DNA of 64,000 nucleotides, taken from Escherichia phage LPEK22. The first letter of the stretch is position 1. Every line of letters begins with the position of its first letter. Below the pieces are notes generated by a model, which saw only the letters and a program-made list of their open reading frames with translations, ran no database searches and was not told the origin of the DNA. The position numbers and the translations under genes are program-made. This document shows, piece after piece, positions 1 through 64,000 of this stretch. Where the stretch lies: sequence record OK283619.1, one strand, 5' to 3'.

Positions 1-10
1 AAATTTAAAA

Positions 11-60
11 TTTATTCAATAAACGGGGTTTACTTCTTCAATAAACCCCGTATACTTCAT
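11..60 (+). promoter_or_regulatory. hairpin plus early-promoter cassette: -35 GTTTAC (28-33), 17-bp spacer, -10 TATACT (51-56)
   Basis: Inverted repeat CGGGGTTTA/TAAACCCCG overlaps the -35; TTCAATAA motif; 49 nt upstream of ATG at 106. Confidence 0.6.
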
Positions 61-105
61 TCCATAAGCAGCACAACACTGACTCTGAAATGAAGGAACT
101 ACATC

Positions 106-570
106 ATGACAACCGTAAAAATCTCCGTCTGGGCATTCAACAATTTCACCAAATTTGACGCGTTTGTTAAAAACGCTCTGGGCATCACCAACATAGAATC
201 TTTCACTTCTTATGACCGCGAAGATCAGGTCAAAATGCTTCGTCCTGAAATCGACCTTGACGCAATGCTGAACGCCATCAAGAATCACGATGACAACCTG
301 GCTGAATTCGAAAACCTCCGCACCTCTATCTTCAAAAAGAACGGTGGCATTCGTAAGCTGAGCAACAAAACCATCAAATATGTCACCGAAGGGTTCTTTG
401 TGGTGTTCGACTTCATAGAAACCAAGCCGAACGAACTTCGTAAAGATTTAGACGGCAACGTTATCACCCTGAAAATATTTGGCGAAGCCAAAGCCGATAT
501 GATGCGTGACGGCCTATGTGATGAGACATTCACATACGACGAATATTGCGATCAGTGCCAAGATCTGTAA
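106..570 (+). CDS. hypothetical early protein (154 aa)
   Basis: ORF downstream of early promoter at 28-56 and the conserved AAGGAACTACATCATG initiation motif; no recognisable domain. Confidence 0.55.
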   Translation: MTTVKISVWAFNNFTKFDAFVKNALGITNIESFTSYDREDQVKMLRPEIDLDAMLNAIKNHDDNLAEFENLRTSIFKKNGGIRKLSNKTIKYVTEGFFVVFDFIETKPNELRKDLDGNVITLKIFGEAKADMMRDGLCDETFTYDEYCDQCQDL

Positions 571-638
571 TTTGTTCTAAACCATTTGAACGGGTATGTT
601 AAAATCATACCCAACCCCTACAAATAGAGGACTATAAC

Positions 639-956
639 ATGGCTTGTAAAACACCAGAAATGAAATTAGTTGTTTCGTCAAAGGGACGTCGCAGCCGCAG
701 TCGAAATCTCATCACCCGTTTAGATATTCTACGTCAAAAATATCAAGGTCACAGCGTGTTCACGCGCATCCGTAACGCATTAAAGGAAGGGCGAACCGAG
801 TTGGAGCTATATCGTCCAAACGGTTCGACTCGTGCGTATCAGACCACCGACGGTTTGCTGGAACTGATCCGCCTCTCGGGAATGAGCATAGAACCTCGTT
901 CATCAGGGACTCCCTTGTGCAGCCTGTATGTAATCGGCAATCTTGGGGCGCTGTGA
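639..956 (+). CDS. hypothetical protein (105 aa, basic N-terminus)
   Basis: ORF with GAGGA RBS upstream of ATG. Confidence 0.45.
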   Translation: MACKTPEMKLVVSSKGRRSRSRNLITRLDILRQKYQGHSVFTRIRNALKEGRTELELYRPNGSTRAYQTTDGLLELIRLSGMSIEPRSSGTPLCSLYVIGNLGAL

Positions 957-961
957 GTTCT

Positions 962-1384
962 ATGAAGAAGTATATCGTTCTTATAACGGGTTCCCGTTCT
1001 ATAACTGAGCGGGATAAAATCTTCGCCAAACTGGATGAACTGTTAGATCCCCACGAGATCGAAACTTTTATAGAAGGTGAAGCGGTTGGTGTGGACTTGA
1101 TATCTCGTGATTGGTGTGAAATCAATTATGTCCATGTTACACCAATGGAGATCCCTAAGAATTATCACACGATATATGGGAAAGGCGCAGGAAACCAACG
1201 TAACAAAGATATGTTAGACAAAGCTATGACCCTGGCCAAACAAAAAGGTCTTGAGGTCTTTGGAATTGCATTATGGGATGGTTCGTCTACTGGGACGCAA
1301 GACATGATTACCCGCATGAAAAAAGCAGGTGTCAATGTCAATATCACTCTCATGGGCAAACCCAAAACCAAACGATTGTTATAA
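962..1384 (+). CDS. hypothetical protein, possible SLOG/LOG-like Rossmann-fold protein
   Basis: Start moved to internal ATG (MKKYIVLITGSRS); ITGSR...ALWDGSS pattern recalls SLOG/DprA-like folds (weak). Confidence 0.4.
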   Translation: MKKYIVLITGSRSITERDKIFAKLDELLDPHEIETFIEGEAVGVDLISRDWCEINYVHVTPMEIPKNYHTIYGKGAGNQRNKDMLDKAMTLAKQKGLEVFGIALWDGSSTGTQDMITRMKKAGVNVNITLMGKPKTKRLL

Positions 1385-1387
1385 ATA
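1380..1387 (+). promoter_or_regulatory. T4-type late promoter TATAAATA
   Basis: Exact TATAAATA overlapping the stop codon of gene 962-1384, 20 nt upstream of ATG 1407. Confidence 0.5.
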
Positions 1388-1406
1388 TGTTTGCCTTCAC
1401 ACCCAT

Positions 1407-1589
1407 ATGGAGTTAGCTATGCTGCAATTAATTTTGATTCTTTGCGTCGCTTTTACCATGTACTTTCTGGCGCGAATCAGTTATATCACACTAAATGATC
1501 TGAAAAATACACCACGCGAACCTAAATTTATATTTCTAAAGAAATACACCAAAAAGTTCTGCGAGAATTTTATCTATCATCTTCCGTGA
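1407..1589 (+). CDS. small membrane protein (60 aa), late
   Basis: ATG 20 nt downstream of TATAAATA at 1380-1387; one hydrophobic helix then basic tail. Confidence 0.35.
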   Translation: MELAMLQLILILCVAFTMYFLARISYITLNDLKNTPREPKFIFLKKYTKKFCENFIYHLP

Positions 1590-1590
1590 T

Positions 1591-1598
1591 TATAAATA
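1591..1598 (+). promoter_or_regulatory. T4-type late promoter TATAAATA
   Basis: Exact TATAAATA 22 nt upstream of ATG 1621; overlaps hairpin 1596-1617. Confidence 0.6.
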
Positions 1599-1620
1599 CC
1601 CCCAAAATTGGGGGTATTTT

Positions 1621-2349
1621 ATGAACGCACAAATCTACGATGTCCTTTCCTCTGGTAATGCATTTAGCAACCCGCTTCCGTCCCTCTCCGGTCCCTCACA
1701 GGATTTAATCACCAGTGGTAGTACCAATATACCATTGATAACTGCCAACGCGACTCCGGAGATGCAGGCGGCTATGGTTGCTGGTGGACTAACACCAGAA
1801 AAACTCACAGCAGCCACCACCATGTATAGCGCCGCCAACACGGGGATAACGACACTGAACACATATGGCGACCAAAGTATCAATGACGCGTATTCTCGCA
1901 TCGGTACTTCCGTGTCATACAAATCAGGTCTGAAGGGTATATCACGAGAGCCAAACAATTGTGATTTGATCAACAAGGCTTTTGGTGTTGTTCAGGATTT
2001 AGGACGCCAATGGCTGAATGCTATGGAAGGTGCTCTACAGACCGTAACAAACAAGATATCGGAATTGTATGACATGATTATGGAAGGTGCCTCAGAAGGG
2101 ATGGCAAAACTACAGCAATTGGCTGCTGAAGTAACAGGACATATCAATGAGGCAATAACCGCAGTCAACGGGGTTATAAGTGATATTACAGATGGTATAG
2201 CCGCAGAACTTGCTCACATTGAAAGCATGATCAAAGAATGTCTAAACTTCTCTTTTGCGAATGTTCTTGGAGAATGGGCTAAAGATCTCTGTGCTGGAGG
2301 CGTTATTGATAAAATAGGGACTCCAGAATTAAAAGAGTCCCTGAAATAA
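1621..2349 (+). CDS. late-expressed hypothetical protein (242 aa), likely virion-associated
   Basis: Perfect TATAAATA late promoter at 1591-1598, 22 nt upstream of ATG; Ala/Gly/Thr-rich. Confidence 0.6.
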   Translation: MNAQIYDVLSSGNAFSNPLPSLSGPSQDLITSGSTNIPLITANATPEMQAAMVAGGLTPEKLTAATTMYSAANTGITTLNTYGDQSINDAYSRIGTSVSYKSGLKGISREPNNCDLINKAFGVVQDLGRQWLNAMEGALQTVTNKISELYDMIMEGASEGMAKLQQLAAEVTGHINEAITAVNGVISDITDGIAAELAHIESMIKECLNFSFANVLGEWAKDLCAGGVIDKIGTPELKESLK

Positions 2350-2970
2350 TTAATGTCTAGCGGGGAGAACTCCCACTGGTTCGATACCTTCCATCACCAG
2401 GGAGTTCACCCCAACATCACTCATTCGAATCCATACTTTACCGCCTGGTCTTATTTCATAGATGTTCATTTCATTACCCACAGCAGATCCATTAACGAAA
2501 ACACCCTGAGTGGCAATTCGGATCGGAGATTTGGTGTTATTAACTATCTGAAATGATATTGCAACGTCTCTGGTGATTTCTACGTCCCTTGCTTGAGTAT
2601 TCCTTCTGAGTTTGTCAAAGAAAGAAGGGTTGAAAGTCGCTATGATGCTATTATTCTGAGAGTAATAAATACTTGCGGATAGATATGGGATCTTTCCTTC
2701 GTCACCTTTCCTCAATAGGGGAATCGTGGTTTTCCAGTATGGTCTCAGTGACTGGTTGTTATCATCAAAACAACCAACAGCTTGAAGAGTCTGGAAGTTC
2801 TGAAAATCAGATACTACTTGATTCAGAATATTTTTATTGCATTTATCAATGTCGGCTGAGATGTTAACAGGTATGGTTCTGATTTCAGGATCCCAGAGGT
2901 CGGTTACAGAAATGACGGACGTGACAAAGATACGGCAACTTGTGAGTGCAAGCACCATTATCATCGTCAT
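2350..2970 (-). CDS. putative lipoprotein (about 206 aa)
   Basis: Minus-strand ORF convergent with 1621-2349; internal start MTMIMVLALTSC resembles a lipoprotein signal (lipobox LTSC); start uncertain. Confidence 0.4.
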   Translation of the reverse strand: MTMIMVLALTSCRIFVTSVISVTDLWDPEIRTIPVNISADIDKCNKNILNQVVSDFQNFQTLQAVGCFDDNNQSLRPYWKTTIPLLRKGDEGKIPYLSASIYYSQNNSIIATFNPSFFDKLRRNTQARDVEITRDVAISFQIVNNTKSPIRIATQGVFVNGSAVGNEMNIYEIRPGGKVWIRMSDVGVNSLVMEGIEPVGVLPARH

Positions 2971-3033
2971 GATCCATTTTCTGAATCCGCGTATCAGGAA
3001 CACTAAAACGTTCTCCACAGCAAAGGTGCTAAC

Positions 3034-3531
3034 ATGACAGGTGTACAATTCAAAAACGAAAATCCTAATTTCGCGGCTTCCGATAAATGGCGCTTAACTA
3101 TCGGAGACCTGATATTGCTTACTCGTTCAATACATGACTTCAGTATTCCTGGAGTGTATTCTGAAGGTATCGAGGGACCATCCCCTGGCGATGTGCTCAA
3201 CTCCATACCTTCAGAACGTCTCACGTATGACCCCATCGTATTTACGTTCGTTATCGATGAGAGTTGGTACAACTGGGAACAGATTTACAATTGGATTGCG
3301 TCCAATGCTGGATCTGATTTAGCTGTTAGCCGTGACATCACCATCGACCTTCTTGATAACATGAATCGCCCTGTTGGTCTACAATTGTTGTTGGAAGAAG
3401 CCCGTCCCACAGCTTTGGACAACGTATTGGTGGATGTGGATGCTGCGGTTCCCCAACTGGTCACGACTGTCACGTTCAAATATTTGAAACTGACTCCGAC
3501 TCGCGTCACCCGCGAAATTGATAAACAATAA
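3034..3531 (+). CDS. hypothetical protein (165 aa)
   Basis: ORF only; no motif recognised. Confidence 0.45.
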   Translation: MTGVQFKNENPNFAASDKWRLTIGDLILLTRSIHDFSIPGVYSEGIEGPSPGDVLNSIPSERLTYDPIVFTFVIDESWYNWEQIYNWIASNAGSDLAVSRDITIDLLDNMNRPVGLQLLLEEARPTALDNVLVDVDAAVPQLVTTVTFKYLKLTPTRVTREIDKQ

Positions 3532-3569
3532 GTTATAATACAGAGAGTTGAAACAGCAGGGAATAAATC

Positions 3570-4025
3570 ATGAGCGAAACAAAACTTGAAACGATGAAAA
3601 CCGAAGATATAATGGCAGAATTGGAGCCTCTTATTTCGGTAAATCCTGAAGACATGAACTTAGACCAAATGTCATTGAAAATTGGTCGTTCGTGGATGAC
3701 TGTGCAACGCCATTATATTCGTGAAGGAAGATATCTGGAGTATCTAACTGGCAAATTCCGCCAAATAGATCTCTATTTACGCCGATTTTATGCAGGGGAA
3801 TTGCCGCCCAACGTTTATGTTGAACGCCCATTAAAAGTTCGACCCCTGAAATCTGATATAGATGTATGGGTAAAAGCAGATGATGATTATATCGAATTGT
3901 CTAGCATGCTTCAAGAGCAGAAAGCCAAAGTCAAGTTCATCGAAAGTTGCTTAGATCGTTTGAACAAACTCGGATATGAAGTGAAGAATGCTATTGATTG
4001 GCGAAAATATTTGGATGGGATGTAA
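3570..4025 (+). CDS. possible UvsY-like recombination mediator
   Basis: 151 aa, RBS AGGGAA; C-terminal region loosely resembles T4 UvsY; adjacent to uvsW as in T4. Confidence 0.4.
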   Translation: MSETKLETMKTEDIMAELEPLISVNPEDMNLDQMSLKIGRSWMTVQRHYIREGRYLEYLTGKFRQIDLYLRRFYAGELPPNVYVERPLKVRPLKSDIDVWVKADDDYIELSSMLQEQKAKVKFIESCLDRLNKLGYEVKNAIDWRKYLDGM

Positions 4026-4771
4026 TGGTTTCTCTACAGGCTTTGCGCAAACTTAATGACTTTGAAAATCGTCATCATACATTTCAGCAATATTCCTTGC
4101 CGTTTAAGGAACTGACTTGCGTAACTACCGAAAATGGTCGTCACTATGTTTCCCCCACTGGAGTCAAACTAACTTCAGTGACGACCATGTTAGGGCGTAC
4201 TGGTGACCACACATGGTTAGAAGCCTGGCGGGACAAGTTGGGGCATGAAGCTGCTGATATAGAAACACATCGTTGCGCAGACCGTGGGGAAAAACTTCAT
4301 TTGGCTTGTGAGTTGTATCTCAAAAACAGACCAATGAAGGAAGTTCTGGAAGCTGCAGGGGAATACGTGTTTATGTTCAAACAGGTTTTCCCCTACCTTA
4401 ACAAAATGAGCAAGATATATGCACAAGAGATTCCATTATATAGCGAAGTCCTGGGTCTTGCTGGTCGTGTTGACCTCATCGGGGTTTACGAAGGAATTCC
4501 AAGCATAATCGATTTCAAAACATCTAACACCCTAAAAACTCGAAGCATGATAGAAGATTATAGTATTCAATTGTGTCTATACTCAGTCATGTTTCAACAA
4601 ATGTTTAATGTCAAGATAGAGCGTTTAATCAATATTATATCCAACGAAAATGCCCTTGTTCCCACCATAATCGAATTCGATCGCAAAGACGTTATTTCTA
4701 AAATGTTTGACCGTGTCCGTCTGTATCACAAAATGAACAAAGAACAGAACGGAATCTGGGCGGATCGCTAA
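4025..4771 (+). CDS. PD-(D/E)xK nuclease, RecB/Cas4-like exonuclease family
   Basis: Motifs GRVDLIGV...IIDFKTS...QLCLY (D...D/E-x-K and QxxxY); start moved to ATG overlapping upstream stop. Confidence 0.5.
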   Translation: MVSLQALRKLNDFENRHHTFQQYSLPFKELTCVTTENGRHYVSPTGVKLTSVTTMLGRTGDHTWLEAWRDKLGHEAADIETHRCADRGEKLHLACELYLKNRPMKEVLEAAGEYVFMFKQVFPYLNKMSKIYAQEIPLYSEVLGLAGRVDLIGVYEGIPSIIDFKTSNTLKTRSMIEDYSIQLCLYSVMFQQMFNVKIERLINIISNENALVPTIIEFDRKDVISKMFDRVRLYHKMNKEQNGIWADR

Positions 4772-4800
4772 ATACTCCATAATATTGGGGGAAATTAGTG

Positions 4801-6300
4801 ATGTCTGAGATCCAAATAGTCAAAGTGAACGAAGTTAGAATGCGGATCCTTACCGAGGATTATATCCGTGAAGAACTCAACGATTACTTCAAATTTGAAG
4901 ATCCTAATTTCCAACCGAATCCGTTCAGTAAATGGGACGGCGTAGTGCGGCTGTTCACAAAGAGTTCTGGGCTTATCGACATCGGCCTGTTATTTGAGGT
5001 GTTCAAATTCTGTAAGATGAACGGTTACACCATCAAATTAGATCCGACCTTAAAATATATTCAAGATATTCCGGATGAAGAAATTCATGCGTTCATCGAT
5101 ACATTGAATGCGGTGTACCGAGACGAAAACAAACAATATCAAAAAGCGATTGTCCGCGATTATCAATTTGATTCTGTTGCCACAGCAATACGCCAAAGCA
5201 GATGTGTCCTCGAAGCTGCCACGAGTGCTGGCAAATCCTTTATTTTGTACATCATGGCGCGTTACTACAGGCAACGCAGAGATGCCCTCGAAAGTAATCT
5301 GAGGACGTTAATTGTTGTACCATCCATTCATTTGGTGACTCAGTTGTATGACAACTTCGAAGAATATAGCCACGGGACAGAATGGAAGCCATTGATGAAC
5401 GTCCAGACAATATACGAAGGGGCAACGAAAGAGATTTTCAAACCCATAGTTATTTCAACTTGGCAAGGTATCCAGAACCAACCCAAAGAGTGGTTCCATC
5501 AATTTGGAGATATCGTCGTCGACGAAGTACATACATCAAAATCAGATAAATTGTCTTACATCTTGAACAACTGTATTAACGCTGATCAACGTTTGGGAGT
5601 AACCGGAACCCTGGCGAATACAAAGGTCGCAGGGTTACAAGTCGTTGCTCACTTTGGCGCATATCATAAAATTATTACAGCGCGCGATTTAATCGATCTA
5701 GGATATGCGGTAGACATCAATGTTAATATGATTGAAGTCATACATCCTATGGCAGACTGTATTGAAATGCACGGTGCTGAGTATCAAAAGGAAATAGAAT
5801 TCCTCATTGCTAACGAACGCCGCAATGAATTGATAGCCCGAATGGCTCTATCTTTGAAAGGGAACGTCGCAGTCATGTTCGAACGTATCGATGCACACAT
5901 GATGTTGGTTTATGAAATGCTATCGGCAGTCAAGAAAAACGTATTCGTCATCAACGGGGAAGTCAAGACAGAAGTTCGTAAACAGATTCAGGCTGCTATG
6001 GAAGAAGGGGAAGATATAACACTGTTGGCATCATATGGTACTATGCAACAGGGCGTATCTATCAAAAAACTCCATCATCTGATATTGGCCCATCCCAGCA
6101 AATCTTATATCCGTGTTATACAGACATTGGGGCGTTTGATGCGCCAGCATTCCTCTAAGGATGTTGCGCGAATCTGGGACCTGGTAGACAACCTGCGTTA
6201 CAACGGTTCCTACAACCATGCTCTCAGGCATTCTCATGAGAGATATAAATTTTATCTTATGGAGCGCCACCCTGTTAAAATGAAAAAAGTGGCGCTCTAA
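4801..6300 (+). CDS. uvsW: UvsW-like SF2 DNA/RNA helicase
   Basis: Walker A TSAGKS, DEVH box, VASYGTMQQGVS..LHHLILAH; collinear recalled similarity to T4 UvsW. Confidence 0.9.
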   Translation: MSEIQIVKVNEVRMRILTEDYIREELNDYFKFEDPNFQPNPFSKWDGVVRLFTKSSGLIDIGLLFEVFKFCKMNGYTIKLDPTLKYIQDIPDEEIHAFIDTLNAVYRDENKQYQKAIVRDYQFDSVATAIRQSRCVLEAATSAGKSFILYIMARYYRQRRDALESNLRTLIVVPSIHLVTQLYDNFEEYSHGTEWKPLMNVQTIYEGATKEIFKPIVISTWQGIQNQPKEWFHQFGDIVVDEVHTSKSDKLSYILNNCINADQRLGVTGTLANTKVAGLQVVAHFGAYHKIITARDLIDLGYAVDINVNMIEVIHPMADCIEMHGAEYQKEIEFLIANERRNELIARMALSLKGNVAVMFERIDAHMMLVYEMLSAVKKNVFVINGEVKTEVRKQIQAAMEEGEDITLLASYGTMQQGVSIKKLHHLILAHPSKSYIRVIQTLGRLMRQHSSKDVARIWDLVDNLRYNGSYNHALRHSHERYKFYLMERHPVKMKKVAL

Positions 6301-6305
6301 CCATT

Positions 6306-6671
6306 TCAAAGATCTTGGTTCACATAGGCGGGGGTTGCCTCGCCTTCTTTGTTGGAACCAAATAAACAGTCGATCGTGCCAATACATTGTTGTAGCACTT
6401 TCGGCTCAAGAATCTGAGAAAACAATTCTTCATTAGATGCCAGCAGTGGAACAACTTTCACTTCCCGCGCCTGGCCTTGTTGAATAATGCCAACATACAG
6501 ACCTTTGTTATTTGGGAGTAATGGTATCACCAACATCGGTGACACAATAAACCCCGATGTACAGAAAAGACTTTGTAAATAAACGCCTTTTAATGACGGA
6601 CGTTGTTCTGCTATGGAAAGAATTACTTCTTGGTCTTCCCCTACTGCGTATAAACCAACAAATTGCTTCAT
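6306..6671 (-). CDS. hypothetical protein (121 aa)
   Basis: Minus-strand ORF between uvsW and the gene 45 upstream region; no motif. Confidence 0.4.
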   Translation of the reverse strand: MKQFVGLYAVGEDQEVILSIAEQRPSLKGVYLQSLFCTSGFIVSPMLVIPLLPNNKGLYVGIIQQGQAREVKVVPLLASNEELFSQILEPKVLQQCIGTIDCLFGSNKEGEATPAYVNQDL

Positions 6672-7010
6672 ATATTATTTCTCACGTGTTAGCAAACTTG
6701 ACTACATAATAATGTCATGTTCTGTTTAGACCAAATAAAATATTTTAATTGTTGAATAAAAATCGCTTTCTTGTTGAACAATCCGTGCGTAATATACGAG
6801 TTGTGAGCTTTGCGAGCAACGAGTATTATCACGAGCGAAGCGAGTAGACTGATAAAGAAAGGTTTTATTAAAACAGAATATTATAAATGCCGTCAGGCAT
6901 TTATTTATCGCGCGTAGGGCAATTTATCACTTGTTCTATAACTACAAACACGCGATACTAATTTGCGTCAAATATGACTTGAACCCCACTATATTTTGAG
7001 GATACAACTA

Positions 7011-7679
7011 ATGCAAGAGATCACTCTCTCCGAACGCACTTTACAACTGCTGGCTAACTTTGAAACCATCTGCCCCTCTATCGTTCTGGCACCTGGTAAA
7101 AAGTTGCGCACTGTTAACGATTCCAGTACAGTTATCGCTATTGCCGACATTGACGAAGACTTCCCGTTCGAATTCCCGATTCTGGATCTGACCAAATTGC
7201 TGGCAATCCAGCGTCTGCCGAGTTTTAAAGGCGGTAAAATTGAAATGTCGGAAGACCACATTTTGCTGAAAGGTGAAAACTCCCAACTGCAATTCTGGCG
7301 TTCCGCTAAAGAACTGACTGTCGTTCCGGCAGACAGCATCGATCTCCCGTCTGTAGAATTTGAAGCAACAGTCACTCCTGAAAAAATGAAAGAGCTGACC
7401 CGCGCATGTTCTACTCTGGGCCACAAAACTGTACGCCTGGTTGCCAGCGGCGGTAAAACTCGTCTGGTGGGCACGACCACTACTATCGACAATTCCAACG
7501 ATTACACTGTTGAGTTGGGTGAAACAACTCTGGGTGATTTTGCTATGCCTGTTGATGTGGTCAACCTGAAAATGATCGAAGGCAACTACGTGATCCGCGC
7601 CTGTGCCGAAATGCAACTGGTTAACTTCCAATCCGCAGACGGCACCATCAACTATTACGTCGGCATGCAGCTGGATTAA
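7011..7679 (+). CDS. 45: sliding clamp (gp45-like)
   Basis: About 222 aa immediately upstream of gp44/gp62/regA as in T4; RBS GAGGA; track start is TTG, ATG chosen. Confidence 0.8.
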   Translation: MQEITLSERTLQLLANFETICPSIVLAPGKKLRTVNDSSTVIAIADIDEDFPFEFPILDLTKLLAIQRLPSFKGGKIEMSEDHILLKGENSQLQFWRSAKELTVVPADSIDLPSVEFEATVTPEKMKELTRACSTLGHKTVRLVASGGKTRLVGTTTTIDNSNDYTVELGETTLGDFAMPVDVVNLKMIEGNYVIRACAEMQLVNFQSADGTINYYVGMQLD

Positions 7680-7709
7680 TCAATAACGATTCGGCGCTTT
7701 ATTATCGGT

Positions 7710-7731
7710 GGCGGGGGTTTCCCCGCCCTTT
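7710..7731 (+). terminator. rho-independent terminator after gene 45
   Basis: GGCGGGGG-TTT-CCCCGCC hairpin followed by CTTT. Confidence 0.6.
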
Positions 7732-7757
7732 GAAACGTTTTATCTAAAGAGGCTGCA

Positions 7758-8747
7758 ATGTCTAACATCACTATCGTCACAGATCAATACGCGTGGGAAA
7801 ACAAATATCGTCCTGACAATCTGGATGAGATCGTCCTCCCTTCAGACGTCCGTGCAAAAATCCATGGCTATGTTACATCAGGCAATGGAAACATCCCCTC
7901 AATGCTGTTCTATTCCCCTCAGCCTGGTACGGGCAAGACTACTTCTGCTCTGGCTGTGTGTAACGAAATCGGTTGTATCAAACCGTTGATGATCAATGCG
8001 TCACTGGATAACAGCATTGATGTCATCCGTGACCGTGTTATTCAATACGCAACTGGCGTCAGTGTTTTCGGTGGCCGCAAAGTCGTTATCCTCGATGAAG
8101 TTGAGCGACTTTCCATGGCGGCGCAGGAATCCCTGAAAGGCATCGTAGAGAAAGTCTCAAAAAACTGCTCCTTCATCCTGACGACTAATGCGAAACAGCG
8201 CGTTAACGAACCTCTGCGTTCCCGCTGTCGTGAAATTGATTTTATCTGGTCTGAAAAGGAAGCAGATGAAGTTAAACTTCAATTCATGCGTCGTTGCGCA
8301 ACTATCCTGACAGAGGAAGGCATTCCGTATGAAGCTGGTGTAATTGCTTCCATTGTGAAATCATATTTCCCAGATAATCGCAAAATTATGGGAACTCTTC
8401 AGGATAATGCCACCACGTTTGGTAAAATCGATGAACGCGCTCTGGCACAGGTTAAAGCAGGGGAATTCCAAGCGTTGGTGGATTTCCTAAAAACCAATGA
8501 TTGGGCTGGGATGAAGCAGTGGGTGACCGACAACCAAAACTACATCACTGAAGATTTTTATTCCCGTTTCTTCCATTTCTGCGTTCCCCAGAACAAGGAA
8601 AAGACTCCTTTGATTCAAAACGAGTCAATCCCTGATCTGGTATGCGTATGTGGTCAGTCTCAGATTGAACATCGTTCCGTCGGCGACGTCTGGTTACACG
8701 GCGTTTACTTCTTGACTAACGTCATGCTCAACATCAAATGGAAGTAA
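7758..8747 (+). CDS. 44: clamp loader large subunit (gp44-like AAA+ ATPase)
   Basis: KYRPDNLDEIVLP, SPQPGTGKTT Walker A, ILDEVER, SRCREIDF (SRC motif), FPDNRKIMG; strong recalled match to T4 gp44. Confidence 0.93.
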   Translation: MSNITIVTDQYAWENKYRPDNLDEIVLPSDVRAKIHGYVTSGNGNIPSMLFYSPQPGTGKTTSALAVCNEIGCIKPLMINASLDNSIDVIRDRVIQYATGVSVFGGRKVVILDEVERLSMAAQESLKGIVEKVSKNCSFILTTNAKQRVNEPLRSRCREIDFIWSEKEADEVKLQFMRRCATILTEEGIPYEAGVIASIVKSYFPDNRKIMGTLQDNATTFGKIDERALAQVKAGEFQALVDFLKTNDWAGMKQWVTDNQNYITEDFYSRFFHFCVPQNKEKTPLIQNESIPDLVCVCGQSQIEHRSVGDVWLHGVYFLTNVMLNIKWK

Positions 8748-8751
8748 TATT

Positions 8752-9174
8752 ATGGCCGCTCCGTCACTGTTCGATTACCTCGGTGCGTTGAATAGCACCA
8801 AAGAGAATCTGTTGATGACCGAAGACCCCGAAATCAGAAAGGCTTTTGATCCTTTCATGACTCGGCGCGGCCTTGCTCAGAGTAAAGACACGCTTGTGGT
8901 TGCCGAACAAATGAACCGCTTCCATGCCATTACTCCTTGGATGCAATGGAACCTGGCGTTTCATAGCATTCCGGCAAAACGTCGCTATGACAAGTGGTCT
9001 AAGAAGGGAGCTATGGATCCTGATGTGAAATTGATTTCTGAGTATTATTACATCAGTCCTGAAAAGGCTTCAGAATATGTTCGATTCCTGCCGAAAGAAG
9101 TCCTGGCTGAAATCAAGGCGAAGGTCGAACGTTCCAACAGCAACGAAAAAGCCAAACCGCGCAAGGCTAAGTAA
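8752..9174 (+). CDS. 62: clamp loader small subunit (gp62-like)
   Basis: Position between gp44 and regA as in T4; 140 aa; sequence match only weak. Confidence 0.55.
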   Translation: MAAPSLFDYLGALNSTKENLLMTEDPEIRKAFDPFMTRRGLAQSKDTLVVAEQMNRFHAITPWMQWNLAFHSIPAKRRYDKWSKKGAMDPDVKLISEYYYISPEKASEYVRFLPKEVLAEIKAKVERSNSNEKAKPRKAK

Positions 9175-9203
9175 TTCAAATAATTGTTAAAGGGGTATGA
9201 GTC

Positions 9204-9668
9204 ATGGCGCGTAATACGCTGGACATCTTAAAACTTTCAGCTGTCAACGATGAGGCCAGCATTGTTGACTGTATGGTTGAAGTTCAATTGAACCAAGACA
9301 AACCAGGGATTTTCCTGGGTATCAAGGAAACGCTGAGTCGGATAGGGGTTAACACTCGTCAAGAGCCTAACACCTTGTATCAAACGTGCCATATTCTGCA
9401 TAAATTTGGCAGATATCACATCGTGCATTTCAAGCATCTTTTCATGCTAGATGGGCACTACAACGGCTTTACGCGTGAAGATGTCCTGCGTATGAATCGG
9501 ATTATACGGCTTCTGGAGCAATGGAATATGGTTAAGATCTTGCATCCGGAACAAATAACCGAAGTGGCTGACATGTCTCGGATCAAAGTTGTAAAACATG
9601 ACCAAGTTTCTGAGTGGAAACTGGTTCCAAAATACACCATTCGCCCAAGTCGGGCAAAAAGCGAATAA
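9204..9668 (+). CDS. regA: RegA translational repressor of early genes
   Basis: KETLSRIGV...LYQTCHILHKFGRYHIVHFK...EWKLVPKYTI closely matches T4 RegA; 154 aa vs 122 aa in T4. Confidence 0.9.
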   Translation: MARNTLDILKLSAVNDEASIVDCMVEVQLNQDKPGIFLGIKETLSRIGVNTRQEPNTLYQTCHILHKFGRYHIVHFKHLFMLDGHYNGFTREDVLRMNRIIRLLEQWNMVKILHPEQITEVADMSRIKVVKHDQVSEWKLVPKYTIRPSRAKSE

Positions 9669-9684
9669 CTGGAGTCGCTATATT

Positions 9685-10548
9685 ATGACAACTACATTTA
9701 ATAAAAACGTGAGATTGAATTTGGCTTTTGGTAATGCGGCTGGAGATATTACAGCCCCTGACTTCGGTAAAATTCGCAATCAGGCCAAACTGGTTCTGGA
9801 AGAGACCCGCGAATTACTGGAAGCGGCTTATTTCGATCATGACATCAAACTTGAGCTGGTGGCAACTCCAAAAGAAGACACCGATGATGTTGATATGGAT
9901 AAAATCCTGAAAGCCATCATGGACGCTCAGGGTGATATCACAACTGTTAATGACGGCGTGGCCCATATCGCTGGTTTTAATGGTGATGAATGTTTACAAC
10001 GCGTGTTTGCCTCTAACATGAGCAAATTTATTCGCTCAGAAGATGAAGTCGGTCCGGCACTGGAATATTATTATTCACGCGGTTTCCCAGATGGCCAGTT
10101 ACGCGTTGAAGGTGAATTCCCTCAGGCATGCATCAAAGTGAATGAGACTGTGATGTGGAATGGCAAAGAATATCCGAAAGGAAAATTCCTGAAAAACATG
10201 GCTGTGTTCAAAGAGCCTGATTTCTCTGATATGCTGACGAATACCCCTTCCCGTCAGATCAATGACATCGTTGCCAGCATGGCAATTGAAGAAGGTCAGG
10301 TATTTGTTGATGATATGAACGGCGTGGCGTTGGTATCTCCAAAAACGTTGGAAGTAATTCTTTCTATGGCAGTTGAAAAATCTTCTCGACCCGTAGATGT
10401 TAACGGCCAAATTGAAAGTTATGTGCCAGCGTATATCATTAACGATACCAATATGCCTAAGCTGTGTGGGGTGTGGGGTGCTAATGTTCGTGTATACGCG
10501 TGCGCACCTGTTCAAAACACTGTGACACACCTCTCTCGCTTCGATTAA
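9685..10548 (+). CDS. hypothetical protein (288 aa)
   Basis: Occupies the position where T4 has DNA polymerase; start moved to ATG after regA stop; no motif recognised. Confidence 0.5.
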   Translation: MTTTFNKNVRLNLAFGNAAGDITAPDFGKIRNQAKLVLEETRELLEAAYFDHDIKLELVATPKEDTDDVDMDKILKAIMDAQGDITTVNDGVAHIAGFNGDECLQRVFASNMSKFIRSEDEVGPALEYYYSRGFPDGQLRVEGEFPQACIKVNETVMWNGKEYPKGKFLKNMAVFKEPDFSDMLTNTPSRQINDIVASMAIEEGQVFVDDMNGVALVSPKTLEVILSMAVEKSSRPVDVNGQIESYVPAYIINDTNMPKLCGVWGANVRVYACAPVQNTVTHLSRFD

Positions 10549-10572
10549 TATAATCCGTTATTCACTAAACAA

Positions 10573-10600
10573 CAGAGGCTATAATGGCCTCTGTTTTTGT
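10573..10600 (+). terminator. rho-independent terminator
   Basis: ACAGAGGC...GCCTCTGT hairpin followed by TTTTGT. Confidence 0.6.
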
Positions 10601-10617
10601 ATTCTAGAGAGGATACC

Positions 10618-11823
10618 ATGAAAGATAAACCACATGACATCCCATATTGCGGTGTCCGTGAAACCAAAATCAAATCAGCCCATCCTATGTTAAGTTCATT
10701 CCACCGCCAGCTGGCATATGAATGGATGAGGGATCGTTATGCGATACATGTCAAGAAGGACGTGCAATGCCTTCCAGCGCCATGGACGGATAATCCGGTA
10801 TTACGCCAAGTCAAGTTTTGTAACGTGCGGAGAGAGCACGATAGGCAGTCTCGAAATTTGATCAATAATATCATCCTCGATCAGGATCTCACGCTATCTG
10901 ACAAAATGTTCAACTGTGTATTGTTCCGCATGTACAACATGTGGGAACCTATACAGGCTTTGGGTGGTCCATGGACGATCGAAGAATTCGGAAACATAAA
11001 TCTTGAATGGTGTCGAGATGTTCTTCAGGAATTCGAATCTAAAGGTGGCAAAGTTTTCACCAATGCGTTTAATACAGGCGGTCTGAAACAATGCCTGGCT
11101 TTCCCTGAACTAGTTGTCAACCACAAGGAGCAACGCTTTGGCGGCATGAAGGTAAAAGTCCATCGGGTTGGCGGTGTTATAGATGAAATGGATTACAAGG
11201 TTGCCAAGAAGCTGGCCGAAGATAATCCTGGTGAATACAAAATAGAAGGCTGGGAACCATACATGCCGATGCGAGTCATCCGCTCTTTGAAGGCATTCGT
11301 CAACAAACACCCTCATTACTTTGATCGCCTCAGGGAATTTAGCCGTCCCGACTCTGTTTACCAGGCGATGTATGACGACATTGAGGGGCTTGGACCATTC
11401 TTGGCATACCAGATTTGGGTTGATTTTACATACATCGATGAATATCCATTCAGTGAAAACCACTTCACTATCGCTGGTCCAGGTTGCCGTGCTGGTATCG
11501 ATCTGTTATTTTTGGACAAGGACGGCATGACGCATGAAGAATGCATATTCTGGGTTCGTGATCATCAAGATCAATTGTTCGCTCAGTACGGGTATAAACG
11601 TAATGAATTTTGGTCGGCAGAAGAACCGGAAGACCGTTGCATGAATGTTATGCAGTTGGAGAACATGTTCTGTGAACTTCAGAAATATACCCGCTGCGTT
11701 GAGGCGGTGATGCGCGGGGAGAAACCTCGAGGAAAGGTGGGGTATAATGGTGGTGAAGTTAATCAGCCATTACAGAAGACTCCCGTTCGTTCTATTAATC
11801 TGTTAGAGAAGATGAAAAAATGA
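10618..11823 (+). CDS. hypothetical protein (401 aa)
   Basis: Strong RBS AGAGAGGA, preceded by terminator 10573-10600; Trp/Tyr-rich; no motif recognised. Confidence 0.55.
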   Translation: MKDKPHDIPYCGVRETKIKSAHPMLSSFHRQLAYEWMRDRYAIHVKKDVQCLPAPWTDNPVLRQVKFCNVRREHDRQSRNLINNIILDQDLTLSDKMFNCVLFRMYNMWEPIQALGGPWTIEEFGNINLEWCRDVLQEFESKGGKVFTNAFNTGGLKQCLAFPELVVNHKEQRFGGMKVKVHRVGGVIDEMDYKVAKKLAEDNPGEYKIEGWEPYMPMRVIRSLKAFVNKHPHYFDRLREFSRPDSVYQAMYDDIEGLGPFLAYQIWVDFTYIDEYPFSENHFTIAGPGCRAGIDLLFLDKDGMTHEECIFWVRDHQDQLFAQYGYKRNEFWSAEEPEDRCMNVMQLENMFCELQKYTRCVEAVMRGEKPRGKVGYNGGEVNQPLQKTPVRSINLLEKMKK

Positions 11824-12227
11824 AACCCGTAAAACATCATCGTTCATGGAAAGTATGCCCAGCGTGTTCAAGTCGGGCGACAAAATTGTTCAACATGAAT
11901 ACTGGGAAATATGAATGTCAAGTCTGTCGGCATCATTATGATGATCCAAAATGTCGATCTTTGGTCGACAAAATTTATAAATTTATCATTTTGTTGGGTA
12001 ATTGCGAGCAATATCAATATACCGTGTATGGTGATAGTTTAAGCCAGATCGATAAACATCTTTTGAAATTGATTTCGAAATACGATAAAGAAAGCAAGCG
12101 CCCTGTGCGCGTTGTGAGTACTCCAAAGGGTTATCCAAAGGGAACAAGATCAGTTACGGTTGTTGGTTACACCAGTTATGACGGGAAACGGTTCAGAAGT
12201 ATTCGAGTAAACATGATTCCCGTTTAA
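11820..12227 (+). CDS. zinc-ribbon protein (135 aa)
   Basis: CPAC...CQVC pair near N-terminus; ATGA start/stop overlap with upstream gene. Confidence 0.5.
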   Translation: MKPVKHHRSWKVCPACSSRATKLFNMNTGKYECQVCRHHYDDPKCRSLVDKIYKFIILLGNCEQYQYTVYGDSLSQIDKHLLKLISKYDKESKRPVRVVSTPKGYPKGTRSVTVVGYTSYDGKRFRSIRVNMIPV

Positions 12228-12228
12228 A

Positions 12229-12257
12229 CTTTTCAATAAATCTTTTCAGCGTATATT
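12229..12257 (+). promoter_or_regulatory. early-promoter-like element: -35 CTTTTC, 17 bp, -10 TATATT
   Basis: Preceded by TTCAATAA motif; followed by leader hairpin and conserved initiation motif before ATG 12324. Confidence 0.4.
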
Positions 12258-12323
12258 GACCTCACTTTAACGACGCGCCCCGATAAGGGCGCTCACTTTG
12301 AACTGAAACAGGAAGACTATACC

Positions 12324-14342
12324 ATGGCAGAATTCAAACCCTTCGCAACGGCAGTTAATAACAACGTGCTGGCGATGTCCGCAACTGGTCTGTTCATGAC
12401 CAATATCGATAAAGATGCTCTTTGGGATCTGTATCTGGCATCTTTCCCTGCTGGTACTAACCCGCTGTACCGCGAACGTACTGAACACGATTGCACCTGC
12501 TGTAAACAATTCATCCGTAACATCGGCGGTGTTGTCACCATCGATTCAGAACTGAACGTAATTTCTATCTGGGACAACATTGATCTGGGTAATGAATATG
12601 ACGTGGTGGCTGCGGCTCTTTCCGCGTATGTCAAACAACACGCAATCGTCGATGTTTATTTTAACGATTCTGCCAAAGTCGGCCTGTCTCACAATCACGA
12701 ATCTGGTGAAGATGGCAAAATCCGTACTTACAATCATTTCCATACCCAATTACTTGGTAGCTATGTTCTGCGTCCGGACGCAATCGCTTCGAAAAAAGGT
12801 GAAATCCGCCAGGCTATTGAATTGTTTGAACGCGGTCTGCGTGAAATTACTCTGGAATCAGCTGAAATCGTTCTGGAACTGATTGACCAGAATTCTCTGT
12901 ATCGCGGCGCAGAACACAAAGCAGCAGTGAAGGGATTTGTTGAAACCAAAAAGGCATATGAACAAGTCCCCGAATCAGCCCGTTCTCTTTGGGCATGGCA
13001 TACTGGATACCGTTCAAACAATCATGTTCCACACGGCATCCGCAACACAGTTATCGGCACTCTGCTGACAGATATCAGCGAAGGCGTGGAACTGGAAAAG
13101 GCTGTTAAATCGTTTGAATCCAAAGTTGCTCCGGCGAACTACAAACGTCCGACAGCGCTGGTTTCAAAATCCATGATCGAAAACGCTCAGAAAGAAGTTA
13201 TTGCTCTGGGTTTGGAAGACTCACTGGCGCGTCGTTATGCGGTTTACGATGATCTGACAATCAACAACGTTCTGTTCGCAGATCTGGCCGCTCAGAAAGC
13301 GATGGATCCGTTTGCACAGCTGGCCGCCGAAGTGAAAACTCCGACCAAATCCCTGGAAAAAGTTGAAGAGATCAGCGTTGATGATTTCCTGAGCAATGTT
13401 CTGCCAAAAGCGCATTCAATGGAAGTGCTTGTAGAGAATTCTCATACTAGCAACCTGATGTCCCTGGTTGCTCCGGCGAACCCAGATGCGCCTAACCTGT
13501 TCAAGTGGAACAACGGTTTCTCCTGGTCTTACAACGGTGAAGTGACCGATTCCATTAAAGAACGTGTAAAGGCTGCTGGTGGTAAAGTTGACGGGTATCT
13601 GCGCGTTTCCTTGGCGTGGCACAACAACGACGACCTCGATCTGCATATGTTCAACAACATGGAGCACGTTTACTTCCGTGATCGCCGCTCTATGACAGGT
13701 GCCCATCTGGATATCGATATGAACGGTATGGATGGTATTGATCCAAACCGCGCTCCGGTGGAAAATATCATCTTTACAGATGAAAGCAAGCTGCGCGATG
13801 GTGAATACCGTTTCGAAATCCACAACTACAATCAACGTGAAAAAATCGACGAAGGGTTTGAAGTCGAAGTAGAATACAAAGGCGCAACGCATCGTTTCAG
13901 CCATCCTGGCCTGAAAGATCAGGGGCGTATCACTGCAGTCATCCTGACTGTTAAAGACAAACAAGTTGTTGGCATTAAGTCCGAACTGGCTAATGTTGAT
14001 AAGTCTAAAGAAGTTTGGGGTATCAAGACCGCGACCTTCCAGAAAGTACAGCTGGTTCTGAATTCACCAAACCATTGGGATGGGGAGCAAACTGGTAACA
14101 AGCATGTGTTCTTCATTCTTGAAGGCTGTGCTAATCCTGAAGGTACTCGTGGTTTCTACAACGAATATCTGAAGCCGGAACTGGATAAACATCGTAAGGT
14201 TTTTGAAATGTTGGGTAGTAAAATGAAAGTCCAGCCGAATGAAAACCAACTGTCCGGTCTGGGATTCTCGACGACGCAACGCAACCACGTGTTCGTCAAA
14301 GTGTCCGGCGCGTTTAACCGTACTGTAAAAGTCATTTTCTAA
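12324..14342 (+). CDS. large hypothetical protein (672 aa)
   Basis: Long ORF with early-promoter-like element and conserved initiation motif upstream; no Walker A; function unknown. Confidence 0.6.
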   Translation: MAEFKPFATAVNNNVLAMSATGLFMTNIDKDALWDLYLASFPAGTNPLYRERTEHDCTCCKQFIRNIGGVVTIDSELNVISIWDNIDLGNEYDVVAAALSAYVKQHAIVDVYFNDSAKVGLSHNHESGEDGKIRTYNHFHTQLLGSYVLRPDAIASKKGEIRQAIELFERGLREITLESAEIVLELIDQNSLYRGAEHKAAVKGFVETKKAYEQVPESARSLWAWHTGYRSNNHVPHGIRNTVIGTLLTDISEGVELEKAVKSFESKVAPANYKRPTALVSKSMIENAQKEVIALGLEDSLARRYAVYDDLTINNVLFADLAAQKAMDPFAQLAAEVKTPTKSLEKVEEISVDDFLSNVLPKAHSMEVLVENSHTSNLMSLVAPANPDAPNLFKWNNGFSWSYNGEVTDSIKERVKAAGGKVDGYLRVSLAWHNNDDLDLHMFNNMEHVYFRDRRSMTGAHLDIDMNGMDGIDPNRAPVENIIFTDESKLRDGEYRFEIHNYNQREKIDEGFEVEVEYKGATHRFSHPGLKDQGRITAVILTVKDKQVVGIKSELANVDKSKEVWGIKTATFQKVQLVLNSPNHWDGEQTGNKHVFFILEGCANPEGTRGFYNEYLKPELDKHRKVFEMLGSKMKVQPNENQLSGLGFSTTQRNHVFVKVSGAFNRTVKVIF

Positions 14343-14379
14343 TTGATTTGACCACAAATTCGTAATAAGGAACAATGAA

Positions 14380-14751
14380 ATGTTTGATCAAGCAACCCGT
14401 TTAAAACTGCGTTTCAACTCTAACAAAGGTCTGCTGTCTGTTGAGCAGGTTTGGGATCTGAACCTGAATGCCCTAAACGAACTGGCGAAAGACCTCAGCC
14501 GTCAGGTGAAGGAAGCCGCCAGCGATGAAGAAGATTTCATCGGCGTGAAAAGCGCAGTCGACTCTCAGTTACAACTGCGTTTCGATATCGTGAAAGCGAT
14601 CATCGGTGTCAAACTGAAAGAACGTGACGAAAGCGCAACCGCCGCCGAACGTAAAGCGAACAACCAGGTTATTCTGGAACTGATCCAGCGTAAGAAACAG
14701 CAGGAGCTTGAAGGTAAATCTGTTGAAGAACTGGAAGCGCTGTTGAAATAA
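14380..14751 (+). CDS. hypothetical coiled-coil protein (123 aa)
   Basis: ORF with RBS AAGGAA; followed by terminator 14773-14799. Confidence 0.5.
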   Translation: MFDQATRLKLRFNSNKGLLSVEQVWDLNLNALNELAKDLSRQVKEAASDEEDFIGVKSAVDSQLQLRFDIVKAIIGVKLKERDESATAAERKANNQVILELIQRKKQQELEGKSVEELEALLK

Positions 14752-14772
14752 TCTGTCGGCTCCGGCCTGAGC

Positions 14773-14799
14773 AACCCCGCCTTGTGCGGGGTTTCTTTT
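14773..14799 (+). terminator. rho-independent terminator
   Basis: AACCCCGC-CTTGT-GCGGGGTT hairpin followed by TCTTTT. Confidence 0.65.
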
Positions 14800-14810
14800 G
14801 GAGAAATATT

Positions 14811-15047
14811 ATGAAACAAATTACTAAGACAGTACAAATCACCCAATATCAAACGGATGACGGCAGAGTGTTCGATACTCTTGGTCAGGCCGAACATTAT
14901 GAGAAGATGAAGTCCGGTATTCGCAAGGTATGCCCTTCTTGTGATGGCAAAGGTCGCGACTCTCCGTCTGGCGACGGGCGTGATATGACGACTTGTCATT
15001 ATTGTGGTGGTAAAGGCTGGGTAGAAAAGAAAGAGATATGGGGTTAA
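14811..15047 (+). CDS. DnaJ-type zinc-finger protein (78 aa)
   Basis: Two CxxCxGxG repeats (CPSCDGKG, CHYCGGKG); RBS GGAG. Confidence 0.5.
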   Translation: MKQITKTVQITQYQTDDGRVFDTLGQAEHYEKMKSGIRKVCPSCDGKGRDSPSGDGRDMTTCHYCGGKGWVEKKEIWG

Positions 15048-15457
15048 TGAAACCTGTCATCTGTGATTACTGCGGCCTTCCTGCCAAATACGTCGGGGGT
15101 GATGTTGTATACCCCCACCGCCCTGAACTCCGCAATCTGAAGTTCTGGGTGTGCACTCCATGTGACGCCCGAGTCGGTTGCCATAAACATGGTGATGGAA
15201 AGACCCCTATGGGAAGGATGGCGAATGCCGCTCTCCGTGCTGCTAAGCAGGAAGCTCATAGGTCGTTTGACCCTATCTGGAAAAGTGGGCAGAGGAGCAG
15301 GAGTGATGCTTACAGCTGGCTGGCTCATAATCTGGGGATCAAGAAGCGCGATTGCCATATCGGCTTGTTCGATATCGACACGTGCCGTAAAGTAATATCT
15401 GTGTGTGACCAACTAGAGGTGTCAAACGATGTCAAAGGAAATACAAGAATCTTTTGA
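15047..15457 (+). CDS. zinc-finger protein (136 aa)
   Basis: CDYCG...CTPCDARVGCHKH cysteine cluster; TAATG overlap with upstream gene. Confidence 0.5.
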   Translation: MKPVICDYCGLPAKYVGGDVVYPHRPELRNLKFWVCTPCDARVGCHKHGDGKTPMGRMANAALRAAKQEAHRSFDPIWKSGQRSRSDAYSWLAHNLGIKKRDCHIGLFDIDTCRKVISVCDQLEVSNDVKGNTRIF

Positions 15458-15680
15458 AAAGTTATCTCAGGTAATGACCGATTGCAACCGCCGAAATTAT
15501 TGCGATGAAGCGTATACGCAATTGAAAACCGTCGTCGAATCTGAGTTGAATAACCTTTCAACTTTTAAAGATATTCAGACCGAAGTGCTATATCTGTCGG
15601 ATGAAGATTTAAGGCGTTGTCCCCGCAAGATTTACCAATTACTGGATCGTTTGGTGAAAGTGGGGGTGGATAATGGGTAA
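15429..15680 (+). CDS. hypothetical protein (83 aa)
   Basis: ORF with RBS GAGGTG. Confidence 0.4.
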   Translation: MSKEIQESFEKLSQVMTDCNRRNYCDEAYTQLKTVVESELNNLSTFKDIQTEVLYLSDEDLRRCPRKIYQLLDRLVKVGVDNG

Positions 15681-16398
15681 TCGTGAAGGGATTAAACTCA
15701 CTCCAGAACTTCTAAAGTCCCACATCGCCGAAGTGATTTATGAAGACCGTGAAGTCGGTGGTCATCGTGTCATTACATGCCACTTCAAGATGGACAATGG
15801 CTTCGTCGTCTGGGGGAAGAATAGTTCAACTTCTATCGACCCAGCCAACTTTGATGAAGAGTTGGGTAAGAAACTGGCCTATGAAAAGACCTTCTCCCAG
15901 CTGTGGGAACTGGAAGCATATCGCGCGATGGTAGAAAAGCAGATCATCGATGTGTCCGTCAAAGATGCTAAGATCAACATTGATGAATATGTGTCAGAAA
16001 GGGAAGCGATACATGAGATGGGTGGTTCTGAATTCCTTAAGGGTAAAGGACAATCTGTCGTGTTTCGTCATCCCAAGGATCCAAGTCGGGGATTTCGAGT
16101 TGAATTTGTTCGCACCGATAACGAACGTTATAACGAACGACGTAATGGTGAAGCAAGATCTTTGGTGGAAGCGTATCTTCGCTCGTTCATGACTTCTGAA
16201 GAACTAAATTCTGAACTTGTTTTGCGTTTGGCGAAAACGTGTAATGCTGCTTCAGGGGATTATCCGTGGTGTGACCTGTCAGAAGACAAACGCCAAGCAG
16301 CTTGTGATCGTGTTAAGAAATTCTTGTTAGATCCGAAAGCCGAACCTGATGATTCCGTGGGGGCGCTGTATAGAGCCATCGTGGTGTCATACTTGTGA
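15673..16398 (+). CDS. hypothetical protein (241 aa)
   Basis: ORF overlapping upstream stop; N-terminal CHFKMDNGFVVWGK region recalls a phage Gp49-like domain (weak). Confidence 0.5.
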   Translation: MGNREGIKLTPELLKSHIAEVIYEDREVGGHRVITCHFKMDNGFVVWGKNSSTSIDPANFDEELGKKLAYEKTFSQLWELEAYRAMVEKQIIDVSVKDAKINIDEYVSEREAIHEMGGSEFLKGKGQSVVFRHPKDPSRGFRVEFVRTDNERYNERRNGEARSLVEAYLRSFMTSEELNSELVLRLAKTCNAASGDYPWCDLSEDKRQAACDRVKKFLLDPKAEPDDSVGALYRAIVVSYL

Positions 16399-16497
16399 TT
16401 TTCAAAAGTCTTTCAAAATCAATAACGTCCGGCAAATTGCTGGGCGTTTCAATTAACAAGCCAAGGTATAATGGTCTAATTGTAAAGCGAGGAAATC

Positions 16498-16857
16498 ATG
16501 TCCGTAAAAATGAAAGGTGTTGAATTCAACGCCTACTATAACGATGACGAATATTGGGAAAAGGGTGCTTGGCACGATGATCATTGCGTCAAAGTTAATG
16601 GAGAATACCGTGAAGAACTCGATGAAAATATTCCAGACGATGCTGATGTCGTAATTGAGTCAGGCACAGTTTATATCCCTGTAGCTGGAGAAAGTGGTGC
16701 TGAAGAGAAAGATATCCAGTTGGTCACTCATTTCAAGAATTGGCGTAAGAAAAAGAACTTTTCTTTCATTGTTGTGATTGTAAAGAAAGATAAGGCGTCG
16801 GAAGTCCGTGAAGCCCTGAAGAATATTTCTGGTGTCATGGAAGTGAAAGGGAATTGA
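16498..16857 (+). CDS. hypothetical acidic protein (119 aa)
   Basis: ORF with RBS GAGGAA. Confidence 0.45.
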   Translation: MSVKMKGVEFNAYYNDDEYWEKGAWHDDHCVKVNGEYREELDENIPDDADVVIESGTVYIPVAGESGAEEKDIQLVTHFKNWRKKKNFSFIVVIVKKDKASEVREALKNISGVMEVKGN

Positions 16858-16858
16858 T

Positions 16859-17029
16859 ATGACCAAACCATTTTTGCGTTCAGGAGTTGACTCTCTTGAC
16901 TCACAGTTTAAACCCAGCGAAGTTTTAATCCAACAGATTGAAACTAATCGCGAATTCATAGAACACATGCTGGCGAAGCCGGAAGGTGAAGCCGTCCATA
17001 CCACTAAAGAAGGTAATAACGATGATTGA
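16859..17029 (+). CDS. small ORF (56 aa), below ORF-track size cutoff
   Basis: ATG 2 nt after upstream stop with RBS AAAGGGAA; stop overlaps the vWA gene start. Confidence 0.3.
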   Translation: MTKPFLRSGVDSLDSQFKPSEVLIQQIETNREFIEHMLAKPEGEAVHTTKEGNNDD

Positions 17030-19238
17030 ATCATTAACATTTAAGAATGCGGTTGCGACCGTCGCGCCGTCTAACCATGTAATCGTTGTGGATATCTCCG
17101 GTTCCATGTATCGTTCACTTCCAGAAGTCCGTAAGCATCTGAAGGAGAACCTGCCTTCCCTGGTGAAACCGGAAGATACTGTGAGCATCCTTTACTTTTC
17201 ATCTCGCGGTGATTTCGGAACGGTATTTGCCGGACGTCAGATTAACAGTGCAACTGACCTCAGTGAGATCAATAATCTAATTGACCGTTTCCTGAAGCCT
17301 TCTGGTTGTACTGGTTTTGTTGAGCCGCTGAAACTGGCTGCGGAAACTGCCATTAGCCTGAATAAACCTGGTTATGTTAACAACCTGGCATTCATGACCG
17401 ACGGGTATGACAACTGCTGGCGTTCTAATGAAATCCTGGATGCCGCTGAAGTACTGCCCAAAGCGTTTGATAACATTACCTTCATCGAATACGGTTGGTA
17501 TTGTAATCGCGAACTGCTGGGGCTAATGGCAGAACGTTCTGGTGCGACCCACGTATTCGCCGAAGGACAGAATGAATATCAGACCGAATTGGAAAACGTG
17601 CTGAAAACTTCTTCACCGAAAGTTGTAGTCGATGTTCCTCTGGTTTATACCCATGCCATTTATGTTGAAAATGGCGTGGCGACTGTTTTAGCTGTGCATC
17701 CTGATGAAGAGCACCCTATTGGCCACGTCAGCATCCCTGAAAGCGTTTCTCAGCTGTGGGTTGTAAACCCCAACATGATCGACCAGCTGGATAATCTGGC
17801 AGACATCCAAGCGGCATACGTGCTGGCATTTTACGGCGTGTATACCATGGACGCCGATCTGGTCTGGGCCGCGCTGAAGAAGACGGGTGACGTCCGCTTC
17901 ATCAAACAGTACAGCAACTGTTTCACCAAGCAGGACTATTCCAACATCAAAGTCGATCTGACTCAGGCTATCGTAGACGAATCTCTGCGAGGAGTTGATG
18001 GCATCGATTATAATATGGTTCCGGCTGAAGACGCCACCACCATTGTTGATGTTCTGACGTATCTGGCTGAAGCAGATGTCTCTATCGTCACCAAGCATCC
18101 ACTATTCTCTTACAAGAGCATTGGGCGCGGTACTGTACAGAAAGTTGATGACACCGAAGACAAGTTGGCCGAAGAGATTGCGAATGCGACTTCTAAAGAA
18201 GAGCGTAAAGCCCTGGCGCTCAAACTGGCCGAGCACGAAGATTGGACCCCCGAATTCAATCCGGTTGATGATAAAGGGATTGTCCCGATCAGCAATTTGG
18301 TCTACAATTCAGAACGTCCTAACATCAGTGTGCAGACAGTTCAACACGGAACGGTTGTTGTGCCTGAGTTTGTACAGAAGAAATATGAACTTCCTGAAGA
18401 GCTGGGGACCTGGCGTTATCGCAATTACACCATTGTCAAGGATGGTATCATCAACCTGAAAACAATGCCTATCACTGCAGATTCTCCGATTGTTCGGGCT
18501 AAGGTGGCACAGGATTTGACTGCCATGGGTGTTCATGTGTTTGGTGGACCGGAAGTCTTCATTGTAAATCTGGAAAGTGTCCCAATGGTTAACCGCGCCA
18601 TGACAAAGAATATCAGTGCTGCTGAATTCTTTGCAGACAATGTGCGCCGTGAAGCATTGAAGGCAAAACAGAAAGTTCTGAAATTCTACCGTGATGAACT
18701 GGTTGGTAAAGGCAACGCTACTGGTCTGGCTTCAAAATATGGCAAAGAAGCAGCTGATTTCCTGTCAGCAAACGGAATTCGCGACTATGGATTTTCACCG
18801 AAGACTTCTTCTGTAGAATCAACCGATGTCTATATGAGTCGTGAATTGAATGTGAAAATCAAAGGCGCATCTTCACTGCCGAGCATCGCGTCTGTTATCA
18901 AAAAACAGACGGACGGTAAAAAACTGAATGTCGCTGATCAGCTGATCGCTAATGCCCTGGCTGAATACAATGCATTTGTTAAATCGCCGATGATCACCAG
19001 CGTACCGGAAGAGACTCAGAAAAAGCTGATTGAAAGCTGGATCGGAGACGCAGCAAAAGCGGCCATTAACGAAGTCCGCGCCCTGAACAAAACGCTGTCC
19101 AAGGTAGTTTATGGGATTGTTGCAGGCCATGGTTGGTTTACCGACCTGGATTTGGAAGAATCCACTATGGATGTGGAAGTTGATGGGGTGAAATACACCG
19201 TCACTGCCGAACTGGCTGAAAAAGAAGTCAAAATCTAA
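17022..19238 (+). CDS. von Willebrand factor A (vWA) domain protein (738 aa)
   Basis: MIDAS motif DISGSMY near N-terminus and vWA-like topology; start moved to internal ATG (MIESLTF). Confidence 0.75.
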   Translation: MIESLTFKNAVATVAPSNHVIVVDISGSMYRSLPEVRKHLKENLPSLVKPEDTVSILYFSSRGDFGTVFAGRQINSATDLSEINNLIDRFLKPSGCTGFVEPLKLAAETAISLNKPGYVNNLAFMTDGYDNCWRSNEILDAAEVLPKAFDNITFIEYGWYCNRELLGLMAERSGATHVFAEGQNEYQTELENVLKTSSPKVVVDVPLVYTHAIYVENGVATVLAVHPDEEHPIGHVSIPESVSQLWVVNPNMIDQLDNLADIQAAYVLAFYGVYTMDADLVWAALKKTGDVRFIKQYSNCFTKQDYSNIKVDLTQAIVDESLRGVDGIDYNMVPAEDATTIVDVLTYLAEADVSIVTKHPLFSYKSIGRGTVQKVDDTEDKLAEEIANATSKEERKALALKLAEHEDWTPEFNPVDDKGIVPISNLVYNSERPNISVQTVQHGTVVVPEFVQKKYELPEELGTWRYRNYTIVKDGIINLKTMPITADSPIVRAKVAQDLTAMGVHVFGGPEVFIVNLESVPMVNRAMTKNISAAEFFADNVRREALKAKQKVLKFYRDELVGKGNATGLASKYGKEAADFLSANGIRDYGFSPKTSSVESTDVYMSRELNVKIKGASSLPSIASVIKKQTDGKKLNVADQLIANALAEYNAFVKSPMITSVPEETQKKLIESWIGDAAKAAINEVRALNKTLSKVVYGIVAGHGWFTDLDLEESTMDVEVDGVKYTVTAELAEKEVKI

Positions 19239-19246
19239 ATTCAACT

Positions 19247-19270
19247 GGCGGGGAAACCCGCCTTCATTTT
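19247..19270 (+). terminator. rho-independent terminator after vWA gene
   Basis: GGCGGG-GAAA-CCCGCC hairpin followed by TTCATTTT. Confidence 0.55.
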
Positions 19271-19275
19271 GAGAT

Positions 19276-19593
19276 ATGCTTATGTCAAACAAACCAACTT
19301 ATGTTGAAGTAATGCGTGTTCTGGCTCAGTACGCTTGTGACAACCTGAACATGGAAACCTGGCGCAACGGGGATCACAAGGACAAGTTTGATAACATTGA
19401 TGATAATATCGATGCTTTAGCGCCGTTACGGGTTAAGAATGATCTCGGCGGTGACGATCTTGACATGATTGAGCTGGTCATGGAAATCGAAGAAGAGTAC
19501 GATGTAGAAATTAGTGACGAGTGGGTGGGTAAACATGGAGATGATCCTACCCTCGGAGAGTTAGCTGAACTCGTCGTTGTTCTCTGCAAATAA
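19276..19593 (+). CDS. acyl carrier protein-like protein lacking the phosphopantetheine-attachment serine
   Basis: DLGGDDLDMIELVMEIEEEYDVEISDE aligns with ACP [27 protein letters not shown]; Ser replaced by Asp (codon GAT). Confidence 0.7.
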   Translation: MLMSNKPTYVEVMRVLAQYACDNLNMETWRNGDHKDKFDNIDDNIDALAPLRVKNDLGGDDLDMIELVMEIEEEYDVEISDEWVGKHGDDPTLGELAELVVVLCK

Positions 19594-19602
19594 TAATCCA
19601 TG

Positions 19603-19671
19603 AAATCCCCAATAATTATTGGGGATTTTTACTTTCAAAGGCTTTACTTGAATAAACATTTGCCGTATTAT
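19603..19671 (+). promoter_or_regulatory. terminator hairpin plus early promoter: -35 CTTTAC, 18 bp, -10 TATTAT
   Basis: Hairpin AAATCCCC/GGGGATTT with T-run, then CTTTAC...TATTAT 53 nt upstream of ATG 19725. Confidence 0.55.
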
Positions 19672-19724
19672 TCAATAACTGGCTAACGTGGGGTTGGTCA
19701 GAAATTGAATAGGTTGATTATAAC

Positions 19725-19964
19725 ATGTCAAACAAGAAAGTAGAAACGGCAGTAGAAATAGACCGCAATTGGGGCTTGCTCCGCGCTAAAGGATTCCGCC
19801 GTGTGTACATGACTAAGGAAGTCTATGCTTCGCGCCGAGATGTTATCATTAGCAAGAAAGGAAAAGTATGGGTTGCTGAAGAGGTTGATGCCGAAACGGG
19901 TGTCGTCGGTAAGGTTAAAGCCAAGGCGAATATTCTTTTCGCTCTTCTGAAGCATATCAATTAA
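19725..19964 (+). CDS. hypothetical basic protein (79 aa)
   Basis: ORF downstream of early promoter at 19642-19671. Confidence 0.45.
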   Translation: MSNKKVETAVEIDRNWGLLRAKGFRRVYMTKEVYASRRDVIISKKGKVWVAEEVDAETGVVGKVKAKANILFALLKHIN

Positions 19965-20023
19965 TTCTATAAATTATGGCGGGGTATGATTACCCCGCCG
20001 ATTTGAAATGCAGGAACTATACC

Positions 20024-20479
20024 ATGACCCGTATCAATGTTATTCCCGTTGAATCTCTTTGCGACCAACACCTCCTTGCCGAGTACAAAGAACTTGCGCC
20101 AGTTGTCCTTAACGTGGTGAATGGAAAACGCCGTAATCTCAAGGGCGCTCCAAAGCAGTACAAACTCAACGAAGGTCATGTGCTGTTCTTCCGCGACAAA
20201 CTCATTTATCTGATCGAGCGCTACGATCAGCTTGTTGCCGAACTGATTTCTCGTGGGTATGTTGTCAACTATCCTTCGCTCCGCAATCAGGTGACGTCTG
20301 ACAATCGACAGGAACTCGCGATCTATTTGAACGATTACCAACCGACCCAGGCAGCAGTAGAAGAGAATGCCGAGCGCATTGTCGAACGTCTGAATGGCAT
20401 GGGCAAGATCACGTATAACAGAACACCAGTAGATCCATCCTACATGGTGAACGTTATGAAACAAACATTCCAATTTTGA
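20024..20479 (+). CDS. denV: endonuclease V (pyrimidine dimer DNA glycosylase, DenV)
   Basis: MTRINVIPVESLCDQHLLAEYKELAPV matches T4 DenV N-terminus; start moved to internal ATG with conserved initiation motif. Confidence 0.88.
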   Translation: MTRINVIPVESLCDQHLLAEYKELAPVVLNVVNGKRRNLKGAPKQYKLNEGHVLFFRDKLIYLIERYDQLVAELISRGYVVNYPSLRNQVTSDNRQELAIYLNDYQPTQAAVEENAERIVERLNGMGKITYNRTPVDPSYMVNVMKQTFQF

Positions 20480-20491
20480 AGAGACTATATC

Positions 20492-20770
20492 ATGACAGAT
20501 CAAAGAAGTATTGCTCGTTCGGAAATCAAAGATATTATACAGAGCAAAACCAACGAAACTCATGCTCAATCCAGAATGCTATCTCGATTTGTTGAAATTA
20601 AGTTTGACATTGAAGAGAATAACAATCGGAGAGCGCTGGAGGGAATGTTGGCGATTATCTTGGGCCATGTCACCAATTCAGCATACGACATGGATGATTT
20701 AACTCGTTTGTTGAACGCCCAGAATAACGTTGGGAATTCTGTTCGCGAATTGCTGTTTAAGTCCGAATGA
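20492..20770 (+). CDS. hypothetical protein (92 aa)
   Basis: ORF only. Confidence 0.4.
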   Translation: MTDQRSIARSEIKDIIQSKTNETHAQSRMLSRFVEIKFDIEENNNRRALEGMLAIILGHVTNSAYDMDDLTRLLNAQNNVGNSVRELLFKSE

Positions 20771-20807
20771 ACTAACTAAGGGATAATCCTATATCCCGAG
20801 GTGTGTC

Positions 20808-21257
20808 ATGTTCCTTACATCCTTTATTGACTGGATGAATATCATAAATGGCCTGAGGATTCCTGTTGGGAACCTCGGGCTTTCTCGTTCTTCTATGCCG
20901 CAAATCGATGCCGACAAACAAGAAGATTTTCACAAATATCTTGAAGACAACGGCGTGTCCATAGATGCTGCGCAAGTGCCCATCAAAATGCTTCGTCTTA
21001 CCCAGAACGAAATCAATAAAATGAAGGTCTGGAAGATTATGAAGCAGATCAGAAATAAGAAGCCCATGGGTCGAGTTTGGGTGTCTTCTGACAATTACGT
21101 TGTTGACGGGTCTCACCGATTTGTCGCTGCGTTGAACATGGACGGCAAACAGCGCATGAAGGTCTACAAAGTTGATTTGCCAGCGATGGAATTTGTTAAA
21201 CTCGCTAAACAGTTTCAGGGTGTGCGATACAGAACGGTCAGCGATACCCGTTTCTGA
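20808..21257 (+). CDS. ParB-like nuclease domain protein
   Basis: LRLTQNEIN...YVVDGSHRFVAALN resembles ParB/Srx N-terminal domain. Confidence 0.4.
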   Translation: MFLTSFIDWMNIINGLRIPVGNLGLSRSSMPQIDADKQEDFHKYLEDNGVSIDAAQVPIKMLRLTQNEINKMKVWKIMKQIRNKKPMGRVWVSSDNYVVDGSHRFVAALNMDGKQRMKVYKVDLPAMEFVKLAKQFQGVRYRTVSDTRF

Positions 21258-21336
21258 ATACGATAGTTTATTGAAACCCTTTACTCAACATGGTGACAGC
21301 CCTATCATTTTATCCAATGAAATAAGGAGAATCACC

Positions 21337-22026
21337 ATGAAACGTTTAATCATCGGGGTTGTGCTGGCTGGTCTGGCACTTCCTGCCACCGCCAAGCTGA
21401 ACTCCACAGGTGAAAAACTGTGGTCTGATCTTTCCTACTGTGCTGGGTTCTCCCAAGCCGTCGCTATAGACAAAACTGGTTCCATAGAGAACTTTGCTGA
21501 ACTCTGGACCACAGGTAATGTCACAGATGCCGTTGTAAATGCTGGTATTGAGTTTAATCGATATAAGCAAGGCGCGTTCAACCTGAAAGGATATATGAAC
21601 GACAAAGAATTTAACCGAGGAGGCATGGAGGCTGGCGATCTTATTATGACTGGTCGTATGGGTACACAAGGACGAATGACCGTAAGACAGTGCCGTTCTC
21701 TTCCTTCTCCAGCATTACAAAAAGGTGTGCAGGTTGGCCGACGTCAGCTGGATCTCATCAATGATGGCAACCAATGCATCAAGGTGTTTGAATATAGTGC
21801 CGACCAAGAATCAGATCGACGTTTGAAAAAGGAATGGCGGACTCGCGCCCTTGGCCTGAGAGCATGGCTGGTGGAAAATGATCATTATTATGAAGACCGT
21901 GTTCAGAATGGTTTGAAAGATCTTTCCACTAATTTGTCTGTCAATCTTGATGATCCAAGGCTTTCCCGTGAACTCAAGCAAACAAGAATTGACTGTGATA
22001 ATATGATGAAGGAGAACGAAAGATGA
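21337..22026 (+). CDS. secreted protein with Sec signal peptide (229 aa)
   Basis: Start at internal ATG with AAGGAG RBS; N-terminus MKRLIIGVVLAGLALPATA is a signal peptide. Confidence 0.5.
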   Translation: MKRLIIGVVLAGLALPATAKLNSTGEKLWSDLSYCAGFSQAVAIDKTGSIENFAELWTTGNVTDAVVNAGIEFNRYKQGAFNLKGYMNDKEFNRGGMEAGDLIMTGRMGTQGRMTVRQCRSLPSPALQKGVQVGRRQLDLINDGNQCIKVFEYSADQESDRRLKKEWRTRALGLRAWLVENDHYYEDRVQNGLKDLSTNLSVNLDDPRLSRELKQTRIDCDNMMKENER

Positions 22027-22343
22027 AAATCAAAATCTTATTGTTATTCCTGTGCACTTTCATGTCTTCCCAAGTATTGGCAGCTCCGGCCAGTAAGTTG
22101 AATATTTGTGCTGCTTGGTTGTCTACATATCAACAATTCCATCCGGATGATAAGGATACATCAATTCTTTTATCTGATTATGAAGGTGAATTGAAACGCC
22201 TTGATCTCTATAGTGTGGACCAGATAGAGAATGCGCTTGATTTATCTATGATGGAATCTGCCGCAGACAACAGCAAACAGACTATTAAAGATCTGACGAT
22301 GTGTCGTGAAATTGCAACTAATTTCGTTGGAAATCAAAGATAG
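22023..22343 (+). CDS. small secreted protein with signal peptide (106 aa)
   Basis: MKIKILLLFLCTFMSSQVLA signal peptide; ATGA overlap with upstream gene. Confidence 0.5.
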   Translation: MKIKILLLFLCTFMSSQVLAAPASKLNICAAWLSTYQQFHPDDKDTSILLSDYEGELKRLDLYSVDQIENALDLSMMESAADNSKQTIKDLTMCREIATNFVGNQR

Positions 22344-22392
22344 TTTCAGGTTAAAATTTTATTCCCCATTGAACTGAAAGGTGTATTTCGTG

Positions 22393-23184
22393 ATGATCAT
22401 TACCAAAAAGATCGCTGAGGCGATCGTTGAAAAGAATAAAATGTTCGCACCTAACAAAGCAAAGGTTATTCTGATCCATGATGATGGTCGCGTGGTCTTC
22501 GCTGAAAAATTTGAGCAAGGGTGCGCTTTCTGGTTTGCAGACACGATGCGTGAAAGCAAGCTACAGGGCATCATTTACAAATTAACTCTGGTTGCCAAGC
22601 GCAACGACCAGGGTGACTGGGTTACGGTTTGTGATTTCAGCTCCAAGGTTGATACTCGACCAAAATCTCGCCAAGAGAGAATTCTGGAAGCTCAGGAAAA
22701 ACTTGTTGCTGCTCGTACTTCACCAGTCATTAAGCCAGCAGTCATCTCCCCTTCTATTGATCTGCCGCCTGTCAGCCAAAAGGCTGTTGAGCAATATGCA
22801 GAAAAACGAAAAGAAGAACCCGTGAAGTCTCCGGTTGAGAATAAAGAAGAATCTGAATTTATTTCAATCAGGCAGTTATGTCCGCAAGAAAGGCGATTTT
22901 CTTCACCAAATGATTTATTCGTGTCTTTCCGGTCTAATGGGAAGATTATATTGTGCAAAACCCTACGGGAACAATTGCAGTGGCCTAACATCAATATGAT
23001 GGTGAGTCGGAACTTCAAACGATTCGCAATCGGTGAAGGTAAAGATTATCCTGTTAATAAGAGCGGAACATATGCAAATCGTCATATGTGCGACAAATTG
23101 TCTTTCCCAAACGATTCTGGCACTATTCGTGTTCGTTTAGAATGGGATGAAAGTTTGAACATGTATGTCGGTGATATAAAATAA
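22393..23184 (+). CDS. hypothetical protein (263 aa)
   Basis: ORF; track start is GTG, internal ATG chosen; followed by terminator. Confidence 0.45.
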   Translation: MIITKKIAEAIVEKNKMFAPNKAKVILIHDDGRVVFAEKFEQGCAFWFADTMRESKLQGIIYKLTLVAKRNDQGDWVTVCDFSSKVDTRPKSRQERILEAQEKLVAARTSPVIKPAVISPSIDLPPVSQKAVEQYAEKRKEEPVKSPVENKEESEFISIRQLCPQERRFSSPNDLFVSFRSNGKIILCKTLREQLQWPNINMMVSRNFKRFAIGEGKDYPVNKSGTYANRHMCDKLSFPNDSGTIRVRLEWDESLNMYVGDIK

Positions 23185-23198
23185 TTCAATAACATTAG

Positions 23199-23227
23199 GG
23201 CGGTTATTATTAAACCGCCTTTTATTT
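23199..23227 (+). terminator. rho-independent terminator
   Basis: GGCGGTT...AACCGCC hairpin followed by TTTTATTT. Confidence 0.6.
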
Positions 23228-23241
23228 GAGAGATCTATATT

Positions 23242-23910
23242 ATGAACAACAAGAGCCGTATTATCATCGGGGCTGACCAGGGTAATTTATATTTTGAAAG
23301 ATCTGATGTTGTCGCCCACGCTATCCTTCCCACTGGAATTTCCGTTTATTGTGTGGAACATCCTGACCCTGCAGTTAAACGTCTTTGCTATGTCTCCCGT
23401 GAAAATGGACTAATTGTATTGCCAGAAGGCGCGATTATGCGCGCTCGTTTTTGGCCGATCGATTTTAATTCCATGAGCAATAGGGAGATCGACGCCCGTT
23501 TCTTCGTACATAATATGAACCGGACTCTGAAAAATGAAACTCAGAGAGTTGTTCATTTCGACAATGAAACTCATGGAGTGACGTTAGAATTCAGAACTCG
23601 TGGTGAAGCTCTTCAGGTGAAGAAATCAAGCTGGAAAACTGAAGGGACGTTCACATATGATTATGCGTTAATCGACAAATTGTGTAATCAGTTTCGCATT
23701 AGCCTGACTGCCAACGACGATTTAGGTCAGTATGTTGTATGGACAGCCCGTTCACCACATATGAACGGTATCATGATGGAGAGTGAAACTCGTAATCGCG
23801 CTGTGCTCCAACTGCTGCTGTTAGACGCGTATTCTCGCAACCCGTTGGAATATCTGTCTCGGGAACAGATTGATAACGCGCTTTCTCATTGTAACCGTCT
23901 GGAGGTGTAA
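23242..23910 (+). CDS. hypothetical protein (222 aa)
   Basis: ORF only. Confidence 0.5.
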   Translation: MNNKSRIIIGADQGNLYFERSDVVAHAILPTGISVYCVEHPDPAVKRLCYVSRENGLIVLPEGAIMRARFWPIDFNSMSNREIDARFFVHNMNRTLKNETQRVVHFDNETHGVTLEFRTRGEALQVKKSSWKTEGTFTYDYALIDKLCNQFRISLTANDDLGQYVVWTARSPHMNGIMMESETRNRAVLQLLLLDAYSRNPLEYLSREQIDNALSHCNRLEV

Positions 23911-23911
23911 T

Positions 23912-24199
23912 ATGTCCGGCGTATGGTGTGATGTATTGTTGGTAAGATTTTCAAACGGGATGGATAATCAGATCATTTCATTCTTTTATCCTGTTCCCTT
24001 TTCTTCTATGGGTCTGACTGTCAAGCGCGTTCTTGACATAGAAGAAAAACTCAACACGATGCCGTATATGGCGCGACCACACGTGCTGGGTTGTGAACTG
24101 TTAAACGAAATGATGATTGACGAGAATCTTGTTGAAACAATTATCACGCGTGAACAGATGAAAACCATACTGTCTCAGGGAGAACCCCATGTCGAATAA
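23912..24199 (+). CDS. hypothetical protein (95 aa)
   Basis: Start at internal ATG with GGAGGTG RBS. Confidence 0.4.
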   Translation: MSGVWCDVLLVRFSNGMDNQIISFFYPVPFSSMGLTVKRVLDIEEKLNTMPYMARPHVLGCELLNEMMIDENLVETIITREQMKTILSQGEPHVE

Positions 24200-24509
24200 A
24201 CCGTTTGAACTTAAATTTCGCGTTTGGCATATTCCCCAGGTTCCTGGGATCGCTTTTCATGTTGAGGTTCCAACATTTGAAGAAGCGCAGCGCCTGAAGA
24301 ATACTCTGGCTGATTACGACCTGTTTCAGTATAACAATAACATCAAGCCGGATTATTGTAATGCTTCCGGCGTTCAAATATACCAACATGATCTGACTGA
24401 AGAAGATCTAAATGATATGGGTCTGGATGATCGTTGGGTTGATATCGAAGATATTGACGAACTCAACGATTATTTTGATCATCTGCGTAGCACAGGGTGG
24501 GAAATATGA
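24189..24509 (+). CDS. hypothetical acidic protein (106 aa)
   Basis: ORF with RBS GGGAGA. Confidence 0.45.
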   Translation: MSNKPFELKFRVWHIPQVPGIAFHVEVPTFEEAQRLKNTLADYDLFQYNNNIKPDYCNASGVQIYQHDLTEEDLNDMGLDDRWVDIEDIDELNDYFDHLRSTGWEI

Positions 24510-24715
24510 TCGGGTTAATCCGTTATCTGTTCATATTCGTAATTTCAACATTCATTTTATTTTTCTTTTTCAAATACTTGAAAGAGACTAAAATCTACCG
24601 AAGTAAACGTTGGCGTAAACGGGTGAGGGTAACTTTCCTGCTGCTGATTTCTTCGGTTACAATAACCGCACTCACATTGGGTGCATATATCTACATTTTT
24701 GAAGGGGTACATTGA
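24506..24715 (+). CDS. small membrane protein, two predicted TM helices (69 aa)
   Basis: ATGA overlap with upstream gene; hydrophobic LIRYLFIFVISTFILFFFF and FLLLISSVTITALTLGAYIYIF. Confidence 0.45.
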   Translation: MIGLIRYLFIFVISTFILFFFFKYLKETKIYRSKRWRKRVRVTFLLLISSVTITALTLGAYIYIFEGVH

Positions 24716-25506
24716 TGTTCAAGAAATTGGTGTTTGGTGCAATTATGGTTCTGGCTGCAAGTCTACTTTCTGGTTGTGGTGGCGTTATCGATGAAGGTAA
24801 TGTCGGCGTTCGCACCCAATGGGGTGAAGTAGACATGAACCCTGTAACAGCGGGGATCTACACCAGCTTTGTTTCAAGCGTGGATGTTTACACGACCAAA
24901 GAAGCCGTTGTGAGTCTGACGAAAATGACGCCAAAGGCCAAAGACAACCTGACCTTGGAAGATCTGGATGTGGACGTTTATTACACACCGAACGTCGCGA
25001 AGGTTCCTTGGTTCCATACCAAATTTGCAGGTCAGAGCGCTGAACTCGGTGACGGCACGATAGCGGTGGGATTCAACCTGGTTAAAACCGCCGCAGCATC
25101 CTCAACGATGGACGCCGTTTCCTCTTTGGATTCTATGACAATTCACACCCAACGGGCTGAGTTAGAAAAGATGATCAAGGAACGCACCCAGCAGCAATTG
25201 GAAACTGCTGCGCCTGGCATGTTCACAATCACACGTGTGTTGGTGAAAAAGGCGCTGACAGATCCTTCGATTGAGCAATCTATCCGTGATAATGTCATGG
25301 CCGACAAACGTTTGGATACAGCAAGAAAGAACGTTGAAATTCGAGACCAAGAAGCCAGGGCGAATCAGAAACTGACGACATCTCTGACACCTGAATATTT
25401 ACAACACGAATATAACATGGTGTTGCAATCTTGCGCCAACAGCGGGAAATGTACTCTGATTGTTGATGGTTCAGGCTCAAGTAAAATGCTAAACGTCGGC
25501 AAATAA
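24712..25506 (+). CDS. SPFH/band-7 (prohibitin-like) domain lipoprotein
   Basis: Lipoprotein signal with lipobox LLSGC; GNVGVRTQWGEV...VDVYYTP resembles SPFH domain. Confidence 0.6.
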   Translation: MMFKKLVFGAIMVLAASLLSGCGGVIDEGNVGVRTQWGEVDMNPVTAGIYTSFVSSVDVYTTKEAVVSLTKMTPKAKDNLTLEDLDVDVYYTPNVAKVPWFHTKFAGQSAELGDGTIAVGFNLVKTAAASSTMDAVSSLDSMTIHTQRAELEKMIKERTQQQLETAAPGMFTITRVLVKKALTDPSIEQSIRDNVMADKRLDTARKNVEIRDQEARANQKLTTSLTPEYLQHEYNMVLQSCANSGKCTLIVDGSGSSKMLNVGK

Positions 25507-25589
25507 ACGCTTTATTCAATAGTATTTGTTAGGTAAGCTGTAGTCCTCTTGTAGTGAAACATCGTAAACAACTAACTGGAGTAATCCGA

Positions 25590-25868
25590 ATGAACCGTAC
25601 TGATTTTATCGCTCACATCGCTCAAACCCAGGGTATGACCAAAGGCGAAGCTGAGAAAATCGTTGCATCTTTTATCAATGGCGTGAAAACTGCAGTCGCG
25701 GCTGGCCAATCTGTCCAATTCGTAGGCTTCGGCGCGTTCGAAGTTAAACATCAGGAAGCGCGCACTGGCCGCAACCCGCTGAACGGACAACAGATCCAGA
25801 TCGAAGCGAAAAATGTAGTTAAATTCAAAGTCGGTGAAGGTCTGAAAGCTGCTGCCAACGGCCAGTAA
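25590..25868 (+). CDS. HU/IHF-family histone-like DNA-binding protein
   Basis: FVGFGAFEVKHQEARTGRNPLNGQQIQIEAKNVVKFKVGEGLK matches the HU beta-arm signature; start moved to ATG with GGAG RBS. Confidence 0.85.
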   Translation: MNRTDFIAHIAQTQGMTKGEAEKIVASFINGVKTAVAAGQSVQFVGFGAFEVKHQEARTGRNPLNGQQIQIEAKNVVKFKVGEGLKAAANGQ

Positions 25869-25928
25869 TCACACCAGGCGTCGGCTCAGCGCATGTCTGC
25901 AGTGCAGCGGCGCAAGGCTAAAAGGAGA

Positions 25929-25955
25929 AGCCGAGGTTAATGCCTCGGCTTTTTC
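25929..25955 (+). terminator. rho-independent terminator after HU gene
   Basis: AGCCGAGG-TTAAT-GCCTCGGCT hairpin followed by TTTTT. Confidence 0.7.
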
Positions 25956-26003
25956 GTTGTTGGGATTCGGGTAAACTATAACAGAATCCAAAGGAGGAAC
26001 AAC

Positions 26004-27725
26004 GTGACAGCATTTAATCAACACCGAAAGGCGATTGACGCCATAGGCCGTAAGGTTCCTGTGGAAGAAATACAACGCCTTACCAAAGATGAATTCCCAT
26101 ATGACAAAGCGAACCCAGGCCAGATGGAATGCATCGTCGAAGCCATAGATGCGCTTATCAACAAAAAGGTTAAACATGTCATCATTGAAGCTCCGACAGG
26201 TGTCGGTAAATCTTTGATTGGCACTACCATTCATAAAGTGATTCGCCATCTAGTTTTACAGGCTGATCCTTATGGGCAATTTCGCACTTCTATCAGCACC
26301 CCGACCAAAGGTCTGCAAGATCAGTATGCTGCTGAAAAGGCGGTGGCGATAGACATCCTAAAAGGCAAGAAGAACTATCGTTGCCACGTACATCCAGATG
26401 TGTATTACAATGCTGTCCAATGCCGTATAGCATGCCGTGACGGGCATTGTAGCAAACGCCGCTGTCCTTATGTACAGGCGCGTAATTTGTGGACGGATAT
26501 TTCATCATTGCGTTGTACTAATGCTGCCATGATGATCGAAATGTGTACAACCATCTGCATGAAGCCCGAAAACCGTTCCGATATGCTGATCCTTGACGAG
26601 TGCCATAAAATGCCCTCTACGCTCCTAGAGCACACGATCATGGAATACAATACAAAGGCCGTGGAGGGGCTGCGTTCTATCCCTGATGGCAAGGAGATCG
26701 TCTCTACCATTGGTGATATCGTAGAACGCACCAAGGACTATGTCCTGGGCAAGTTATATTCCTTGTCTGGTGAACTACATTCAATGTTTGAAGACCTCCA
26801 TCTCAAAGTAGAAAATTTGTTGGAAGTTCTTGAAGAATTGGTCGAAGATGATCGCTTGAGTGAAAGCCAAGTGATGAAACTCGCCGACATTATAGATGTC
26901 TTGCATAACTTGAGTGATTATTGCGGTATTATGTCTCAGACAAAGGCCAGCACCTTTATCGTACAGGAAAAGGGAGATGACTTTATTCGGTTTAAACCCG
27001 TTATGCCTTCTGATGTAAGTGAATTCGGGTTATTCCGAAAAGCTGATTATCACGTTCATATGTCAGCAACGATCTGTGGTATAGATTCGTATGCTCGTTC
27101 ATTGGGTATTCGACAGGGGGATTATCATTCCATTCAGATCGGCAACCCTATCCCGATTGAAAACAGAAAAGTCAACTATATGCCCATAGTGAAGATGACT
27201 AACAATATGGGTGACTATGAAATGAAAAGGTTGACGGAATATATTGATGAAATAATCGCGTTCCACCCAGGTCAGTCCGGTATTATCCATACAGTGAGTT
27301 ATGATCGCGCGTTGGCAATACAAAAATTCAGCAAATATCAGAATTTTATCCATGTTCCGCGCACCCGAAAGGCGTTGATGGATATTATGGAAAATGCTTT
27401 TAGAACAAAGTCCCCATGCGTCATTGCCAGTCCTGCCATGGAAGAAGGTTATGATTTCAAAGGGGATTACAGCCGTTTCCAAATACTGATCAAAGTCCCT
27501 TATGATTATCTGGGCGATCCACTGATAGCACATATCAATTCAGTGGATCCGTCGGCATATTTCCGCAATGCAGTACTGCGCATTGTTCAAATGTGTGGGC
27601 GTTCGGTCAGGGGTGTTGATGACTGGGCTGCGACATACATCATTGATTCATCTTTTGAATCTCTTATGATGCGCAACCCAGAATTCTTCCCAACCTGGTT
27701 CACCGATGCAGTGTTTGAGGTTTAA
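26004..27725 (+). CDS. DinG/XPD (Rad3)-family helicase
   Basis: Walker A APTGVGKS, DECH box, Cys-rich segment between them typical of the Fe-S domain; GTG start with AAGGAGG RBS. Confidence 0.75.
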   Translation: MTAFNQHRKAIDAIGRKVPVEEIQRLTKDEFPYDKANPGQMECIVEAIDALINKKVKHVIIEAPTGVGKSLIGTTIHKVIRHLVLQADPYGQFRTSISTPTKGLQDQYAAEKAVAIDILKGKKNYRCHVHPDVYYNAVQCRIACRDGHCSKRRCPYVQARNLWTDISSLRCTNAAMMIEMCTTICMKPENRSDMLILDECHKMPSTLLEHTIMEYNTKAVEGLRSIPDGKEIVSTIGDIVERTKDYVLGKLYSLSGELHSMFEDLHLKVENLLEVLEELVEDDRLSESQVMKLADIIDVLHNLSDYCGIMSQTKASTFIVQEKGDDFIRFKPVMPSDVSEFGLFRKADYHVHMSATICGIDSYARSLGIRQGDYHSIQIGNPIPIENRKVNYMPIVKMTNNMGDYEMKRLTEYIDEIIAFHPGQSGIIHTVSYDRALAIQKFSKYQNFIHVPRTRKALMDIMENAFRTKSPCVIASPAMEEGYDFKGDYSRFQILIKVPYDYLGDPLIAHINSVDPSAYFRNAVLRIVQMCGRSVRGVDDWAATYIIDSSFESLMMRNPEFFPTWFTDAVFEV

Positions 27726-28489
27726 TAACCCGCAATAAACGATAAATGGCACTTGATATTTGGTTCAAGTGTCGTTATCGTGATAATCATATTGTCCACA
27801 TCTTGGCTGAAAGATATATTTGCGATCGGTTTGGTTTGAACATGATTATACAGGCTATAAATCAGATCTTCACCACGATAACCGATTTTGCCATCAGTGT
27901 CCTGCCAATGACCGAGGGTAGACTCTCGAGCGTGTACTCGGAATTCGACCATATGAAACAATGCTTTTGGGATTGTCTTCAGTATGCTGGTCCCAACAAC
28001 CGGAATATCAATAGAAGAGTCGTTGGAGTTTCCTTCATAAACAGATTCCCAACCAAATATTGGATCACCTCCTGCCACAGGAGTTCTTTTCCAGTATTGG
28101 AATTCTGGGTTGCCCGAAGCGTTCTTTTGTAGGAGGATTACTTCACCGCCTTCAAAATTGGAAGTGTCTATATCGTCCCTTGCTAATAAATCTGCCGGAG
28201 AACCAATAAATTTCCAAGTTTCGCGATCTAAAATAGACTTATAATAATCGGTGAATACGTTGCTGTCGTTAGCTGCATTGATTGCGTCTTTAAGACCTTC
28301 ACCTGTGACCATCTCATTAAGTTTTAGCCACATGTTTTTGACAGCTGACGCAGCTGCGACTTGACCTTCAGTCCCACCCGCCGTGTAGTCATAAATGATG
28401 TCCAGCTTTTGTATGGAATCATTTATAGACAAGAGCAAACGCTCAATTTCTGGGGCGGTCAGACTGAAACGATATGCGCGTTCTGACAT
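27722..28489 (-). CDS. hypothetical protein (255 aa), opposite strand
   Basis: Minus-strand ORF with GAGGAA RBS, convergent with the helicase gene. Confidence 0.5.
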   Translation of the reverse strand: MSERAYRFSLTAPEIERLLLSINDSIQKLDIIYDYTAGGTEGQVAAASAVKNMWLKLNEMVTGEGLKDAINAANDSNVFTDYYKSILDRETWKFIGSPADLLARDDIDTSNFEGGEVILLQKNASGNPEFQYWKRTPVAGGDPIFGWESVYEGNSNDSSIDIPVVGTSILKTIPKALFHMVEFRVHARESTLGHWQDTDGKIGYRGEDLIYSLYNHVQTKPIANISFSQDVDNMIITITTLEPNIKCHLSFIAGY

Positions 28490-28531
28490 GATTCGTTCCT
28501 CATCGATAAAACCAGTTTGGGATACTTATAC

Positions 28532-29059
28532 ATGATTGAAATATACACTGACGGGGCATCATCCCCTCAGAAGACACGAGCCGCTGGTTGGGCATTTGCC
28601 ATCAGTCCAATCACTGGAGAGCAATGGAAAGTGTTTTATGGGTATTTACCCCCGCCGTCAACGAACAATATAGCTGAGTTACTCGGGGTTATAAACGCAA
28701 TGAAGATCCTATGGAAATTCTCTAATTGCGGTGAACGCTGCATTCCCCCAGCCCGCATCATATCCGACAGCCAATATGTTATCAATAGCGTTTTGGAGTG
28801 GCGTCGTAAATGGGAATATGAAGGAATGCCGCCTAAGAACACAGAACTTCTGCTCGAGTTGTTCGATTATTATGACAAAGTTTGTTCAATTTGTGAACTT
28901 GAATTAAAATGGGTGAAAGGTCATGCAGGAACGATGGGCAACGAAATTGCGGATCAGTGGAGCGTTAGAGCCAAAGAAGATAGTTCAATGGTTCTTGAAA
29001 ATAACCGTTTCTCGGTCAAGAAAGTCGTTGGTTCTTTCAATGAATTCATTGGTATTTGA
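28532..29059 (+). CDS. rnhA: ribonuclease HI
   Basis: IYTDGAS...NNIAELLGVINAM...ISDSQYV...WVKGHAGTMGNEIADQ match the RNase H1 DEDD motifs; track start is TTG, ATG chosen. Confidence 0.85.
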   Translation: MIEIYTDGASSPQKTRAAGWAFAISPITGEQWKVFYGYLPPPSTNNIAELLGVINAMKILWKFSNCGERCIPPARIISDSQYVINSVLEWRRKWEYEGMPPKNTELLLELFDYYDKVCSICELELKWVKGHAGTMGNEIADQWSVRAKEDSSMVLENNRFSVKKVVGSFNEFIGI

Positions 29060-29070
29060 GGATTATCACG

Positions 29071-29862
29071 ATGGGTATGAATTTTGTAGACAGGGGTGAT
29101 AACGTCACCAAATATTTCACAGACGAAGATAATGACCGTGTTGTTGGAATATTGAGAGATTGGATTCCGGCTCGCAAAAAGGCTTTGGCCGAAGGAACAC
29201 CCCTACCAAGAATCCCCAATTATGTGGCCATGAATGTTCAGATGATTATTAAGAACATGAGTATGCGCTACAACTATCGTGATTATCCATACCGCGAAGA
29301 CATGGTCAGTGAGGCCGTTGTCAACATCCTTCGTTACCTCCATACATTTGACGTCAGTCATATCGGCAAGAAAGGAAAAATCAATTTCTTCTCTTGGGTA
29401 ACGATGTGCGCCGATCGTTCATTCGCCAAGAAACTCACCAGTGAAGAAGAACACAATTATATCAAGTTGCGTTCATTTGAAGAAGCAGGTGGTTTCGCTG
29501 CATTATCAGATGACCCAGACTTCCAGCAACAGACATTCGTAGACAGCACTGGTATAACAATGGACTTCCGTGAGCGTATCGGAAATTTTGAAACTAAGAA
29601 AGAAGCACAGCGCGAAAAGGAACGCCAAAAGCAAATCGCCATCAAAGAAGAGGAAAAGAATAAGAAAATTCCTCGCGGTATACTTCAATGTCTCACAAAG
29701 AGTGAAAATACCATTACCGCCGACGCCGAAGATAATTCAGACTATGACTTCGGCTCTACTCAATTCAATCTGGAAGACGAAATATGTTCTATGGAACCAG
29801 ATTGGGAAGAAGCAAAGAAACGAGCATTAGAACGGGAGCAACAAAATAATGGCGATTGCTAA
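29071..29862 (+). CDS. 55: late-transcription sigma factor (gp55-like) with C-terminal extension
   Basis: Central block RYNYRDY...DMVSEAVVNILRYLHTFD...NFFSWVTMCADRSFAKKL parallels T4 gp55; 264 aa vs 185 aa. Confidence 0.65.
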   Translation: MGMNFVDRGDNVTKYFTDEDNDRVVGILRDWIPARKKALAEGTPLPRIPNYVAMNVQMIIKNMSMRYNYRDYPYREDMVSEAVVNILRYLHTFDVSHIGKKGKINFFSWVTMCADRSFAKKLTSEEEHNYIKLRSFEEAGGFAALSDDPDFQQQTFVDSTGITMDFRERIGNFETKKEAQREKERQKQIAIKEEEKNKKIPRGILQCLTKSENTITADAEDNSDYDFGSTQFNLEDEICSMEPDWEEAKKRALEREQQNNGDC

Positions 29863-30964
29863 AATAGGCGATTTACATATCGGGAGCCGTAATGGTTCCC
29901 GTTACGTTCGAGAATTCATAAAGAATTATCTCATCAATTATTTTATTCCAGAATTGGTTGACGCCGATATTAAAGAAGTGTGGCAATTTGGTGATACGTT
30001 TGATGTTCGCAAATTCATGTATGGTCGCGATAAAGATTGGTTGAAAGATGAATTGACGCCAGCGCTGCGCAAAGCAGGTATTAAATGGAATGGCATCGTC
30101 GGCAACCATGATATCACGTTAGAAGAGTCCAATCGCATTAACTGGCCTTCTTATCTTAATGAATTGGCACCGGATGTTTATCATTATTACAGCGAACCAA
30201 CTGAAGTAATGATTGAAGGTGTCAAGACCCTCCTACTGCCGTGGATTAACAAAGAGAACTATGATGCGTCCATTAAAGCGATACAAGATACAGACGCCAA
30301 GTACTGTTTTGCGCATCTGGAGTTGGCAGGGTTCAAAATGTATCAGTCCTCTATATGTGATAAAGGTCAGATCGACGTGGCGCTCCTTTCGAAATTCGAG
30401 CGCGTGGATACCGGACATTTCCATACCCGTTCGATGGAAGGTAACATTCAGTATATTGGGACTCCTTATCACCTTACCTGGGAAGACCACAAAGACGGGA
30501 CGAACCGAGGATTCTATGTAGACGACATGAATGGCGGGGAATTGTTTATCCCCAACAACGAACAACAAACGTTGTTCCGGTTCGTGGAATACGACTACAC
30601 GCAAATGTCTTCTGACACCGAAGGTAATTGGATCGACCCCGATTGGTTAAACAATGTTTTGGGTATTGAAGGGCAAATCGTTAAGGTGATTGTACAGAAC
30701 CGTGACAATGCCAAGCATTATGAAAAGTTCTGTGACGCATTGAAGCGCTGTAAATGCATCGATTACAACTTCATCGATCGGACGATTACTGTTGCTTCCG
30801 AGAAGGTAGAAGTCACTGAAGAGATGGTGGCGACTGATGCTGTGGAAGTCCTGAAGAAAGATATCCGCGCCGCCAATAATATCCAGCGCCCTGAAAATGT
30901 TTGCAAATTAGCAGAACAATTCTATAATGCTGCCCAACAACGCCTGAACACATTGGATGCATAA
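29849..30964 (+). CDS. 47: recombination endonuclease subunit (gp47, Mre11/SbcD-like)
   Basis: Phosphoesterase motifs GDLHIG, GDTFD, GNHD, GHFH; collinear with T4 gp47. Confidence 0.9.
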   Translation: MAIAKIGDLHIGSRNGSRYVREFIKNYLINYFIPELVDADIKEVWQFGDTFDVRKFMYGRDKDWLKDELTPALRKAGIKWNGIVGNHDITLEESNRINWPSYLNELAPDVYHYYSEPTEVMIEGVKTLLLPWINKENYDASIKAIQDTDAKYCFAHLELAGFKMYQSSICDKGQIDVALLSKFERVDTGHFHTRSMEGNIQYIGTPYHLTWEDHKDGTNRGFYVDDMNGGELFIPNNEQQTLFRFVEYDYTQMSSDTEGNWIDPDWLNNVLGIEGQIVKVIVQNRDNAKHYEKFCDALKRCKCIDYNFIDRTITVASEKVEVTEEMVATDAVEVLKKDIRAANNIQRPENVCKLAEQFYNAAQQRLNTLDA

Positions 30965-30966
30965 TA

Positions 30967-33300
30967 ATGAACAATGTAGACCTATTATCAAAATTTGGTT
31001 CGCTGTTGAAAGAAGCGGACACTCCTGTTTCTGTTGAAGCACCATTTGAAATCCGTGGGGAAATTACCCACAAACTGACTTTCCATCGCGGTCGCGCTAA
31101 AAACTTTCGTTCTATCGGTAATGAATTCATGGAAATTGATTACCAACGCAACCCTGCAACCTTGGTTACATCCGATGACAATGGCGCTGGTAAATCCACC
31201 ATGCTTGTCTGGCTGCTGTTCTTCGTTCTGTATAATGACACATATAGCAAGAAAGAAAAGAAAGCCGGATTAGTCAATTCCCAAAACAAAAAGGAATGCG
31301 TGGGTGAAGTTGAGTTCTCCACTCGAGGAAGTGAATGGAAAGTCCGTCGTGGTATCAAACCTGATTTCGTAGAAGTCTATCAGATGGTAGACGGTGAGTG
31401 GAAGCAGGTCGTGAATGATGCGGCCAAAGCCGACATGAACAAATATATTGTGAACCTGATTGGCGTAGACCAGAAGATGTTTGAGAACTCCCTGGTTCTG
31501 GGCAAAGAGAAGTTCATCCCATTCACGGAAATGTACACTGCCGACCGTCGCGCTATGGTAGAGACAATCTGGGATTTGGGGTTCTTCAGTCTGATGAATG
31601 AAGATGTAAAAGCATCTATCAAGACAGTAACGAATGAACTCACGACGGTCACCAATGATTACGCCTTTCATGATGTAAATTTAAAAGGCCAGCAATCGCA
31701 GTTGGAACAGATCAATAATTCCAATGCGATGATCCAGCAACAATCTGCTGATATCCTTGTCCAAGAGAAGGAACGTCTGAATAGCCTGAATTCAGATATC
31801 AGCGCAGTGCAGGAACAACTGACAGAGTCCCGTGCTCAAGACTCTAAATTGGAATCAGAATTATCAGAAGTCCGTAATCGCCTGAATGCCGAAATGAAAG
31901 GGGATATCGATGCCATCAATGAAGAGTATGCGGCCAAAATCCAAGCAGTTCAGGATGAAGCCGATACCAAGGCTGAAGATTATGAACGCATAGAAGTATC
32001 CGACGGCGAAAGGTCGTTACAAGAAATCCGCGAAAGAATGGCGGTGGTCACAGAACGCAAAAACGAACTAGTCGGTCAGAGGAATGCTAATCTCGACGAA
32101 CTGAATAAAGCGTTGGCGCGGCGTCAACAGGGAGAGAACTTCCGTATCAAATTCGTAACAGAAATGGAAGGACATGAATCTGCCATCAAACGTTTCCACG
32201 ATATGGGCACTTGCCCTACGTGTACGCAATTAGTGTCGGACGATACCAAATCACGCATTGAAAGTCAATATTATCCACAAATCAGTGAACTGACTGACAA
32301 GATTCTTCAGGTTGATACAGCCCTAGAAGAAGTGAATTCCCTGATTGAGAATTACAATGTCAGAGATTCAGAATTATCTTCTCAGATTTCGGTTATTGAC
32401 AAAGAACTGGATGCTTTGCGCAATGAAATCCGAGAAGCGGAATCGGCGATCGCTACATTAAAACGCGACATCCAAGGATTCTATGATGTCGCTGCTGTTG
32501 AGAAAACATCTTTACAGCGGGAACAACAGTCCAAAATTAACGACGTCCTCAAGGCCGTAGACACCCGTTACGAAGATATCACGACGTCAATCCGTCAAGC
32601 GCGTGAGCAGCTCTCTAAGAGTATCAACGACACGGCTGATAAACTCACCAGCCTGAAATCACGCCGTGCCCCTCTAGAGGCATCCATTGCCGATTTAGAG
32701 CGTAAATTGGCGGTTAAGCCGACACCAACTGAAGCCCTGGAAGGAGAGATCGCTCGCATCACGGCATTAATGGAAGATCTGAATGCGCGGCGCGTAGAGT
32801 TGGATGAGAAATTGCAAGACCTGAACCATCTTCTGTTCTTCCTAAAAGATGATCAGACCAAGGCTCGAATTATCAGCCTGTATTTGCCTTTCCTCAATAG
32901 TAAAATAAACGAGTATCTTGAAGCACTCAATATGTTCTTGGATATTGCTGTTGATGATACATTTGAAATCACCATGAGCGCTGCAGGTCGTAAAGGGCAA
33001 AGCATATTCTCCCTGTCTACAGGACAACGCAGCCGACTCAATCTGGCTGTGACATTAGCCCTACGGGACGTGGCCAACCTCAAGGCGTCGGTGCAATGTA
33101 ACCTGTTTGTGTTAGATGAAATCCTTGAGAACATGAGCGAGCGTGGCGTACAAGAATCGGTTGAGATGCTGAAACATAAATTTGGTGGGAACAATCTATT
33201 TGTCATCAGTCAGCGTGAGCAGGAGTTCCAAGAATATTTCCAACATAACATTCGTTATGGTCTGCGTAATGGCATGACCGAAGTGATTAAGAAGGATTGA
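30967..33300 (+). CDS. 46: recombination ATPase subunit (gp46, Rad50/SbcC-like)
   Basis: Walker A DDNGAGKST, long coiled-coil middle, C-terminal signature/Walker B (LFVLDE); adjacent to gp47. Confidence 0.88.
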   Translation: MNNVDLLSKFGSLLKEADTPVSVEAPFEIRGEITHKLTFHRGRAKNFRSIGNEFMEIDYQRNPATLVTSDDNGAGKSTMLVWLLFFVLYNDTYSKKEKKAGLVNSQNKKECVGEVEFSTRGSEWKVRRGIKPDFVEVYQMVDGEWKQVVNDAAKADMNKYIVNLIGVDQKMFENSLVLGKEKFIPFTEMYTADRRAMVETIWDLGFFSLMNEDVKASIKTVTNELTTVTNDYAFHDVNLKGQQSQLEQINNSNAMIQQQSADILVQEKERLNSLNSDISAVQEQLTESRAQDSKLESELSEVRNRLNAEMKGDIDAINEEYAAKIQAVQDEADTKAEDYERIEVSDGERSLQEIRERMAVVTERKNELVGQRNANLDELNKALARRQQGENFRIKFVTEMEGHESAIKRFHDMGTCPTCTQLVSDDTKSRIESQYYPQISELTDKILQVDTALEEVNSLIENYNVRDSELSSQISVIDKELDALRNEIREAESAIATLKRDIQGFYDVAAVEKTSLQREQQSKINDVLKAVDTRYEDITTSIRQAREQLSKSINDTADKLTSLKSRRAPLEASIADLERKLAVKPTPTEALEGEIARITALMEDLNARRVELDEKLQDLNHLLFFLKDDQTKARIISLYLPFLNSKINEYLEALNMFLDIAVDDTFEITMSAAGRKGQSIFSLSTGQRSRLNLAVTLALRDVANLKASVQCNLFVLDEILENMSERGVQESVEMLKHKFGGNNLFVISQREQEFQEYFQHNIRYGLRNGMTEVIKKD

Positions 33301-33302
33301 TC

Positions 33303-33611
33303 ATGGGTAGCCTGATTCGTGTATCAAAGAAATCCAAGGGCGCTGAAAAGCGCCTGTACAAAGCCGTTCGCCTGATGATCCTCTACAAGTACAAAGCGGA
33401 GAATCAATGCTGGCGCAAGAAGACACGCGCCCGATATCAGTTGGCTCAGTACAATATGAGGCGCCATGTCGTCCGACTAGCATTGAAGATCGCAGGGAAT
33501 TACAGTTATTGGACATGTGAGGCTGTGGGTAGCCGCAAGGCCATTGACCTCATATATGACCGGAACCTGTCCTTCTTGATCAATCTATCTAATTATGAGG
33601 ATATGTCATGA
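33303..33611 (+). CDS. hypothetical basic protein (102 aa)
   Basis: ORF; track start is TTG, ATG chosen. Confidence 0.4.
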   Translation: MGSLIRVSKKSKGAEKRLYKAVRLMILYKYKAENQCWRKKTRARYQLAQYNMRRHVVRLALKIAGNYSYWTCEAVGSRKAIDLIYDRNLSFLINLSNYEDMS

Positions 33612-33766
33612 TGGCTACTATTTGTTTGGTATTTTTGATTTTAATCACAATTTGTTCTGTGAATATGTGTTTACGCCACATAAACTCTGGAGAAATTATC
33701 TATGGTTTTATGTACGGTGGTGTAAGCGTTTGGGCAGCATACTGGTTAGCTGATACAATCATATGA
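33611..33766 (+). CDS. small hydrophobic membrane protein (51 aa), below ORF-track cutoff
   Basis: Translated manually: MATICLVFLILITICSVNMCLRHINSGEIIYGFMYGGVSVWAAYWLADTII; start and stop overlap neighbouring genes. Confidence 0.3.
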   Translation: MATICLVFLILITICSVNMCLRHINSGEIIYGFMYGGVSVWAAYWLADTII

Positions 33767-34092
33767 AAGTCGTCCACTTCAAGAAGGAACCACACGACGT
33801 CTACATTGGCCGTCCTGGCAAATGGGGAAACCCGTTCGAGGTCAAAGACCACGGGCGGGGAAACTGTATTGAGTTGTTTGAAGACGACTTGTATGTGCGC
33901 CTGATTGAAGGGGATATCACCGAAGATGAACTCCTTGAATTAGATGGAAAGACCTTGGGATGCTGGTGTAAGCCGCGCCCATGTCATGGAGATGTTTATG
34001 TCAAAGTGATCGGTCGTATTAAACTATTCCGTAAGTTGGGTAAATCTTTTACTGAATATTTGAGACAAACATATGTCAGAAGAGAAAGATGA
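33763..34092 (+). CDS. DUF4326-like protein
   Basis: GKWGNPF and GCWCKPRPCHGDVY match the recalled DUF4326 signature (CWCxPxxCHxD). Confidence 0.55.
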   Translation: MKVVHFKKEPHDVYIGRPGKWGNPFEVKDHGRGNCIELFEDDLYVRLIEGDITEDELLELDGKTLGCWCKPRPCHGDVYVKVIGRIKLFRKLGKSFTEYLRQTYVRRER

Positions 34093-34357
34093 AATTCAGA
34101 TTGCTTGTGATATCGCTGTCGAGTTATGGAATCAGCGAAACAAACATTATCAGGTGACGTTGACCCCAAAGCGTTATCTAGAGCAAGGTGGCTTAATAGT
34201 CGTTGATGCCGTGTTAGGTTTCAACAAATATACTGACATGCAAATCTTGGACGGGAATTTCACTATTGCTTCCAATACAGCTTGGGATGATCCTATGGAA
34301 TTTGTCTACGGTTGGTTGGAATGCATCGAGGAATCATACCATCTGATCTACGAATAA
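34073..34357 (+). CDS. hypothetical protein (94 aa)
   Basis: ORF followed by terminator hairpin. Confidence 0.45.
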   Translation: MSEEKDEIQIACDIAVELWNQRNKHYQVTLTPKRYLEQGGLIVVDAVLGFNKYTDMQILDGNFTIASNTAWDDPMEFVYGWLECIEESYHLIYE

Positions 34358-34361
34358 GGTG

Positions 34362-34393
34362 AAGGGCACTAAATATCACGTGCCCTTTATCTT
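34362..34393 (+). terminator. rho-independent terminator
   Basis: AAGGGCAC...GTGCCCTT hairpin followed by T-rich run. Confidence 0.6.
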
Positions 34394-34453
34394 TTAACCC
34401 TGTCAGGAGGCTCCAGCGAGCTGCAAGTCGACAAACACATAAGGAACGCCATC

Positions 34454-35071
34454 ATGACGATGACAACGTTGAAGGCCATGGCCTTGTCCGTGACCTTTAC
34501 CATTGCCAGCGGGAGTGTGCACGCTTCCCAAAGTACCACCCAATGTGATTACGAATTTTCTGATCAACAACTTTCAACCATGGCCACAGCCTATCACATA
34601 GGCAAACAACAAGACCTTGGTTTCACCCTCGCCGCGATATCATGGAGGGAAAGCCGCGCCGGAGAAGATGTTGTATCCATGCGGAATAACCTCAAATCGG
34701 CTAATATGGGGGCATTTCAAAATCGCGTCCAAACCGTCGGGAAACGGGAGGGATGCAAAACACAGAAGTGTTACGCCAATGTCGCGATCAAATTACTGGT
34801 CAATCAAGAGTACGCAGCCAATGCTGCCCTTGATGAAATGAATTTCTGGCTAGAATATCATAACCAAAACATCCGCAAATCCCTTTCCTCTTACAATGCC
34901 GGTTTCAGTCGTAACCAAAAATCCAATTCATACGCTGCTGATGTCGTGAAGAAGGCTAAATATCTTCAACGATGTGTGTCTTTCAAAGGCATGGCAATAA
35001 ACCCAAAGGTCGACCCAGGAGTGATCGCCATGAATAAGCGCACGATTGAGAAACTCAAGAGGACCAGATAA
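34454..35071 (+). CDS. secreted lytic-transglycosylase-like (SLT) protein
   Basis: Signal peptide MTMTTLKAMALSVTFTIASGSVHA; motifs SWRESRAG (ES), GAFQ, SYNAG resemble SLT-domain ES/GLMQ/AYNAG. Confidence 0.5.
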   Translation: MTMTTLKAMALSVTFTIASGSVHASQSTTQCDYEFSDQQLSTMATAYHIGKQQDLGFTLAAISWRESRAGEDVVSMRNNLKSANMGAFQNRVQTVGKREGCKTQKCYANVAIKLLVNQEYAANAALDEMNFWLEYHNQNIRKSLSSYNAGFSRNQKSNSYAADVVKKAKYLQRCVSFKGMAINPKVDPGVIAMNKRTIEKLKRTR

Positions 35072-35709
35072 TGAATATCACTCCATCTCAGACCGGATAC
35101 GAGCACTTAATGGTGTTTATTGCGATTCAGGGGGCAAAAGAAGGCATCATTACTTCAGAATATTCCGGTACAATGCGCCTTGCGGATTATGTCGCGCCTG
35201 AAGCATTCATCAAGAAATGCATTGACGCTTGGTGCCTTTATGCGCTCGGCACGTATCCATCCCCTCCTGCTGGTGAGTTATTGTTTACCATACCGACTCC
35301 GGCAACTGGTGACACAGACGCGATATTCGCTGATATGCTGTCAAAGGGTTATCTGACATATGACAGTGCTCACGGCGTGTATGATTTTTCTGCGCTGAAT
35401 CGTATCTTCGGATTCACCATAACTTCTGAAGCCAATATTCCTGATTATGGAATACTAGCATGGGGCGTCGACGGTTTGGGGGCAACATATGCATCTTCGG
35501 ATGTCGGTCCTGTGTTGATAGACCCAGGGGTGACGATGGAGCAATACATGTCACAATTCCCTCAGCATAATGTTACCGGAAGCGACATCATTATTGTCTA
35601 TCCTGGTTCTAATGCGTTGTCCCGCCTGGTGGACGGCTGGAAGCCTCAGCTGAAGGACATTGTCTCTGGAATCAGGTTCCATATTCCCGTTGTCAATCCA
35701 ACACCTTAA
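35071..35709 (+). CDS. hypothetical protein (212 aa)
   Basis: ORF with ATGA overlap; no motif. Confidence 0.5.
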   Translation: MNITPSQTGYEHLMVFIAIQGAKEGIITSEYSGTMRLADYVAPEAFIKKCIDAWCLYALGTYPSPPAGELLFTIPTPATGDTDAIFADMLSKGYLTYDSAHGVYDFSALNRIFGFTITSEANIPDYGILAWGVDGLGATYASSDVGPVLIDPGVTMEQYMSQFPQHNVTGSDIIIVYPGSNALSRLVDGWKPQLKDIVSGIRFHIPVVNPTP

Positions 35710-35710
35710 A

Positions 35711-35765
35711 ATATTCAATAAAAGGGGCAAAAGCCCCTTTACTTCTTCAATAACCCACGTATAAT
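35711..35765 (+). promoter_or_regulatory. terminator hairpin plus early promoter: -35 CTTTAC, 17 bp, -10 TATAAT
   Basis: AAAGGGGC-AAAA-GCCCCTTT hairpin fused to CTTTACttcttcaataacccacgTATAAT. Confidence 0.65.
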
Positions 35766-35813
35766 TCTAAACATAAGCAGTACGACACCAACTTGAAAAG
35801 CAGGAACTACATT

Positions 35814-36089
35814 ATGAAAATCATCCTCGACGCATATATCCGTTACGGCAGCAAATGGTTGATGGCCAAAGTTTACGACGGTGAAGAATTAGTCCACGCC
35901 CAAACCGCCCCTTCTGAACAATTGCGTGAAATTATGAAACGCGATTTTCCTACTGCTGAAATGATTGAACCTGCCAACCAAACCGAAGTTGACAAAGAAT
36001 GGGAACGCGAATGGAGTCCGGCGGCGTTGGCACAATTTGATAAGAATTACAACAATCGCCAAAACGCGTCTCGCCCGTTCCGTCGTTAA
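35814..36089 (+). CDS. hypothetical early protein (92 aa)
   Basis: Start at ATG after conserved AGCAGGAACTACATTATG motif, downstream of early promoter 35737-35765. Confidence 0.5.
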   Translation: MKIILDAYIRYGSKWLMAKVYDGEELVHAQTAPSEQLREIMKRDFPTAEMIEPANQTEVDKEWEREWSPAALAQFDKNYNNRQNASRPFRR

Positions 36090-36167
36090 GAATAAAGGGG
36101 TGTTAGCATCCCTTTCTTTTCGCTAATTAAGGGAAACCGCACCGATTTTATAATCAGGAGAATTACA

Positions 36168-38549
36168 ATGGCCATCCCATCTTTCTTGAACTTTCTTGAA
36201 GAGTCTAAACAATTAGACGAAGCGTTTAACTCATCCCCGTATGAATTGACATTCGGCAAGAAGAACGCTGGCGACATTTTCTTCACATTTGTTGATGAAG
36301 ACGAAAAAGAATTCCGCATCCAATTTTATACCCCGCAGGGGCTGGGCAAGAACGTTCGTCAGGTCTTCATAGGCCAGAAACGTGGTTCGACCTATCCAGA
36401 CGCAATCGGTCGTTTCAAAAACCCAATGCGTGTCATCGCATCCATGATCGAAGCAACAAAGCAATTCATGGCGACGCCTTTGGGGAAAACCATTGACGGC
36501 TTTGCAATTAACTTCTCCAAGAAAGCATTGGAACGTGGTGTTACCCTCCTGCCGAAGATCATCCGTCAGTCCGGCCTGAAGCAGAAGCTCAATGTCATGG
36601 ACCTGACGTATACCCCTATCCCTGATCGTGCATTCGTATGGGTTGTGCGTAAAGGTAAGGATCCTGCTCAGGTATTCGATGGTCCGAAAATGAAAGGCGT
36701 GACTTGGGACGACCCAGACAAAGTCGGTGACGTTCCTGACCAGAAAAATAATCCTGATGTGGGTGTATCATCTTCTGTTGATGATTCCAACGGCTGGAAA
36801 TTAACTTCAGACGGGAATCAGCCTATGATGATATGGAGTGGTAGAGAGAAAGGTCGCTTAGTCACGGCAAATATCGCCCCTCACTACAATGAGCCTGGTG
36901 TGTATGTTGGTGCCTACATGAATGAGAAATCTGTGCGCGGACAAAGTGCTGATTTTATTGCTCGTCAGTTGAAATTACCGCAAGTCCCTATCAGTATCCT
37001 GAATGATTTTACCACGGCGTCCACAAAATTCTGGAAAGGTTCTCAACAGAAATCTGCGCCTGTAGATTCCAACACCACAATCGGTGCAACCAGCATCGAA
37101 CAACTGATCGACAGCGGTTTCGTCGCCCGTGTGTTGGGTATCATTGATACCAACATTGATCAGAAAGCAAGCTACCTCCCAGGAGAAAGCATTAAGAAAA
37201 TCGGACAGGCGCGTTATCAAACCAAAGGCGGTCTAGTGATCATTGTCAGCTTCGATTCGGTCGACGGTAAGAATCTGAAGTACAGCGTGTTCTCTGAGAT
37301 CGAAACTCAACCTGGTGTCATCTCTGGTGATGCTCGTCGGGTGGCAAACGAAGTCATGGAAACCATCACATACGTGGCTGAACATCAGTATCGCGGTGAA
37401 TGGGAAATCAACGCAGTGCCGATGAGCGCTCCATACCCTATCAAGTCCATCCGTCATTCTCGGGGCTGGGGCTATGTAGAGACCGCAAATTGGACTCTGA
37501 AAATAGCCGATGCGGTTCTGAATCGCGTGAAACCAGGGAATACCGCTCTGTTGGAACTCAACAAAGAGCCTCTGCGCGGCAAGCACCTTCTGGAAATCAT
37601 TCCAGAGAAGGGCGACAAGACTCTGATGCTAAAAGATCGCAGCGGAGCCATCTACGGTTCCATTGATCTGAATGCTCAGGGTGCGGATCTGGTCAACTCC
37701 GGAACCCTGAAAATCCCGAGCAACGCCATGGTATTTGGTGAGACTGTTAATGGTATGTCTGTCACATGGACTGGCGTCAATTTCCCGAAAGGCGGGAAGT
37801 ATGACGGCGCGGTGTTGACAACTAATGTGACCTATTACTACGACAAAGGTAAAGTAGCATTCACTCCGATGGTCTCTAACAAAGGTCGCACCCTGAACAA
37901 TCCGAAAACATATGAACTTCCTTTGAAGAAAGAATTTGTTCAAGGTGTTCTTGATGATACCTCTGACGAGATGAGTATGGTGACGAGGAACATGCAGACC
38001 CTCGTCAGCACGAATTACAACCCGAAACAAGTCTTCCTCAATGATATCTACGTGGACGACAGCGGCGCGGTGCTCTGGCGCGGCCACAACATGGGTGATC
38101 GCCGTACGACAGAGATCATGCTAAACGCCATAAGCAAAGAAACCGAACGTCTGGAAAAAGAACCAGGGACTACCAAGAAGACGGGTGTCGACCTCGCAAC
38201 ATATGCTGGTTCTATCCGCGACAATGCTCCGAAAGGGCGCGATCTGGATTGGCAGATCTATGCAAGCCGTGATGGTCAAACACTGAACGTGGACTGGGAT
38301 ATCACTTTCCGTCGCAATACGACCGAAGGAGCATATCGTGAATTCAAGGATCAGATCAACCGTGCCAACCAATACCTGCAAACGGTATACAACGACGCGA
38401 AATCTAAAGGCTATAATCCTACCGTGCCAAATCTCATGACTCTTGAACGCGCTCGCCAATCCGACGAATGGGCTGTGAGTAATGGTGATAGTGCATACAG
38501 TGAATATGAACAATCGCTGGGTGGTAATCTTCAGATTAGTCTGAAATAA
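36168..38549 (+). CDS. large hypothetical protein (793 aa)
   Basis: Long ORF with AGGAG RBS; no motif recognised. Confidence 0.6.
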   Translation: MAIPSFLNFLEESKQLDEAFNSSPYELTFGKKNAGDIFFTFVDEDEKEFRIQFYTPQGLGKNVRQVFIGQKRGSTYPDAIGRFKNPMRVIASMIEATKQFMATPLGKTIDGFAINFSKKALERGVTLLPKIIRQSGLKQKLNVMDLTYTPIPDRAFVWVVRKGKDPAQVFDGPKMKGVTWDDPDKVGDVPDQKNNPDVGVSSSVDDSNGWKLTSDGNQPMMIWSGREKGRLVTANIAPHYNEPGVYVGAYMNEKSVRGQSADFIARQLKLPQVPISILNDFTTASTKFWKGSQQKSAPVDSNTTIGATSIEQLIDSGFVARVLGIIDTNIDQKASYLPGESIKKIGQARYQTKGGLVIIVSFDSVDGKNLKYSVFSEIETQPGVISGDARRVANEVMETITYVAEHQYRGEWEINAVPMSAPYPIKSIRHSRGWGYVETANWTLKIADAVLNRVKPGNTALLELNKEPLRGKHLLEIIPEKGDKTLMLKDRSGAIYGSIDLNAQGADLVNSGTLKIPSNAMVFGETVNGMSVTWTGVNFPKGGKYDGAVLTTNVTYYYDKGKVAFTPMVSNKGRTLNNPKTYELPLKKEFVQGVLDDTSDEMSMVTRNMQTLVSTNYNPKQVFLNDIYVDDSGAVLWRGHNMGDRRTTEIMLNAISKETERLEKEPGTTKKTGVDLATYAGSIRDNAPKGRDLDWQIYASRDGQTLNVDWDITFRRNTTEGAYREFKDQINRANQYLQTVYNDAKSKGYNPTVPNLMTLERARQSDEWAVSNGDSAYSEYEQSLGGNLQISLK

Positions 38550-38554
38550 GTCAT

Positions 38555-38570
38555 AGCCCCTTCGGGGGCT
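38555..38570 (+). other. UUCG-tetraloop hairpin after the 793-aa gene (no U-tract)
   Basis: AGCCCC-TTCG-GGGGCT; same stem-loop recurs as the terminator after gene 32. Confidence 0.4.
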
Positions 38571-38600
38571 AAATACATCAAAATCCTTAGGAGATCCACG

Positions 38601-39170
38601 ATGAAACCGTTTATCGAATATTTTAAAGAACAAGCTCAACAACCGCAAACTCATGGCGGCATACAAGGCAAAAGTGTAACCATCACCAAACAGGCCGACG
38701 GAACCCAATGGTGTACTGGTGCCACCGTGACCCAGATCACTCCAGATAATCAGGCCGACATCTATAATCTGGAATTGACTAACGGCAACACCACCAAAGT
38801 AAAACTCACACCGGACCAGGTTCATGCGGTTTCTGTGGGCAAAGATGTTGTTGCCGTTCATGACGGTTTTGAGTTCTTCTTTGGGAAAGATGCCAGCAAA
38901 GGTCAGGTCACAGAATCCTATGCCCAAGAATTGGCGAACATGGATAAGATGATCGGTAAAGCGCTGGGCGTTGGCAAATCTCGTAAAAGCGGTCGTACAG
39001 AGTTTGAATATTCCGGTATTCCTGGTATTGGAAAACCTGTCGCAATCGACTTCGGCGGAGAAGACGATCCATATGTAATTGTCACAGTCGCTGGCAAACA
39101 GCATGACATCAGTAAGGGGAAAACCCTAGCTGCGGACATTGCCAAATATATTGGCGTTAAACCTGTCTAA
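38601..39170 (+). CDS. hypothetical protein (189 aa)
   Basis: ORF with AGGAG RBS. Confidence 0.5.
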   Translation: MKPFIEYFKEQAQQPQTHGGIQGKSVTITKQADGTQWCTGATVTQITPDNQADIYNLELTNGNTTKVKLTPDQVHAVSVGKDVVAVHDGFEFFFGKDASKGQVTESYAQELANMDKMIGKALGVGKSRKSGRTEFEYSGIPGIGKPVAIDFGGEDDPYVIVTVAGKQHDISKGKTLAADIAKYIGVKPV

Positions 39171-39179
39171 GGAGGTTGT

Positions 39180-39422
39180 ATGAAAGGATTCCAGGACTTC
39201 CTCTTGAAGGAAGCAAAGGTTGACCATCGCCGCCTTGGGCAGCAGGGCATGTACGACATCACGGATGTTGGTCGTCCAACCAAAGGCGAGCTGATCGATT
39301 ACTACAATCGCAACGGTGATAAGCGGCAGGGGAAAGTGAAGTCCGTGAACGCGCAAGACATCATGACCCTGACAGACACCGACACGGGTGAAACCGTCAA
39401 GATGACTCTGGTCAAGCCGTGA
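39180..39422 (+). CDS. hypothetical protein (80 aa)
   Basis: ORF with GGAGG RBS; followed by strong terminator. Confidence 0.45.
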   Translation: MKGFQDFLLKEAKVDHRRLGQQGMYDITDVGRPTKGELIDYYNRNGDKRQGKVKSVNAQDIMTLTDTDTGETVKMTLVKP

Positions 39423-39426
39423 TTAC

Positions 39427-39458
39427 AATCCCCCTAAATACAGGGGGATTTTCTTTTT
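39427..39458 (+). terminator. rho-independent terminator
   Basis: AATCCCCC...GGGGGATT hairpin followed by TTCTTTTT. Confidence 0.7.
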
Positions 39459-39471
39459 AGGGGTAAATATC

Positions 39472-39825
39472 ATGGTCAATGCGAGTATATTCATCAACCG
39501 TGGACTGCTTGCTATAGCCCACTCTCATGCCCTCCACTTCGTTACAACGTCCTATGCCAAGCACAAGGCACTCGGGGAGTTCTACGGGGAACTGGAGGAC
39601 TTGCTAGACACCTTTACGGAAGCGTATATTGGTGCGGGTGGTATATACATTCCAGGATTCGAGAACATCAAATTGTACAATCCTGAACCGATATCGTATA
39701 TCAACAGCGTGGTCATCGACGTTAATGGGATCTACAATCAGTGTGATAGCCATTTACAAAACACGCTTGACGAAATCAAAACTTTGTGCTATCAAACGAT
39801 TTACAAACTGAAGCAATTGTCCTAA
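39472..39825 (+). CDS. hypothetical protein (117 aa)
   Basis: ORF only. Confidence 0.45.
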   Translation: MVNASIFINRGLLAIAHSHALHFVTTSYAKHKALGEFYGELEDLLDTFTEAYIGAGGIYIPGFENIKLYNPEPISYINSVVIDVNGIYNQCDSHLQNTLDEIKTLCYQTIYKLKQLS

Positions 39826-39888
39826 CTCAATAGGATCATCGTCAGGTTATAATTTTGCCCATTCGTCATCAATAGGATACAGATAACA

Positions 39889-40506
39889 ATGGGCAAAATC
39901 TTTATACCTTCTCACTCAGAAGGTTGTCAAATCGCTGCAAAATTTCTACACAAACAAATGAATTGTGGTGCTGTGTTCGTAGAACCAAATTCATTCGATA
40001 ATCGTGAATCCCCTGACGCCATCGGGTTCAGACCTGGGGGTTGTTCTATATTAATGGAAGTTAAAGTCTCCCGCGCCGACTTCCTGACAGACAAAAAGAA
40101 ACCTCATCGCATGAATCCTTCCATAGGCATGGGAGCATATCGTTTCTATGTTTGCCCAGCAGATGTTATTAAAATTGAAGACCTCCCTCCCAAGTGGGGT
40201 TTGTTGTACTTCACCCCTAGAAAATCTTTGAAGCCCGTTCACGTTCCGAATATGCAATATTCCTCTTTGTCTTCACCGGAACATTATGCATCATATTTGT
40301 CTAAATCTTTGGACAAAAGAAGACCTACAGATATCCCTCATTATCTATTAGGGTACAAACAGATGCTGGAAGAATTCGCCCACTTTGAACGCAATCAGGT
40401 TGCGGAACAAAATATTTTGTATGGGGCTTGGCGACAGCTTTGCATAGCTCAAAGTCGCGGGGTGGATTATAATGTGACAGAAGTGTTCCAGAGGCCAAAT
40501 ATCTAA
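39889..40506 (+). CDS. hypothetical protein, possible PD-(D/E)xK nuclease fold
   Basis: DAIGFRPGGCSILMEVKVS resembles a D...ExK nuclease motif (weak); directly upstream of primase. Confidence 0.35.
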   Translation: MGKIFIPSHSEGCQIAAKFLHKQMNCGAVFVEPNSFDNRESPDAIGFRPGGCSILMEVKVSRADFLTDKKKPHRMNPSIGMGAYRFYVCPADVIKIEDLPPKWGLLYFTPRKSLKPVHVPNMQYSSLSSPEHYASYLSKSLDKRRPTDIPHYLLGYKQMLEEFAHFERNQVAEQNILYGAWRQLCIAQSRGVDYNVTEVFQRPNI

Positions 40507-41570
40507 TGAAATTCTTGGACGAACAATACATCAATTTTCTCGCCCCCCGACTTGATAAATTCAGCTGGGAACGTGTTGGCGCTGTCGCCAAATTTCGTTG
40601 CCCATTATGCGGGGATTCTAAGAAGAGTGCCAACAAGCGTCGTGGTCACTTCTTTTATGATCGTGATGACGATGTGTTTCGTTTCAAGTGCCACAACTGT
40701 AATGAAATGAGCGGTTGGGCGTTTGAATTCTGGTTGAAGAAGTTTGACGAGCGTCTGTATAATGAATACAACCTTGAAAAATTCAGGATCATGGGGGATA
40801 CCAGTTCCCGCCCGTTACAAAAACTCAAACCATTACAGCGCCTGACCCAGACAGCACGTATCGGTTCTCAGGTCGCCAAACGGGATGAAGAGCACCTTGG
40901 GAATATGATACGCCTTGATCTTCTTGACCGTGATCATATCGCCCGTCGTTATGTTGAAGGCAGGGGAATGCCGGAGAGCACGTTATCTTTGTTGTATTAC
41001 AGCAGAAATTTTCGTCAAGATCTTCTGAGTTTTGAAACGGATGTTGAGAAGCAAAAGAAGATACCCGAAGATGAGCGGCTGGTAATCCCATTCTGGACCC
41101 AAGACGGGCGCATGAAGATAGTTCAGGGGCGCGCATTCGGCGATAACCTTCCTGATGGGGTATTACGGTATGCCACTGTCAAGCCTAAGAACGAAGACAC
41201 TAAAATCTACGGGGAAGAGCGCATCATTTGGAACAAAACAAAGTTGGTAGTAGAAGGTCCAATTGATAGCTTGTTTCTACCTAATTGTCTTGCGACTGCC
41301 GATGCCGACTTATTAAGTGCTAAGGGAGACATCTATATCCCCGATAACCAATACAGGAACAAACAAGTTTGTGACGGTATACAGAAGATGATAGACAGCG
41401 GAGTCAAAGTCGTTCTGTTTCCACCGGAAATACCGTGGAAGGATATCAATGATATGGTTCGCCCCGACAAGGGAAATATCCCGATACGTGATCTGCTTCA
41501 GATCATAGCCAAGAACGTATATCAGGGACTGTCGGCGTCCTTACGATTTTCTGACTTGAGGAAGATATGA
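40506..41570 (+). CDS. 61: DNA primase (gp61-like)
   Basis: Zinc ribbon FRCPLCGDSK...CHNCN, VVEGPIDSLF, KDINDM; collinear with T4 gp61. Confidence 0.9.
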   Translation: MKFLDEQYINFLAPRLDKFSWERVGAVAKFRCPLCGDSKKSANKRRGHFFYDRDDDVFRFKCHNCNEMSGWAFEFWLKKFDERLYNEYNLEKFRIMGDTSSRPLQKLKPLQRLTQTARIGSQVAKRDEEHLGNMIRLDLLDRDHIARRYVEGRGMPESTLSLLYYSRNFRQDLLSFETDVEKQKKIPEDERLVIPFWTQDGRMKIVQGRAFGDNLPDGVLRYATVKPKNEDTKIYGEERIIWNKTKLVVEGPIDSLFLPNCLATADADLLSAKGDIYIPDNQYRNKQVCDGIQKMIDSGVKVVLFPPEIPWKDINDMVRPDKGNIPIRDLLQIIAKNVYQGLSASLRFSDLRKI

Positions 41571-41776
41571 TGGATTTGAAAGAACTGAATAGTATGGACG
41601 ATGAAGAGATTCTTCGCGGGTATATGCAAGCCCGTGAAGGATATGTCCTATCTGGCTTAGAATCTAAGAGTTTCATCCATGGTTGGAGGAATGGAATGGT
41701 GGACTTCGGCGGTTGTCCTATCACTGAAGAACAAATGGATTTGGCTCGCCAGTATTTGAAAAAGAAGCCGACCTAA
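41567..41776 (+). CDS. hypothetical protein (69 aa)
   Basis: ATGA overlap with primase gene. Confidence 0.4.
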   Translation: MMDLKELNSMDDEEILRGYMQAREGYVLSGLESKSFIHGWRNGMVDFGGCPITEEQMDLARQYLKKKPT

Positions 41777-41804
41777 AACTTTTTAACTCAAATTATTTCC
41801 CTTC

Positions 41805-41829
41805 AGGCCTCATTCTACGAGGCCTTTTA
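41805..41829 (+). terminator. rho-independent terminator
   Basis: AGGCCTC-ATTCTAC-GAGGCCT hairpin followed by TTTT. Confidence 0.6.
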
Positions 41830-41868
41830 AAATACTTCAAAAATAATTTAAAAATTTATTGAAAAAGA

Positions 41869-41898
41869 CTTTACTCTTCAATAATCATGCACTATTAT
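41869..41898 (+). promoter_or_regulatory. early promoter: -35 CTTTAC, 18 bp, -10 TATTAT
   Basis: Same CTTTAC-tcTTCAATAA spacer architecture; preceded by terminator at 41805-41829. Confidence 0.55.
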
Positions 41899-41975
41899 AG
41901 TTCACATAGGGCGGTACACAACACCCCGCCGAATGAAAAGTGAAACGACCCAACTACATTATGAGGAATTACATC

Positions 41976-42464
41976 ATGGCTACTACCAAAACTCTGATCA
42001 CCAACGGCACCATCTCTTTTGAACTGAACACCGAAGTTGCAAAAGTTGAAATGTTCCGCATCGCTCAGGCAGCTGGCTTCACTGGTGGCAAAACTTCCTT
42101 CATGAATCTGCTGAACGGCAAAGTGAAAGCGACCAACGGCTTCACCCTGGTAGAGCAGGTTGTCGTAGACAAAGCCGTGGTTGCCAAAACTGCTGACAAG
42201 GTTGGCATGCTGAAAGACCTGGGCCATGACATCCACGTTGTCGAAGCGAACACCGAAACTTACGGCACCATCGTAGTCGGCAAAGGCCGCATTCAGCTGA
42301 ACCCGCTGAACAACGGAACCTTCTCCGTGATGGTATTCCCGAAAAAGGGTTATGACAACAGTGATATCGTGAAAGCGGCTGGTGGCGAAGCAAAAGCTCA
42401 GTACGTCAAAATGGGTAAACTGACCGCCAAAGACGTTCAGACCCTGGTAAGCAAACTGGCTTAA
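41976..42464 (+). CDS. hypothetical early protein (162 aa)
   Basis: Start at ATG after conserved initiation motif, downstream of early promoter 41869-41898; Ala/Val/Gly/Lys-rich. Confidence 0.55.
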   Translation: MATTKTLITNGTISFELNTEVAKVEMFRIAQAAGFTGGKTSFMNLLNGKVKATNGFTLVEQVVVDKAVVAKTADKVGMLKDLGHDIHVVEANTETYGTIVVGKGRIQLNPLNNGTFSVMVFPKKGYDNSDIVKAAGGEAKAQYVKMGKLTAKDVQTLVSKLA

Positions 42465-42471
42465 TCGAAAG

Positions 42472-42482
42472 GGGGGGGGGGG
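42472..42482. repeat. homopolymeric G tract (11 G)
   Basis: GGGGGGGGGGG immediately after the stop of gene 41976-42464, followed by AAACTCCCCTCC. Confidence 0.8.
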
Positions 42483-42523
42483 AAACTCCCCTCCTTATTC
42501 AGATTTTTGGTAGGAGATTCAAA

Positions 42524-42646
42524 ATGGACGAAGAAGTTCTGTATTGCCCGCATTGTGGTTCGGAAATGGAATTTGAAGACGGTGATTGCCCGCATTGCGG
42601 TGAGCACATGGACTCCTGGAAAGATAGTGAAGGAGACGACGAATGA
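42524..42646 (+). CDS. zinc-ribbon mini-protein (40 aa), below ORF-track cutoff
   Basis: Translated manually: MDEEVLYCPHCGSEMEFEDGDCPHCGEHMDSWKDSEGDDE; RBS TAGGAG. Confidence 0.4.
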   Translation: MDEEVLYCPHCGSEMEFEDGDCPHCGEHMDSWKDSEGDDE

Positions 42647-42840
42647 CCGCATACGAAATGTGCATCAACAACATCGCATTCACTTTGTTCAACCGCAACC
42701 CGAACATGGTGAACTCAAGCCCCCCGAGCGCATTCGATTTCTCCCTCGGGCTGGCAGTGGGGTTCTGTAAGGACGCTCAGGAAGTGGTGATGGACATCGC
42801 CGCTGCCGTCGCTAAACTCCAGAGGGAGGAAGCAGCATGA
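42643..42840 (+). CDS. hypothetical small protein (65 aa)
   Basis: ATGA overlap with upstream mini-ORF. Confidence 0.3.
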   Translation: MTAYEMCINNIAFTLFNRNPNMVNSSPPSAFDFSLGLAVGFCKDAQEVVMDIAAAVAKLQREEAA

Positions 42841-43025
42841 GCCGGGCAGTCATTCAAGCCTCTTCAGGCGCTCTATGGGTTGCCGACCGAATTCCCAACG
42901 CGCACTTTCCTCAGTTCCAAGAGGAACTGGAACAAGCGATGTTGAAAATATTTGAAAAATATGGGTATGATTCCGAAGTTAGGACTTCCTTCAAAGAAAT
43001 CATGCCTGTCGTCGTAGTCAGATAA
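42837..43025 (+). CDS. hypothetical small protein (62 aa)
   Basis: ATGA overlap. Confidence 0.3.
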   Translation: MSRAVIQASSGALWVADRIPNAHFPQFQEELEQAMLKIFEKYGYDSEVRTSFKEIMPVVVVR

Positions 43026-43094
43026 TCGACACTAAATCCTCAAGTTCGACTTTCACTTTAAATACCTTCGCATACATTGCGGAGGTATTTTCTT

Positions 43095-43889
43095 ATGGCC
43101 ATTCTAAAACTTGGCAACCGAGGTTCTGAAGTCAAAGCACTTCAACAAAGCCTCAACAAAATCGGTTTCTCCCTTACAGCCGATGGCATATTTGGTAAGG
43201 CAACAGAGAATGCTGTCAAATCCGTTCAGGCAGGTGCTGGATTGGTTATTGATGGTATTGCTGGACCAAAGACCTTCTATGCTATCCGCAACGCTGGAGA
43301 CGCTCATCAGGAACATCTGACCGAAGCGGACTTGGTTGACGCAGCACGTGAACTTGGTGTTGAGCTGGCCAGTATGAAAGCGGTGAACCAGGTAGAATCC
43401 CGTGGCACGGGTTTTACCAAAACTGGCAAGATCAAAACTCTGTTTGAGCGCCACATCATGTACAAAAAGGTGACGGCCAAATTCGGGCAAGCAAGAGCCA
43501 ATGCTCTGTACCAACTCTACCCAACATTGGTTAACCCCAATTCTGGCGGGTATATCGGCGGAGACGCGGAGTTGGAACGCCTTCAGGGTGCAATCACCCT
43601 TGACGAGGACTGCGCTTACGAGAGTGCTTCCTACGGCCTATTCCAGATCATGGGGTTCAACTGCCAAATCTGTGGATATCCAAATGCCAAAGAGATGTTC
43701 ACTGATTTCCTGACTGGTGAACGCGCTCACCTTCTGGCATTTGTCAAGTTCATCAAGGCTGATGCCAATATGTGGAAAGCCCTGAAGAACAAGAATTGGG
43801 CCGAGTTTGCTCGTCGGTACAATGGTCCGGCATATGCGAAAAACCAGTATGATACTAAACTGGCGGCAGCATACAAGAGTTTCTGCTAA
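43095..43889 (+). CDS. endolysin: N-terminal peptidoglycan-binding domain plus C-terminal muramidase-like domain
   Basis: PG_binding_1-like LKLGNRGSEVKALQQSLNKIGF...DGIFGKATENAV...DGIAGPKT; C-terminal ES/GLFQ block; track start TTG, ATG with GGAGG RBS chosen. Confidence 0.7.
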   Translation: MAILKLGNRGSEVKALQQSLNKIGFSLTADGIFGKATENAVKSVQAGAGLVIDGIAGPKTFYAIRNAGDAHQEHLTEADLVDAARELGVELASMKAVNQVESRGTGFTKTGKIKTLFERHIMYKKVTAKFGQARANALYQLYPTLVNPNSGGYIGGDAELERLQGAITLDEDCAYESASYGLFQIMGFNCQICGYPNAKEMFTDFLTGERAHLLAFVKFIKADANMWKALKNKNWAEFARRYNGPAYAKNQYDTKLAAAYKSFC

Positions 43890-43895
43890 TTCTCA

Positions 43896-43918
43896 AGGCC
43901 GGAAACGGCCTTTTTCTT
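43896..43918 (+). terminator. rho-independent terminator after endolysin
   Basis: AGGCCG-GAAA-CGGCCT hairpin followed by TTTTTC. Confidence 0.65.
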
Positions 43919-43996
43919 TATCTGATATACAGGTATGCTGGGCGTGTCGCTTAATTAAAGGTGTCGACAACCCCTGTAGATATAGGAAGGTTCAAC

Positions 43997-44836
43997 ATGC
44001 AATCTGCGTCTAAAGTTGTATCCATGAAGCCAGCGAAGACAAAATCTGCTCGTAAGAAAGAAACCATCCAGAAGGAAGAAGACTGGATGAAATTTTCTAA
44101 AGGTGATTTCAAAATTGCTCCGTTCAATGGCCTCTCAGAAAATCAGAACCTCGCATATCAATCCGCATTAAACGAACACCTCACTATCGCTATCGGTCCG
44201 GCAGGTACAGGCAAATCCTATTGTGGTGCATCTGCTGCAGCAAAACATCTGATAGACAAAACCATCAACAAGATTATCATCACACGTTCTCCCCTTCCAA
44301 CTGGCACCACAGCAGGGTTCCGGCCTGGTGACACATATGAAAAGCTGATGCCTTATTTGATGCCGCTCATACAGACATTCAAAAAGGTTCTCAAAACAGA
44401 TACGGGTTCCGACGGTTTCTTCAACTATCTGTGGGAGAAACGCATCATAGAAATTCAAGACCTTGAAACTGTAAAAGGGATGACTTTCGATGATTGTTTC
44501 CTGATTATCGAAGAGGCGCAGGAATGCGATATGGAGCAGCTGAAGAACTTGTTGACTCGCGCTTCAGATTCTTCGTACATCTTCGTGAATGGAGATATCA
44601 AACAGTCTAACAAGCGACTGCGTGATAGTGCGTTACAGACGTATGTGGATTCCTTTAAAGACTTCAACAACAAGCTGGAAACAGGTTCCTTGCAAATTGA
44701 CGGTGTAGAAATCGGGGATGAATATCCAGAGTGGGTTCAACCATTCAGCATCATCGAATTCGATAAGTCTGATCGTAATGGTCGCGGCAACTTCACCCGC
44801 CTGATGTTAGAAATTAACGACCTGTACAACATTTAA
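43997..44836 (+). CDS. phoH: PhoH-like ATPase
   Basis: Walker A GPAGTGKS, RP...LPTG, Walker B/LTR block IIEEAQE...LTRA...VNGDIKQSN. Confidence 0.85.
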   Translation: MQSASKVVSMKPAKTKSARKKETIQKEEDWMKFSKGDFKIAPFNGLSENQNLAYQSALNEHLTIAIGPAGTGKSYCGASAAAKHLIDKTINKIIITRSPLPTGTTAGFRPGDTYEKLMPYLMPLIQTFKKVLKTDTGSDGFFNYLWEKRIIEIQDLETVKGMTFDDCFLIIEEAQECDMEQLKNLLTRASDSSYIFVNGDIKQSNKRLRDSALQTYVDSFKDFNNKLETGSLQIDGVEIGDEYPEWVQPFSIIEFDKSDRNGRGNFTRLMLEINDLYNI

Positions 44837-44920
44837 ATACCACACGAACTTCCCCGCCGCCTTCAATCCATGGAGGCGGCGTATAATAACAGCCTGCATA
44901 AACACAAACCGAGGATCGCT

Positions 44921-47197
44921 ATGATTAACATCATAAAGCGGGACGGATCTTCTGTCCCCTTTGACATTGAAAAACTCCATACCGTTATTGAACGAGCATG
45001 TGACGGCCTTGAAGGAGTATCGGTGTCTGAGGTGGAAGCTGCATCGAAGATCCAATTCACCGATAACATGAAAACCGAACGCATTCAGGATATCATTATC
45101 CAAGCTGCGGCCACCTTAATTTCTGTTGATAAACCCAACTATCAATATGTTGCTGCCCGCCTGAAGTCGTATGACCTGCGCAAGGTTGTCTATGGTCAGT
45201 ACAAGCCACCTCATTTGCTGGATATCTTTGCAAAGAACACCAAGCTGGGTGTTTATGACCGCGAATTCCTCGAACTTTACTCTAAAGAAGAATTCGAAGA
45301 ACTTAACACAGTCATCAACCACAAACGCGACAAGAATTTCACTTGGGCAGCAATGGGCCAGCTGACTCAAAAATATCTTTTGCGTGATCGTTCTTCTGAC
45401 AGCAAAGTGTATTATGAAACCCCTCAAGTCATGTACATGGCAATCGCTATGGCATTATTCTCAGCGTGGGATAAAGAAAGCAGACTGACAATGGTGAAGA
45501 AGTTCTATGAATACGCCAGTACAGGCAAATTCAGTCTTCCAACACCTATTATGTCCGGCGTCCGCACCCCGACCCGACAGTTCAGCTCTTGTGTATTGAT
45601 CAAAACTGGTGACACATTGGACTCAATTAATGCCACTGCGAAAAGCATCGTGGATTATGTTTCCAAACGTGCTGGCATCGGATTCGATGTTGGGGCAATT
45701 CGTGGCATCGGTAGCCCTATCCGTAAAGGGGAAATGGTCCATACAGGTCTGGTTCCATTCATCAAGTATTTGACTGGTGCCCTGAAGTCTTGCTCTCAAG
45801 GCGGTATCCGTGGTGGATCGGCAACATGCTATGTTCCCATCTGGCATTATCAATTTGATGATGTCGTTGTTCTCAAAAACAACCGTGGATTGGAAGAGAA
45901 CCGTGAACGCCGTATCGACTATGGGATTCAGATTAACCGCGTCATGTTCGAGCGCCTGGTGAACAAACAGCCTCTATACCTGTTTGATCCAAAAGACAAC
46001 CGCGAAATGTATGAAGCATTTTTCGCAGACGTCAATAAATTCCGCGAAATGTACGACAATATGATCAAGGCCGCCGACGCCGGGTTATGTCGTTCCAAAA
46101 AGCTGCAAGCTGAAGAAGTGTTCCAAATGCTACTAGACCAGCGTTCTGACACTGGACGGATCTACATCGCATTCGTTGATCACATGAACGAGTATAGTCC
46201 GTTCAATTTGGACACGATTTATAGCTCTAATCTGTGTTTAGAAATCGCGCTTCCGACTCGTGAGTTCCAACAGTATGATGATGAAGATGGTCGCATTGCC
46301 CTGTGTACACTCGCATCATTTAACCTGACGGCGTTTGAAGATCCAACAGAAATGGAAGATGTTGCTTTCGTTCTGGTTTCAGCTTTGGATATGTTGTTGG
46401 AATATCAGGACTACCCAGCTCGCCAAGCCCGTTTGGCCGTAGAAGAATATCGTCCTCTGGGTATCGGTATCGTCAACGTCGCACATTTCCTGGCCAAGAA
46501 TTTCACGGGTTATGGATCGCCTATCGGATTAGAACTTCTAGACAAGTGGATGGCGCATCTTCATTTCTACTTGGTCAAAGCGTCCAACCGTCTGGCCATG
46601 CGTTTCGGATCTTGTAAGAAATCAACTATCCATGATTCCGGATTTGTAACAGCCGACCTTCAGCCTCTCCCGCTGGACATCCTACCCAATGGCAAAAAGC
46701 CTGTTGGGCAAGCCTATGGTCTTGACTGGGAAGGTCTTAAGCAGAACCTATCCGAGTATGGGATCCGTAACGCCACGTTGTTAGCCGTAGCACCAACTGA
46801 AAGCTCCTCTCAGGTGCTGAACGCAACGAACGGTATAGAGCCACCCAAAGGCCTCATCAGTATCAAAGGCAGCAAGGATGGCGTCTACAAGCAGATCGTT
46901 CCGGACGTTGAAACCCTTGGTCCTCTATATGACCTGAAATGGAATCTGGATTGTATTGAATACCTGAAGACGGCTGCGGTCATACAACGTTGGGTAGATC
47001 AATCTATCAGTACCAACACATGGTATGACCCAGAGAAATATCCAGAAGGCAAGATCCCGCGCTCTCTTATGATGCAGGATATTCTGTCTTTCTACATGTG
47101 GGGTGGTAAAACTCTGTATTACAACACCAACAAAGACTCCAAGGAAGATGAAGAGTTGAAACAAGTTGAAGAAATTTGTGATACCTGTGTTGTTTGA
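44921..47197 (+). CDS. nrdA: ribonucleotide reductase large subunit (class Ia NrdA)
   Basis: N-terminal ATP-cone (IIKRDGSSVPFDIEKL), catalytic Cys/Asn/Glu motifs (SSCVLI, NLCLEIALP), C-terminal redox tail CDTCVV. Confidence 0.95.
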   Translation: MINIIKRDGSSVPFDIEKLHTVIERACDGLEGVSVSEVEAASKIQFTDNMKTERIQDIIIQAAATLISVDKPNYQYVAARLKSYDLRKVVYGQYKPPHLLDIFAKNTKLGVYDREFLELYSKEEFEELNTVINHKRDKNFTWAAMGQLTQKYLLRDRSSDSKVYYETPQVMYMAIAMALFSAWDKESRLTMVKKFYEYASTGKFSLPTPIMSGVRTPTRQFSSCVLIKTGDTLDSINATAKSIVDYVSKRAGIGFDVGAIRGIGSPIRKGEMVHTGLVPFIKYLTGALKSCSQGGIRGGSATCYVPIWHYQFDDVVVLKNNRGLEENRERRIDYGIQINRVMFERLVNKQPLYLFDPKDNREMYEAFFADVNKFREMYDNMIKAADAGLCRSKKLQAEEVFQMLLDQRSDTGRIYIAFVDHMNEYSPFNLDTIYSSNLCLEIALPTREFQQYDDEDGRIALCTLASFNLTAFEDPTEMEDVAFVLVSALDMLLEYQDYPARQARLAVEEYRPLGIGIVNVAHFLAKNFTGYGSPIGLELLDKWMAHLHFYLVKASNRLAMRFGSCKKSTIHDSGFVTADLQPLPLDILPNGKKPVGQAYGLDWEGLKQNLSEYGIRNATLLAVAPTESSSQVLNATNGIEPPKGLISIKGSKDGVYKQIVPDVETLGPLYDLKWNLDCIEYLKTAAVIQRWVDQSISTNTWYDPEKYPEGKIPRSLMMQDILSFYMWGGKTLYYNTNKDSKEDEELKQVEEICDTCVV

Positions 47198-47267
47198 TTA
47201 GGTCTATACAACACAAACGTTTAATATCAGGGGTGATTCGTCACCCCTTATTCATCAGGAAAGAAAC

Positions 47268-48371
47268 ATGAACGAACAAAAGCAATTCTCAGTATTCGAT
47301 CCATCTTCAAATAATACAGGACTGCCATTCTTTGGCGACCCTGTAAGTATCCAGCGTTATGACAAAGTGGCTTGGCCTTTTGTTCAAAAATGGTATGAAA
47401 AAGGCCTCAGCCAATTCTGGCGTCCGGAAGAAGTGGATGTCACCAAAGACAAAGCAGACTTTGCCACTCTATCCGCTGCGGAACAACACATCTACTTCAG
47501 CAACCTGAAACGACAGACCATGCTGGATTCTATCCAGGGTGCTGCTCCGTTCGAAGCGTTTGGCCCATGGGCATCAACACCAGAAGCGCAATTTGCTATT
47601 CTGGAGTGGACGCGCCAAGAAGCCATCCACTCACTATCTTACACGCATATCCTTCGTAACACAGTGAATGATCCTGGTATCGTTTTTGACCATGTTCTGG
47701 ACGTTCAGGAGATCGTCGATTGCGCCGGACAGATCAGCGTATACTACGACGACATGGTGCGTTACAGCGGGATGCGTATGGCTGGACGCGCGTTCACCCG
47801 TGAAGACATCATGAACGCCAAGCGTGCATTCTGGCGTGCTCTGTTTGCCGCCAACTCCCTCGAAGGCGTCCGTTTCTATGTTTCATTTGCGTGTTCTTGG
47901 GCATTCATGCAATTCCTCAACAAAATGGAAGGCAACGCTAAAATCATCCGTCAGATTGCTCGTGATGAGCAAGATCACCTCATCCTGACCCAGACTTTCC
48001 TGAACCGTCTGCCACTGATGGACCCTGATTTTGCCATTATTAGAGAAGAACTGCGCGGCGAAATGACCCAGATGTATGTCGACGTTGTCAACCAAGAAAA
48101 AGAATGGGCGAATTATCTGTTCAAAGACGGCTCAATGCTGGGACTGAATGCAAATATCCTTCATCAAATGGTGGACTGGTTGGCAACACACCGTATGGGA
48201 GCTATTGGCCACCCATATCCAGGACAAGCCCGTAAAGACAATCCGGTGCCATGGATAAATGAGTGGCTAGATAATAAAACAATGCAATATGCATTACAGG
48301 AAGCGGAAGCCCCTGATTATCTGACTGGTGTCCTTACTGGATCAGTCTCCGACGGTCTGAAATTTGCCTAA
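47268..48371 (+). CDS. nrdB: ribonucleotide reductase small subunit (NrdB)
   Basis: Di-iron/tyrosyl-radical protein of NrdB size directly after nrdA; EAIHSLSYTHI and ANSLEGVRFY blocks. Confidence 0.92.
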   Translation: MNEQKQFSVFDPSSNNTGLPFFGDPVSIQRYDKVAWPFVQKWYEKGLSQFWRPEEVDVTKDKADFATLSAAEQHIYFSNLKRQTMLDSIQGAAPFEAFGPWASTPEAQFAILEWTRQEAIHSLSYTHILRNTVNDPGIVFDHVLDVQEIVDCAGQISVYYDDMVRYSGMRMAGRAFTREDIMNAKRAFWRALFAANSLEGVRFYVSFACSWAFMQFLNKMEGNAKIIRQIARDEQDHLILTQTFLNRLPLMDPDFAIIREELRGEMTQMYVDVVNQEKEWANYLFKDGSMLGLNANILHQMVDWLATHRMGAIGHPYPGQARKDNPVPWINEWLDNKTMQYALQEAEAPDYLTGVLTGSVSDGLKFA

Positions 48372-48380
48372 AGGTGAGAA

Positions 48381-48605
48381 ATGATTACGATTTATTCCAA
48401 ACAAGGTTGTGCGCAATGTTTACAAGCTGAAAACATCTGTCGCATTCGCGGTATTGAACATAAGATTCTGAAACTTGATAAAGATTACAAGCTGGAAGAA
48501 TTACAGAAAATCACTGGTAAACAGCGCATGTCTATGCCCGTGATTGTCCTGGCTGATCAAACCGTGACCGACGTTACTGGACTCGCCGCAAGTTTGAAAC
48601 GCTGA
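48381..48605 (+). CDS. glutaredoxin/NrdH-like redoxin
   Basis: 74 aa with CAQC redox motif immediately after nrdB. Confidence 0.7.
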   Translation: MITIYSKQGCAQCLQAENICRIRGIEHKILKLDKDYKLEELQKITGKQRMSMPVIVLADQTVTDVTGLAASLKR

Positions 48606-48612
48606 TCTTTCA

Positions 48613-48660
48613 AAGCCCCTCAATGAGGGGCTTTACTTTTGAAACCTTTCCGCCTATACT
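48613..48660 (+). promoter_or_regulatory. terminator hairpin plus early promoter: -35 CTTTAC, 18 bp, -10 TATACT
   Basis: Hairpin AAGCCCCTC/GAGGGGCTT whose 3-prime arm runs into the CTTTAC -35. Confidence 0.6.
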
Positions 48661-48711
48661 TCCCAGTAATTTATTGGCAAACGCCACAAATTGAATAGCA
48701 GGAACTATATC

Positions 48712-48945
48712 ATGACCAACTCTGAAATATATCATGCTTCTATGCATTATCACGACCTACGCGCCCGTCCAGGACACGCAAAACAAAAAGCATTCTGGGT
48801 GGCAGAACTCAGATTACGCCGTGCTGTCGTTAACCACCAAATAATCATGAATCGGAAAAACGACAAATCACCGTTGTTGGCAGATTCTTATCTTGAACTC
48901 CGCACAGCCTATGAACAAGCCAAACAGCACGTAATAGGAGCATAA
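48712..48945 (+). CDS. hypothetical early protein (77 aa)
   Basis: Start at ATG after conserved AGCAGGAACTATATCATG motif, downstream of early promoter 48631-48660. Confidence 0.45.
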   Translation: MTNSEIYHASMHYHDLRARPGHAKQKAFWVAELRLRRAVVNHQIIMNRKNDKSPLLADSYLELRTAYEQAKQHVIGA

Positions 48946-48946
48946 C

Positions 48947-49408
48947 ATGTCCAACAAATTACTCACCAACCCTCGTCACAACTTCGGTTACATCCAATTG
49001 CCTGAAGTGATCGATACGTTATTCCCAGAAGACAAGGAAGAAGTTTGTTGGGCACCAGCGACTCTTATTGAACGCGAAATTTTCAAATCTGAAGTAGACG
49101 TGATGTTCCGCATCGGTTCATCCGGAGACCTCCATTATTTGGGGAAAGTGACCGAGTTAAAGACCTGCCATGCTCAAAGATTTTTGCGCATTGACACCAC
49201 TCAATGTGAAGACTTTTCATTCAGCATTCTGCGTGAATATGTTCAGGTCAACCGTCCTGTGTATCAACACCGTCCTTATTTGACGTCGATGCATATAGAC
49301 AATTATATTTCTGACATTCATTTACGTGCATCAACTATCCATGAAGAAGATTCTGGTGTCGCGGTTGATACAGTACTCAATATGATCGTCATTACTTTGG
49401 TGCCGTGA
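48947..49408 (+). CDS. hypothetical protein (153 aa)
   Basis: ORF with GGAG RBS. Confidence 0.45.
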   Translation: MSNKLLTNPRHNFGYIQLPEVIDTLFPEDKEEVCWAPATLIEREIFKSEVDVMFRIGSSGDLHYLGKVTELKTCHAQRFLRIDTTQCEDFSFSILREYVQVNRPVYQHRPYLTSMHIDNYISDIHLRASTIHEEDSGVAVDTVLNMIVITLVP

Positions 49409-49409
49409 T

Positions 49410-49748
49410 ATGTACAAATTCCCGATATTAGAAACAGTGTACTCTGTTCACAAAAAGGAAGGTCCATTATTTGAAAATTTGGATATTCTGTTAAAGGAAA
49501 ATGTCCGTATCCCTCTGGTTCTAAAGGGAAAGCAAATAGGATATAGCCATGACTGCCAAATAATGCGTTCTGAAGGCACCAACGTCTTACGCATCCGTCT
49601 GACATTTGTGTTGACAGGTAATCTGGACGGTATGGTGGTTAATCTGAAACCAACCACCATAGTCCACAGAACGGGTGGGAAAATATTATATCGTTTATTA
49701 ACTCATTTTGAGTTGGTGACAAAATGCTCTGCCACGGACGTTCTTTAA
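49410..49748 (+). CDS. hypothetical protein (112 aa)
   Basis: ORF overlapping upstream stop. Confidence 0.4.
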   Translation: MYKFPILETVYSVHKKEGPLFENLDILLKENVRIPLVLKGKQIGYSHDCQIMRSEGTNVLRIRLTFVLTGNLDGMVVNLKPTTIVHRTGGKILYRLLTHFELVTKCSATDVL

Positions 49749-50129
49749 TCAATTTGTCCGTTTCAACCATATGGTGTCTGTTATCGGCTCTGGGTTGTTG
49801 ACCACATAGAACGTGATGGTTACGCCCAGAGAATGATAATCGTCCGACAATGATACATCAACAGATTGCAATTCAGCTCTTGGCTCAAAAAGAGCAATGG
49901 CATCTTCAACTTTGTTCTTCACGTCGACCTGTATCGTGGGATTTGTGTTTTCTCCCAACATGGTATACAACCCCGCCCCAATACTCGGATACGTCGGCCA
50001 ATCACCTACCGTCGACATTACTATATTACGCACAGATTGTAGTACAGCATAAATGCCTGTTTTCTTAGTGACATCTTTGGTGACCGGATGCATGCCAAAC
50101 TTCAGGTCAATGTCCTTGTACTCTTTCAT
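49749..50129 (-). CDS. 25: baseplate wedge protein (gp25-like)
   Basis: Collinear with T4 gp25 (DIDLKF..., conserved central block, NNPEPITDTI tail); start moved from GTG to ATG (MKEYKDIDLK). Confidence 0.8.
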   Translation of the reverse strand: MKEYKDIDLKFGMHPVTKDVTKKTGIYAVLQSVRNIVMSTVGDWPTYPSIGAGLYTMLGENTNPTIQVDVKNKVEDAIALFEPRAELQSVDVSLSDDYHSLGVTITFYVVNNPEPITDTIWLKRTN

Positions 50130-50193
50130 GTTAAACCCCTTTGGATATTGCCTCTCCAGCACGAGAGGGCATTATCTGCCCTCACCAGTGTAA

Positions 50194-51819
50194 TCATGCG
50201 CCTTTACCACCAAAATTGCCGCCGTTATCCTCTAACTCCGGTTTTATATCAATTGGACCTGGGCCTGTAGTTGTTACAGGAGTTGCCCCCGCACGTGAGG
50301 CGGCGCGACCAGCGCCTTCAGCATATTTGATGTTGCCTTCAATAGTCTGCGCCACCGACAACTTATCACAAACTATTTCACTAGCCAGTATTTTAGGCAC
50401 TTTCAAAGTATTGGAAACTTCCAACATTTCACAGATGAGACGCAACACGTTCTGTGCCTGTATCTCAGCCAATTGGGAAAATTTCATCAACGCTGTTCCA
50501 GCGACCACATTGGAATAGTTAGAAGAGTGTAAGTGGTAAACTTCTCCTTTCTTGCGCTGTACTTCAGTCCCACCAATTGTCAGGTTATGATCACCCCCCA
50601 CATAATAACGTTTGTCGAACATCGTCAGGTCATAATGATCTTTGACTGATTTATTAACAACATCACCGTCAGGAAGCATTTGCTTGTAAGACCCAGAAGA
50701 GTGCATCCAATGCAAACGTTCCCCGCCTGGAGTGTCATCGACCTCCATAATATGCCCAGCGCGAGAAGCCATAACATTGTTGTATGGATAACGAGACCCC
50801 CCAGCCGAAGGAACCGATACCTCTCCTGTGTTGTCAATATCCTGAACACGACCAGAAGGAGGCGGTGTTTCTTGGACTTTCGGGGTACGATCCGGAATAG
50901 GTTCAGACCATTTACCATTTTGTTGTGCCGGAGCTGCTGAAGCTGTAGTTGCTGGACCTGGCCAACGATAACCCAACACGGATGAGCGGCTAAAACGGCT
51001 CACCTTCACAGAATCGGATTGGTTTCCCCCGATACACCAAACGTAGTTGGCGTCAAATTTCTGAACGAATGCAACGTGACCGAATGTCGGGTTGTTCCCG
51101 CGCCGGAACACTACAACAGCGCCGTAACGTGGTTCTGACAGAGGAGACCCCCATTGTAAATATGAACGAGCCAAAGCAGAACGTGTTGATGTATATCCGG
51201 CCTGTATCAGAACCCATCCGACAAACGACGCACACCAACTAACTTCATCTTCTGACGCCCCCAGGGAAGTTGTCTTATGATATTCCAATATCCTTGGGTT
51301 GTTATTGAACTTACCAGAATATTCTTTGACACCCAATTCCCCACGAGCCACGGTCATCCACTTCTCAGGATCATATCCGTCTACTGGTGGTTGTGGATCC
51401 GGTTGCGGTTCATCCTCAATCTTAACAGGAACATTCTCGACGGCATTATACTTCTGCCTTTCTATAGATTGAACGACCTGACCCAGCGCCAATGGGTTTG
51501 TATCTGACCCATCTGTTGGTGTTGCTGCTGGCCATACCCATGCAATACGGATGTTCTGATATGCTTCATCCAAAGCAAACCCCATGACGTCAGAGCCGAC
51601 AGTGATACCCGTCGGAGACCAGCCTAAACCTGCCGAGGAGGCGTTAGATGCTGGCATAAGCATTTTACCCCAAGGCAATAATTCGGTAGGCAGGAGAGTG
51701 GTATCCTCCGTGTGTACCCCATAGATGCGTACTGCGACGCGCCCGTTTTGATCGGGATCATTCACGTCTTCAACGCGCCCGTAAAACCAACGCAAGTTGT
51801 CTAACATATTGAAACCCAT
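50194..51819 (-). CDS. 5: baseplate central spike (gp5-like) carrying a CHAP/NlpC-P60-type peptidase domain
   Basis: N-terminal OB motif VEDVNDPDQNGRVAVRIYGVH; middle CHAP-like WCASFVGW (Cys) and GHVAFV (His); C-terminal beta-helix-like repeats; late promoter upstream. Confidence 0.75.
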   Translation of the reverse strand: MGFNMLDNLRWFYGRVEDVNDPDQNGRVAVRIYGVHTEDTTLLPTELLPWGKMLMPASNASSAGLGWSPTGITVGSDVMGFALDEAYQNIRIAWVWPAATPTDGSDTNPLALGQVVQSIERQKYNAVENVPVKIEDEPQPDPQPPVDGYDPEKWMTVARGELGVKEYSGKFNNNPRILEYHKTTSLGASEDEVSWCASFVGWVLIQAGYTSTRSALARSYLQWGSPLSEPRYGAVVVFRRGNNPTFGHVAFVQKFDANYVWCIGGNQSDSVKVSRFSRSSVLGYRWPGPATTASAAPAQQNGKWSEPIPDRTPKVQETPPPSGRVQDIDNTGEVSVPSAGGSRYPYNNVMASRAGHIMEVDDTPGGERLHWMHSSGSYKQMLPDGDVVNKSVKDHYDLTMFDKRYYVGGDHNLTIGGTEVQRKKGEVYHLHSSNYSNVVAGTALMKFSQLAEIQAQNVLRLICEMLEVSNTLKVPKILASEIVCDKLSVAQTIEGNIKYAEGAGRAASRAGATPVTTTGPGPIDIKPELEDNGGNFGGKGA

Positions 51820-51840
51820 TAGTCAATTAGAATCATGTGA

Positions 51841-51848
51841 TATTTATG
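51841..51848 (-). promoter_or_regulatory. late-promoter-like CATAAATA upstream of gp5-like gene
   Basis: Minus-strand CATAAATA 21 nt upstream of ATG at 51819; one mismatch to consensus. Confidence 0.4.
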
Positions 51849-52150
51849 GCGGGGATTTGAAATCTGTCGAATAATATATTATAGGAAGCTCTGCTTCCGT
51901 TCAACCTTTATTCTTTTCGTTCCTACTCGCTGAAGCTCGTAACACCGCCTTGACAGGCAGTCCCATTCCAATGCCATGGAGGCATAAAGGCGAGGAAAAT
52001 ACTGTACACCTCAGAACATGCGTAGAAAAGGATTATTTTTGCTTCAAAACAAATTCAAACCCCAATTACACAACACTTACTTCAGCAACAACGGTGTTAT
52101 AGCAATTTAAGGTTAAACGTTCCTGTCTTAACCTATAAAACAGGTAAGCA

Positions 52151-52176
52151 AAGAAAACCCCACATTACGTGGGGTT
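52151..52176 (-). terminator. rho-independent terminator on minus strand
   Basis: Minus-strand AACCCCAC-GTAATG-TGGGGTT followed by TTCTTTG, about 150 nt after stop of gene 52326-53132. Confidence 0.5.
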
Positions 52177-52325
52177 GGAAGATTTCTTAGACAATCTAAT
52201 TTTCAGTGTCTCGGTAAGCAAATCAAGATGCCACGGCATCGATTCACTGATTTCAAATATGCTATAGCCGTGTGCCTTTAATTCGTCACACATCACAAAA
52301 TAGGAGAGTAAATCAATTTCAAAAA

Positions 52326-53132
52326 TTAAATGAAAATCTCGGTGACACTGTTAAATTTGACTTCGTGTTCTTTCCCACACGAAGGGCATTTAATTTTTGT
52401 CGCGTAACGAATACGCGGAATCTTTTTAAAGAAATCATTCGAAATGTCCTGAACAATCTCAGATTCAATATTGTCCCCGACCCATTTGACAAATTCATCC
52501 TTAATGCGTTGGCGTTCTTTAGCAACTTCTGGATCGATACCAGGTTCAGCCGGATTTTCCACCTTCCAAACCTGACCATCGTCGTCATACAGACAATCGA
52601 TAAAGGTGGCAATCATTTGTTCAACAGAGGATGCTTCATTAAGCACTGAGGCATCCGAGAAGGACGGCTGGCGCATCTTTATATGATAACCACCTGGTAG
52701 ATCAAACGTCTCCCTGAAGCCTTCTGGGGACACGCATTTTACCTGATTGAGCGGGATCGGTAACACAAGCTCTTGACCACAATCTTTAAGGCCAGAAACT
52801 GGTTCTTCACCACCTTCATTGGTTTCGGCTTGAACTTTGTTATTACATTTGTAACGTATCTTCATGACCTCGCCGATAGATATACAGCGCATCTTTAAAA
52901 ATACTTCTTCAGTAACACCGATTGGCAGTTTACTAAAGGGAACGCCAGCATCAACACAACTGTCAAATAGTTGCTCCAATGTTGCCACGCGCTCACTCAT
53001 AGGAGTGTTCGGATCAGCAACCTGAAGTAACATGGTCTGTTGCCCTGCTGTAAAGGCGCGGTATTTGATCACAGTCGGCCAGAAATCACTTTTATGTGTT
53101 CTCTCAGTTTTGGGCAATGATGGTAAATTCAT
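52326..53132 (-). CDS. late protein with C-terminal zinc ribbon (268 aa), possibly baseplate-associated
   Basis: Perfect TATAAATA 28 nt upstream of ATG with GGAG RBS; C-terminal CPSCGKEH; identity as a baseplate hub subunit unconfirmed. Confidence 0.5.
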   Translation of the reverse strand: MNLPSLPKTERTHKSDFWPTVIKYRAFTAGQQTMLLQVADPNTPMSERVATLEQLFDSCVDAGVPFSKLPIGVTEEVFLKMRCISIGEVMKIRYKCNNKVQAETNEGGEEPVSGLKDCGQELVLPIPLNQVKCVSPEGFRETFDLPGGYHIKMRQPSFSDASVLNEASSVEQMIATFIDCLYDDDGQVWKVENPAEPGIDPEVAKERQRIKDEFVKWVGDNIESEIVQDISNDFFKKIPRIRYATKIKCPSCGKEHEVKFNSVTEIFI

Positions 53133-53160
53133 AATGTATCTCCACGGTATATTGTAATTG

Positions 53161-53168
53161 TATTTATA
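53161..53168 (-). promoter_or_regulatory. T4-type late promoter TATAAATA
   Basis: Exact minus-strand TATAAATA 28 nt upstream of ATG at 53132, with GGAG RBS between. Confidence 0.6.
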
Positions 53169-53181
53169 ACGAGGACTGAAA

Positions 53182-53706
53182 ATGCACGCGTTCTGTTTCA
53201 GTAAAGTGGGGGAGCAACTCGCAATTAATTATCCGGATGCAAACACGGACTTTTTTGTATTACTCACAGATTTTGCAAATAAATTGGGGATAAAGAATGT
53301 CGCCATGACCGTGTCCGATATGAAATTCGGGTGGCTGGGAGTTAAAGATTTATTGAATTATGGATTCAATGTGATTATCGTTGATCCAACGTACAGCCCA
53401 ATTGACGAGGAAGATGTTATTCCAGTTTGGGTTCAACGAGACATAAACACTCTGGATAAGCATTATCCCGATTGTGTCATCATTGGCGAATTAATACCGT
53501 ATTTTCATAAACGTCGTCGCCTTGAAACAATTAAAAGTTATTTTCAAGATAATGATTGTGGATATAAAATGGATGTCCTTACGAGCGGTTGGGTTGTGAA
53601 GAATACCACAGGCAATGCCGACCGAATTACTTCTCGTCTTTATGAATATGTTAAAGAACGGGATTATGAACTGGAGAACAATAATGCCAAACGTAGAACG
53701 CGCTGA
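53182..53706 (+). CDS. hypothetical protein (174 aa)
   Basis: ORF with GAGGA RBS, divergent from the late gene at 52326-53132. Confidence 0.4.
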   Translation: MHAFCFSKVGEQLAINYPDANTDFFVLLTDFANKLGIKNVAMTVSDMKFGWLGVKDLLNYGFNVIIVDPTYSPIDEEDVIPVWVQRDINTLDKHYPDCVIIGELIPYFHKRRRLETIKSYFQDNDCGYKMDVLTSGWVVKNTTGNADRITSRLYEYVKERDYELENNNAKRRTR

Positions 53707-54169
53707 TATTCAGCAGGTACAAGACGTCATCCTTCAACGCCTTCGCGCTGTGATCACAAATGAAAAGGGAGAAATTGCGCCAGGGTTTGAAGGCGCATTC
53801 GACGGTTTCGTTGCTGATGATCAGGGGAACCCCGTTGTACAAACGATCGCTGGCATGATTATGCTGAATAGCGAATTTATGGCTGATGGTAAAATCCATT
53901 ATTCACCCAATCTCAGTGTTGACGGAGAATCTTTGGCTTCCGAAGTGGTTGATTTAACGGTTGCCGTTGGTGAGTTGGGTTATGTTTTGATGGTTTGCAC
54001 CGCGCATTATGTGGACGCCAACGGCCATGTGTCATATGGTGATGAAGCGCGGGGGATCAAACGTCATGTGGACACTTCTGCATTACTGCAACAGATACGT
54101 CAGATGCAAGAAGAAATGGACTCCAAACCTCGCCTGATTTTACCGGAAAGCAAAATCGTCACCAGATAA
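53684..54169 (+). CDS. hypothetical acidic protein (162 aa)
   Basis: Start chosen at internal ATG with GGAG RBS; start uncertain. Confidence 0.4.
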   Translation: MPNVERADIQQVQDVILQRLRAVITNEKGEIAPGFEGAFDGFVADDQGNPVVQTIAGMIMLNSEFMADGKIHYSPNLSVDGESLASEVVDLTVAVGELGYVLMVCTAHYVDANGHVSYGDEARGIKRHVDTSALLQQIRQMQEEMDSKPRLILPESKIVTR

Positions 54170-54206
54170 TCCGGTCTAAATACCCATAACACAATGAAAC
54201 TTCGTT

Positions 54207-54818
54207 ATGGGTATTTTTATGAAATTTTGCGGAATCGACTATTCTTACGGCTGTCCAGCCATGTGCTTCTGGGACGACAAAGATCCTCTGGATTTTGATC
54301 ATCTTCATTTCTATGCACATCATACCGTTGAGAAGCACTGTCGTCAAGTGCGACACAATATTCTTATTTTACGTCAACCCAAATATGAATCCCCCGAAGA
54401 ACGGTTTTATAACATTTCCAAATGGGCTGAAGCCGTACTTCTTACAGAGAAGCCGGATTTCATCACCCTAGAAGGCTATGCTATGGGGAATTCAAAAAAC
54501 TCCAACAACATATGCCAAACCGCCGAGAACACATCTCTATTGAAACAAGCGATGCGCCGTAACAATATGGAATTTCAGATTGTTACCCCGTCTTTTGTTA
54601 AGAAACATTTTTGTGGTAAAGGAAATGCCGACAAATTGGTCATGATAGATCACTTTGAGAAGCTGTTCAACGTTAAGATGCGCGGTATAATGGACATGTT
54701 GGATGTGAAGGATCCAAAGCCAATCGATGACCTCGTGGATTCGTTTGCAAATATGGTTTCTGGTCCTTACTTCATAGAAAATTATCCTGATTTCAATAGA
54801 GGTGTAAGAAATGATTAA
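54207..54818 (+). CDS. possible RuvC-like Holliday junction resolvase
   Basis: FCGIDYS (Asp), ITLEGYA (Glu), KLVMIDHF (Asp/His) laid out as in RuvC catalytic residues; tentative. Confidence 0.35.
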   Translation: MGIFMKFCGIDYSYGCPAMCFWDDKDPLDFDHLHFYAHHTVEKHCRQVRHNILILRQPKYESPEERFYNISKWAEAVLLTEKPDFITLEGYAMGNSKNSNNICQTAENTSLLKQAMRRNNMEFQIVTPSFVKKHFCGKGNADKLVMIDHFEKLFNVKMRGIMDMLDVKDPKPIDDLVDSFANMVSGPYFIENYPDFNRGVRND

Positions 54819-55107
54819 TTACTGGCTGCTGGCAGATATACTGCTTTTCGCCTTGCTGTTGATGACGGCGTTTGTTTGGATTAAGGGATTCTTGACATTC
54901 CTTCATTCATTAAGTGCCATGGTATCTTTCTATGCGGTTTCGCCACATAGTGACGTCAATGTAAGAGCTGCAAATCAATCTGATATGTTGGCCGAATATG
55001 TTTTGCTGCGTGATAAAGCAAGCAGGATTGTCCTGTTTTCTACGCTGGTGGGAGCAGTTATTATATTTCTACGACACGTATTGGAGGCGATTCATGCCGT
55101 TTTATGA
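54811..55107 (+). CDS. membrane protein, two predicted TM helices (98 aa)
   Basis: Hydrophobic LLADILLFALLLMTAFVWI and LFSTLVGAVIIFL segments. Confidence 0.4.
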   Translation: MINYWLLADILLFALLLMTAFVWIKGFLTFLHSLSAMVSFYAVSPHSDVNVRAANQSDMLAEYVLLRDKASRIVLFSTLVGAVIIFLRHVLEAIHAVL

Positions 55108-55339
55108 TTATGCCTGTACAGGTTGTGGAAATTCGTTTAGTGCTCGAAAATCTTGTGCTGAACGTCATACACCTGAATTAGAGCCATGTTCTGAATGTGG
55201 CGGTGAAATAAAAATGATTATTGGAGCACCAAAGATCGTATCTGGTGTTCGTGGTCCTCAGTCCGCGCCTGATGGCTTCAAAGACGTTTTGCGTCATATT
55301 AAGAAGCAATCAGGGAAGGGGAATACAATCGATGTCTGA
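55094..55339 (+). CDS. FmdB-family zinc-ribbon protein
   Basis: MPFYDYACTGCGNSF...CSECGG matches the FmdB zinc-ribbon signature; GGAGG RBS. Confidence 0.55.
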   Translation: MPFYDYACTGCGNSFSARKSCAERHTPELEPCSECGGEIKMIIGAPKIVSGVRGPQSAPDGFKDVLRHIKKQSGKGNTIDV

Positions 55340-55574
55340 TCAACAAATAGCACAAGTGCTCACACCAGATTCTTTTTCCGAATTGGTGTTGATGAGAGCA
55401 AGCCAACGCAAGGAATCAATCCTTGAAACGATGGCCAGTGTTTGTGAAGAGTATGACATCGAAGAAGCAAAGGTCAAAAAATTGATCACGCCTCCTCTTT
55501 TGTCAAGGCTAACAGCTGAATGTTCTGATGCTCGGTTGTTGAAGGGTGAATTGAAATCTAAAAAACTCATTTAA
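55332..55574 (+). CDS. hypothetical protein (80 aa)
   Basis: Start moved to internal ATG; upstream of gene 32. Confidence 0.4.
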   Translation: MSDQQIAQVLTPDSFSELVLMRASQRKESILETMASVCEEYDIEEAKVKKLITPPLLSRLTAECSDARLLKGELKSKKLI

Positions 55575-55583
55575 GGTTGTAAC

Positions 55584-55823
55584 ATGAGCAAAGAGCAAAT
55601 CTATAAAATGTTGAAGGCGCAAGAGTATCTGCCAGGTTCTATCCGCTGGCGTCACGGTAGCCTCAATGAACATGCTGATGATATGGATCGTGTACGTTAC
55701 ACGACGCCGGAAGGTAAATCCTATGTCATCGAATACCATACATTCTTGGAAGGACACAAAACCTTCTCGGATGTGTACGACATTATTGAAATAGACCCAG
55801 CAAAACAAATGATTGCGGGTTAA
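55584..55823 (+). CDS. hypothetical protein (79 aa)
   Basis: ORF only. Confidence 0.4.
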   Translation: MSKEQIYKMLKAQEYLPGSIRWRHGSLNEHADDMDRVRYTTPEGKSYVIEYHTFLEGHKTFSDVYDIIEIDPAKQMIAG

Positions 55824-55919
55824 CTCAATAGCAAAACGCAGTATAATTACACCGTCGGAATAATTGACAAATACATTTACAGAATAGCCCGAAGGGGCGG
55901 ATTATAGAGGAATATTAAA

Positions 55920-56957
55920 ATGGGTAATTTATTTGATCGTCTTAAACAATCTCGTGGCCAACAAGCCGAAGCTATGCAACAGCGACTCGCTCAGCAAGGC
56001 CAGCGTGTTGGTGGCGGTCGTGACCCACGCATCTGGAAGTGGACCTGGAATGATAAGGGTACTTCTGAAAACATCATTCGTTTCCTGTCGATCCCTTTGG
56101 TGGACATGAAGGCTAAAGAAGAAGGCACCATCCCTGAAGATGCTGTGTTAACTCCGTGTGCCATGATCATGAAACACGCATTCCAGGGCGCTGGTGGTTG
56201 GTATATCGAAAACTCTCCTCAGACTTTCGGTAACGATGATCCTGTTCGTGACCATGACCGTCCTCTGTGGGCACAACAGAAAGAAACGAATGATGAAAAG
56301 CTGAAAACAGTTCTCAAAAAACGTCTGCCGGACACCAAATACTACGCCAACATCCTGGTGATCAAAGATGGCAACAATCCGGAAAACAACGGCAAGGTCT
56401 TCTTGCTTGAGTTCGGTAATGCCGTCAAGAAAATCCTGGATTCGGCTCAGAATCCTAAGTTCTCAACTGACCCTAAATTCGACCCGTTCGATATGTGGGA
56501 AGGCGCGAACCTGATTCTGAACCTCTTTGGTGAAGAGAAAGAGTTCGGAAACTGGAAAGGTCTGGTGGCCAACTTCACCAATGTGAAGTGGGATAGTCCG
56601 GCACCGCTGGGAACCGACGAATACATTGAAGAGATCTGGGAAAAAGAGCACAGCTTGTTTGAGTTCTTTAATCCGGCCAACTTCAAATCGTACGAAGATC
56701 TGGAAAAACGTTTGCGCAAAGTTCTGGCCATCCCTGATAATCAGCCTCTGGTTGAAGGTGGTGCTTCTACTATGGCACATGCGCCTACCCAGTCTCAGGA
56801 ACCCCAGCGCCCGACAGCGCAGGAAAGTCTGAACCAACAACAATCTCAGCCTTCTAATGCACAGCAATCTGTTCCAGCCAATAATGGTGGTGCGGGTGCC
56901 GATGCGAAACAGACGGCTTCCATTGATGAGTTCGAGCAGTTCCTGAAGCAAGACTAA
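55920..56957 (+). CDS. 32: single-stranded DNA-binding protein (gp32)
   Basis: YYANILVIKDGNNPENNGKVFLLEFG and MWEGANLILNLF match T4 gp32 core; acidic/Gln-rich C-terminal tail. Confidence 0.92.
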   Translation: MGNLFDRLKQSRGQQAEAMQQRLAQQGQRVGGGRDPRIWKWTWNDKGTSENIIRFLSIPLVDMKAKEEGTIPEDAVLTPCAMIMKHAFQGAGGWYIENSPQTFGNDDPVRDHDRPLWAQQKETNDEKLKTVLKKRLPDTKYYANILVIKDGNNPENNGKVFLLEFGNAVKKILDSAQNPKFSTDPKFDPFDMWEGANLILNLFGEEKEFGNWKGLVANFTNVKWDSPAPLGTDEYIEEIWEKEHSLFEFFNPANFKSYEDLEKRLRKVLAIPDNQPLVEGGASTMAHAPTQSQEPQRPTAQESLNQQQSQPSNAQQSVPANNGGAGADAKQTASIDEFEQFLKQD

Positions 56958-56962
56958 TTTCA

Positions 56963-56986
56963 CTAAAGCCCCTTCGGGGGCTTTTT
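56963..56986. terminator. bidirectional terminator between gene 32 (+) and the convergent late gene (-)
   Basis: AAAGCCCC-TTCG-GGGGCTTTTT, U-tracts on both sides. Confidence 0.65.
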
Positions 56987-57929
56987 AGTTTTTAACGACG
57001 TCCTGCAACAATCCGAGTAAACTACTCTTCTCAGACGCCGTCAGGTTATCATTGCCTAATATATCCCTCTGGATGCCGATAGAGATCCTTTCGAAGTCTG
57101 CCAGGCTGATACCCGCCAAATTATTTACAAGCTGATCGAGTTGCTTGTAGGCCAGTAGGGCTTCACCTGTAAAGTTTCCTTCCTTAATCTTTTTATACAG
57201 CTGTCCGGCTTTTGACGCTGCGGTTTCCCAATCTCCGGAAGCAAGAGCATCAGCAATGCCCAAAGGAAGAAAGTCGCTGGCGAGGCTGCGCGTTTCATAT
57301 TCAGTCTCCGATAATACTTTATTGTAAGAGAACGATATATTGTACTGGTTAAATTGGTCGGCGGCACTTTTGTCTAGGTCGATGGAACTGAAGTTAATAG
57401 GATGAGCCTCAGTCACATAAACGCGATGAACAACCTGATCTTCCGTATCCATCTGCTCTATACAAATGTCTGTAACGAAGTCTTCATAATAACCCATCTT
57501 GGTTGTGTATGGGTCGAATATCAGGTTCTTCCATTTGTCCATGACCGACTTTTCATAATAATCGTTGGCGAGGAGGAACGACAACTCCAGATCAACGTTC
57601 GTCTTGTTATTTGGCATTTTAATGTGGTTGCCGTTGTTGGTCATGGGAGTAGTGTCAATCCCTGTACCAGGTAAAGATGCGACCATACACATCATTTGTA
57701 AGGAACGAGACGTCTGGTTTGTCCCTCCAAAGAAAGCGTTTACAATACGGGCGCTTTGTTTGAACAGATCCCCAAATGATGAAGATGAAGGATATGCGTT
57801 CCCATCATTTGCTAGTGTTGCATTGGAATCAAATATTCCAGGCGGCAACGGAATTGTAACACGAAATCTGTTCTTGCGGGAAATACCCCGTTGAAGCAGT
57901 TGCGTTAGAAAATTGCGATAGTCTTCCAC
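56985..57929 (-). CDS. late-expressed hypothetical protein (about 315 aa), likely structural
   Basis: TATAAATA on minus strand at 57964-57971; inferred GTG start 8 nt after GGAG avoids antisense overlap with the gene at 57984. Confidence 0.5.
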   Translation of the reverse strand: MEDYRNFLTQLLQRGISRKNRFRVTIPLPPGIFDSNATLANDGNAYPSSSSFGDLFKQSARIVNAFFGGTNQTSRSLQMMCMVASLPGTGIDTTPMTNNGNHIKMPNNKTNVDLELSFLLANDYYEKSVMDKWKNLIFDPYTTKMGYYEDFVTDICIEQMDTEDQVVHRVYVTEAHPINFSSIDLDKSAADQFNQYNISFSYNKVLSETEYETRSLASDFLPLGIADALASGDWETAASKAGQLYKKIKEGNFTGEALLAYKQLDQLVNNLAGISLADFERISIGIQRDILGNDNLTASEKSSLLGLLQDVVKN

Positions 57930-57963
57930 GATGAGGACTCCATTTAAATAATATATCTGTTGA

Positions 57964-57971
57964 TATTTATA
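57964..57971 (-). promoter_or_regulatory. T4-type late promoter TATAAATA
   Basis: Exact minus-strand TATAAATA, antisense to the RBS of the + gene at 57984, upstream of late gene 56985-57929. Confidence 0.55.
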
Positions 57972-57983
57972 AGGAGTTGACAA

Positions 57984-58688
57984 ATGGCTAAGAACGCTAT
58001 GGGTGAAGAAGACCCGTTGTTGCTTCCCGCCGAGATGGACGCCCCAGAACTGGTCAAGCGTTACATCCGCAAATATCGTCAACATTTTGGGCCGGAAGCG
58101 AAGCGTAATATTCGTCGTTCTCATGTATGGTTTATGGAGCGCGTATCGAAAGATGCCAATTTATCCCCCAACCACATGATGAAGGCGTTTGCTGAAAATA
58201 AACGTCCTGTCCAGGGTGTGCGCTATATTGTTGGTCGCATGTATTATTTCAAATATGATGCGCTGACCAAAGATGAACTCCCGTATTGGGATATGTATCC
58301 CCTGGTATTCTTCTTCAATTTTGTGAAGGGGGACGGGGTGAAATTCGGTGAACGTGGTGTAACCTATCTTTATGGTCTAAACCTCCATTATTTACCGCCT
58401 AAACTCAGATTGTTGGTGTTTGAAGATCTTATCAAGTTGAGGAACGAAAGAGCGTACCGTTCTAAAACTCGTTTGAGACTTACTTGGGATGCCCTGAAAC
58501 GGTTCGCCAATCACCCTCTGTACAACCATTGTGTGAAACTGTACCGCGCTGATCAATTTCGTTCACAGCTTTATGAGATTGAGCCTCAATACTGGGAAGT
58601 TGTTTTGTTTATGCGCACTGCTCGATTCCAGAAACAGAGCCAGATGTCTGTTTGGAAAGACGCTCGTCGTAAACACAAAAATGGTTAG
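57984..58688 (+). CDS. hypothetical protein (234 aa)
   Basis: Strong AAGGAG RBS; aromatic-rich core YWDMYPLVFFFNF; no motif recognised. Confidence 0.55.
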   Translation: MAKNAMGEEDPLLLPAEMDAPELVKRYIRKYRQHFGPEAKRNIRRSHVWFMERVSKDANLSPNHMMKAFAENKRPVQGVRYIVGRMYYFKYDALTKDELPYWDMYPLVFFFNFVKGDGVKFGERGVTYLYGLNLHYLPPKLRLLVFEDLIKLRNERAYRSKTRLRLTWDALKRFANHPLYNHCVKLYRADQFRSQLYEIEPQYWEVVLFMRTARFQKQSQMSVWKDARRKHKNG

Positions 58689-58749
58689 TTCTAAAAGCCG
58701 TTCTATGGGATAATTCGCGAACGGCTTTCTATAAACATGAGGTTATGAT

Positions 58750-59496
58750 ATGTCACAGCTACACCGTATTTTTGGTATTGAATTCAGTTCTAATTGCGTT
58801 CGTTATGATCGCACTCATAAAGATTCGGGTGGTAAAACCGGATATGAACTCGGTAGCCAGTTGGGATATTCCAGGGAACAATTGTTCAATCAATACAGGC
58901 TGAATGAAACGGATCTTCTTAGGGTTATGGGCATTGAACTTGATTCCGAAGCCAGCTTGGATCTGGGCGACGAAATTCGTTTTGGTAAACCAGAAGCATT
59001 GGAATTCATTGAAGATTTCGTTTCTGGTTATACCCAAGCCGCTACGAACCGCCGCGCTGCTAATGATGCAGTGGGTAAATTCTACTTTGCGGCGAAATAT
59101 CTTGCCGACAAACGTATACAGATGGAAGCCGAATTCAGTAAAGAAAATCTGAAAGCAGTTTTCGGCGAAGAAGGCGATTTCCGTTTAATGCCAGAATCTG
59201 GCACTGAATCAGCTCGTGATTTCTTTGAAAAACCATTTGTGGTCAAAGGTTGTAAAATTCTTACCGACGAAGACCACGCTTTCGCAATCCATACTGAAGT
59301 CGTTTACAATGAAGAGAATTGCCTTGTTATTTCCAGATTGTTCAACAGTCTGTCATATACAGCGTATTCTTTGATTGAACGTTGTATGGAAGAAGAGCAT
59401 CGTCAGGTGGTGGTGAACAAAATTCGCTTACACGTTGAGCAGAATTTTAACGGGTTTGGTTGTGAATCCGGCGAAATCCCTAATTTCTATCTGTAG
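58750..59496 (+). CDS. hypothetical protein (248 aa)
   Basis: ORF with GAGG RBS. Confidence 0.5.
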   Translation: MSQLHRIFGIEFSSNCVRYDRTHKDSGGKTGYELGSQLGYSREQLFNQYRLNETDLLRVMGIELDSEASLDLGDEIRFGKPEALEFIEDFVSGYTQAATNRRAANDAVGKFYFAAKYLADKRIQMEAEFSKENLKAVFGEEGDFRLMPESGTESARDFFEKPFVVKGCKILTDEDHAFAIHTEVVYNEENCLVISRLFNSLSYTAYSLIERCMEEEHRQVVVNKIRLHVEQNFNGFGCESGEIPNFYL

Positions 59497-59513
59497 CACA
59501 AGCAGGGGGCTGT

Positions 59514-59801
59514 ATGAAGAAATATGTTCGCCTGAACACGGTACTGGAATCTGTAATCGAATATTTCATAATGCAGCACCTCAGAGCAGAAAATGATCAT
59601 GTGAGCGATGCTTTGACTTATGACCACCGGATAGTGGTTCATTCCGTCGAAATAGTGGACGACGAATTGTTGATTGCCAACATAGAACATGCTCTCTGGG
59701 ACGAAGTTTTGGACCAGTATGTTCAACCCAAATTCACACAAATCGAGTTGTCTGCCATGTGGCCACCTGAAACAGTTTTCAATATTGATATACAAAGTTA
59801 A
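59514..59801 (+). CDS. hypothetical protein (95 aa)
   Basis: ORF with GGGG RBS. Confidence 0.4.
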   Translation: MKKYVRLNTVLESVIEYFIMQHLRAENDHVSDALTYDHRIVVHSVEIVDDELLIANIEHALWDEVLDQYVQPKFTQIELSAMWPPETVFNIDIQS

Positions 59802-59878
59802 TATTCACGCCAGTCCGCGCTGATACAGCGTTCCGTTGTCTAACACAGAAGTGTTAACCAACTTTTCAATAAAAAGTG

Positions 59879-59907
59879 GTTTACATCTTCTAAAAAGGCA
59901 GTATATT
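59879..59907 (+). promoter_or_regulatory. early promoter: -35 GTTTAC, 17 bp, -10 TATATT
   Basis: Preceded by TTCAATAAAAAGTGG; 67 nt upstream of ATG 59975. Confidence 0.5.
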
Positions 59908-59974
59908 AATGTTCCAGACGCACAGTTGAACATTAGACTGCCAAAGAAGGTTACTACACAAAAGGGTTTTTATT

Positions 59975-60934
59975 ATGTCCTATATTCTTCATATCGAGTC
60001 CGGCCTGAAATTTGAAATTGATGGTAAAACCGCTGCTGATCTTCAAGCAGAAATCAAAGGTGCAGACCTTATCATCGGCAACGTCACGTTACGCCGTATG
60101 ATGGAAGGCGTCCTCCAGTCAGCCAATGGCTTTGAACTCATCGAAGGTCTGAGCCAGGAAGAGAAAGAAGAGACTCTCGAAGCTCTTGACCGCGCTGAAG
60201 CCGAAAAAGTTAAACCGACCGAAGATGCGGGGGTTAAACAGGGCGACGGTGAATCAAATCCGGTGATTGACGCCGAAGAAACGGTTGGGCAACCTGTCGG
60301 TGATCAAAATTCCCAGACCGTCGAAGACGGTTCTCTTGAAGTCAACAAAGACGGTTCCATTTCCCTGGTAGTTGAAGGCGAAGAAGTTCTTGACGAAGAA
60401 GCGCAAGCCCGTGCTGAAGAAGTTCGCCGTCGTATGCTGGGCACAACCGTTGCTGAAGCAATCGCCGACGTTGAAAATCCGAAGGATGATCAGGCTTTAG
60501 CGAACGCGAAGGCGGTTCTGGCCAAGAAATCTTCTGAAATGCGCCCTGCATCTTCTACCGAAGAACGCAAGCGTCGTCATAACAAGCGTGAAGAAATGGT
60601 TGAAGCGGCTCGCGCATCCAATTATGGTCCTATCCTGGCTGCGGTTGAATCAGGGGTTGTGCCTGGGGTTTATTTGAGCTATGTGAATCCGGATATGCGC
60701 TGGTTCCAGTTCCCTGTTACCGAACTGGCAGATGAAGCCAATCCACACGCCCGCACCAATACTTATGTTGATCTGGCGCCAATCGTTTCCGGCGGCTGGG
60801 GGTTCAGTCTGTATGTGAATGGTAAATCATTCACCAAACGCCAGAAAATCAAAGAAACCGATGCCGAATCTCTGGTGAAAGCAATCAATGAATGGTTGCC
60901 TCAGGCGTTGGCCGAAGCGAAAGCTGCTGCGTAA
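59975..60934 (+). CDS. hypothetical acidic protein (319 aa)
   Basis: Downstream of early promoter 59879-59907; acidic N-terminal half. Confidence 0.5.
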   Translation: MSYILHIESGLKFEIDGKTAADLQAEIKGADLIIGNVTLRRMMEGVLQSANGFELIEGLSQEEKEETLEALDRAEAEKVKPTEDAGVKQGDGESNPVIDAEETVGQPVGDQNSQTVEDGSLEVNKDGSISLVVEGEEVLDEEAQARAEEVRRRMLGTTVAEAIADVENPKDDQALANAKAVLAKKSSEMRPASSTEERKRRHNKREEMVEAARASNYGPILAAVESGVVPGVYLSYVNPDMRWFQFPVTELADEANPHARTNTYVDLAPIVSGGWGFSLYVNGKSFTKRQKIKETDAESLVKAINEWLPQALAEAKAAA

Positions 60935-61006
60935 TTTAATTCAGAAGCGTTCAATAGATAAAGGGGCTGCTATAATAGCAGCTCCTTTTGTTTGTTGGAG
61001 CATGTC

Positions 61007-61669
61007 ATGTCTTATTCGCTCAAAGGGCTGTTGAAGCGCCCTGTGCATTTGTTTGTCAAACCACCTGCTGTAGAAGGGGAATATTCGGCACGAGGAGAGT
61101 TGTATTACATTAAAGGCTCCAATGGTAGTGGTAAGTCTACTGTGCCTTCTTATTTGGCGGAGAATGATCCTCAGGCGTATGTCGTAACCCATAACAGTAA
61201 GATCATGCTCACGGTTTGTCCATCTTACAATATTGTCTGTGTCGGTAAATATGACAAGTCTAAGTCCAAAGGGGTTGATTCTCTGAAGGATACTGAGCAG
61301 ATGTTGTTCGCGTTGTCTATTGCTGACCAACCAGAATACCTGAAATATGATGTGATTTTCGAAGGCATCATTCCGTCTACATTATTGAGTTCTTGGATTC
61401 CCCGCCTGACACGCCCACCACGTGAATTGGTCGTCCTCTTTATGGATACCCCTCTTGAAACCTGTATTGCCCGTGTTAAATCGCGTAACGGTGGCGCAGA
61501 CTTCAATGAAAGTCTGGTGGTCGAGAAGTGGGAGAGAGTTCATGATCACCGTCAACGGCATAAAGGCTTGTTCCCTACCGTTCCCGCAGGTATGATGAAG
61601 TCCGATGGCCTGACTGTAGAGCAGGCTGTTTTTGCGTTTCTCAATCGTGATTTTGGGAGTATTTATTGA
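61007..61669 (+). CDS. P-loop nucleotide/nucleoside kinase-like protein
   Basis: Walker A GSNGSGKST about 45 aa from N-terminus, kinase-like size; track start TTG, ATG with GGAG RBS chosen. Confidence 0.55.
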   Translation: MSYSLKGLLKRPVHLFVKPPAVEGEYSARGELYYIKGSNGSGKSTVPSYLAENDPQAYVVTHNSKIMLTVCPSYNIVCVGKYDKSKSKGVDSLKDTEQMLFALSIADQPEYLKYDVIFEGIIPSTLLSSWIPRLTRPPRELVVLFMDTPLETCIARVKSRNGGADFNESLVVEKWERVHDHRQRHKGLFPTVPAGMMKSDGLTVEQAVFAFLNRDFGSIY

Positions 61670-62715
61670 TGGAAATCAAAGCAATTAACAACAACGACAT
61701 GCTGAAACAGGCTGTCTTGGCTATCCGTGAGCACGGGATTGAATCTGACCCTGGTAACGCGGAGATCAACACAGACGGCACTCGTTTTATTGATGGCGTG
61801 ACGATCACCGTCTCTGACATCCGCGACCGTTGGCTGTCTGTTGAAGGACGCAACTCATCGGCTATTGCTGCCATCGGCGAGACCTTCTGGGTTCTGTCTG
61901 GGCGCGATGATGTGCGCTTCTTGTCCCGTGTCCTCCCTCGCGCCGCCAACTTCTCTGATAATGGCCATACATGGCGAGCCGCTTATGGTCCGCGTCTGTA
62001 CGCCCATGGCCAGCTGGATAGCGTTATCAACCGCCTACGCAAGAACCCAAATACTCGTCAAGCGTACCTCACCATCTATGATCCGGCTCTAGATTCGGAT
62101 GCTGGTCTGGCGAAGTTCAGCGAGAGCGGCGAAGCAAAGACTAAGGACATGGTGTGTAACCTGGCTCTGTTGTTCGCCATCGTTGAAGGTCGTCTGAACC
62201 TGACGGTCATCAACCGCTCACAGGATGTTCTGTGGGGGATGAGTTCAATCAACTTCATTGAGTTCTCTATTCTTCAGGAAGTGATTGCTCAGGTGTTAGA
62301 TGTTGATGTCGGTCAGTACAAGCTATTCTCTAACAATCTTCATTACTACAACAATGAAGTCAGCCAGAAGCAGCTTGGCAAGATCACCAAAGACACAAAA
62401 GTCACTGGTGGTTTCATCAACTCCATGATCTACTTCACGAACGTGACCAACCAGAACCATATCCGCAATCTGTTCACTGGTGTGCTTCATCACTGTGATA
62501 TCGGCAGCCCGTGGGAAACTGTTGTCGCTCACCTGAAGGAGTACGGCGCGGATCGCGGCCTGATCGTGCAGATGGCGTACTGCCTGTACTGCAAACTGAA
62601 CGACAAGCTCATCAACATGAACCTGATTCAGGATCATGGTTTGAACATCGCGCTCGCTCATTCTCCGATTGACCGCAAGATCGTTGATCCCAAGTTCTTG
62701 GAAGGTGCAGTATGA
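61669..62715 (+). CDS. thymidylate synthase-family enzyme (TS or dUMP hydroxymethylase candidate)
   Basis: TS blocks ETFWVLSGRDD, NPNTRQAYLTIYDP, catalytic Cys in DMVCNLALLF, RSQDVLWGMSSINF with Asn at base-recognition position, LHYYNNE. Confidence 0.75.
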   Translation: MEIKAINNNDMLKQAVLAIREHGIESDPGNAEINTDGTRFIDGVTITVSDIRDRWLSVEGRNSSAIAAIGETFWVLSGRDDVRFLSRVLPRAANFSDNGHTWRAAYGPRLYAHGQLDSVINRLRKNPNTRQAYLTIYDPALDSDAGLAKFSESGEAKTKDMVCNLALLFAIVEGRLNLTVINRSQDVLWGMSSINFIEFSILQEVIAQVLDVDVGQYKLFSNNLHYYNNEVSQKQLGKITKDTKVTGGFINSMIYFTNVTNQNHIRNLFTGVLHHCDIGSPWETVVAHLKEYGADRGLIVQMAYCLYCKLNDKLINMNLIQDHGLNIALAHSPIDRKIVDPKFLEGAV

Positions 62716-63281
62716 TGTATCCGAACCTTGAATTCTTTACGGGGCGCAAGCGCTCCGGCAAGGACTTCTGTTTGGAGTCCCTCATCAGCTATCACCATTT
62801 ACAGGGTGATATGGACATCCAGCGCTTATCTTTCTCGGACGAGTTGCGTCGGGTGGCTCATTACATCTATCCTTGGTTGCCAGAGGAAGTAGAGGACGAT
62901 ATCAAGGACTTGCCATATGTTCACCCAGATAACCCCAAGGGATTAACCCCAAGGCAGATCTGGCTTCATCTCGGCAGCGATACGGGGCTTCGTTATGTCC
63001 AACCGGATCTGTTTTTGTCTTTCTTTAAGCGTTACCAACTCCCATTAGTTGAACAGAATCCTAACATTCATTATATTGTGAGTGATCTACGGACGCCTCA
63101 AGAATATGAATGGGCGCTGAGCACTAAATGTCCCATCACCCGCATTTCAAAGGCAGATCGCGGCGGTATCATAGAGGACGACATAGAGGCTTTCATTGAT
63201 GAGATGAAAGTTGATTATGAATTTGTTAACCCATTTGAAGGTTGGCAACCATTCGTCAAATTTTATAGGGAACGGAAATGA
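62712..63281 (+). CDS. 1: deoxynucleoside monophosphate kinase (gp1-like)
   Basis: N-terminal FFTGRKRSGKDF matches T4 gp1 P-loop LSGVKRSGKDT; 189 aa. Confidence 0.7.
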   Translation: MMYPNLEFFTGRKRSGKDFCLESLISYHHLQGDMDIQRLSFSDELRRVAHYIYPWLPEEVEDDIKDLPYVHPDNPKGLTPRQIWLHLGSDTGLRYVQPDLFLSFFKRYQLPLVEQNPNIHYIVSDLRTPQEYEWALSTKCPITRISKADRGGIIEDDIEAFIDEMKVDYEFVNPFEGWQPFVKFYRERK

Positions 63282-63829
63282 TCACAGCAGAGCATATCAA
63301 AAGTCTGCTCGAACTTCAAAAGGCCACCAACGTGGCCTATTTTGGGGAAGAGTGGCGTAAACATTGGACTCATGTGGCGGTGGTGAACTCCATCTATCGT
63401 GAGTGGGCAGAGTTTCTTGACGAAACAACCCAGGACTGGAAAATCTATGGCGGTGGGATACAATATGACCGAGAAGCAGCTGTCTACGAATTGGTGGACG
63501 TGGTACATTTTATGTTGTCTTCCATTTTATCTGGATTTGGTTCTGCTTTCCCAGTTGAAATGCAGATTGACCTTTTCTTCAAGGACGGACGAGTGATAGA
63601 CAAATCGGCCAATCTGGAATCGGTCACAGAATGTTTTACGTCATTTATGGTTCAACCAGATGTTATCCGTTTTGTGCGGTTTTTATCAAAGGCTTGTGGT
63701 TATTTGGATCTGGACACCGAAACCTATATGCTGGCCCACAAGCGCAAGAACGATCGCAATCGTCTACGTGCTGCTGGCGGTGCGAACTATGACAAGTCTG
63801 CCGAAACCCCTCTGACTCTGGAGTTCTAA
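63278..63829 (+). CDS. 56: dCTPase/dUTPase-like all-alpha NTP pyrophosphatase (gp56-like)
   Basis: ELVDVVHFMLSSIL matches T4 gp56 ELVDIFHFVLNMF; size 183 aa. Confidence 0.65.
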   Translation: MITAEHIKSLLELQKATNVAYFGEEWRKHWTHVAVVNSIYREWAEFLDETTQDWKIYGGGIQYDREAAVYELVDVVHFMLSSILSGFGSAFPVEMQIDLFFKDGRVIDKSANLESVTECFTSFMVQPDVIRFVRFLSKACGYLDLDTETYMLAHKRKNDRNRLRAAGGANYDKSAETPLTLEF

Positions 63830-64000
63830 TGTTTACAGTTGTCGTATCATATTATGCGGAACATGCCCCGTACATGGCAGAGAACTTCGCTGAGTTTATT
63901 AAACCAGGCGGTCATGTCGTTATTGCGACCAATTTCAAGAAAGAGCCAGATGGTGCGGCTACTGTAACACAACATATTACAACCAAAGAGCCGGAAACAC
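63829..64000 (+). CDS. hypothetical protein, 5-prime fragment truncated by window end
   Basis: ATG overlapping upstream stop; ORF runs off the window. Confidence 0.3.
   Translation, partial: MFTVVVSYYAEHAPYMAENFAEFIKPGGHVVIATNFKKEPDGAATVTQHITTKEPET

Follow-up and report, generated by a model that had tools for sequence, protein, structure and literature searches.

Acyl carrier protein (ACP) is highly connected in bacteria: the synthesis of fatty acids, lipid A, biotin, and lipoate draws on it, and it has SpoT, IscS, and MukB as binding partners. The acidic face of its recognition helix II is the surface on which client enzymes dock, and helix III of the ACP fold borders the entrance for the phosphopantetheine arm and the acyl chain. 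In a canonical ACP complex, an arginine of the partner protein contacts the negatively charged phosphate of the phosphopantetheine (10.1101/2021.04.13.439690). A passage of a review reports that apo-ACP inhibits the growth of Escherichia coli via glycerol-3-phosphate acyltransferase (PMC3896788, citing Keating et al. 1995). MukB binds the E. coli ACP, AcpP, which in its apo form stimulates the MukB ATPase as much as in its holo form (PMC8602292), and the MukBEF complex is the target of a phage protein, gp5.9 of T7 (PMC7617805). ACPs that lack the attachment serine have been described in a study of the mitochondrial ACP (mACP) of Plasmodium falciparum, in which they were not found outside apicomplexans and one chromerid (10.1101/2021.04.13.439690).

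Here, we describe a gene for a serine-less ACP-like protein in a stretch of 64,000 nucleotides from Escherichia phage LPEK22 (OK283619.1), which is called the window below. The gene itself is already known, and in many phage records it carries the label “acyl carrier protein.” What is new here is the universal change of the attachment serine to Asp or Glu, the retention of the docking helix, the remodeling of helix III, and the occurrence of the D[D/E]LD motif beyond this family. Literature searches for a phage serine-less ACP, an ACP mimic, toxicity or growth inhibition, interaction data, and Kuttervirus transcriptomics returned nothing relevant; the nearest results were the binding of an unspecified phage ACP to FabZ, predicted by machine learning, and the detection of an ortholog of the ACP-like protein by a single peptide in a virion proteome.

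The ACP-like gene and its genomic neighborhood

By nucleotide identity, the window is a Kuttervirus genome, belonging to the ViI-like myoviruses of the family Ackermannviridae. Positions 18000 to 21000 are 99.3% identical to Salmonella phage heyday, and many other Kuttervirus genomes are likewise close. This region matches 275 phage records in all, with Salmonella, Klebsiella, Escherichia, Dickeya, Serratia, and Shigella as hosts, and the ACP-like gene is kept in approximately 270 phage genomes belonging to at least three Ackermannviridae subclades. The product matches PHROG 4154, which is named acyl carrier protein, over its full length (E = 1.8e-56; residues 3 to 105 against positions 1 to 108 of the 108 in the profile). 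The gene has two in-frame ATG codons, and the second is favored by the RefSeq annotation of phage heyday and by the N termini of the orthologs (MSKN...). The coordinates of the gene, its parts, and its surroundings are collected in Table 1.

Table 1. Features of the ACP-like gene and the surrounding region, in positions of the window
Feature	Position	Strand	Details and basis
5-Hydroxymethyluracil DNA kinase, ViI gp67 homolog	10597-11823	+	PF18723, E = 1.7e-83; ~7.5 kb upstream
135-aa zinc-ribbon-like ORF after the kinase gene	11820-12227	+	
vWA-domain protein, upstream neighbor	17022-19238	+	738 aa (750 aa from GTG at 16986); PF00092, E = 4.1e-7; phrog_2426
GC-rich hairpin between the vWA and ACP-like genes	19247-19262	+	-13.8 kcal/mol, z = -2.95; terminator-like on both strands
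Alternative in-frame ATG of the ACP-like gene	19276	+	ORF 19276-19593, 105 aa
ACP-like CDS	19282-19593	+	103 aa plus stop; ORF list, RefSeq phage heyday gp061
D54-E80: pre-helix loop, recognition helix II, start of helix III (DLGGDDLDMIELVMEIEEEYDVEISDE)	19441-19521	+	AcpP alignment
GAT codon, Asp at the AcpP Ser36 position	19456-19458	+	Sequence, alignments, ortholog codons
Family-specific segment W81-T90 (WVGKHGDDPT)	19522-19551	+	Family alignments
12-bp hairpin and T-run directly after the ACP-like stop codon	19602-19633	+	Intrinsic-terminator-like; hairpin 19602-19629, -15.3 kcal/mol, z = -3.68
Small basic 79-aa protein, downstream	19725-19964	+	phrog_804; no Pfam match
DenV-type pyrimidine-dimer DNA glycosylase, downstream	19976-20479	+	

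An earlier reading made from the sequence only had assigned the gene a terminator of its own, and terminator-like hairpins do lie on both sides of it, the downstream one being followed by a T-run. A sigma-70-like promoter match is located at 19643 to 19671, ahead of the gene for the small basic 79-aa protein, and a GC-rich hairpin at 19978 to 19999 overlaps the start of the glycosylase gene, with a terminator-like score on the minus strand. No T4-type late promoter (TATAAATA) was found near the ACP-like gene.

Around the ACP-like gene, the same strand carries genes for replication and nucleotide metabolism, in a block that also holds genes for a clamp loader, a helicase, MazG, and the homolog of ViI gp67, a 5-hydroxymethyluracil (5-hmdU) DNA kinase. 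The gp67-type kinase catalyzes the first step in the pathway of thymidine hypermodification. A tie between the ACP-like gene and this pathway was considered and rejected: the kinase homolog lies upstream, yet the ViI pathway has been rebuilt from two kinases, a serine:DNA transferase, and a decarboxylase, with no need for the ACP-like protein, and the paper describing this has no relevant mention of a carrier protein or a vWA protein (PMC8989533). The annotation of the reference genome shows no genomic association of the ACP-like gene with fab, pls, or acpS genes.

In the upstream neighbor, the vWA domain is N-terminal, with the Pfam match limited to the first ~195 residues of the 738-aa protein. 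Homologs of this protein are found in Ackermannviridae and in Straboviridae (the KP15 and Cronobacter groups and Shewanella phage Thanatos-2, at 47 to 49% identity), and others are found in Bacillus phage AR9 and in Rhizobium phages (24 to 26% identity).

Homology to ACP and predicted fold

Profile searches and structure prediction support the proposal, made in the sequence-only reading, that the gene encodes an ACP homolog. The Pfam model PF00550 (PP-binding) matches the protein at 30.7 bits (E = 3.8e-7), above its gathering cutoff of 20.8, and precomputed hits to PF00550 or PF14573 are present on nearly all of the orthologs. The NCBIfam AcpP models (TIGR00517 and NF002148 to NF002151) give 32 to 40 bits, far under their cutoffs of 66 to 106. 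BLASTP aligns E. coli AcpP without gaps to the phage segment DLGGDDLDMIELVMEIEEEYDVEISDEWVGK, in helices II and III, with 19 identities in 31 positions (pairwise E = 1e-10). This alignment sets Asp61 in the 105-aa numbering, or Asp59 in the 103-aa numbering, opposite Ser36 of mature AcpP, and phmmer alignments with the ACP of Bacillus subtilis place the same Asp at the attachment site, so that the replacement of the phosphopantetheine-bearing serine by Asp stands as originally proposed.

The AlphaFold2 model, built from a 17-sequence alignment, has a mean pLDDT of 87.8 and a pTM of 0.82 and shows a predicted four-helix ACP fold, with a long helix I (residues 7 to 21), helix II at 59 to 73, helix III at 79 to 84, and helix IV at 91 to 102. 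When this model was compared with the PDB by using Foldseek, all 50 of the best 50 matches were ACPs, with target-normalized TM scores ranging from 0.54 to 0.83, and the fold matches among the viral structures of BFVD were phage ACPs. Among the PDB sequence matches, the B. subtilis ACP scored best, at 36.6 bits, and host-type AcpP reached 28.5 bits. The phage protein is therefore no recent duplicate of host AcpP adapted to its clients, a point that counts against competition with AcpP as its role.

Loss of the attachment serine and its fixation as Asp or Glu

The GAT codon at the attachment site is two substitutions away from every Ser codon (TCN and AGY), a point from which the sequence-only reading had already argued that a simple read error was not at work. 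Comparison of 25 orthologous loci strengthens this argument, with GAT in 10, GAC in 1, and GAA in 14, and a read error or a strain-specific mutation is thereby ruled out. The LGGD[D/E]LD motif is present in all 27 cluster representatives retrieved from a collection of 5.8 billion proteins, and the distant full-length relatives found by an HMM search of 1.84 billion representatives, at 33 to 50% identity, also have Asp or Glu. A site restricted to these two residues extends across Kuttervirus, the Agtrevirus/Limestonevirus/Taipeivirus group, phage CRW-SP2, and metagenomic relatives down to ~33% identity. In Miltonvirus (Serratia phages phiMAM1 and KNP4), the ACP-like protein is divergent and has 90 aa, the site reads DELDRIE, and the family C-terminal motif is absent. 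The substitution is thus shared by related phages, as Asp or Glu, in every ortholog examined; Ser at the attachment site was found in none of the Ackermannviridae orthologs examined, Miltonvirus included, and the family alignments contain no alternative conserved Ser elsewhere in the protein.

Pairwise dN/dS values, calculated for pairs with unsaturated dS, range from 0.02 to 0.14, indicating strong purifying selection, and 33 positions are invariant in the 17-sequence alignment. Judged by these values, the ACP-like gene encodes a functional, selected protein. The pattern of substitution at the old attachment site indicates that an acidic side chain is required there, beyond the mere absence of Ser. 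Because Ser is missing at this site and none is conserved elsewhere in the family, we strongly infer that the protein does not undergo phosphopantetheinylation at the canonical site and hence does not carry acyl chains.

Retained docking helix and remodeled helix III

In the 103-aa numbering, 14 positions of helices II and III are invariant in the family, namely, L55, G56, G57, D58, L60, D61, I63, E64, M67, E70, E71, V75, I77, and D79. Their AcpP counterparts, in the same order, are L32, G33, A34, D35, L37, D38, V40, E41, M44, E47, E48, T52, I54, and D56, and 11 of the 14 are identical. The acidic recognition helix II is kept, with invariant D58, D61, E64, E70, and E71 corresponding to D35, D38, E41, E47, and E48 of AcpP. 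The region of helix I and loop I is ~25 residues longer than in AcpP, and helix III with its loop is longer by three residues and has invariant W81, G83, D87, D88, P89, and T90, which adjoin the former attachment site. Since helix III flanks the acyl entrance, the family-specific changes cluster around the disabled site.

The same motif in other phages and in exported bacterial proteins

A second phage lineage, found in metagenomes only, encodes ACP-like proteins of 95 to 99 aa with a G[G/A]DELD motif and the DDP motif of the Ackermannviridae family (P0041, P0044, and P0203; P0044 is encoded at 6001 to 6297 of contig L090). These proteins have a short loop I, unlike the Ackermannviridae family. 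The L090 contig is phage-like, with ThyX, HNH endonucleases, and many PHROG families, and has no neighboring genes in common with the window. Against isolated phages, the best matches of this lineage include Ackermannviridae proteins, with 52 to 55% identity over the shared core.

The profile searches unexpectedly yielded dozens of ACP-like proteins of bacterial origin in which GAD[E/D]LD replaces GADSLD (P0099, P0115, P0124, P0140 to P0142, P0150, P0151, P0164, P0168, and P0184 to P0204; loci L092 at 5001 to 5342 and L097 at 4001 to 4384), and, as query profiles with Asp or Glu at the site enrich for such proteins, the counts show the existence of the class and not its frequency. These bacterial proteins carry N-terminal signal peptides or lipoprotein boxes (LLTGCS, LVGCQ, and FVGCG) and are, by these signals, apparently exported pseudo-ACPs. 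One of them comes from the planctomycete Anatilimnocola floriformis. In addition, two related bacterial proteins are encoded in methylcitrate loci, with prpC on one side and prpD on the other and with start and stop codons that overlap.

Among 46 distinct ACP-like proteins from other viral contigs, the residue at the site is Ser in 42 cases, Ala in 3, and Glu in 1, so the loss of Ser is a lineage-specific trait. The Ala proteins read LGGDALD or LKGDALD at the site and the Glu protein reads LSFDELD (Ala/Glu loci, L038 at 5935 to 6156; L056 at 1503 to 1742; L062 at 4361 to 4600, with identical copies in L063, L068, L069, and L071; and L026 at 5986 to 6300). As judged from these sequences, blocking of the attachment site may have arisen several times in phages. 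BFVD also holds an uncharacterized 81-aa protein of Delftia phage PhiW-14 (C9DG88) with a predicted ACP-like fold (Foldseek probability, 0.75); PhiW-14 also has hypermodified thymidine and is a peripheral relative of Ackermannviridae.

A putative protein-binding ACP and the alternatives

The explanation that we favor, tentatively and with slightly less than even confidence, is that the protein is a pseudo-ACP that acts by binding other proteins, probably in competition with host AcpP at its clients, and that its carboxylate mimics the phosphate of the cofactor. We infer the binding mode, the phosphate mimicry, and the host-protein target as follows. Having kept the acidic recognition helix II but being unable to carry acyl chains, the protein would act purely by protein-protein binding during infection. 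It would occupy the ACP-docking site of at least one host AcpP client and would serve there as a competitor or modulator. The candidates are clients whose binding to ACP does not depend on the prosthetic group, such as the acyltransferase PlsB, MukB, or AcpS. In place of the holo-ACP phosphodiester, the Asp or Glu at the former site of attachment would provide the negative charge, and the invariant Trp-Gly...Asp-Asp-Pro-Thr segment would reshape the former acyl-chain entrance on the side of helix III.

Phosphate mimicry would account for the tolerance of acidic residues only, but the restriction to Asp and Glu could instead reflect the stability of the helix N terminus, and three other viral ACP-like proteins have Ala at the site. 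A protein-binding role is made plausible by the inhibition exerted by apo-ACP, by the equal activation of MukB by apo- and holo-AcpP, and by the serine-less ACP of Plasmodium. With its recognition helix preserved, the ACP-like protein is consistent with the decoy or mimic function proposed in the sequence-only reading. Host AcpP is present at roughly 100 µM (PMC8602292), and against this level a simple competitor would have to be strongly expressed or bind more tightly. A more far-reaching proposal, which is possible though doubtful, is an unrecognized class of phosphomimetic pseudo-ACPs, with this protein as its type example. The class would comprise phage decoys, in Ackermannviridae and at least one further lineage, that hijack the AcpP network, perhaps through PlsB and the shutdown of phospholipid synthesis or through MukBEF. 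It would also comprise a branch of lipoproteins exported by planctomycete-like bacteria, which would put the scaffold to use outside the cell, where the cofactor could not be loaded.

The main alternative, which we consider unlikely although it deserves to be taken seriously, is that the protein is an accessory or structural subunit of a phage complex, for instance, one that includes the adjacent vWA protein or belongs to the machinery of replication or DNA modification. The vWA gene ends ~40 nt upstream of the ACP-like gene, and this adjacency holds in the Ackermannviridae genomes examined, including those of the most distant relatives; however, gene order is conserved throughout the family, which makes the adjacency weak evidence, and in Miltonvirus, three small genes lie between the two. 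Moreover, the Straboviridae phages KP15 and Thanatos-2, which have vWA homologs with 47 to 49% identity, show neither an ACP-like neighbor nor a tblastn hit to the ACP-like protein in their genomes, and the second phage lineage with the same motif shares no neighbors with the locus in the window. The position of the gene among replication and nucleotide-metabolism genes, downstream of the 5-hmdU DNA kinase homolog, would suit a subunit of the DNA-modification machinery, but ViI hypermodification was reconstituted without the ACP-like protein (PMC8989533). There are precedents for ACP as a structural subunit, in mitochondrial complex I, chains of which were among the PDB sequence matches, in NFS1-ISD11, with MukB (PMC8602292), and in the Plasmodium mACP-Isd11 complex.

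It is improbable that the protein uses an ACP scaffold to act as a generic polyanionic decoy, that is, a mimic of DNA or another nucleic acid or an anti-restriction protein of the Ocr/ArdA/gp5.9 kind. Acidic mimics are common in phages, the gene sits among DNA-metabolism genes, and the protein is strongly acidic, with a pI of 4.09, 26 Asp and Glu residues versus 9 Lys and Arg residues, and a net charge of about -17. However, E. coli AcpP is alike in these respects (pI 4.05; charge about -15), so the charge comes with the fold and is nothing new. Conservation falls on the ACP docking helix and on the Trp/Gly/Asp-Asp-Pro motif and forms no periodic charge array, the fold matches ACPs only, and the PADLOC defense models give no hit to the protein. 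The DNA mimicry that the sequence-only reading had offered as one option therefore finds no specific support, the negative charge being essentially no greater than that of an ordinary AcpP.

More improbable still is that the protein remains a carrier, either through modification of a noncanonical residue or with the Asp or Glu carboxylate as the tether. The model for such a tether is LysW, an amino-group carrier whose substrates are attached via a Glu carboxylate and whose fold differs from that of ACP. The strict requirement for an acidic residue at the old attachment site would fit this idea, and the phage makes amino-acid-derived DNA modifications; however, the hypermodification runs on free serine and four enzymes (PMC8989533). 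In addition, the family has no conserved Ser, Thr, or Cys elsewhere, and for the exported bacterial proteins that share the motif, loading outside the cell would not be possible. The annotation of the reference phage genome includes no phosphopantetheinyl transferase, no fatty-acid, lipid A, polyketide, or other ACP-dependent enzyme, and no ATP-grasp ligase or other loading enzyme, and tblastn searches with AcpS and Sfp gave a best E value of about 1.

A last reading, in which the gene is what remains of a phage ACP that once worked and is now decaying or without function, is hardly credible: the catalytically essential residue is gone, but the selection analysis (dN/dS of 0.02 to 0.14), together with the 33 invariant positions in 17 sequences, the retention of the gene in ~270 genomes of at least three subclades, and a site that varies between Asp and Glu only, effectively refutes it.

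Implications

If the preferred reading of the protein as a binding-only pseudo-ACP is true, an unloadable viral ACP with an intact docking helix would be a ready-made probe and inhibitor of the ACP network, and its use would be a previously undescribed kind of host takeover. With ~270 phage genomes, a second phage lineage, and many exported bacterial proteins all showing the acidic replacement, reuse of the ACP scaffold appears to be recurrent and to have been overlooked. The database label “acyl carrier protein / auxiliary metabolic gene” is misleading for these phage genes. Ackermannviridae are widely used as therapeutic and biocontrol phages, and their host-takeover genes therefore matter.

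Comparison with known systems

The phage protein shares with the bacterial type II ACPs (E. coli AcpP and B. subtilis ACP; PDB 2X2B, 1HY8, and 1F80) a common fold, a near-identical helix II and start of helix III, and a similar size class and acidity. It differs from them in having Asp in place of Ser36, a longer helix I and loop I, and a longer helix III with the WxG...DDPT motif. The ordinary phage ACPs, such as those of the phrog_5934 type, that of ICP1, and the 71-aa ACPs of marine phages, are likewise small ACP-fold proteins that have been labeled auxiliary metabolic or host-takeover genes. Most of those sampled (42 of 46) keep the Ser, as the ICP1 protein does at its attachment site, and are thus potentially made holo by a host enzyme.

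The mACP of P. falciparum resembles the phage protein in that the attachment Ser has been lost, the helix II glutamates have been kept, and the protein works by protein binding alone (10.1101/2021.04.13.439690). Its replacement is a Phe, which is hydrophobic and packs into the LYR-motif partner Isd11, whereas the phage site is always acidic, and the two proteins also differ in organism, partner, and context. With E. coli apo-ACP, the phage protein shares the absence of the prosthetic group, and in the review passage cited above, such an ACP inhibits a client, glycerol-3-phosphate acyltransferase (PMC3896788), indicating that a nonmodifiable ACP can be a potent antagonist. However, apo-ACP inhibition is an artifact of overproducing the host's own protein, whereas the phage has a dedicated gene for a protein that is permanently blocked and carries an acidic substitute. 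The T7 proteins gp5.9 and Ocr are comparable in being small and acidic and in blocking a host machine through imitation of one of the cell's ligands, and the machine blocked by gp5.9, MukBEF, is a complex that also contains AcpP (PMC7617805, PMC8602292). Those two proteins are DNA mimics with unrelated folds, whereas the proposed ligand imitated by the phage ACP-like protein would be ACP itself.

What the first reader, a model, noticed from the sequence alone, without database searches (positions are those of the whole stretch)
21337..22343. Two consecutive Sec-signal proteins, candidate periplasmic effectors
The 229-aa and 106-aa proteins both begin with textbook signal peptides (MKRLIIGVVLAGLALPATA and MKIKILLLFLCTFMSSQVLA) and are translationally coupled. 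In T4 the periplasmic proteins are lysis-inhibition and superinfection-immunity factors, so these are candidates for lysis inhibition or exclusion, although they show no sequence similarity to T4 RI.
Basis: inference. Interest (0 to 1): 0.45.

Follow-up and report, generated by a model that had tools for sequence, protein, structure and literature searches.

The report
Secreted phage protein pair mislabelled spanin
Two overlapping genes of a ViI-like (Kuttervirus) Salmonella phage encode small helical proteins that are exported into the host periplasm; databases call them a "spanin", but here they lack both membrane anchors a spanin needs, so their real job is unknown, most plausibly blocking superinfection or controlling lysis timing.

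Summary
ORFs 21337-22026 (229 aa, "A") and 22023-22343 (106 aa, "B") are real genes. They share an ATGA overlap and each has its own AAGGAG ribosome-binding site. Both start with Sec/signal-peptidase-I-type signal peptides.

The window is a Kuttervirus (Ackermannviridae), 99% identical to BSP101, heyday and SFP10. The pair occurs in about 280 phage genomes and is syntenic across at least five genera, but it has only 11 cluster representatives among 1.84 billion proteins.

Public records label the pair "i-spanin / o-spanin (Rz-like)", a label that goes back to phage Marshall. That label fails here:
- A's uncharged segment is 16 residues, ends in a conserved AxA|K site, and precedes two globular helical domains rather than a coiled coil.
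- B has no lipobox. A canonical lipobox occurs only in one shallow, derived Marshall-type clade.
- The spanin database's own authors list SFP10, Vi01 and CBA120 as spanin-less.

No sequence or fold relationship was found to T4 RI, T4 Spackle or any solved structure.

Best reading: a co-translated pair of soluble, probably disulfide-stapled periplasmic binding proteins, probably expressed early. A role in superinfection exclusion or lysis timing is plausible, because CBA120 shows lysis inhibition with no known antiholin, but it is untested.

The parts
21280..21308 (+). Sigma-70-like promoter candidate (TTTACT-17 nt-TATCAT) directly upstream of gene A
   Evidence: Consensus scan, 9 of 12 matches. 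A -10-like TATCAT or TATGAT sits at the equivalent place upstream of A in Bue1 (TTTTCA-16-TATCAT) and 3M (TTATTC-17-TATGAT). No copy of the late-gene motif ACTAAATAY lies nearby. Function is inferred, not shown.
21324..21329 (+). Ribosome-binding site AAGGAG of gene A
   Evidence: Read from the sequence; 7 nt before the ATG.
21337..22026 (+). Gene A: 229-aa exported protein (PHROG 4260; labelled 'i-spanin' or 'hypothetical protein' in public records)
21337..21393 (+). Signal peptide of A (aa 1-19, MKRLIIGVVLAGLALPATA), predicted signal peptidase I cleavage A-T-A|K
   Evidence: The uncharged run is only 16 aa, with Pro at -4 and Ala at -3 and -1. AxA|K is present in all 23 full-length family members aligned. 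The AlphaFold model gives it low confidence and no structure.
21394..21738 (+). A N-terminal domain (aa ~20-134): five-helix bundle, the part conserved in all lineages; Cys35 and Cys119
   Evidence: AlphaFold helices 23-47, 50-59, 64-84, 89-105, 111-120, pLDDT 83-95. It is the only part present in the 3M, Kevin and Bue1 lineages and in P0068-P0075. Cys35 is invariant in 31 of 31.
21739..22023 (+). A C-terminal domain (aa ~135-229): helical domain added in the Kuttervirus, Agtrevirus, Limestonevirus and Taipeivirus lineages; Cys147 and Cys220
   Evidence: Helices 140-157, 161-180, 186-198, 207-228. Absent from 3M, Bue1, Kevin, L009 and L010. Both cysteines are present in 23 of 23 full-length members.
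22009..22014 (+). Ribosome-binding site AAGGAG of gene B, inside the end of gene A
22023..22026 (+). ATGA start/stop overlap coupling A and B
   Evidence: A 4-nt overlap is also annotated or called in 3M, Kevin, Bue1, L009 and L010.
22023..22343 (+). Gene B: 106-aa exported protein (PHROG 3843, 'Rz-like spanin', 'putative lipoprotein' or 'o-spanin' in public records)
22023..22082 (+). Signal peptide of B (aa 1-20, MKIKILLLFLCTFMSSQVLA), predicted signal peptidase I cleavage V-L-A|A-P; no lipobox
   Evidence: The only Cys in the signal (C11, context LFLC) has Leu at -1 and is not conserved, 4 of 37. Position -1 is Ala in 36 of 37.
22083..22340 (+). Mature B (aa 21-106, 9.7 kDa, pI 4.5): compact helical bundle with invariant Cys29 and Cys94 and an invariant Y-Q-Q-F-H..D-K.T-S-I-L-L-S-D block
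   Evidence: AlphaFold pLDDT 89-98 over residues 21-100, 84 over the last six, helices 25-39, 44-59, 65-69, 74-81, 85-105. Invariant columns. Cysteines 37 of 37. pI.
23197..23221 (+). Terminator-like hairpin that would end the A-B-(264-aa ORF) transcript
   Evidence: Scan: 9-bp stem followed by a T-run. The 264-aa ORF (22390-23184) between B and this hairpin has no signal or transmembrane segment and is not conserved next to the pair in 3M or Bue1.

Best explanation
Genes A and B form a conserved, co-translated two-gene module of enterobacterial Ackermannviridae. Its products are exported by Sec, cleaved by signal peptidase I and released as soluble periplasmic proteins.

Each folded unit (A N-domain, A C-domain, B) is a small all-helical bundle with one cysteine in its first helix and one in its last, so each is probably stapled by a disulfide made in the periplasm. 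The module is probably transcribed from its own host-type promoter early in infection.

The proteins have no catalytic signature and no relatives. They most likely work by binding: first to each other (mildly basic A N-domain, acidic B), then to a conserved periplasmic target.

My committed guess for the target is the envelope-crossing or lysis apparatus of the phage itself. That would mean a Spackle-like or RI-like role in excluding superinfecting sibling phages, in generating or reading the lysis-inhibition signal, or both.

They are not a spanin in this phage, because neither protein has a membrane anchor.

Shown: gene reality, coupling, signal-peptide features, conservation pattern, predicted folds, absence of anchors. 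Inferred: cleavage, disulfides, A-B complex, early timing. Guessed: the exclusion or lysis-timing function.
For: Export and cleavage:
- Short hydrophobic cores with a conserved small-x-small site.
- B's signal is hypervariable, 38% against 77% identity for the mature part.
- All distant lineages keep signal-peptidase-I-type signals.

Folds: B pLDDT 84.6, with 89-98 over residues 21-100; A pLDDT 79.1, with two helical domains.

Cysteines: B C29 and C94 in 37 of 37; A C35 in 31 of 31; A C147 and C220 in 23 of 23. Each sits in the first or last helix of its domain.

Coupling and co-occurrence:
- ATGA overlap here, and a 4-nt start/stop overlap kept in five lineages.
- Identical synteny: vWA, ACP..., 150-aa gene, A, B..., Band_7..., GP17, HU, helicase.

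Charge: A N-domain pI 8.7 against B pI 4.5, and the same in Miltonvirus 3M.

Timing: a promoter-like site at 21280-21308 with positional equivalents in Bue1 and 3M, and no late-gene motif nearby.

Biological rationale: the Kuttervirus CBA120 shows lysis inhibition at high multiplicity, with holin and antiholin unidentified (PMC3184105). T4's two periplasmic players are RI and Spackle. Spackle has B's layout: a 22-aa cleaved signal, a 75-aa mature protein and two cysteines (that it is all-helical is from my own knowledge).
Against: - No genetic linkage to endolysin or holin.
- No holin with a periplasmic domain, which an RI-like partner would need to bind, has been identified in these phages.
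- Being a core gene across genera (PMC10892097) is unusual for exclusion genes, which tend to be accessory.
- Cleavage, disulfides and the A-B complex were not computed with dedicated tools.
- Expression timing rests on consensus matches only.
Confidence: 0.5

Rival explanations
1. The pair is a genuine, unusual two-component spanin, as annotated. A would stay in the inner membrane through an uncleaved N-terminal segment, B would be tethered to the outer membrane, and the complex would fuse the two membranes at the end of lysis.
For: - Listed as a 'separated' two-component spanin for phage Marshall in the SpaninDataBase (PMC6139136 supplements).
- Marshall-type B has a canonical lipobox, LIAG|C.
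- Gene order, larger N-terminally hydrophobic protein then small exported protein with overlap, mimics spanin architecture.
- These phages have no other recognised spanin (Table 10 of PMC6139136; my lipobox scan).
- The pair is a core gene pair.
Against: - In this window B has no lipobox. The canonical lipobox occurs in 6 of 36 clusters forming one shallow derived clade, with a Cys-to-Ser sister; outgroups are signal-peptidase-I type.
- A's hydrophobic run is 16 aa bounded by K/R and K, with conserved AxA. The Rz homologue of mEp043 printed has about 23.
- A is predicted as two globular bundles with no coiled coil (supplement file 4 of PMC6139136 lists 0 coiled coils).
- B is a well-folded 86-aa bundle, not a short proline-rich tether.
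[quoted passage not shown]'.
- The same paper lists SFP10, Vi01, CBA120, Maynard, AG3 and RC-2014 as spanin-less.
Confidence: 0.06
2. B, or the A-B complex, is specifically an antiholin working like T4 RI: a periplasmic protein that binds the holin and delays lysis when superinfection is sensed.
For: CBA120 shows lysis inhibition and its antiholin is unknown. The proteins are periplasmic, small, helical and probably expressed early.
Against: - The signals look cleavable rather than signal-anchor-release type.
- No T-like holin with a periplasmic domain is annotated in Mansal.
- The one PHROG 'holin' there is a 53-aa two-TMD protein with almost no periplasmic part, and it is absent from this window.
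Confidence: 0.12
3. The pair modulates a host envelope component unrelated to lysis or exclusion. It could inhibit a periplasmic protease, nuclease or cell-wall hydrolase, or blunt an envelope-based defence, or it could chaperone or pilot another protein.
For: - Small disulfide-bonded helical periplasmic proteins are typically inhibitors, immunity proteins or pilotins.
- The pair is found only in phages of Enterobacterales, which fits a target conserved in that order.
- The mature domains are highly conserved across phages of different host genera.
Confidence: 0.22
4. The pair is a new kind of outer-membrane-disrupting lysis factor that replaces spanins in these 'spanin-less' phages.
For: ViI-like phages lyse cleanly yet have no recognised spanin or disruptin. 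The pair is core and periplasmic.
Against: - Soluble proteins exported from early times would have no obvious restraint until lysis.
- There is no amphipathic cationic segment: B is acidic and A near neutral.
- No late promoter motif lies upstream.
Confidence: 0.06

Closest known systems
Two-component spanins (lambda Rz/Rz1; T4 PseT.3/PseT.2), the family under which the pair is annotated
   Same: Two adjacent, overlapping genes. The first is larger with a hydrophobic N-terminus, the second small and exported. Both products face the periplasm. In the Marshall clade the second gene has a lipobox.
   Different: In this phage neither anchor exists: A has a cleavable signal and B has no lipobox. 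A is globular rather than coiled-coil. B is a folded helical bundle rather than a short proline-rich peptide. There is no sequence homology to any spanin family; Marshall is a singleton in both spanin tables.
T4 Spackle (Sp, gp61.3; PDB 6X6O, 7CN6), periplasmic inhibitor of the tail lysozyme gp5, giving superinfection exclusion and resistance to lysis from without
   Same: Layout of B: cleaved Sec signal of about 20 aa, mature protein of 75-86 aa, all-helical, one Cys near each end, acidic, encoded by a T4-related virulent myovirus.
T4 RI antiholin (PDB 6PSK)
   Same: Small helical periplasmic phage protein. The host phage group shows lysis inhibition.
   Different: No sequence or fold similarity. 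RI uses a signal-anchor-release domain. RI's partner, holin T with a large periplasmic domain, has no identified counterpart here.
T5 Llp and phi80/N15 Cor (outer-membrane lipoproteins that block the receptor)
   Same: Small exported phage proteins with cysteines that act from the periplasmic side. The Marshall-type B is a predicted outer-membrane lipoprotein.
   Different: No lipobox in this window or in most of the family, no homology, and Llp and Cor act alone.

Membership tests
i-spanin (Rz-like), applied to A | N-terminal transmembrane signal-anchor that is not cleaved (type II inner-membrane protein) | tested here: not met
   The uncharged run is 16 aa (residues 4-19), flanked by K2 R3 and K20, with Pro16 and A-T-A at -3 to -1. 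AxA|K is present in all 23 full-length family members aligned, and small-x-small sites in the distant ones. This is a heuristic; SignalP was not available.
i-spanin (Rz-like), applied to A | Extended, largely coiled-coil periplasmic domain able to span the periplasm | tested here: not met
   AlphaFold gives two compact helical bundles, 23-120 and 140-228. PMC6139136 supplement files 3 and 4 list 35% helix and 0 coiled coils for the Marshall orthologue. That paper also notes that more than 120 accepted i-spanins lack predicted coiled coils, so this feature alone is weak.
i-spanin / o-spanin pair | Adjacent, overlapping or embedded gene pair | tested here: met
   ATGA overlap at 22023-22026.
o-spanin (Rz1-like), applied to B | Lipobox [LVI][ASTVI][GAS]C giving an outer-membrane lipoprotein | tested here: not met
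   The window's B has only LFLC at C11, with Leu at -1, and that Cys is not conserved. A canonical lipobox occurs in 6 of 36 homologue clusters forming one derived clade. 3M, Kevin, Bue1, L009 and L010 are all signal-peptidase-I type.
o-spanin (Rz1-like), applied to B | Short, proline-rich, mostly unstructured mature peptide | tested here: not met
   The mature protein is 86 aa and forms a helical bundle at pLDDT 89-98 over residues 21-100.
Spanin (either component) | Required for outer-membrane disruption; complements lambda RzRz1 mutants | not testable with these tools
   No experiment was found in the literature searched.
T4 RI antiholin | Homology to RI in sequence or fold | tested here: not met
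T4 RI antiholin | Binds the periplasmic domain of the holin and delays lysis | not testable with these tools
   The holin of these phages is unidentified.
T4 Spackle (PF25676) | Sequence homology to Spackle | tested here: not met
   Pfam E 0.088 in 2 of 37 members. hhalign aligns only the signal peptides, and mature against mature gives probability 0.2%.
T4 Spackle (PF25676) | Cleaved Sec signal plus small all-helical mature protein with an intramolecular disulfide | tested here: inconclusive
   Signal and fold are consistent.
T4 Spackle (PF25676) | Binds and inhibits the tail-associated lysozyme | not testable with these tools
T2SS pilotins PulS/OutS | Fold match and lipoprotein signal | tested here: inconclusive

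The most novel reading that the evidence does not exclude
A and B are the missing periplasmic component of lysis inhibition or superinfection exclusion in ViI-like phages. This would be a two-protein sensor or inhibitor unrelated in sequence and fold to T4 RI, Spackle or Imm. It would show that this behaviour evolved independently in a second lineage of T4-related phages.
Probability: 0.2. Interest if true: 0.7.

Novelty: new variant of a known kind. Interest (0 to 1): 0.4.

Why it matters
The 'i-spanin / Rz-like spanin' label is propagated through PHROG 3843, RefSeq and UniRef across the roughly 280 Ackermannviridae phage records that carry this pair. Several of these phages are candidates for phage therapy or food biocontrol. 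For most of them the label is probably wrong.

If it is wrong, these phages remain spanin-less, and how they breach the outer membrane is still open.

The pair is also a conserved, lineage-restricted periplasmic module of unknown function. Lysis inhibition has been described in this phage group (CBA120), but its holin, antiholin and exclusion proteins have never been identified. That makes A and B the first concrete candidates to delete and test.

Tried and rejected
1. A's C-terminal domain as a duplicated copy of B or of A's N-domain. hhalign probability is below 0.5%, so rejected at sequence level.
2. A's C-domain as a fused version of a separate gene in 3M, Bue1, Kevin, L009 or L010. tblastn finds nothing.
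3. Homology to T4 RI and to T4 Spackle. Only the signal peptides align.
4. Known families. Pfam, NCBIfam and PADLOC give no significant hits for either protein or any family member. A PDB sequence-profile search gives nothing below E 0.5.
6. Remote sequence relatives. A full HMM search of 1.84 billion representatives with the A profile found 11 clusters, all the same family or fragments.
7. Another spanin candidate in a complete relative, Mansal bases 1-150000 of 156284 (the last ~6 kb were not fetched). Lipobox ORFs found were a 202-aa lipoprotein, the SPFH lipoprotein and a 60-aa out-of-frame ORF that looks spurious. None lies next to a type II membrane protein.
8. Linkage to lysis genes in distant lineages. 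Synteny is the same everywhere and no lysis gene is adjacent.
9. Literature. No transcriptome, proteome or genetic study addressing these two genes was found.
The lambda Rz and Rz1 comparators there were also from memory. The only Rz sequence I rely on is the mEp043 one printed.

Full report
**What is there**

The window is part of a Kuttervirus (Ackermannviridae, ViI-like) genome. Bases 20800-23200 are 99% identical to Salmonella phages BSP101, heyday and Se-U, and 98.9% identical to SFP10.

- A, 21337-22026, 229 aa.
- B, 22023-22343, 106 aa.

Each follows an AAGGAG ribosome-binding site. B's ATG overlaps A's TGA as ATGA.

Both are real genes. They match PHROG 4260 (E 1e-156) and PHROG 3843 (E 7e-58). 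tblastn finds them in 277 and 281 phage records, all from phages of Enterobacterales apart from two oddly labelled records.

**Signals**

A begins MKR, followed by only 16 uncharged residues that contain a proline and end in A-T-A before Lys20. There is no other hydrophobic segment.

B begins MKIK, has a hydrophobic core, and ends V-L-A before Ala-Pro.

The homologues make the case stronger:
- In the B family the N-terminal about 20 residues are hypervariable: 38% pairwise identity against 77% for the rest.
- Yet position -1 is Ala in 36 of 37 sequences and +2 is Pro in 36 of 37.
- In the A family the AxA|K site is kept in all 23 full-length members aligned.
- Divergent members carry ANA|G, VHA|R, AHA|T, ANA|E, SHA|A, AQA|R, AHA|A, AVA|Q, AWS|E and ASA|A.

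This is the signature of signal peptides cleaved by signal peptidase I. I could not run SignalP, so cleavage remains an inference.

**The public label and why it fails here**

Several records call A 'i-spanin' and B 'putative lipoprotein', 'o-spanin' or 'Rz-like spanin'. A comparative paper lists both as core genes under those names (PMC10892097).

I traced the label to phage Marshall in the SpaninDataBase of Kongari et al. 2018 (PMC6139136). There:
- The pair is a singleton family in both spanin tables.
- It has no predicted coiled coil.
- It has the longest periplasmic length in the survey, 300 residues.
[quoted passage not shown] '.

Marshall's B reads MKCKILLLMVLIAG|CVNAAPPSKL, a canonical lipobox. 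The window's B reads MKIKILLLFLCTFMSSQVLA|APASKL, with no lipobox.

Among 36 homologue clusters, the canonical lipobox occurs in six. On a tree of the mature domains these six form one shallow terminal clade. Its close sister has Ser in place of the lipid-accepting Cys. The outgroups from Miltonvirus and Nezavisimistyvirus are signal-peptidase-I type, as are two further metagenomic lineages. Lipidation is therefore a recent, local acquisition and not a property of the family.

The same paper lists Vi01, SFP10, SJ2, SJ3, Maynard, CBA120, PhaxI, ECML-4, AG3 and RC-2014 as 'spanin-less' (Table 10). All of these that appear in my searches (SFP10, SJ2, Maynard, CBA120, PhaxI, AG3, RC-2014) carry this same gene pair.

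A spanin must be tethered to both membranes. In this phage neither protein is tethered, so it cannot work as one.

**Anatomy**

AlphaFold models built on family alignments are confident for the mature parts.
- B is a compact bundle of helices 25-39, 44-59, 65-69, 74-81 and 85-105, with pLDDT 89-98 over residues 21-100.
- A has two helical domains, 23-120 and 140-228.

Only A's N-domain is present in the divergent lineages, where A is 123-176 aa. These are 3M, Kevin, Bue1 and P0068-P0075. The C-domain is a later addition, with no detectable relative in those genomes, in B or in the N-domain.

Each unit has one conserved cysteine in its first helix and one in its last: A C35 and C119, A C147 and C220, B C29 and C94. 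They are invariant where the domain exists, except that the second N-domain Cys shifts a few positions in the short forms. That pattern fits intradomain disulfides made in the periplasm, but I could not measure distances.

A's N-domain is mildly basic (pI 8.7) and B is acidic (pI 4.5), and the same holds in Miltonvirus. Together with the conserved 4-nt overlap and strict co-occurrence, this suggests a heteromeric complex. That is inferred.

**Relatives**

None was found outside the family.
- A profile search of 1.84 billion representative proteins returned 11 clusters, all the same family or fragments.
- Pfam, NCBIfam and PADLOC are empty.
- PDB sequence profiles are empty.
- Foldseek against predicted viral structures finds only the Erwinia-phage orthologue of B.
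- A weak Pfam hit of two B members to T4 Spackle was due to the signal peptides alone.
- There is no similarity to T4 RI.
- The AlphaFold-database library was unavailable.

**Context and timing**

The pair lies in a long rightward block of replication and nucleotide-metabolism genes. The order is vWA protein, acyl carrier protein, DenV glycosylase and a conserved 150-aa protein. Then come A and B, followed further on by a P22-gp17-like protein labelled 'superinfection exclusion', a two-TMD peptide, an SPFH lipoprotein, HU and a helicase.

This order is kept in every lineage examined. The endolysin is about 22 kb away, and no holin is annotated in the curated relative Mansal.

A sigma-70-like site, TTTACT-17-TATCAT, lies at 21280-21308, with positional equivalents in Bue1 and 3M. 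The motif I found upstream of late genes, ACTAAATAY, is absent there. Early or middle expression is therefore likely but not shown.

**What it probably does**

Small, disulfide-stapled, all-helical periplasmic proteins without catalytic motifs usually act by binding.

The phage group gives a reason to look at lysis timing and exclusion. [quoted passage not shown]

In T4 (my own knowledge, apart from what quotes) that behaviour needs periplasmic RI, and exclusion proteins such as Spackle are thought to supply the signal. Spackle has the same layout as B.

I therefore commit to an A-B periplasmic complex that targets the phage's own entry or lysis machinery. I give about 0.3 to that function in total: the generic exclusion or lysis-timing reading, plus the 0.12 listed separately below for an RI-like antiholin. 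I give about 0.85-0.9 to the localisation and to the 'not a spanin in this phage' conclusion.

Rivals:
- a host-envelope modulator, 0.22;
- a strictly RI-like antiholin, 0.12;
- a true unusual spanin, 0.06;
- a new outer-membrane disruptor, 0.06.

**Verdict**

The functional suggestion is reasonable but untested. The finding is of moderate interest. It corrects a widely propagated annotation and provides concrete candidates for an unexplained phenotype, but it reveals no new mechanism by itself.

Noticed in passing
window 34368-34376; Mansal (OR449012) upstream of late genes: A recurrent motif ACTAAATA[CT] lies about 25-45 nt upstream of several late structural genes of the relative Mansal: sheath, tube, scaffold, tail fibre, tailspike and the large 4.8-kb gene. 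The portal gene has a one-mismatch variant. This looks like the Kuttervirus counterpart of the T4 late promoter TATAAATA. Only one copy occurs in this 64-kb window.
   Followed up: partly
window 24497-24715 and 24715-25506: A 72-aa protein with two transmembrane segments and a highly basic loop abuts the start of a 263-aa SPFH/Band_7 protein (1- to 4-nt overlap, depending on which start is used) that carries a canonical lipobox (LLSG|C). This membrane pair is conserved in distant relatives and lies 2.2 kb downstream of the finding. It is the only clear lipoprotein near the locus.
   Followed up: partly
Mansal OR449012 42272-42613 (outside the window): A 113-aa protein with an N-terminal transmembrane segment and a coiled-coil-like C-terminus (PHROG 3961, unknown function) sits with a small virion protein between the two neck genes. 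Its topology resembles a class III holin or an i-spanin, but no lipoprotein gene is adjacent.
   Followed up: partly
Mansal OR449012 94577-94738; window ~33297-33753: A 53-aa two-TMD protein that PHROG calls 'holin' (phrog_35473) follows the gp46-like recombination nuclease gene in Mansal. It has no counterpart anywhere in this window, which carries different small ORFs at that position. It is therefore not a conserved lysis gene at this locus.
   Followed up: partly
window 22023-22082 compared with homologues P0031-P0066: The signal peptide of B is replaced almost completely between otherwise 87%-identical proteins: MKIKILLLFLCTFMSSQVLA against MRNVLFLLFFSVLASFQVMA. Cysteines appear sporadically close to the cleavage site in several lineages (AGTC, GVAC, TITC, ISSC). 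The signal seems to drift in and out of near-lipobox sequences.
   Followed up: partly
L004 (Bue1) 2007-2504; proteins P0069, P0073, P0075: In the Nezavisimistyvirus-like lineage, protein A carries a 30-50-aa extension with a conserved motif (IRL-x-PEYKDP) between the signal peptide and the conserved helical domain. This extension is absent from Kuttervirus.
   Followed up: no
window 20808-21257: A 149-aa protein immediately upstream of the pair is conserved in that position in every lineage examined. It matches the middle of a 740-residue PHROG profile, matches ParB-like nuclease domains weakly, and is annotated as a virion structural protein in LIMEstone-derived records.
   Followed up: no
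Mansal OR449012 129933-130115 (outside the window): A 60-aa out-of-frame ORF with a lipobox-like ISSC overlaps two annotated genes that have no transmembrane segments. It is probably spurious, but it is the only embedded lipobox ORF found in the 150 kb of the genome scanned.
   Followed up: partly

Follow-up and report, generated by a model that had tools for sequence, protein, structure and literature searches.

The close packing of a small two-TM gene against a gene for an SPFH/Band-7 lipoprotein, among the replication genes of a large phage, raises the question of whether the two form a unit, and what such a unit might do at the membranes of the infected cell. The locus lies in a 64,000-nucleotide stretch of Escherichia phage LPEK22 (OK283619.1), the whole of which is referred to here as the window, and which matches the Kuttervirus Salmonella phage BSP101 at 100% identity. 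Kuttervirus phages are virulent, and an earlier sequence-only reading of the locus, which had placed it in a lytic phage, agrees with this general knowledge of the genus.

Recent work has shown that SPFH proteins, such as prohibitin, stomatin, flotillin, HflK/C and erlin, build cages that enclose membrane, and their genes turn up repeatedly in phages and giant viruses. For the SPFH lipoprotein considered here, annotations already exist in GenBank, in PHROGs and in published work; what is new is the conserved pairing of a hairpin with an SPFH lipoprotein, which sequence comparison traces across phage lineages and which is absent from the closest bacterial homologues. Debate continues on how SPFH cages act and recruit their clients, and the phage protein, which comes with an obligatory-looking two-TM hairpin partner, offers something concrete on which to experiment. 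The cassette consists of two small genes, dispensable for the phage and with natural deletion mutants available, and is carried by Salmonella and E. coli O157 phages that are easy to grow and serve in biocontrol. Should the pair form a cage, it would provide a minimal model for SPFH assembly, and might reveal a new phage strategy of host-envelope control.

Arrangement and accessory status of the cassette

The hairpin and SPFH genes belong to a five- to six-gene unit between two intrinsic terminators, comprising gp144, gp143, a gp17-like gene, the hairpin, SPFH and HU, and surrounded by genes for UvsY, the clamp, RegA, helicase, RNase H and gp46/47 (Table 1). The translational coupling proposed earlier for the pair is matched by overlapping stop and start codons, with the hairpin stop and the SPFH ATG sharing 1 nt (TGATG), and a Shine-Dalgarno-like motif (GAAGGGG) lies 8 nt upstream. 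An alternative TTG start at 24712 would give a lipoprotein of 264 aa, the length originally proposed. No late promoter (TATAAATA) was found within 20 kb of the cassette, and its context suggests early or middle expression. A gene labelled “Rz-like spanin” is located 2.2 kb upstream, or ~460 bp upstream in Erwinia phage Bue1; the label is doubtful, as a lipobox is missing from the encoded protein, which does have a signal peptide.

Table 1. Features of the hairpin–SPFH locus, with positions in the window
Feature	Position	Strand	Basis
Intrinsic terminator, upstream of unit	23197..23228	+	Terminator scan and sequence
gp17-like gene (PF17420)	24189..24509	+	Pfam E 1e-49; stop overlaps hairpin start (ATGA)
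Gene for 69-aa helical-hairpin membrane protein (BSP101 gp141, CBA120 orf127A)	24506..24715	+	ORF and hydropathy; ATG 24506 to TGA 24715
Hairpin TM1, aa 2-22	24509..24571		Hydrophobic segment
Hairpin basic loop, aa 23-41	24572..24628		
Hairpin TM2, aa 42-64	24629..24697		Hydrophobic segment
Hairpin tail, FEGVH	24698..24712		
Gene for 263-aa SPFH/Band-7 lipoprotein (BSP101 gp140, CBA120 orf126)	24715..25506	+	ATG 24715 to TAA 25506
Predicted signal peptide with lipobox LLSG/C (Cys21)	24715..24777	+	Sequence and lipobox regex
SPFH1 and SPFH2 alpha/beta domains, aa 22-182	24778..25260	+	Pfam match aa 24-208; AF2 secondary structure
Coiled-coil CC1 (aa 184-223) and CC2 (aa 226-242)	25264..25440	+	AF2 helices H184-223 and H226-242; structural alignments to cage-forming SPFH proteins
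CX5C pair (Cys240, Cys246) and C-terminal strand region TLIVDG...	25432..25503	+	
Intrinsic terminator after HU-like gene, 3' end of unit	25928..25957	+	Sequence GAAGCCGAGGTTAATGCCTCGGCTTTTTCG; scan gave same palindrome on minus strand

The gp17-like gene is an operon member in Kuttervirus and lies outside the conserved cassette. It was rejected as part of the module on the grounds that synteny is lost outside Kuttervirus: in Bue1 it follows the SPFH gene at a distance of two genes, and in Menlow it occurs without the cassette. Across 35 phage loci no third neighbour is conserved, the best being an RNase T-like gene (8/35).

The cassette occupies a variable slot in the early/replication gene cluster, and is intact in 166 of 181 records. 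It is accessory, being absent from the syntenic slot in other Ackermannviridae genera (Limestonevirus, Taipeivirus and Agtrevirus) and internally deleted in three Kuttervirus isolates (kage, STP55 and GG32).

The SPFH lipoprotein

The N-terminus of the lipoprotein consists of a basic n-region (MFKK), a hydrophobic h-region (LVFGAIMVLAASL) and a lipobox (LSG/C), the last matching the pattern [LVI][ASTVI][GAS]C. In agreement with the LLSGC motif noted earlier, the protein has the sequence features of a signal peptidase II substrate, with acylation and cleavage predicted at Cys21. The residues at +2 and +3 are Gly-Gly, and a gap of only 2-3 residues separates the acylated cysteine from the first SPFH strand. 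The lipobox cysteine would supply the N-terminal membrane anchor that characterises SPFH proteins, in the form of a lipid and not a TM helix. Across alignment A1 the lipobox is retained in 37 of 48 homologues; related forms carry an N-terminal TM-helix anchor, as in HflK/C. A CX5C pair is found in 33 of the 48 family members, restricted to those with a lipobox, and is consistent with an oxidising, periplasmic location.

Family membership is clear at the profile level: Pfam Band_7 (PF01145) matches aa 24-208 with an E of 1.2e-12 and a score of 48.6 bits (cut-off 23.6), and the same profile is present in all 58 database homologues. The PHROGs match is phrog_200, “lipoprotein” (E 1.9e-57), and an NCBIfam search gave noise-level matches only (Lpp, TrbH and hflC). 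As a sequence search of the PDB with the family profile returned just weak prohibitin matches (best prohibitin-2, E 7e-5), a fold search was needed. The AF2 model (pLDDT 88.9) contains SPFH1, SPFH2, CC1, CC2 and the C-terminal strand, and so predicts a complete cage-protomer architecture, CC1 and CC2 being the parts that build wall and cap in SPFH cages. Foldseek against the PDB places prohibitin first (8rrh, E 8e-13), followed by erlin, HflK/C, stomatin and QmcA (QmcA-YbbJ), all aligned at full length (230-290 columns) with E values of 1e-8 to 1e-13. The SPFH/prohibitin-like domain recognised in the sequence-only reading is therefore upheld by both profile and fold. That such a protein is made has been reported for the Sajous1 gp200 product, detected with 3 spectra (PMC10892097).

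The hairpin and its pairing with the SPFH gene

The partner had been described as a 69-aa two-TM mini-protein, and its ORF and two hydrophobic segments match that description (Table 1). It has 10 K/R in the loop, a PHROGs match to phrog_11680 (E 1.2e-46), and an AF2 model of two helices only, spanning residues 2-27 and 34-68 (pLDDT 77). The gene is unannotated in several records and absent from many genome annotations. Among 32 syntenic homologues the net charge is +3.3 in the loop and +0.2 at the termini, from which the positive-inside rule, applied across the family, predicts an N-out/C-out topology. Just ~1-5 residues at each end would be exposed to the periplasm, so any contact with the lipoprotein must occur at or within the membrane.

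Several identities for the hairpin were considered and rejected. SPFH proteins do often partner small membrane proteins, as the sequence-only reading had stated, and this holds for the NfeD family; the hairpin itself, however, is not an NfeD (PF01957), with no Pfam match at E up to 1 except spurious TM ones, two helices in the AF2 model, and, at 69 aa, too short a chain to hold an OB-fold domain. No match to the Imm family of T4 was found in Pfam or PHROGs. Two-component spanins pair a small proline-rich outer-membrane lipoprotein with an inner-membrane protein that has a long coiled coil in the periplasm. The present pair was rejected as Rz/Rz1, given a hairpin without a periplasmic domain and a lipoprotein of 243 mature residues with an SPFH fold.

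Sequence similarity among hairpins is weak, the window protein scoring only E 0.08 directly against a profile of the others. Homology is transitive, with an E of 0.003 between the window and Bue1, and of 1e-6 between Bue1 and the profile of the others. A database-wide search with the hairpin sequence yielded only three close relatives, and tracing the family depended entirely on synteny and a local profile; the profile of syntenic ORFs places the syntenic hairpins higher than every background ORF.

In 33 divergent viral contigs from IMG/VR (25-54% identity), a two-TM mini-ORF immediately precedes the SPFH gene at ~30 loci, compared with 5 of 320 control ORFs, the controls being other ORFs of at least 150 aa from the same viral loci. 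The mini-ORFs counted were of 53-66 aa and ended -4 to +41 nt from the SPFH start; at one locus (L033) the mini-ORF is 200 nt upstream. The pair is also present in Bue1, Burkholderia jumbo phage BCSR5, cyanophage S-CREM1, T4-like contigs and contigs of roughly 110 kb, and it persists at SPFH divergence to ~25% identity, even with a tRNA gene between the two genes. The pairing is not due to chance, and the pair is a unit. The contrary reading, that the small ORF is there by chance, or that an unrelated gene for a small membrane protein merely adjoins an ordinary phage SPFH gene, can draw on the fast evolution of the small ORF, the handful of relatives in database-wide search and its omission from several records; it is hardly credible against the retention of position and architecture far above the control level, the survival of the pairing through SPFH divergence and tRNA insertion, the Shine-Dalgarno motif and overlapping codons, and the ranking of syntenic ORFs above all background in the profile search.

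In bacteria the situation differs. Among the 80 closest chromosomal homologues, 78 have the SPFH gene without a hairpin, the two exceptions being a phage-like contig and a false positive, and clustering of their neighbours gave no conserved neighbour and no linkage to ftsH or any protease gene. On these comparisons the pairing is phage-specific. A lipobox without a hairpin was found in 27 bacterial homologues, which indicates that lipid anchoring as such does not call for a hairpin. Being kept in many unrelated large phages and not in bacterial relatives, the pair looks like a phage-specific route to a membrane scaffold.

Candidate roles and related systems

Superinfection exclusion, lysis timing and envelope remodelling had been put forward, speculatively, in the sequence-only reading. 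We tentatively favour a phage-specific, two-component SPFH membrane-scaffold cassette. The hairpin would insert in the cytoplasmic membrane with its basic loop in the cytoplasm and both ends towards the periplasm, and, as the SPFH start overlaps the hairpin stop, the two products are probably made in similar amounts. The acylated cysteine would keep the SPFH protomer flush on a membrane at its periplasmic side. At the cytoplasmic membrane, on the side facing the periplasm, the lipoprotein may assemble into ring- or dome-shaped oligomers like those of HflK/C, prohibitin and erlin. Through a putative physical interaction, the hairpins could provide in trans the transmembrane “fence” or client missing from the lipid-anchored protomer, the outcome being a fenced-off membrane microdomain in the infected cell. 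As an accessory cassette, dispensable for plaque formation and presumably expressed with the early/middle replication genes, its most probable benefit would be to protect or re-organise the host envelope during infection, perhaps by hindering DNA entry of superinfecting phages, or by resisting premature membrane permeabilisation.

A bolder form of this proposal is possible, yet doubtful. It holds that at least four unrelated lineages of large virulent phages (Ackermannviridae; T4-like phages, including cyanophages; roughly 110-kb Burkholderiales phages; and a jumbo Burkholderia phage) carry a self-contained periplasmic SPFH nanocage kit, in which a bare hairpin in trans, as a new class of partner, replaces both TM anchor and NfeD, and the cage walls off patches of host inner membrane, for example against competitor-phage DNA or membrane-permeabilising abortive-infection effectors. 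If true, it would give viruses their first SPFH system of defined function, and would serve as a minimal two-protein model of cage formation. No function-specific signature was found in PADLOC, Pfam or PHROGs (Imm, Sp, holin and NfeD) or among conserved neighbours; a PADLOC scan of three operon proteins gave zero matches at E up to 0.1, and a search for literature on Kuttervirus transcriptomics and on SPFH proteins in superinfection exclusion or anti-phage defence found nothing usable.

A counterpoint to an inner-membrane scaffold is the glycine at +2, for which the enterobacterial +2 rule predicts transfer to the outer membrane, away from the inner-membrane hairpin. In the corresponding alternative, Lol would deliver the lipoprotein to the outer membrane, on its inner leaflet, and SPFH rings would act on outer-membrane components, possibly masking receptors, stiffening the envelope or promoting outer-membrane vesicles; the hairpin would then assist, perhaps with assembly or release, or be linked to the lipoprotein in function while staying physically apart from it. 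Besides +2 Gly in phages of enteric hosts, and Asp in none of the viral loci and in one homologue only, this agrees with the phage lipoproteins Llp, Cor and Rz1, all outer-membrane proteins. An HflK/C-like protein of a Pasteurella multocida prophage (PM0222, OAZ06802.1), a putative relative of the SPFH lipoprotein, has moreover been found in outer-membrane vesicles (PMC9872710). Against it, close homologues use an N-terminal TM helix, possible in the inner membrane only, and the strictly conserved companion, an alpha-helical hairpin of the inner membrane, is nearly devoid of a periplasmic part. As Seydel et al. reportedly found in 1999, +2 Gly, Tyr or Phe can also retain lipoproteins in the inner membrane, and the +2 rule is accordingly not decisive here; on balance, an outer-membrane location is rather unlikely.

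Two further alternatives are both improbable. The phage protein could co-assemble with, replace or compete with host HflK/C at FtsH or another membrane protease, and so alter the turnover of membrane proteins, whether of host or phage. Its topology and fold are those of HflK/C and prohibitin, which are partners of AAA proteases, some databases name its homologues “regulator of protease activity HflC”, and one T4-like lineage encodes a BI-1/YccA-like protein 3.5 kb away, YccA being a ligand of HflKC-FtsH. Identity to HflK/C is nevertheless only ~15%, an HflK/HflC equivalog (TIGR01932/01933) was rejected at 12.1 bits for hflC against a cut-off of 134.4, bacterial homologues lack the protease linkage, and the hairpin is left without a role. 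Slightly harder still to sustain is a lysis-timing device, in which the hairpin is a holin- or antiholin-like pore former whose oligomerisation is restrained or timed by the SPFH cage. Phage two-TM proteins of 60-70 aa are often holins, the cassette follows rIIA/rIIB, genes linked to lysis and membrane integrity, in T4-like contigs, and the doubtful spanin gene is nearby. A class II holin or pinholin was, however, rejected: no holin family is matched in Pfam or PHROGs, the predicted N-out/C-out topology and missing charged cytoplasmic C-tail are unlike those proteins, no endolysin is close, and the neighbours are replication genes. This early neighbourhood, distant from lysis genes and late promoters, points slightly towards an early function at the envelope and away from one in lysis timing.

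The scaffold reading can be set beside several known systems. The superinfection-exclusion proteins of T4, both products of early genes, are Imm, a small inner-membrane protein with two hydrophobic segments, and Sp, which is membrane-anchored and periplasmic, and both protect the envelope of the infected cell. The analogy is functional only; there is no sequence or profile similarity, and the two are neither an SPFH system nor an adjacent coupled gene pair. Annotated phage SPFH/Band-7 proteins represent the same gene or superfamily, and include CBA120 orf126, Sajous1 gp200 and phrog_200, ORFs of the T4-like phages 44RR, Aeh1 and RB43, and Schitoviridae GIB1. Published reports of these are confined to annotation, with no mention found of a conserved hairpin partner, and a 2026 paper states that the role of a phage SPFH gene “remains unclear” and calls the presence of such genes unexplained. 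Other phage SPFH clades occur in N4-like, Streptomyces and Bacillus phages and in HF1/HF2-like haloviruses, in the last of which a 44-aa ORF with one TM segment comes after the SPFH gene.

A precedent for a lipid-anchored SPFH cage without a TM helix is provided by flotillin, which is held to the membrane by lipid modification and its SPFH1 surface (PMC12624060). It differs in being eukaryotic, palmitoylated and myristoylated, and attached to the cytoplasmic leaflet, with a much longer coiled coil and a weaker structural match (E 1e-7). HflK/C (with FtsH), prohibitin and erlin are the best structural matches (E 1e-9 to 1e-13), and have in common with the phage protein an extracytoplasmic orientation and the full protomer architecture; the phage, however, has one protomer type in place of a hetero-pair, a lipobox in place of an N-terminal TM helix, a shorter CC1 (40 aa) and no known protease partner. 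In organisation, the pair resembles the SPFH-NfeD operons, such as E. coli QmcA-YbbJ (PDB 8z5g) and YqiJ-YqiK, and B. subtilis YuaF-FloT, in which the gene for an SPFH cage protein likewise adjoins that for a small membrane protein, the products presumably being co-assembled. QmcA is itself a structural match (E 1.5e-8), but is TM-anchored and faces the cytoplasm, whereas the phage protein is predicted to be lipid-anchored and to face the periplasm, and its partner, a bare two-TM hairpin of 53-69 aa, lacks the OB-fold domain of NfeD.

Gene structure and genomic setting

Across 24189–25600, the sequence matches Salmonella phage BSP101 (Ackermannviridae, Kuttervirus; NC_049382, whose coordinate minus 84042 gives the window coordinate) at 100% identity, and ~175 further Kuttervirus records, including Vi01, CBA120, Det7, SFP10 and PhaxI, at 93–100%. 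Host labels are probably wrong for 'Pseudomonas phage Pa-sanjiao' and an 'Enterococcus phage', whose records are near-identical to Salmonella Kuttervirus genomes.

The sequence-only reading had described a small two-transmembrane (TM) protein translationally coupled to an SPFH lipoprotein, an anatomy that has been borne out. Both ORFs were found in place, joined by the overlap TGATG, in which the TGA of the hairpin gene shares nucleotides with the ATG of the SPFH gene, with a GAAGGGG motif 8 nt upstream. The start of the hairpin gene in turn overlaps the stop of the gp17-like gene (ATGA), these two genes being translationally coupled in Kuttervirus. The hairpin protein (phrog_11680, function class unknown) has hydrophobic segments at aa 2–22 and 42–64, with 10 K/R in the intervening loop (KYLKETKIYRSKRWRKRVR). 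The larger protein (phrog_200, 'lipoprotein') begins MFKK-LVFGAIMVLAASL-LSG|C, a textbook signal for lipoproteins in which residue 21 is the lipobox Cys.

The unit between the two terminators comprises gp144, gp143 (DUF7425), gp17-like, hairpin, SPFH and HU-like genes, and lies in a T4-like replication/recombination cluster (UvsY, clamp and clamp loader, RegA, denV, helicases, RNase H, gp55 and gp46/47). Late promoters of the T4 type (TATAAATA) are absent within 20 kb of the cassette. The gp17-like protein, matched by the profile 'superinfection exclusion gene product 17' at E 1e-49, is acidic and lacks TM segments. In P22, gp17 aids the phage's escape from prophage-caused exclusion, rather than itself excluding. 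Several periplasm-directed proteins are grouped upstream of the cassette; two overlapping genes there both start with cleavable-looking signal peptides, and for the second, which lacks a lipobox and near which no candidate o-spanin was found, the label 'Rz-like spanin' (phrog_3843) looks doubtful.

Features of the cassette, its surroundings and compared loci
Feature	Position	Strand	Basis or remark
Upstream gene 1, signal peptide	21337-22026
Upstream gene 2, 'Rz-like spanin'	22023-22343
Intrinsic terminator, 5' bound of unit	23197-23228		terminator scan
gp17-like gene	24189-24509		PF17420
Hairpin gene	ATG 24506 - TGA 24715	+	ORF, 69 aa
SPFH lipoprotein gene	ATG 24715 - TAA 25506	+	263 aa; 264 aa if TTG 24712 start
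Intrinsic terminator, 3' bound of unit	25928-25957		terminator scan
SPFH1 and SPFH2 alpha/beta domains, after signal helix	aa 22-182		AlphaFold model
CC1 helix, 40 residues	aa 184-223		AlphaFold model
CC2 helix, then short C-terminal strands	aa 226-242		AlphaFold model
Deletion locus, Salmonella phage kage (L008)	2450-2701		in-frame fusion
LysM-domain gene, Guerrero (L136)	1187-1504
LysM-domain gene, kage (L008)	2145-2453
LysM-domain gene, compared locus L138	3075-3389
Hairpin ORF, Erwinia phage Bue1 (L006)	2804-2998		unannotated
Hairpin ORF, Guerrero (L136)	1501-1707		unannotated
Hairpin ORF, T4-like contig L004	~5830-6000		unannotated
Context of the cassette (rIIB directly before it, BI-1/YccA-like gene downstream), L004	4862-5827 and 9578-10270
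tRNA-Ala gene, Burkholderia phage BCSR5 (L141)	1397-1469
TM-anchored SPFH gene, contig L052	3986-4861
44-aa ORF, contig L052	4863-4997		one TM segment

Comparison across the Ackermannviridae showed that the position immediately 5' of the HU gene is variable, the cassette being absent there from Limestonevirus RC-2014, Taipeivirus Menlow and Agtrevirus EspM4VN. In the Vi01 lineage, an additional LysM gene separates the gp17-like and hairpin genes, and in Bue1 the gp17-like gene sits two genes 3' of the SPFH gene. In three Kuttervirus isolates (kage, STP55 and GG32), an in-frame deletion fuses hairpin residues 1–16 to SPFH residues 198–263, providing ready-made cassette knock-outs; 166 of 181 records retain 80% or more of the SPFH gene. 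These absences and deletions indicate that the cassette is accessory, being dispensable for propagation and usually retained. The SPFH protein is made, as three spectra of Sajous1 gp200 were obtained from a CsCl-purified phage preparation, together with non-virion proteins such as rIIB (PMC10892097).

The LysM-domain gene, which has no signal peptide, is present or absent by Kuttervirus lineage, and absent from the window. Taipeivirus Menlow has a LysM-domain gene, annotated 'endolysin', without the SPFH cassette.

Predicted folds of the two proteins

The proposed SPFH assignment was upheld by the Pfam Band_7/SPFH profile (PF01145), which scored 48.6 bits (gathering score 23.6; E 1.2e-12), placing the lipoprotein by sequence in the SPFH superfamily; PADLOC and NCBIfam searches added nothing. 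The AlphaFold model, for which an alignment of 48 homologues was the input, is confident (pLDDT 88.9), and holds the full protomer architecture of membrane-cage-forming SPFH proteins. Foldseek against the PDB gave full-length alignments (230–290 columns), with prohibitin at the top (8rrh, E 8e-13), and further matches to erlin1/2; HflK/C with FtsH (9cz2, 7vhq, 7wi3); stomatin; QmcA-YbbJ (8z5g); flotillin; and the vault shoulder. The nearest solved relative by sequence is prohibitin-2 (E 7e-5). Between the lipidated Cys and the first SPFH strand there are only 2–3 residues, a spacing that obliges SPFH1 to lie flat against the membrane that anchors it. A CX5C pair (Cys240 and Cys246), placed after CC2 and before the final strand, present in 33 of the 48 family members and confined to lipobox forms, is compatible with an oxidising periplasmic location. 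When 1.84 billion cluster representatives were searched by profile, 131 clusters were recovered at E ≤1e-30 and 3496 at E ≤1e-3; the subfamily is small and distinct. The SPFH fold itself is widespread among proteins of phages and giant viruses.

The hairpin was modelled as two helices, 2–27 and 34–68 (pLDDT 77). Over 32 syntenic homologues, the mean net charge is +3.3 in the loop and +0.2 for both termini together, from which the positive-inside rule predicts a cytoplasmic loop and periplasmic N- and C-ends. Periplasm-exposed residues are few, and 20 of the 32 have an acidic residue in the C-tail. The hairpin evolves fast: a database-wide search returned only three close relatives, and the window hairpin alone reached E 0.08 against the hairpin profile. 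Homology is traceable via Bue1, whose hairpin matches that of the window at E 0.003 and a profile of the others at E 1e-6; with the profile of other hairpins, all syntenic ORFs ranked above a background of 2388 small ORFs.

A conserved, phage-specific pair

The main new result is that hairpin and SPFH genes form a conserved unit. A pattern-based scan of IMG/VR with the alignment of homologues returned 47 loci. An ORF of 53–66 aa with two TM segments, ending −4 to +41 nt from the SPFH start, was found in ~30 of 33 non-Kuttervirus loci (25–54% identity), against 5 of 320 control ORFs (≥150 aa) from the same loci; in L033, the hairpin gene, 200 nt upstream, was found by profile. The pair is present in Bue1; in the Burkholderia jumbo phage BCSR5, where both genes are retained around an intervening tRNA-Ala gene; in Synechococcus phage S-CREM1, with a TM anchor and no lipobox on the SPFH protein; and in T4-like metagenomic contigs (L004 and L005), directly 3' of rIIB and with a BI-1/YccA-like gene (PF01027) 3.5 kb downstream. 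It also occurs in ~110-kb contigs, some from Burkholderia gladioli and Massilia assemblies, adjoining RNase T-like, RNA ligase and RtcB genes. Around the pair, no third gene shows conservation, the commonest being an RNase T-like exonuclease (8 of 35 loci). Several public records and metagenome gene calls, including Bue1, Guerrero and the T4-like contigs, omit the hairpin gene, though its ORF is intact and syntenic.

The ~110-kb contigs are phage-like (L002, B. gladioli, 111 kb; L056, Massilia sp., 113 kb; L019–L031, L039, L047 and L048, IMG/VR, 108–114 kb), and some of them, present as separate contigs in assemblies of bacterial isolates, could reflect a carrier state or a phage-plasmid. On contigs L051–L055 (~75–77 kb, with very acidic proteins, and possibly HF1/HF2-like haloarchaeal viruses), a 44-aa ORF with one TM segment lies 2 nt downstream of the gene for a TM-anchored SPFH protein, and may represent a different small-partner arrangement.

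Scanning one genome per species yielded 142 bacterial relatives, the best 80 of which share 33–43% identity and lie on chromosomes of Steroidobacter, Methyloversatilis, Zoogloea, Rhizobacter, Ideonella and others. Among these 80, 51 have an N-terminal TM helix anchor, 27 an 'SSC|GT' lipobox, and none the CX5C pair; no conserved neighbour was found (commonest, 8 loci). No upstream hairpin was found in 78, the two exceptions being a phage-like Massilia contig and one false positive. The hairpin is thus an addition specific to the phage-borne clade.

Candidate function and comparison with known systems

The hairpin and lipoprotein would be made together and interact, with the lipoprotein forming ring- or dome-shaped oligomers, as its structural relatives do. 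This assembly would sit on the periplasmic face of the inner membrane, the hairpins acting as a transmembrane fence or an enclosed client, and would protect or reorganise the envelope early in infection, to the phage's benefit. The sequence-only reading as a whole is partly supported; the functions that it suggested for the pair, superinfection exclusion, lysis timing or envelope remodelling, are candidate roles.

The main rival places the lipoprotein in the outer membrane, the destination that the classical enterobacterial rule gives to lipoproteins without Asp at +2; here the +2 residue is Gly, and never Asp in viral loci, which is the main difficulty for the inner-membrane placement. Its close homologues are, however, TM-anchored, its obligatory partner is an inner-membrane helical hairpin that may serve to retain it, and Gly or Tyr at +2 can reportedly also cause inner-membrane retention. 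Mimicry of HflK/C-FtsH ranks below the outer-membrane placement; in E. coli, HflKC-FtsH has YccA as a ligand. A role in lysis timing comes after this, and no endolysin or holin gene was found near the cassette. Irrelevance of the small ORF to the SPFH gene is effectively excluded.

Among known systems, the lipoprotein is not an HflK or HflC equivalog by NCBIfam, and for the hairpin NfeD, holin, spanin component and T4 Imm were considered, none of which fits. The SPFH/Band-7 lipoprotein has already been annotated in GenBank, in PHROGs and in papers (PMC10892097; T4-like phages 2006, PMC1524935), and a 2026 paper states that the presence of SPFH protein in phages 'remains unclear' (PMC13239085). 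The searchable literature yielded no account of the conserved hairpin partner or of the bacterial homologues lacking it. The pair would work like an SPFH scaffold, one with a lipid anchor and a novel phage-specific hairpin partner; its anatomy is clear, and it is a tractable system.
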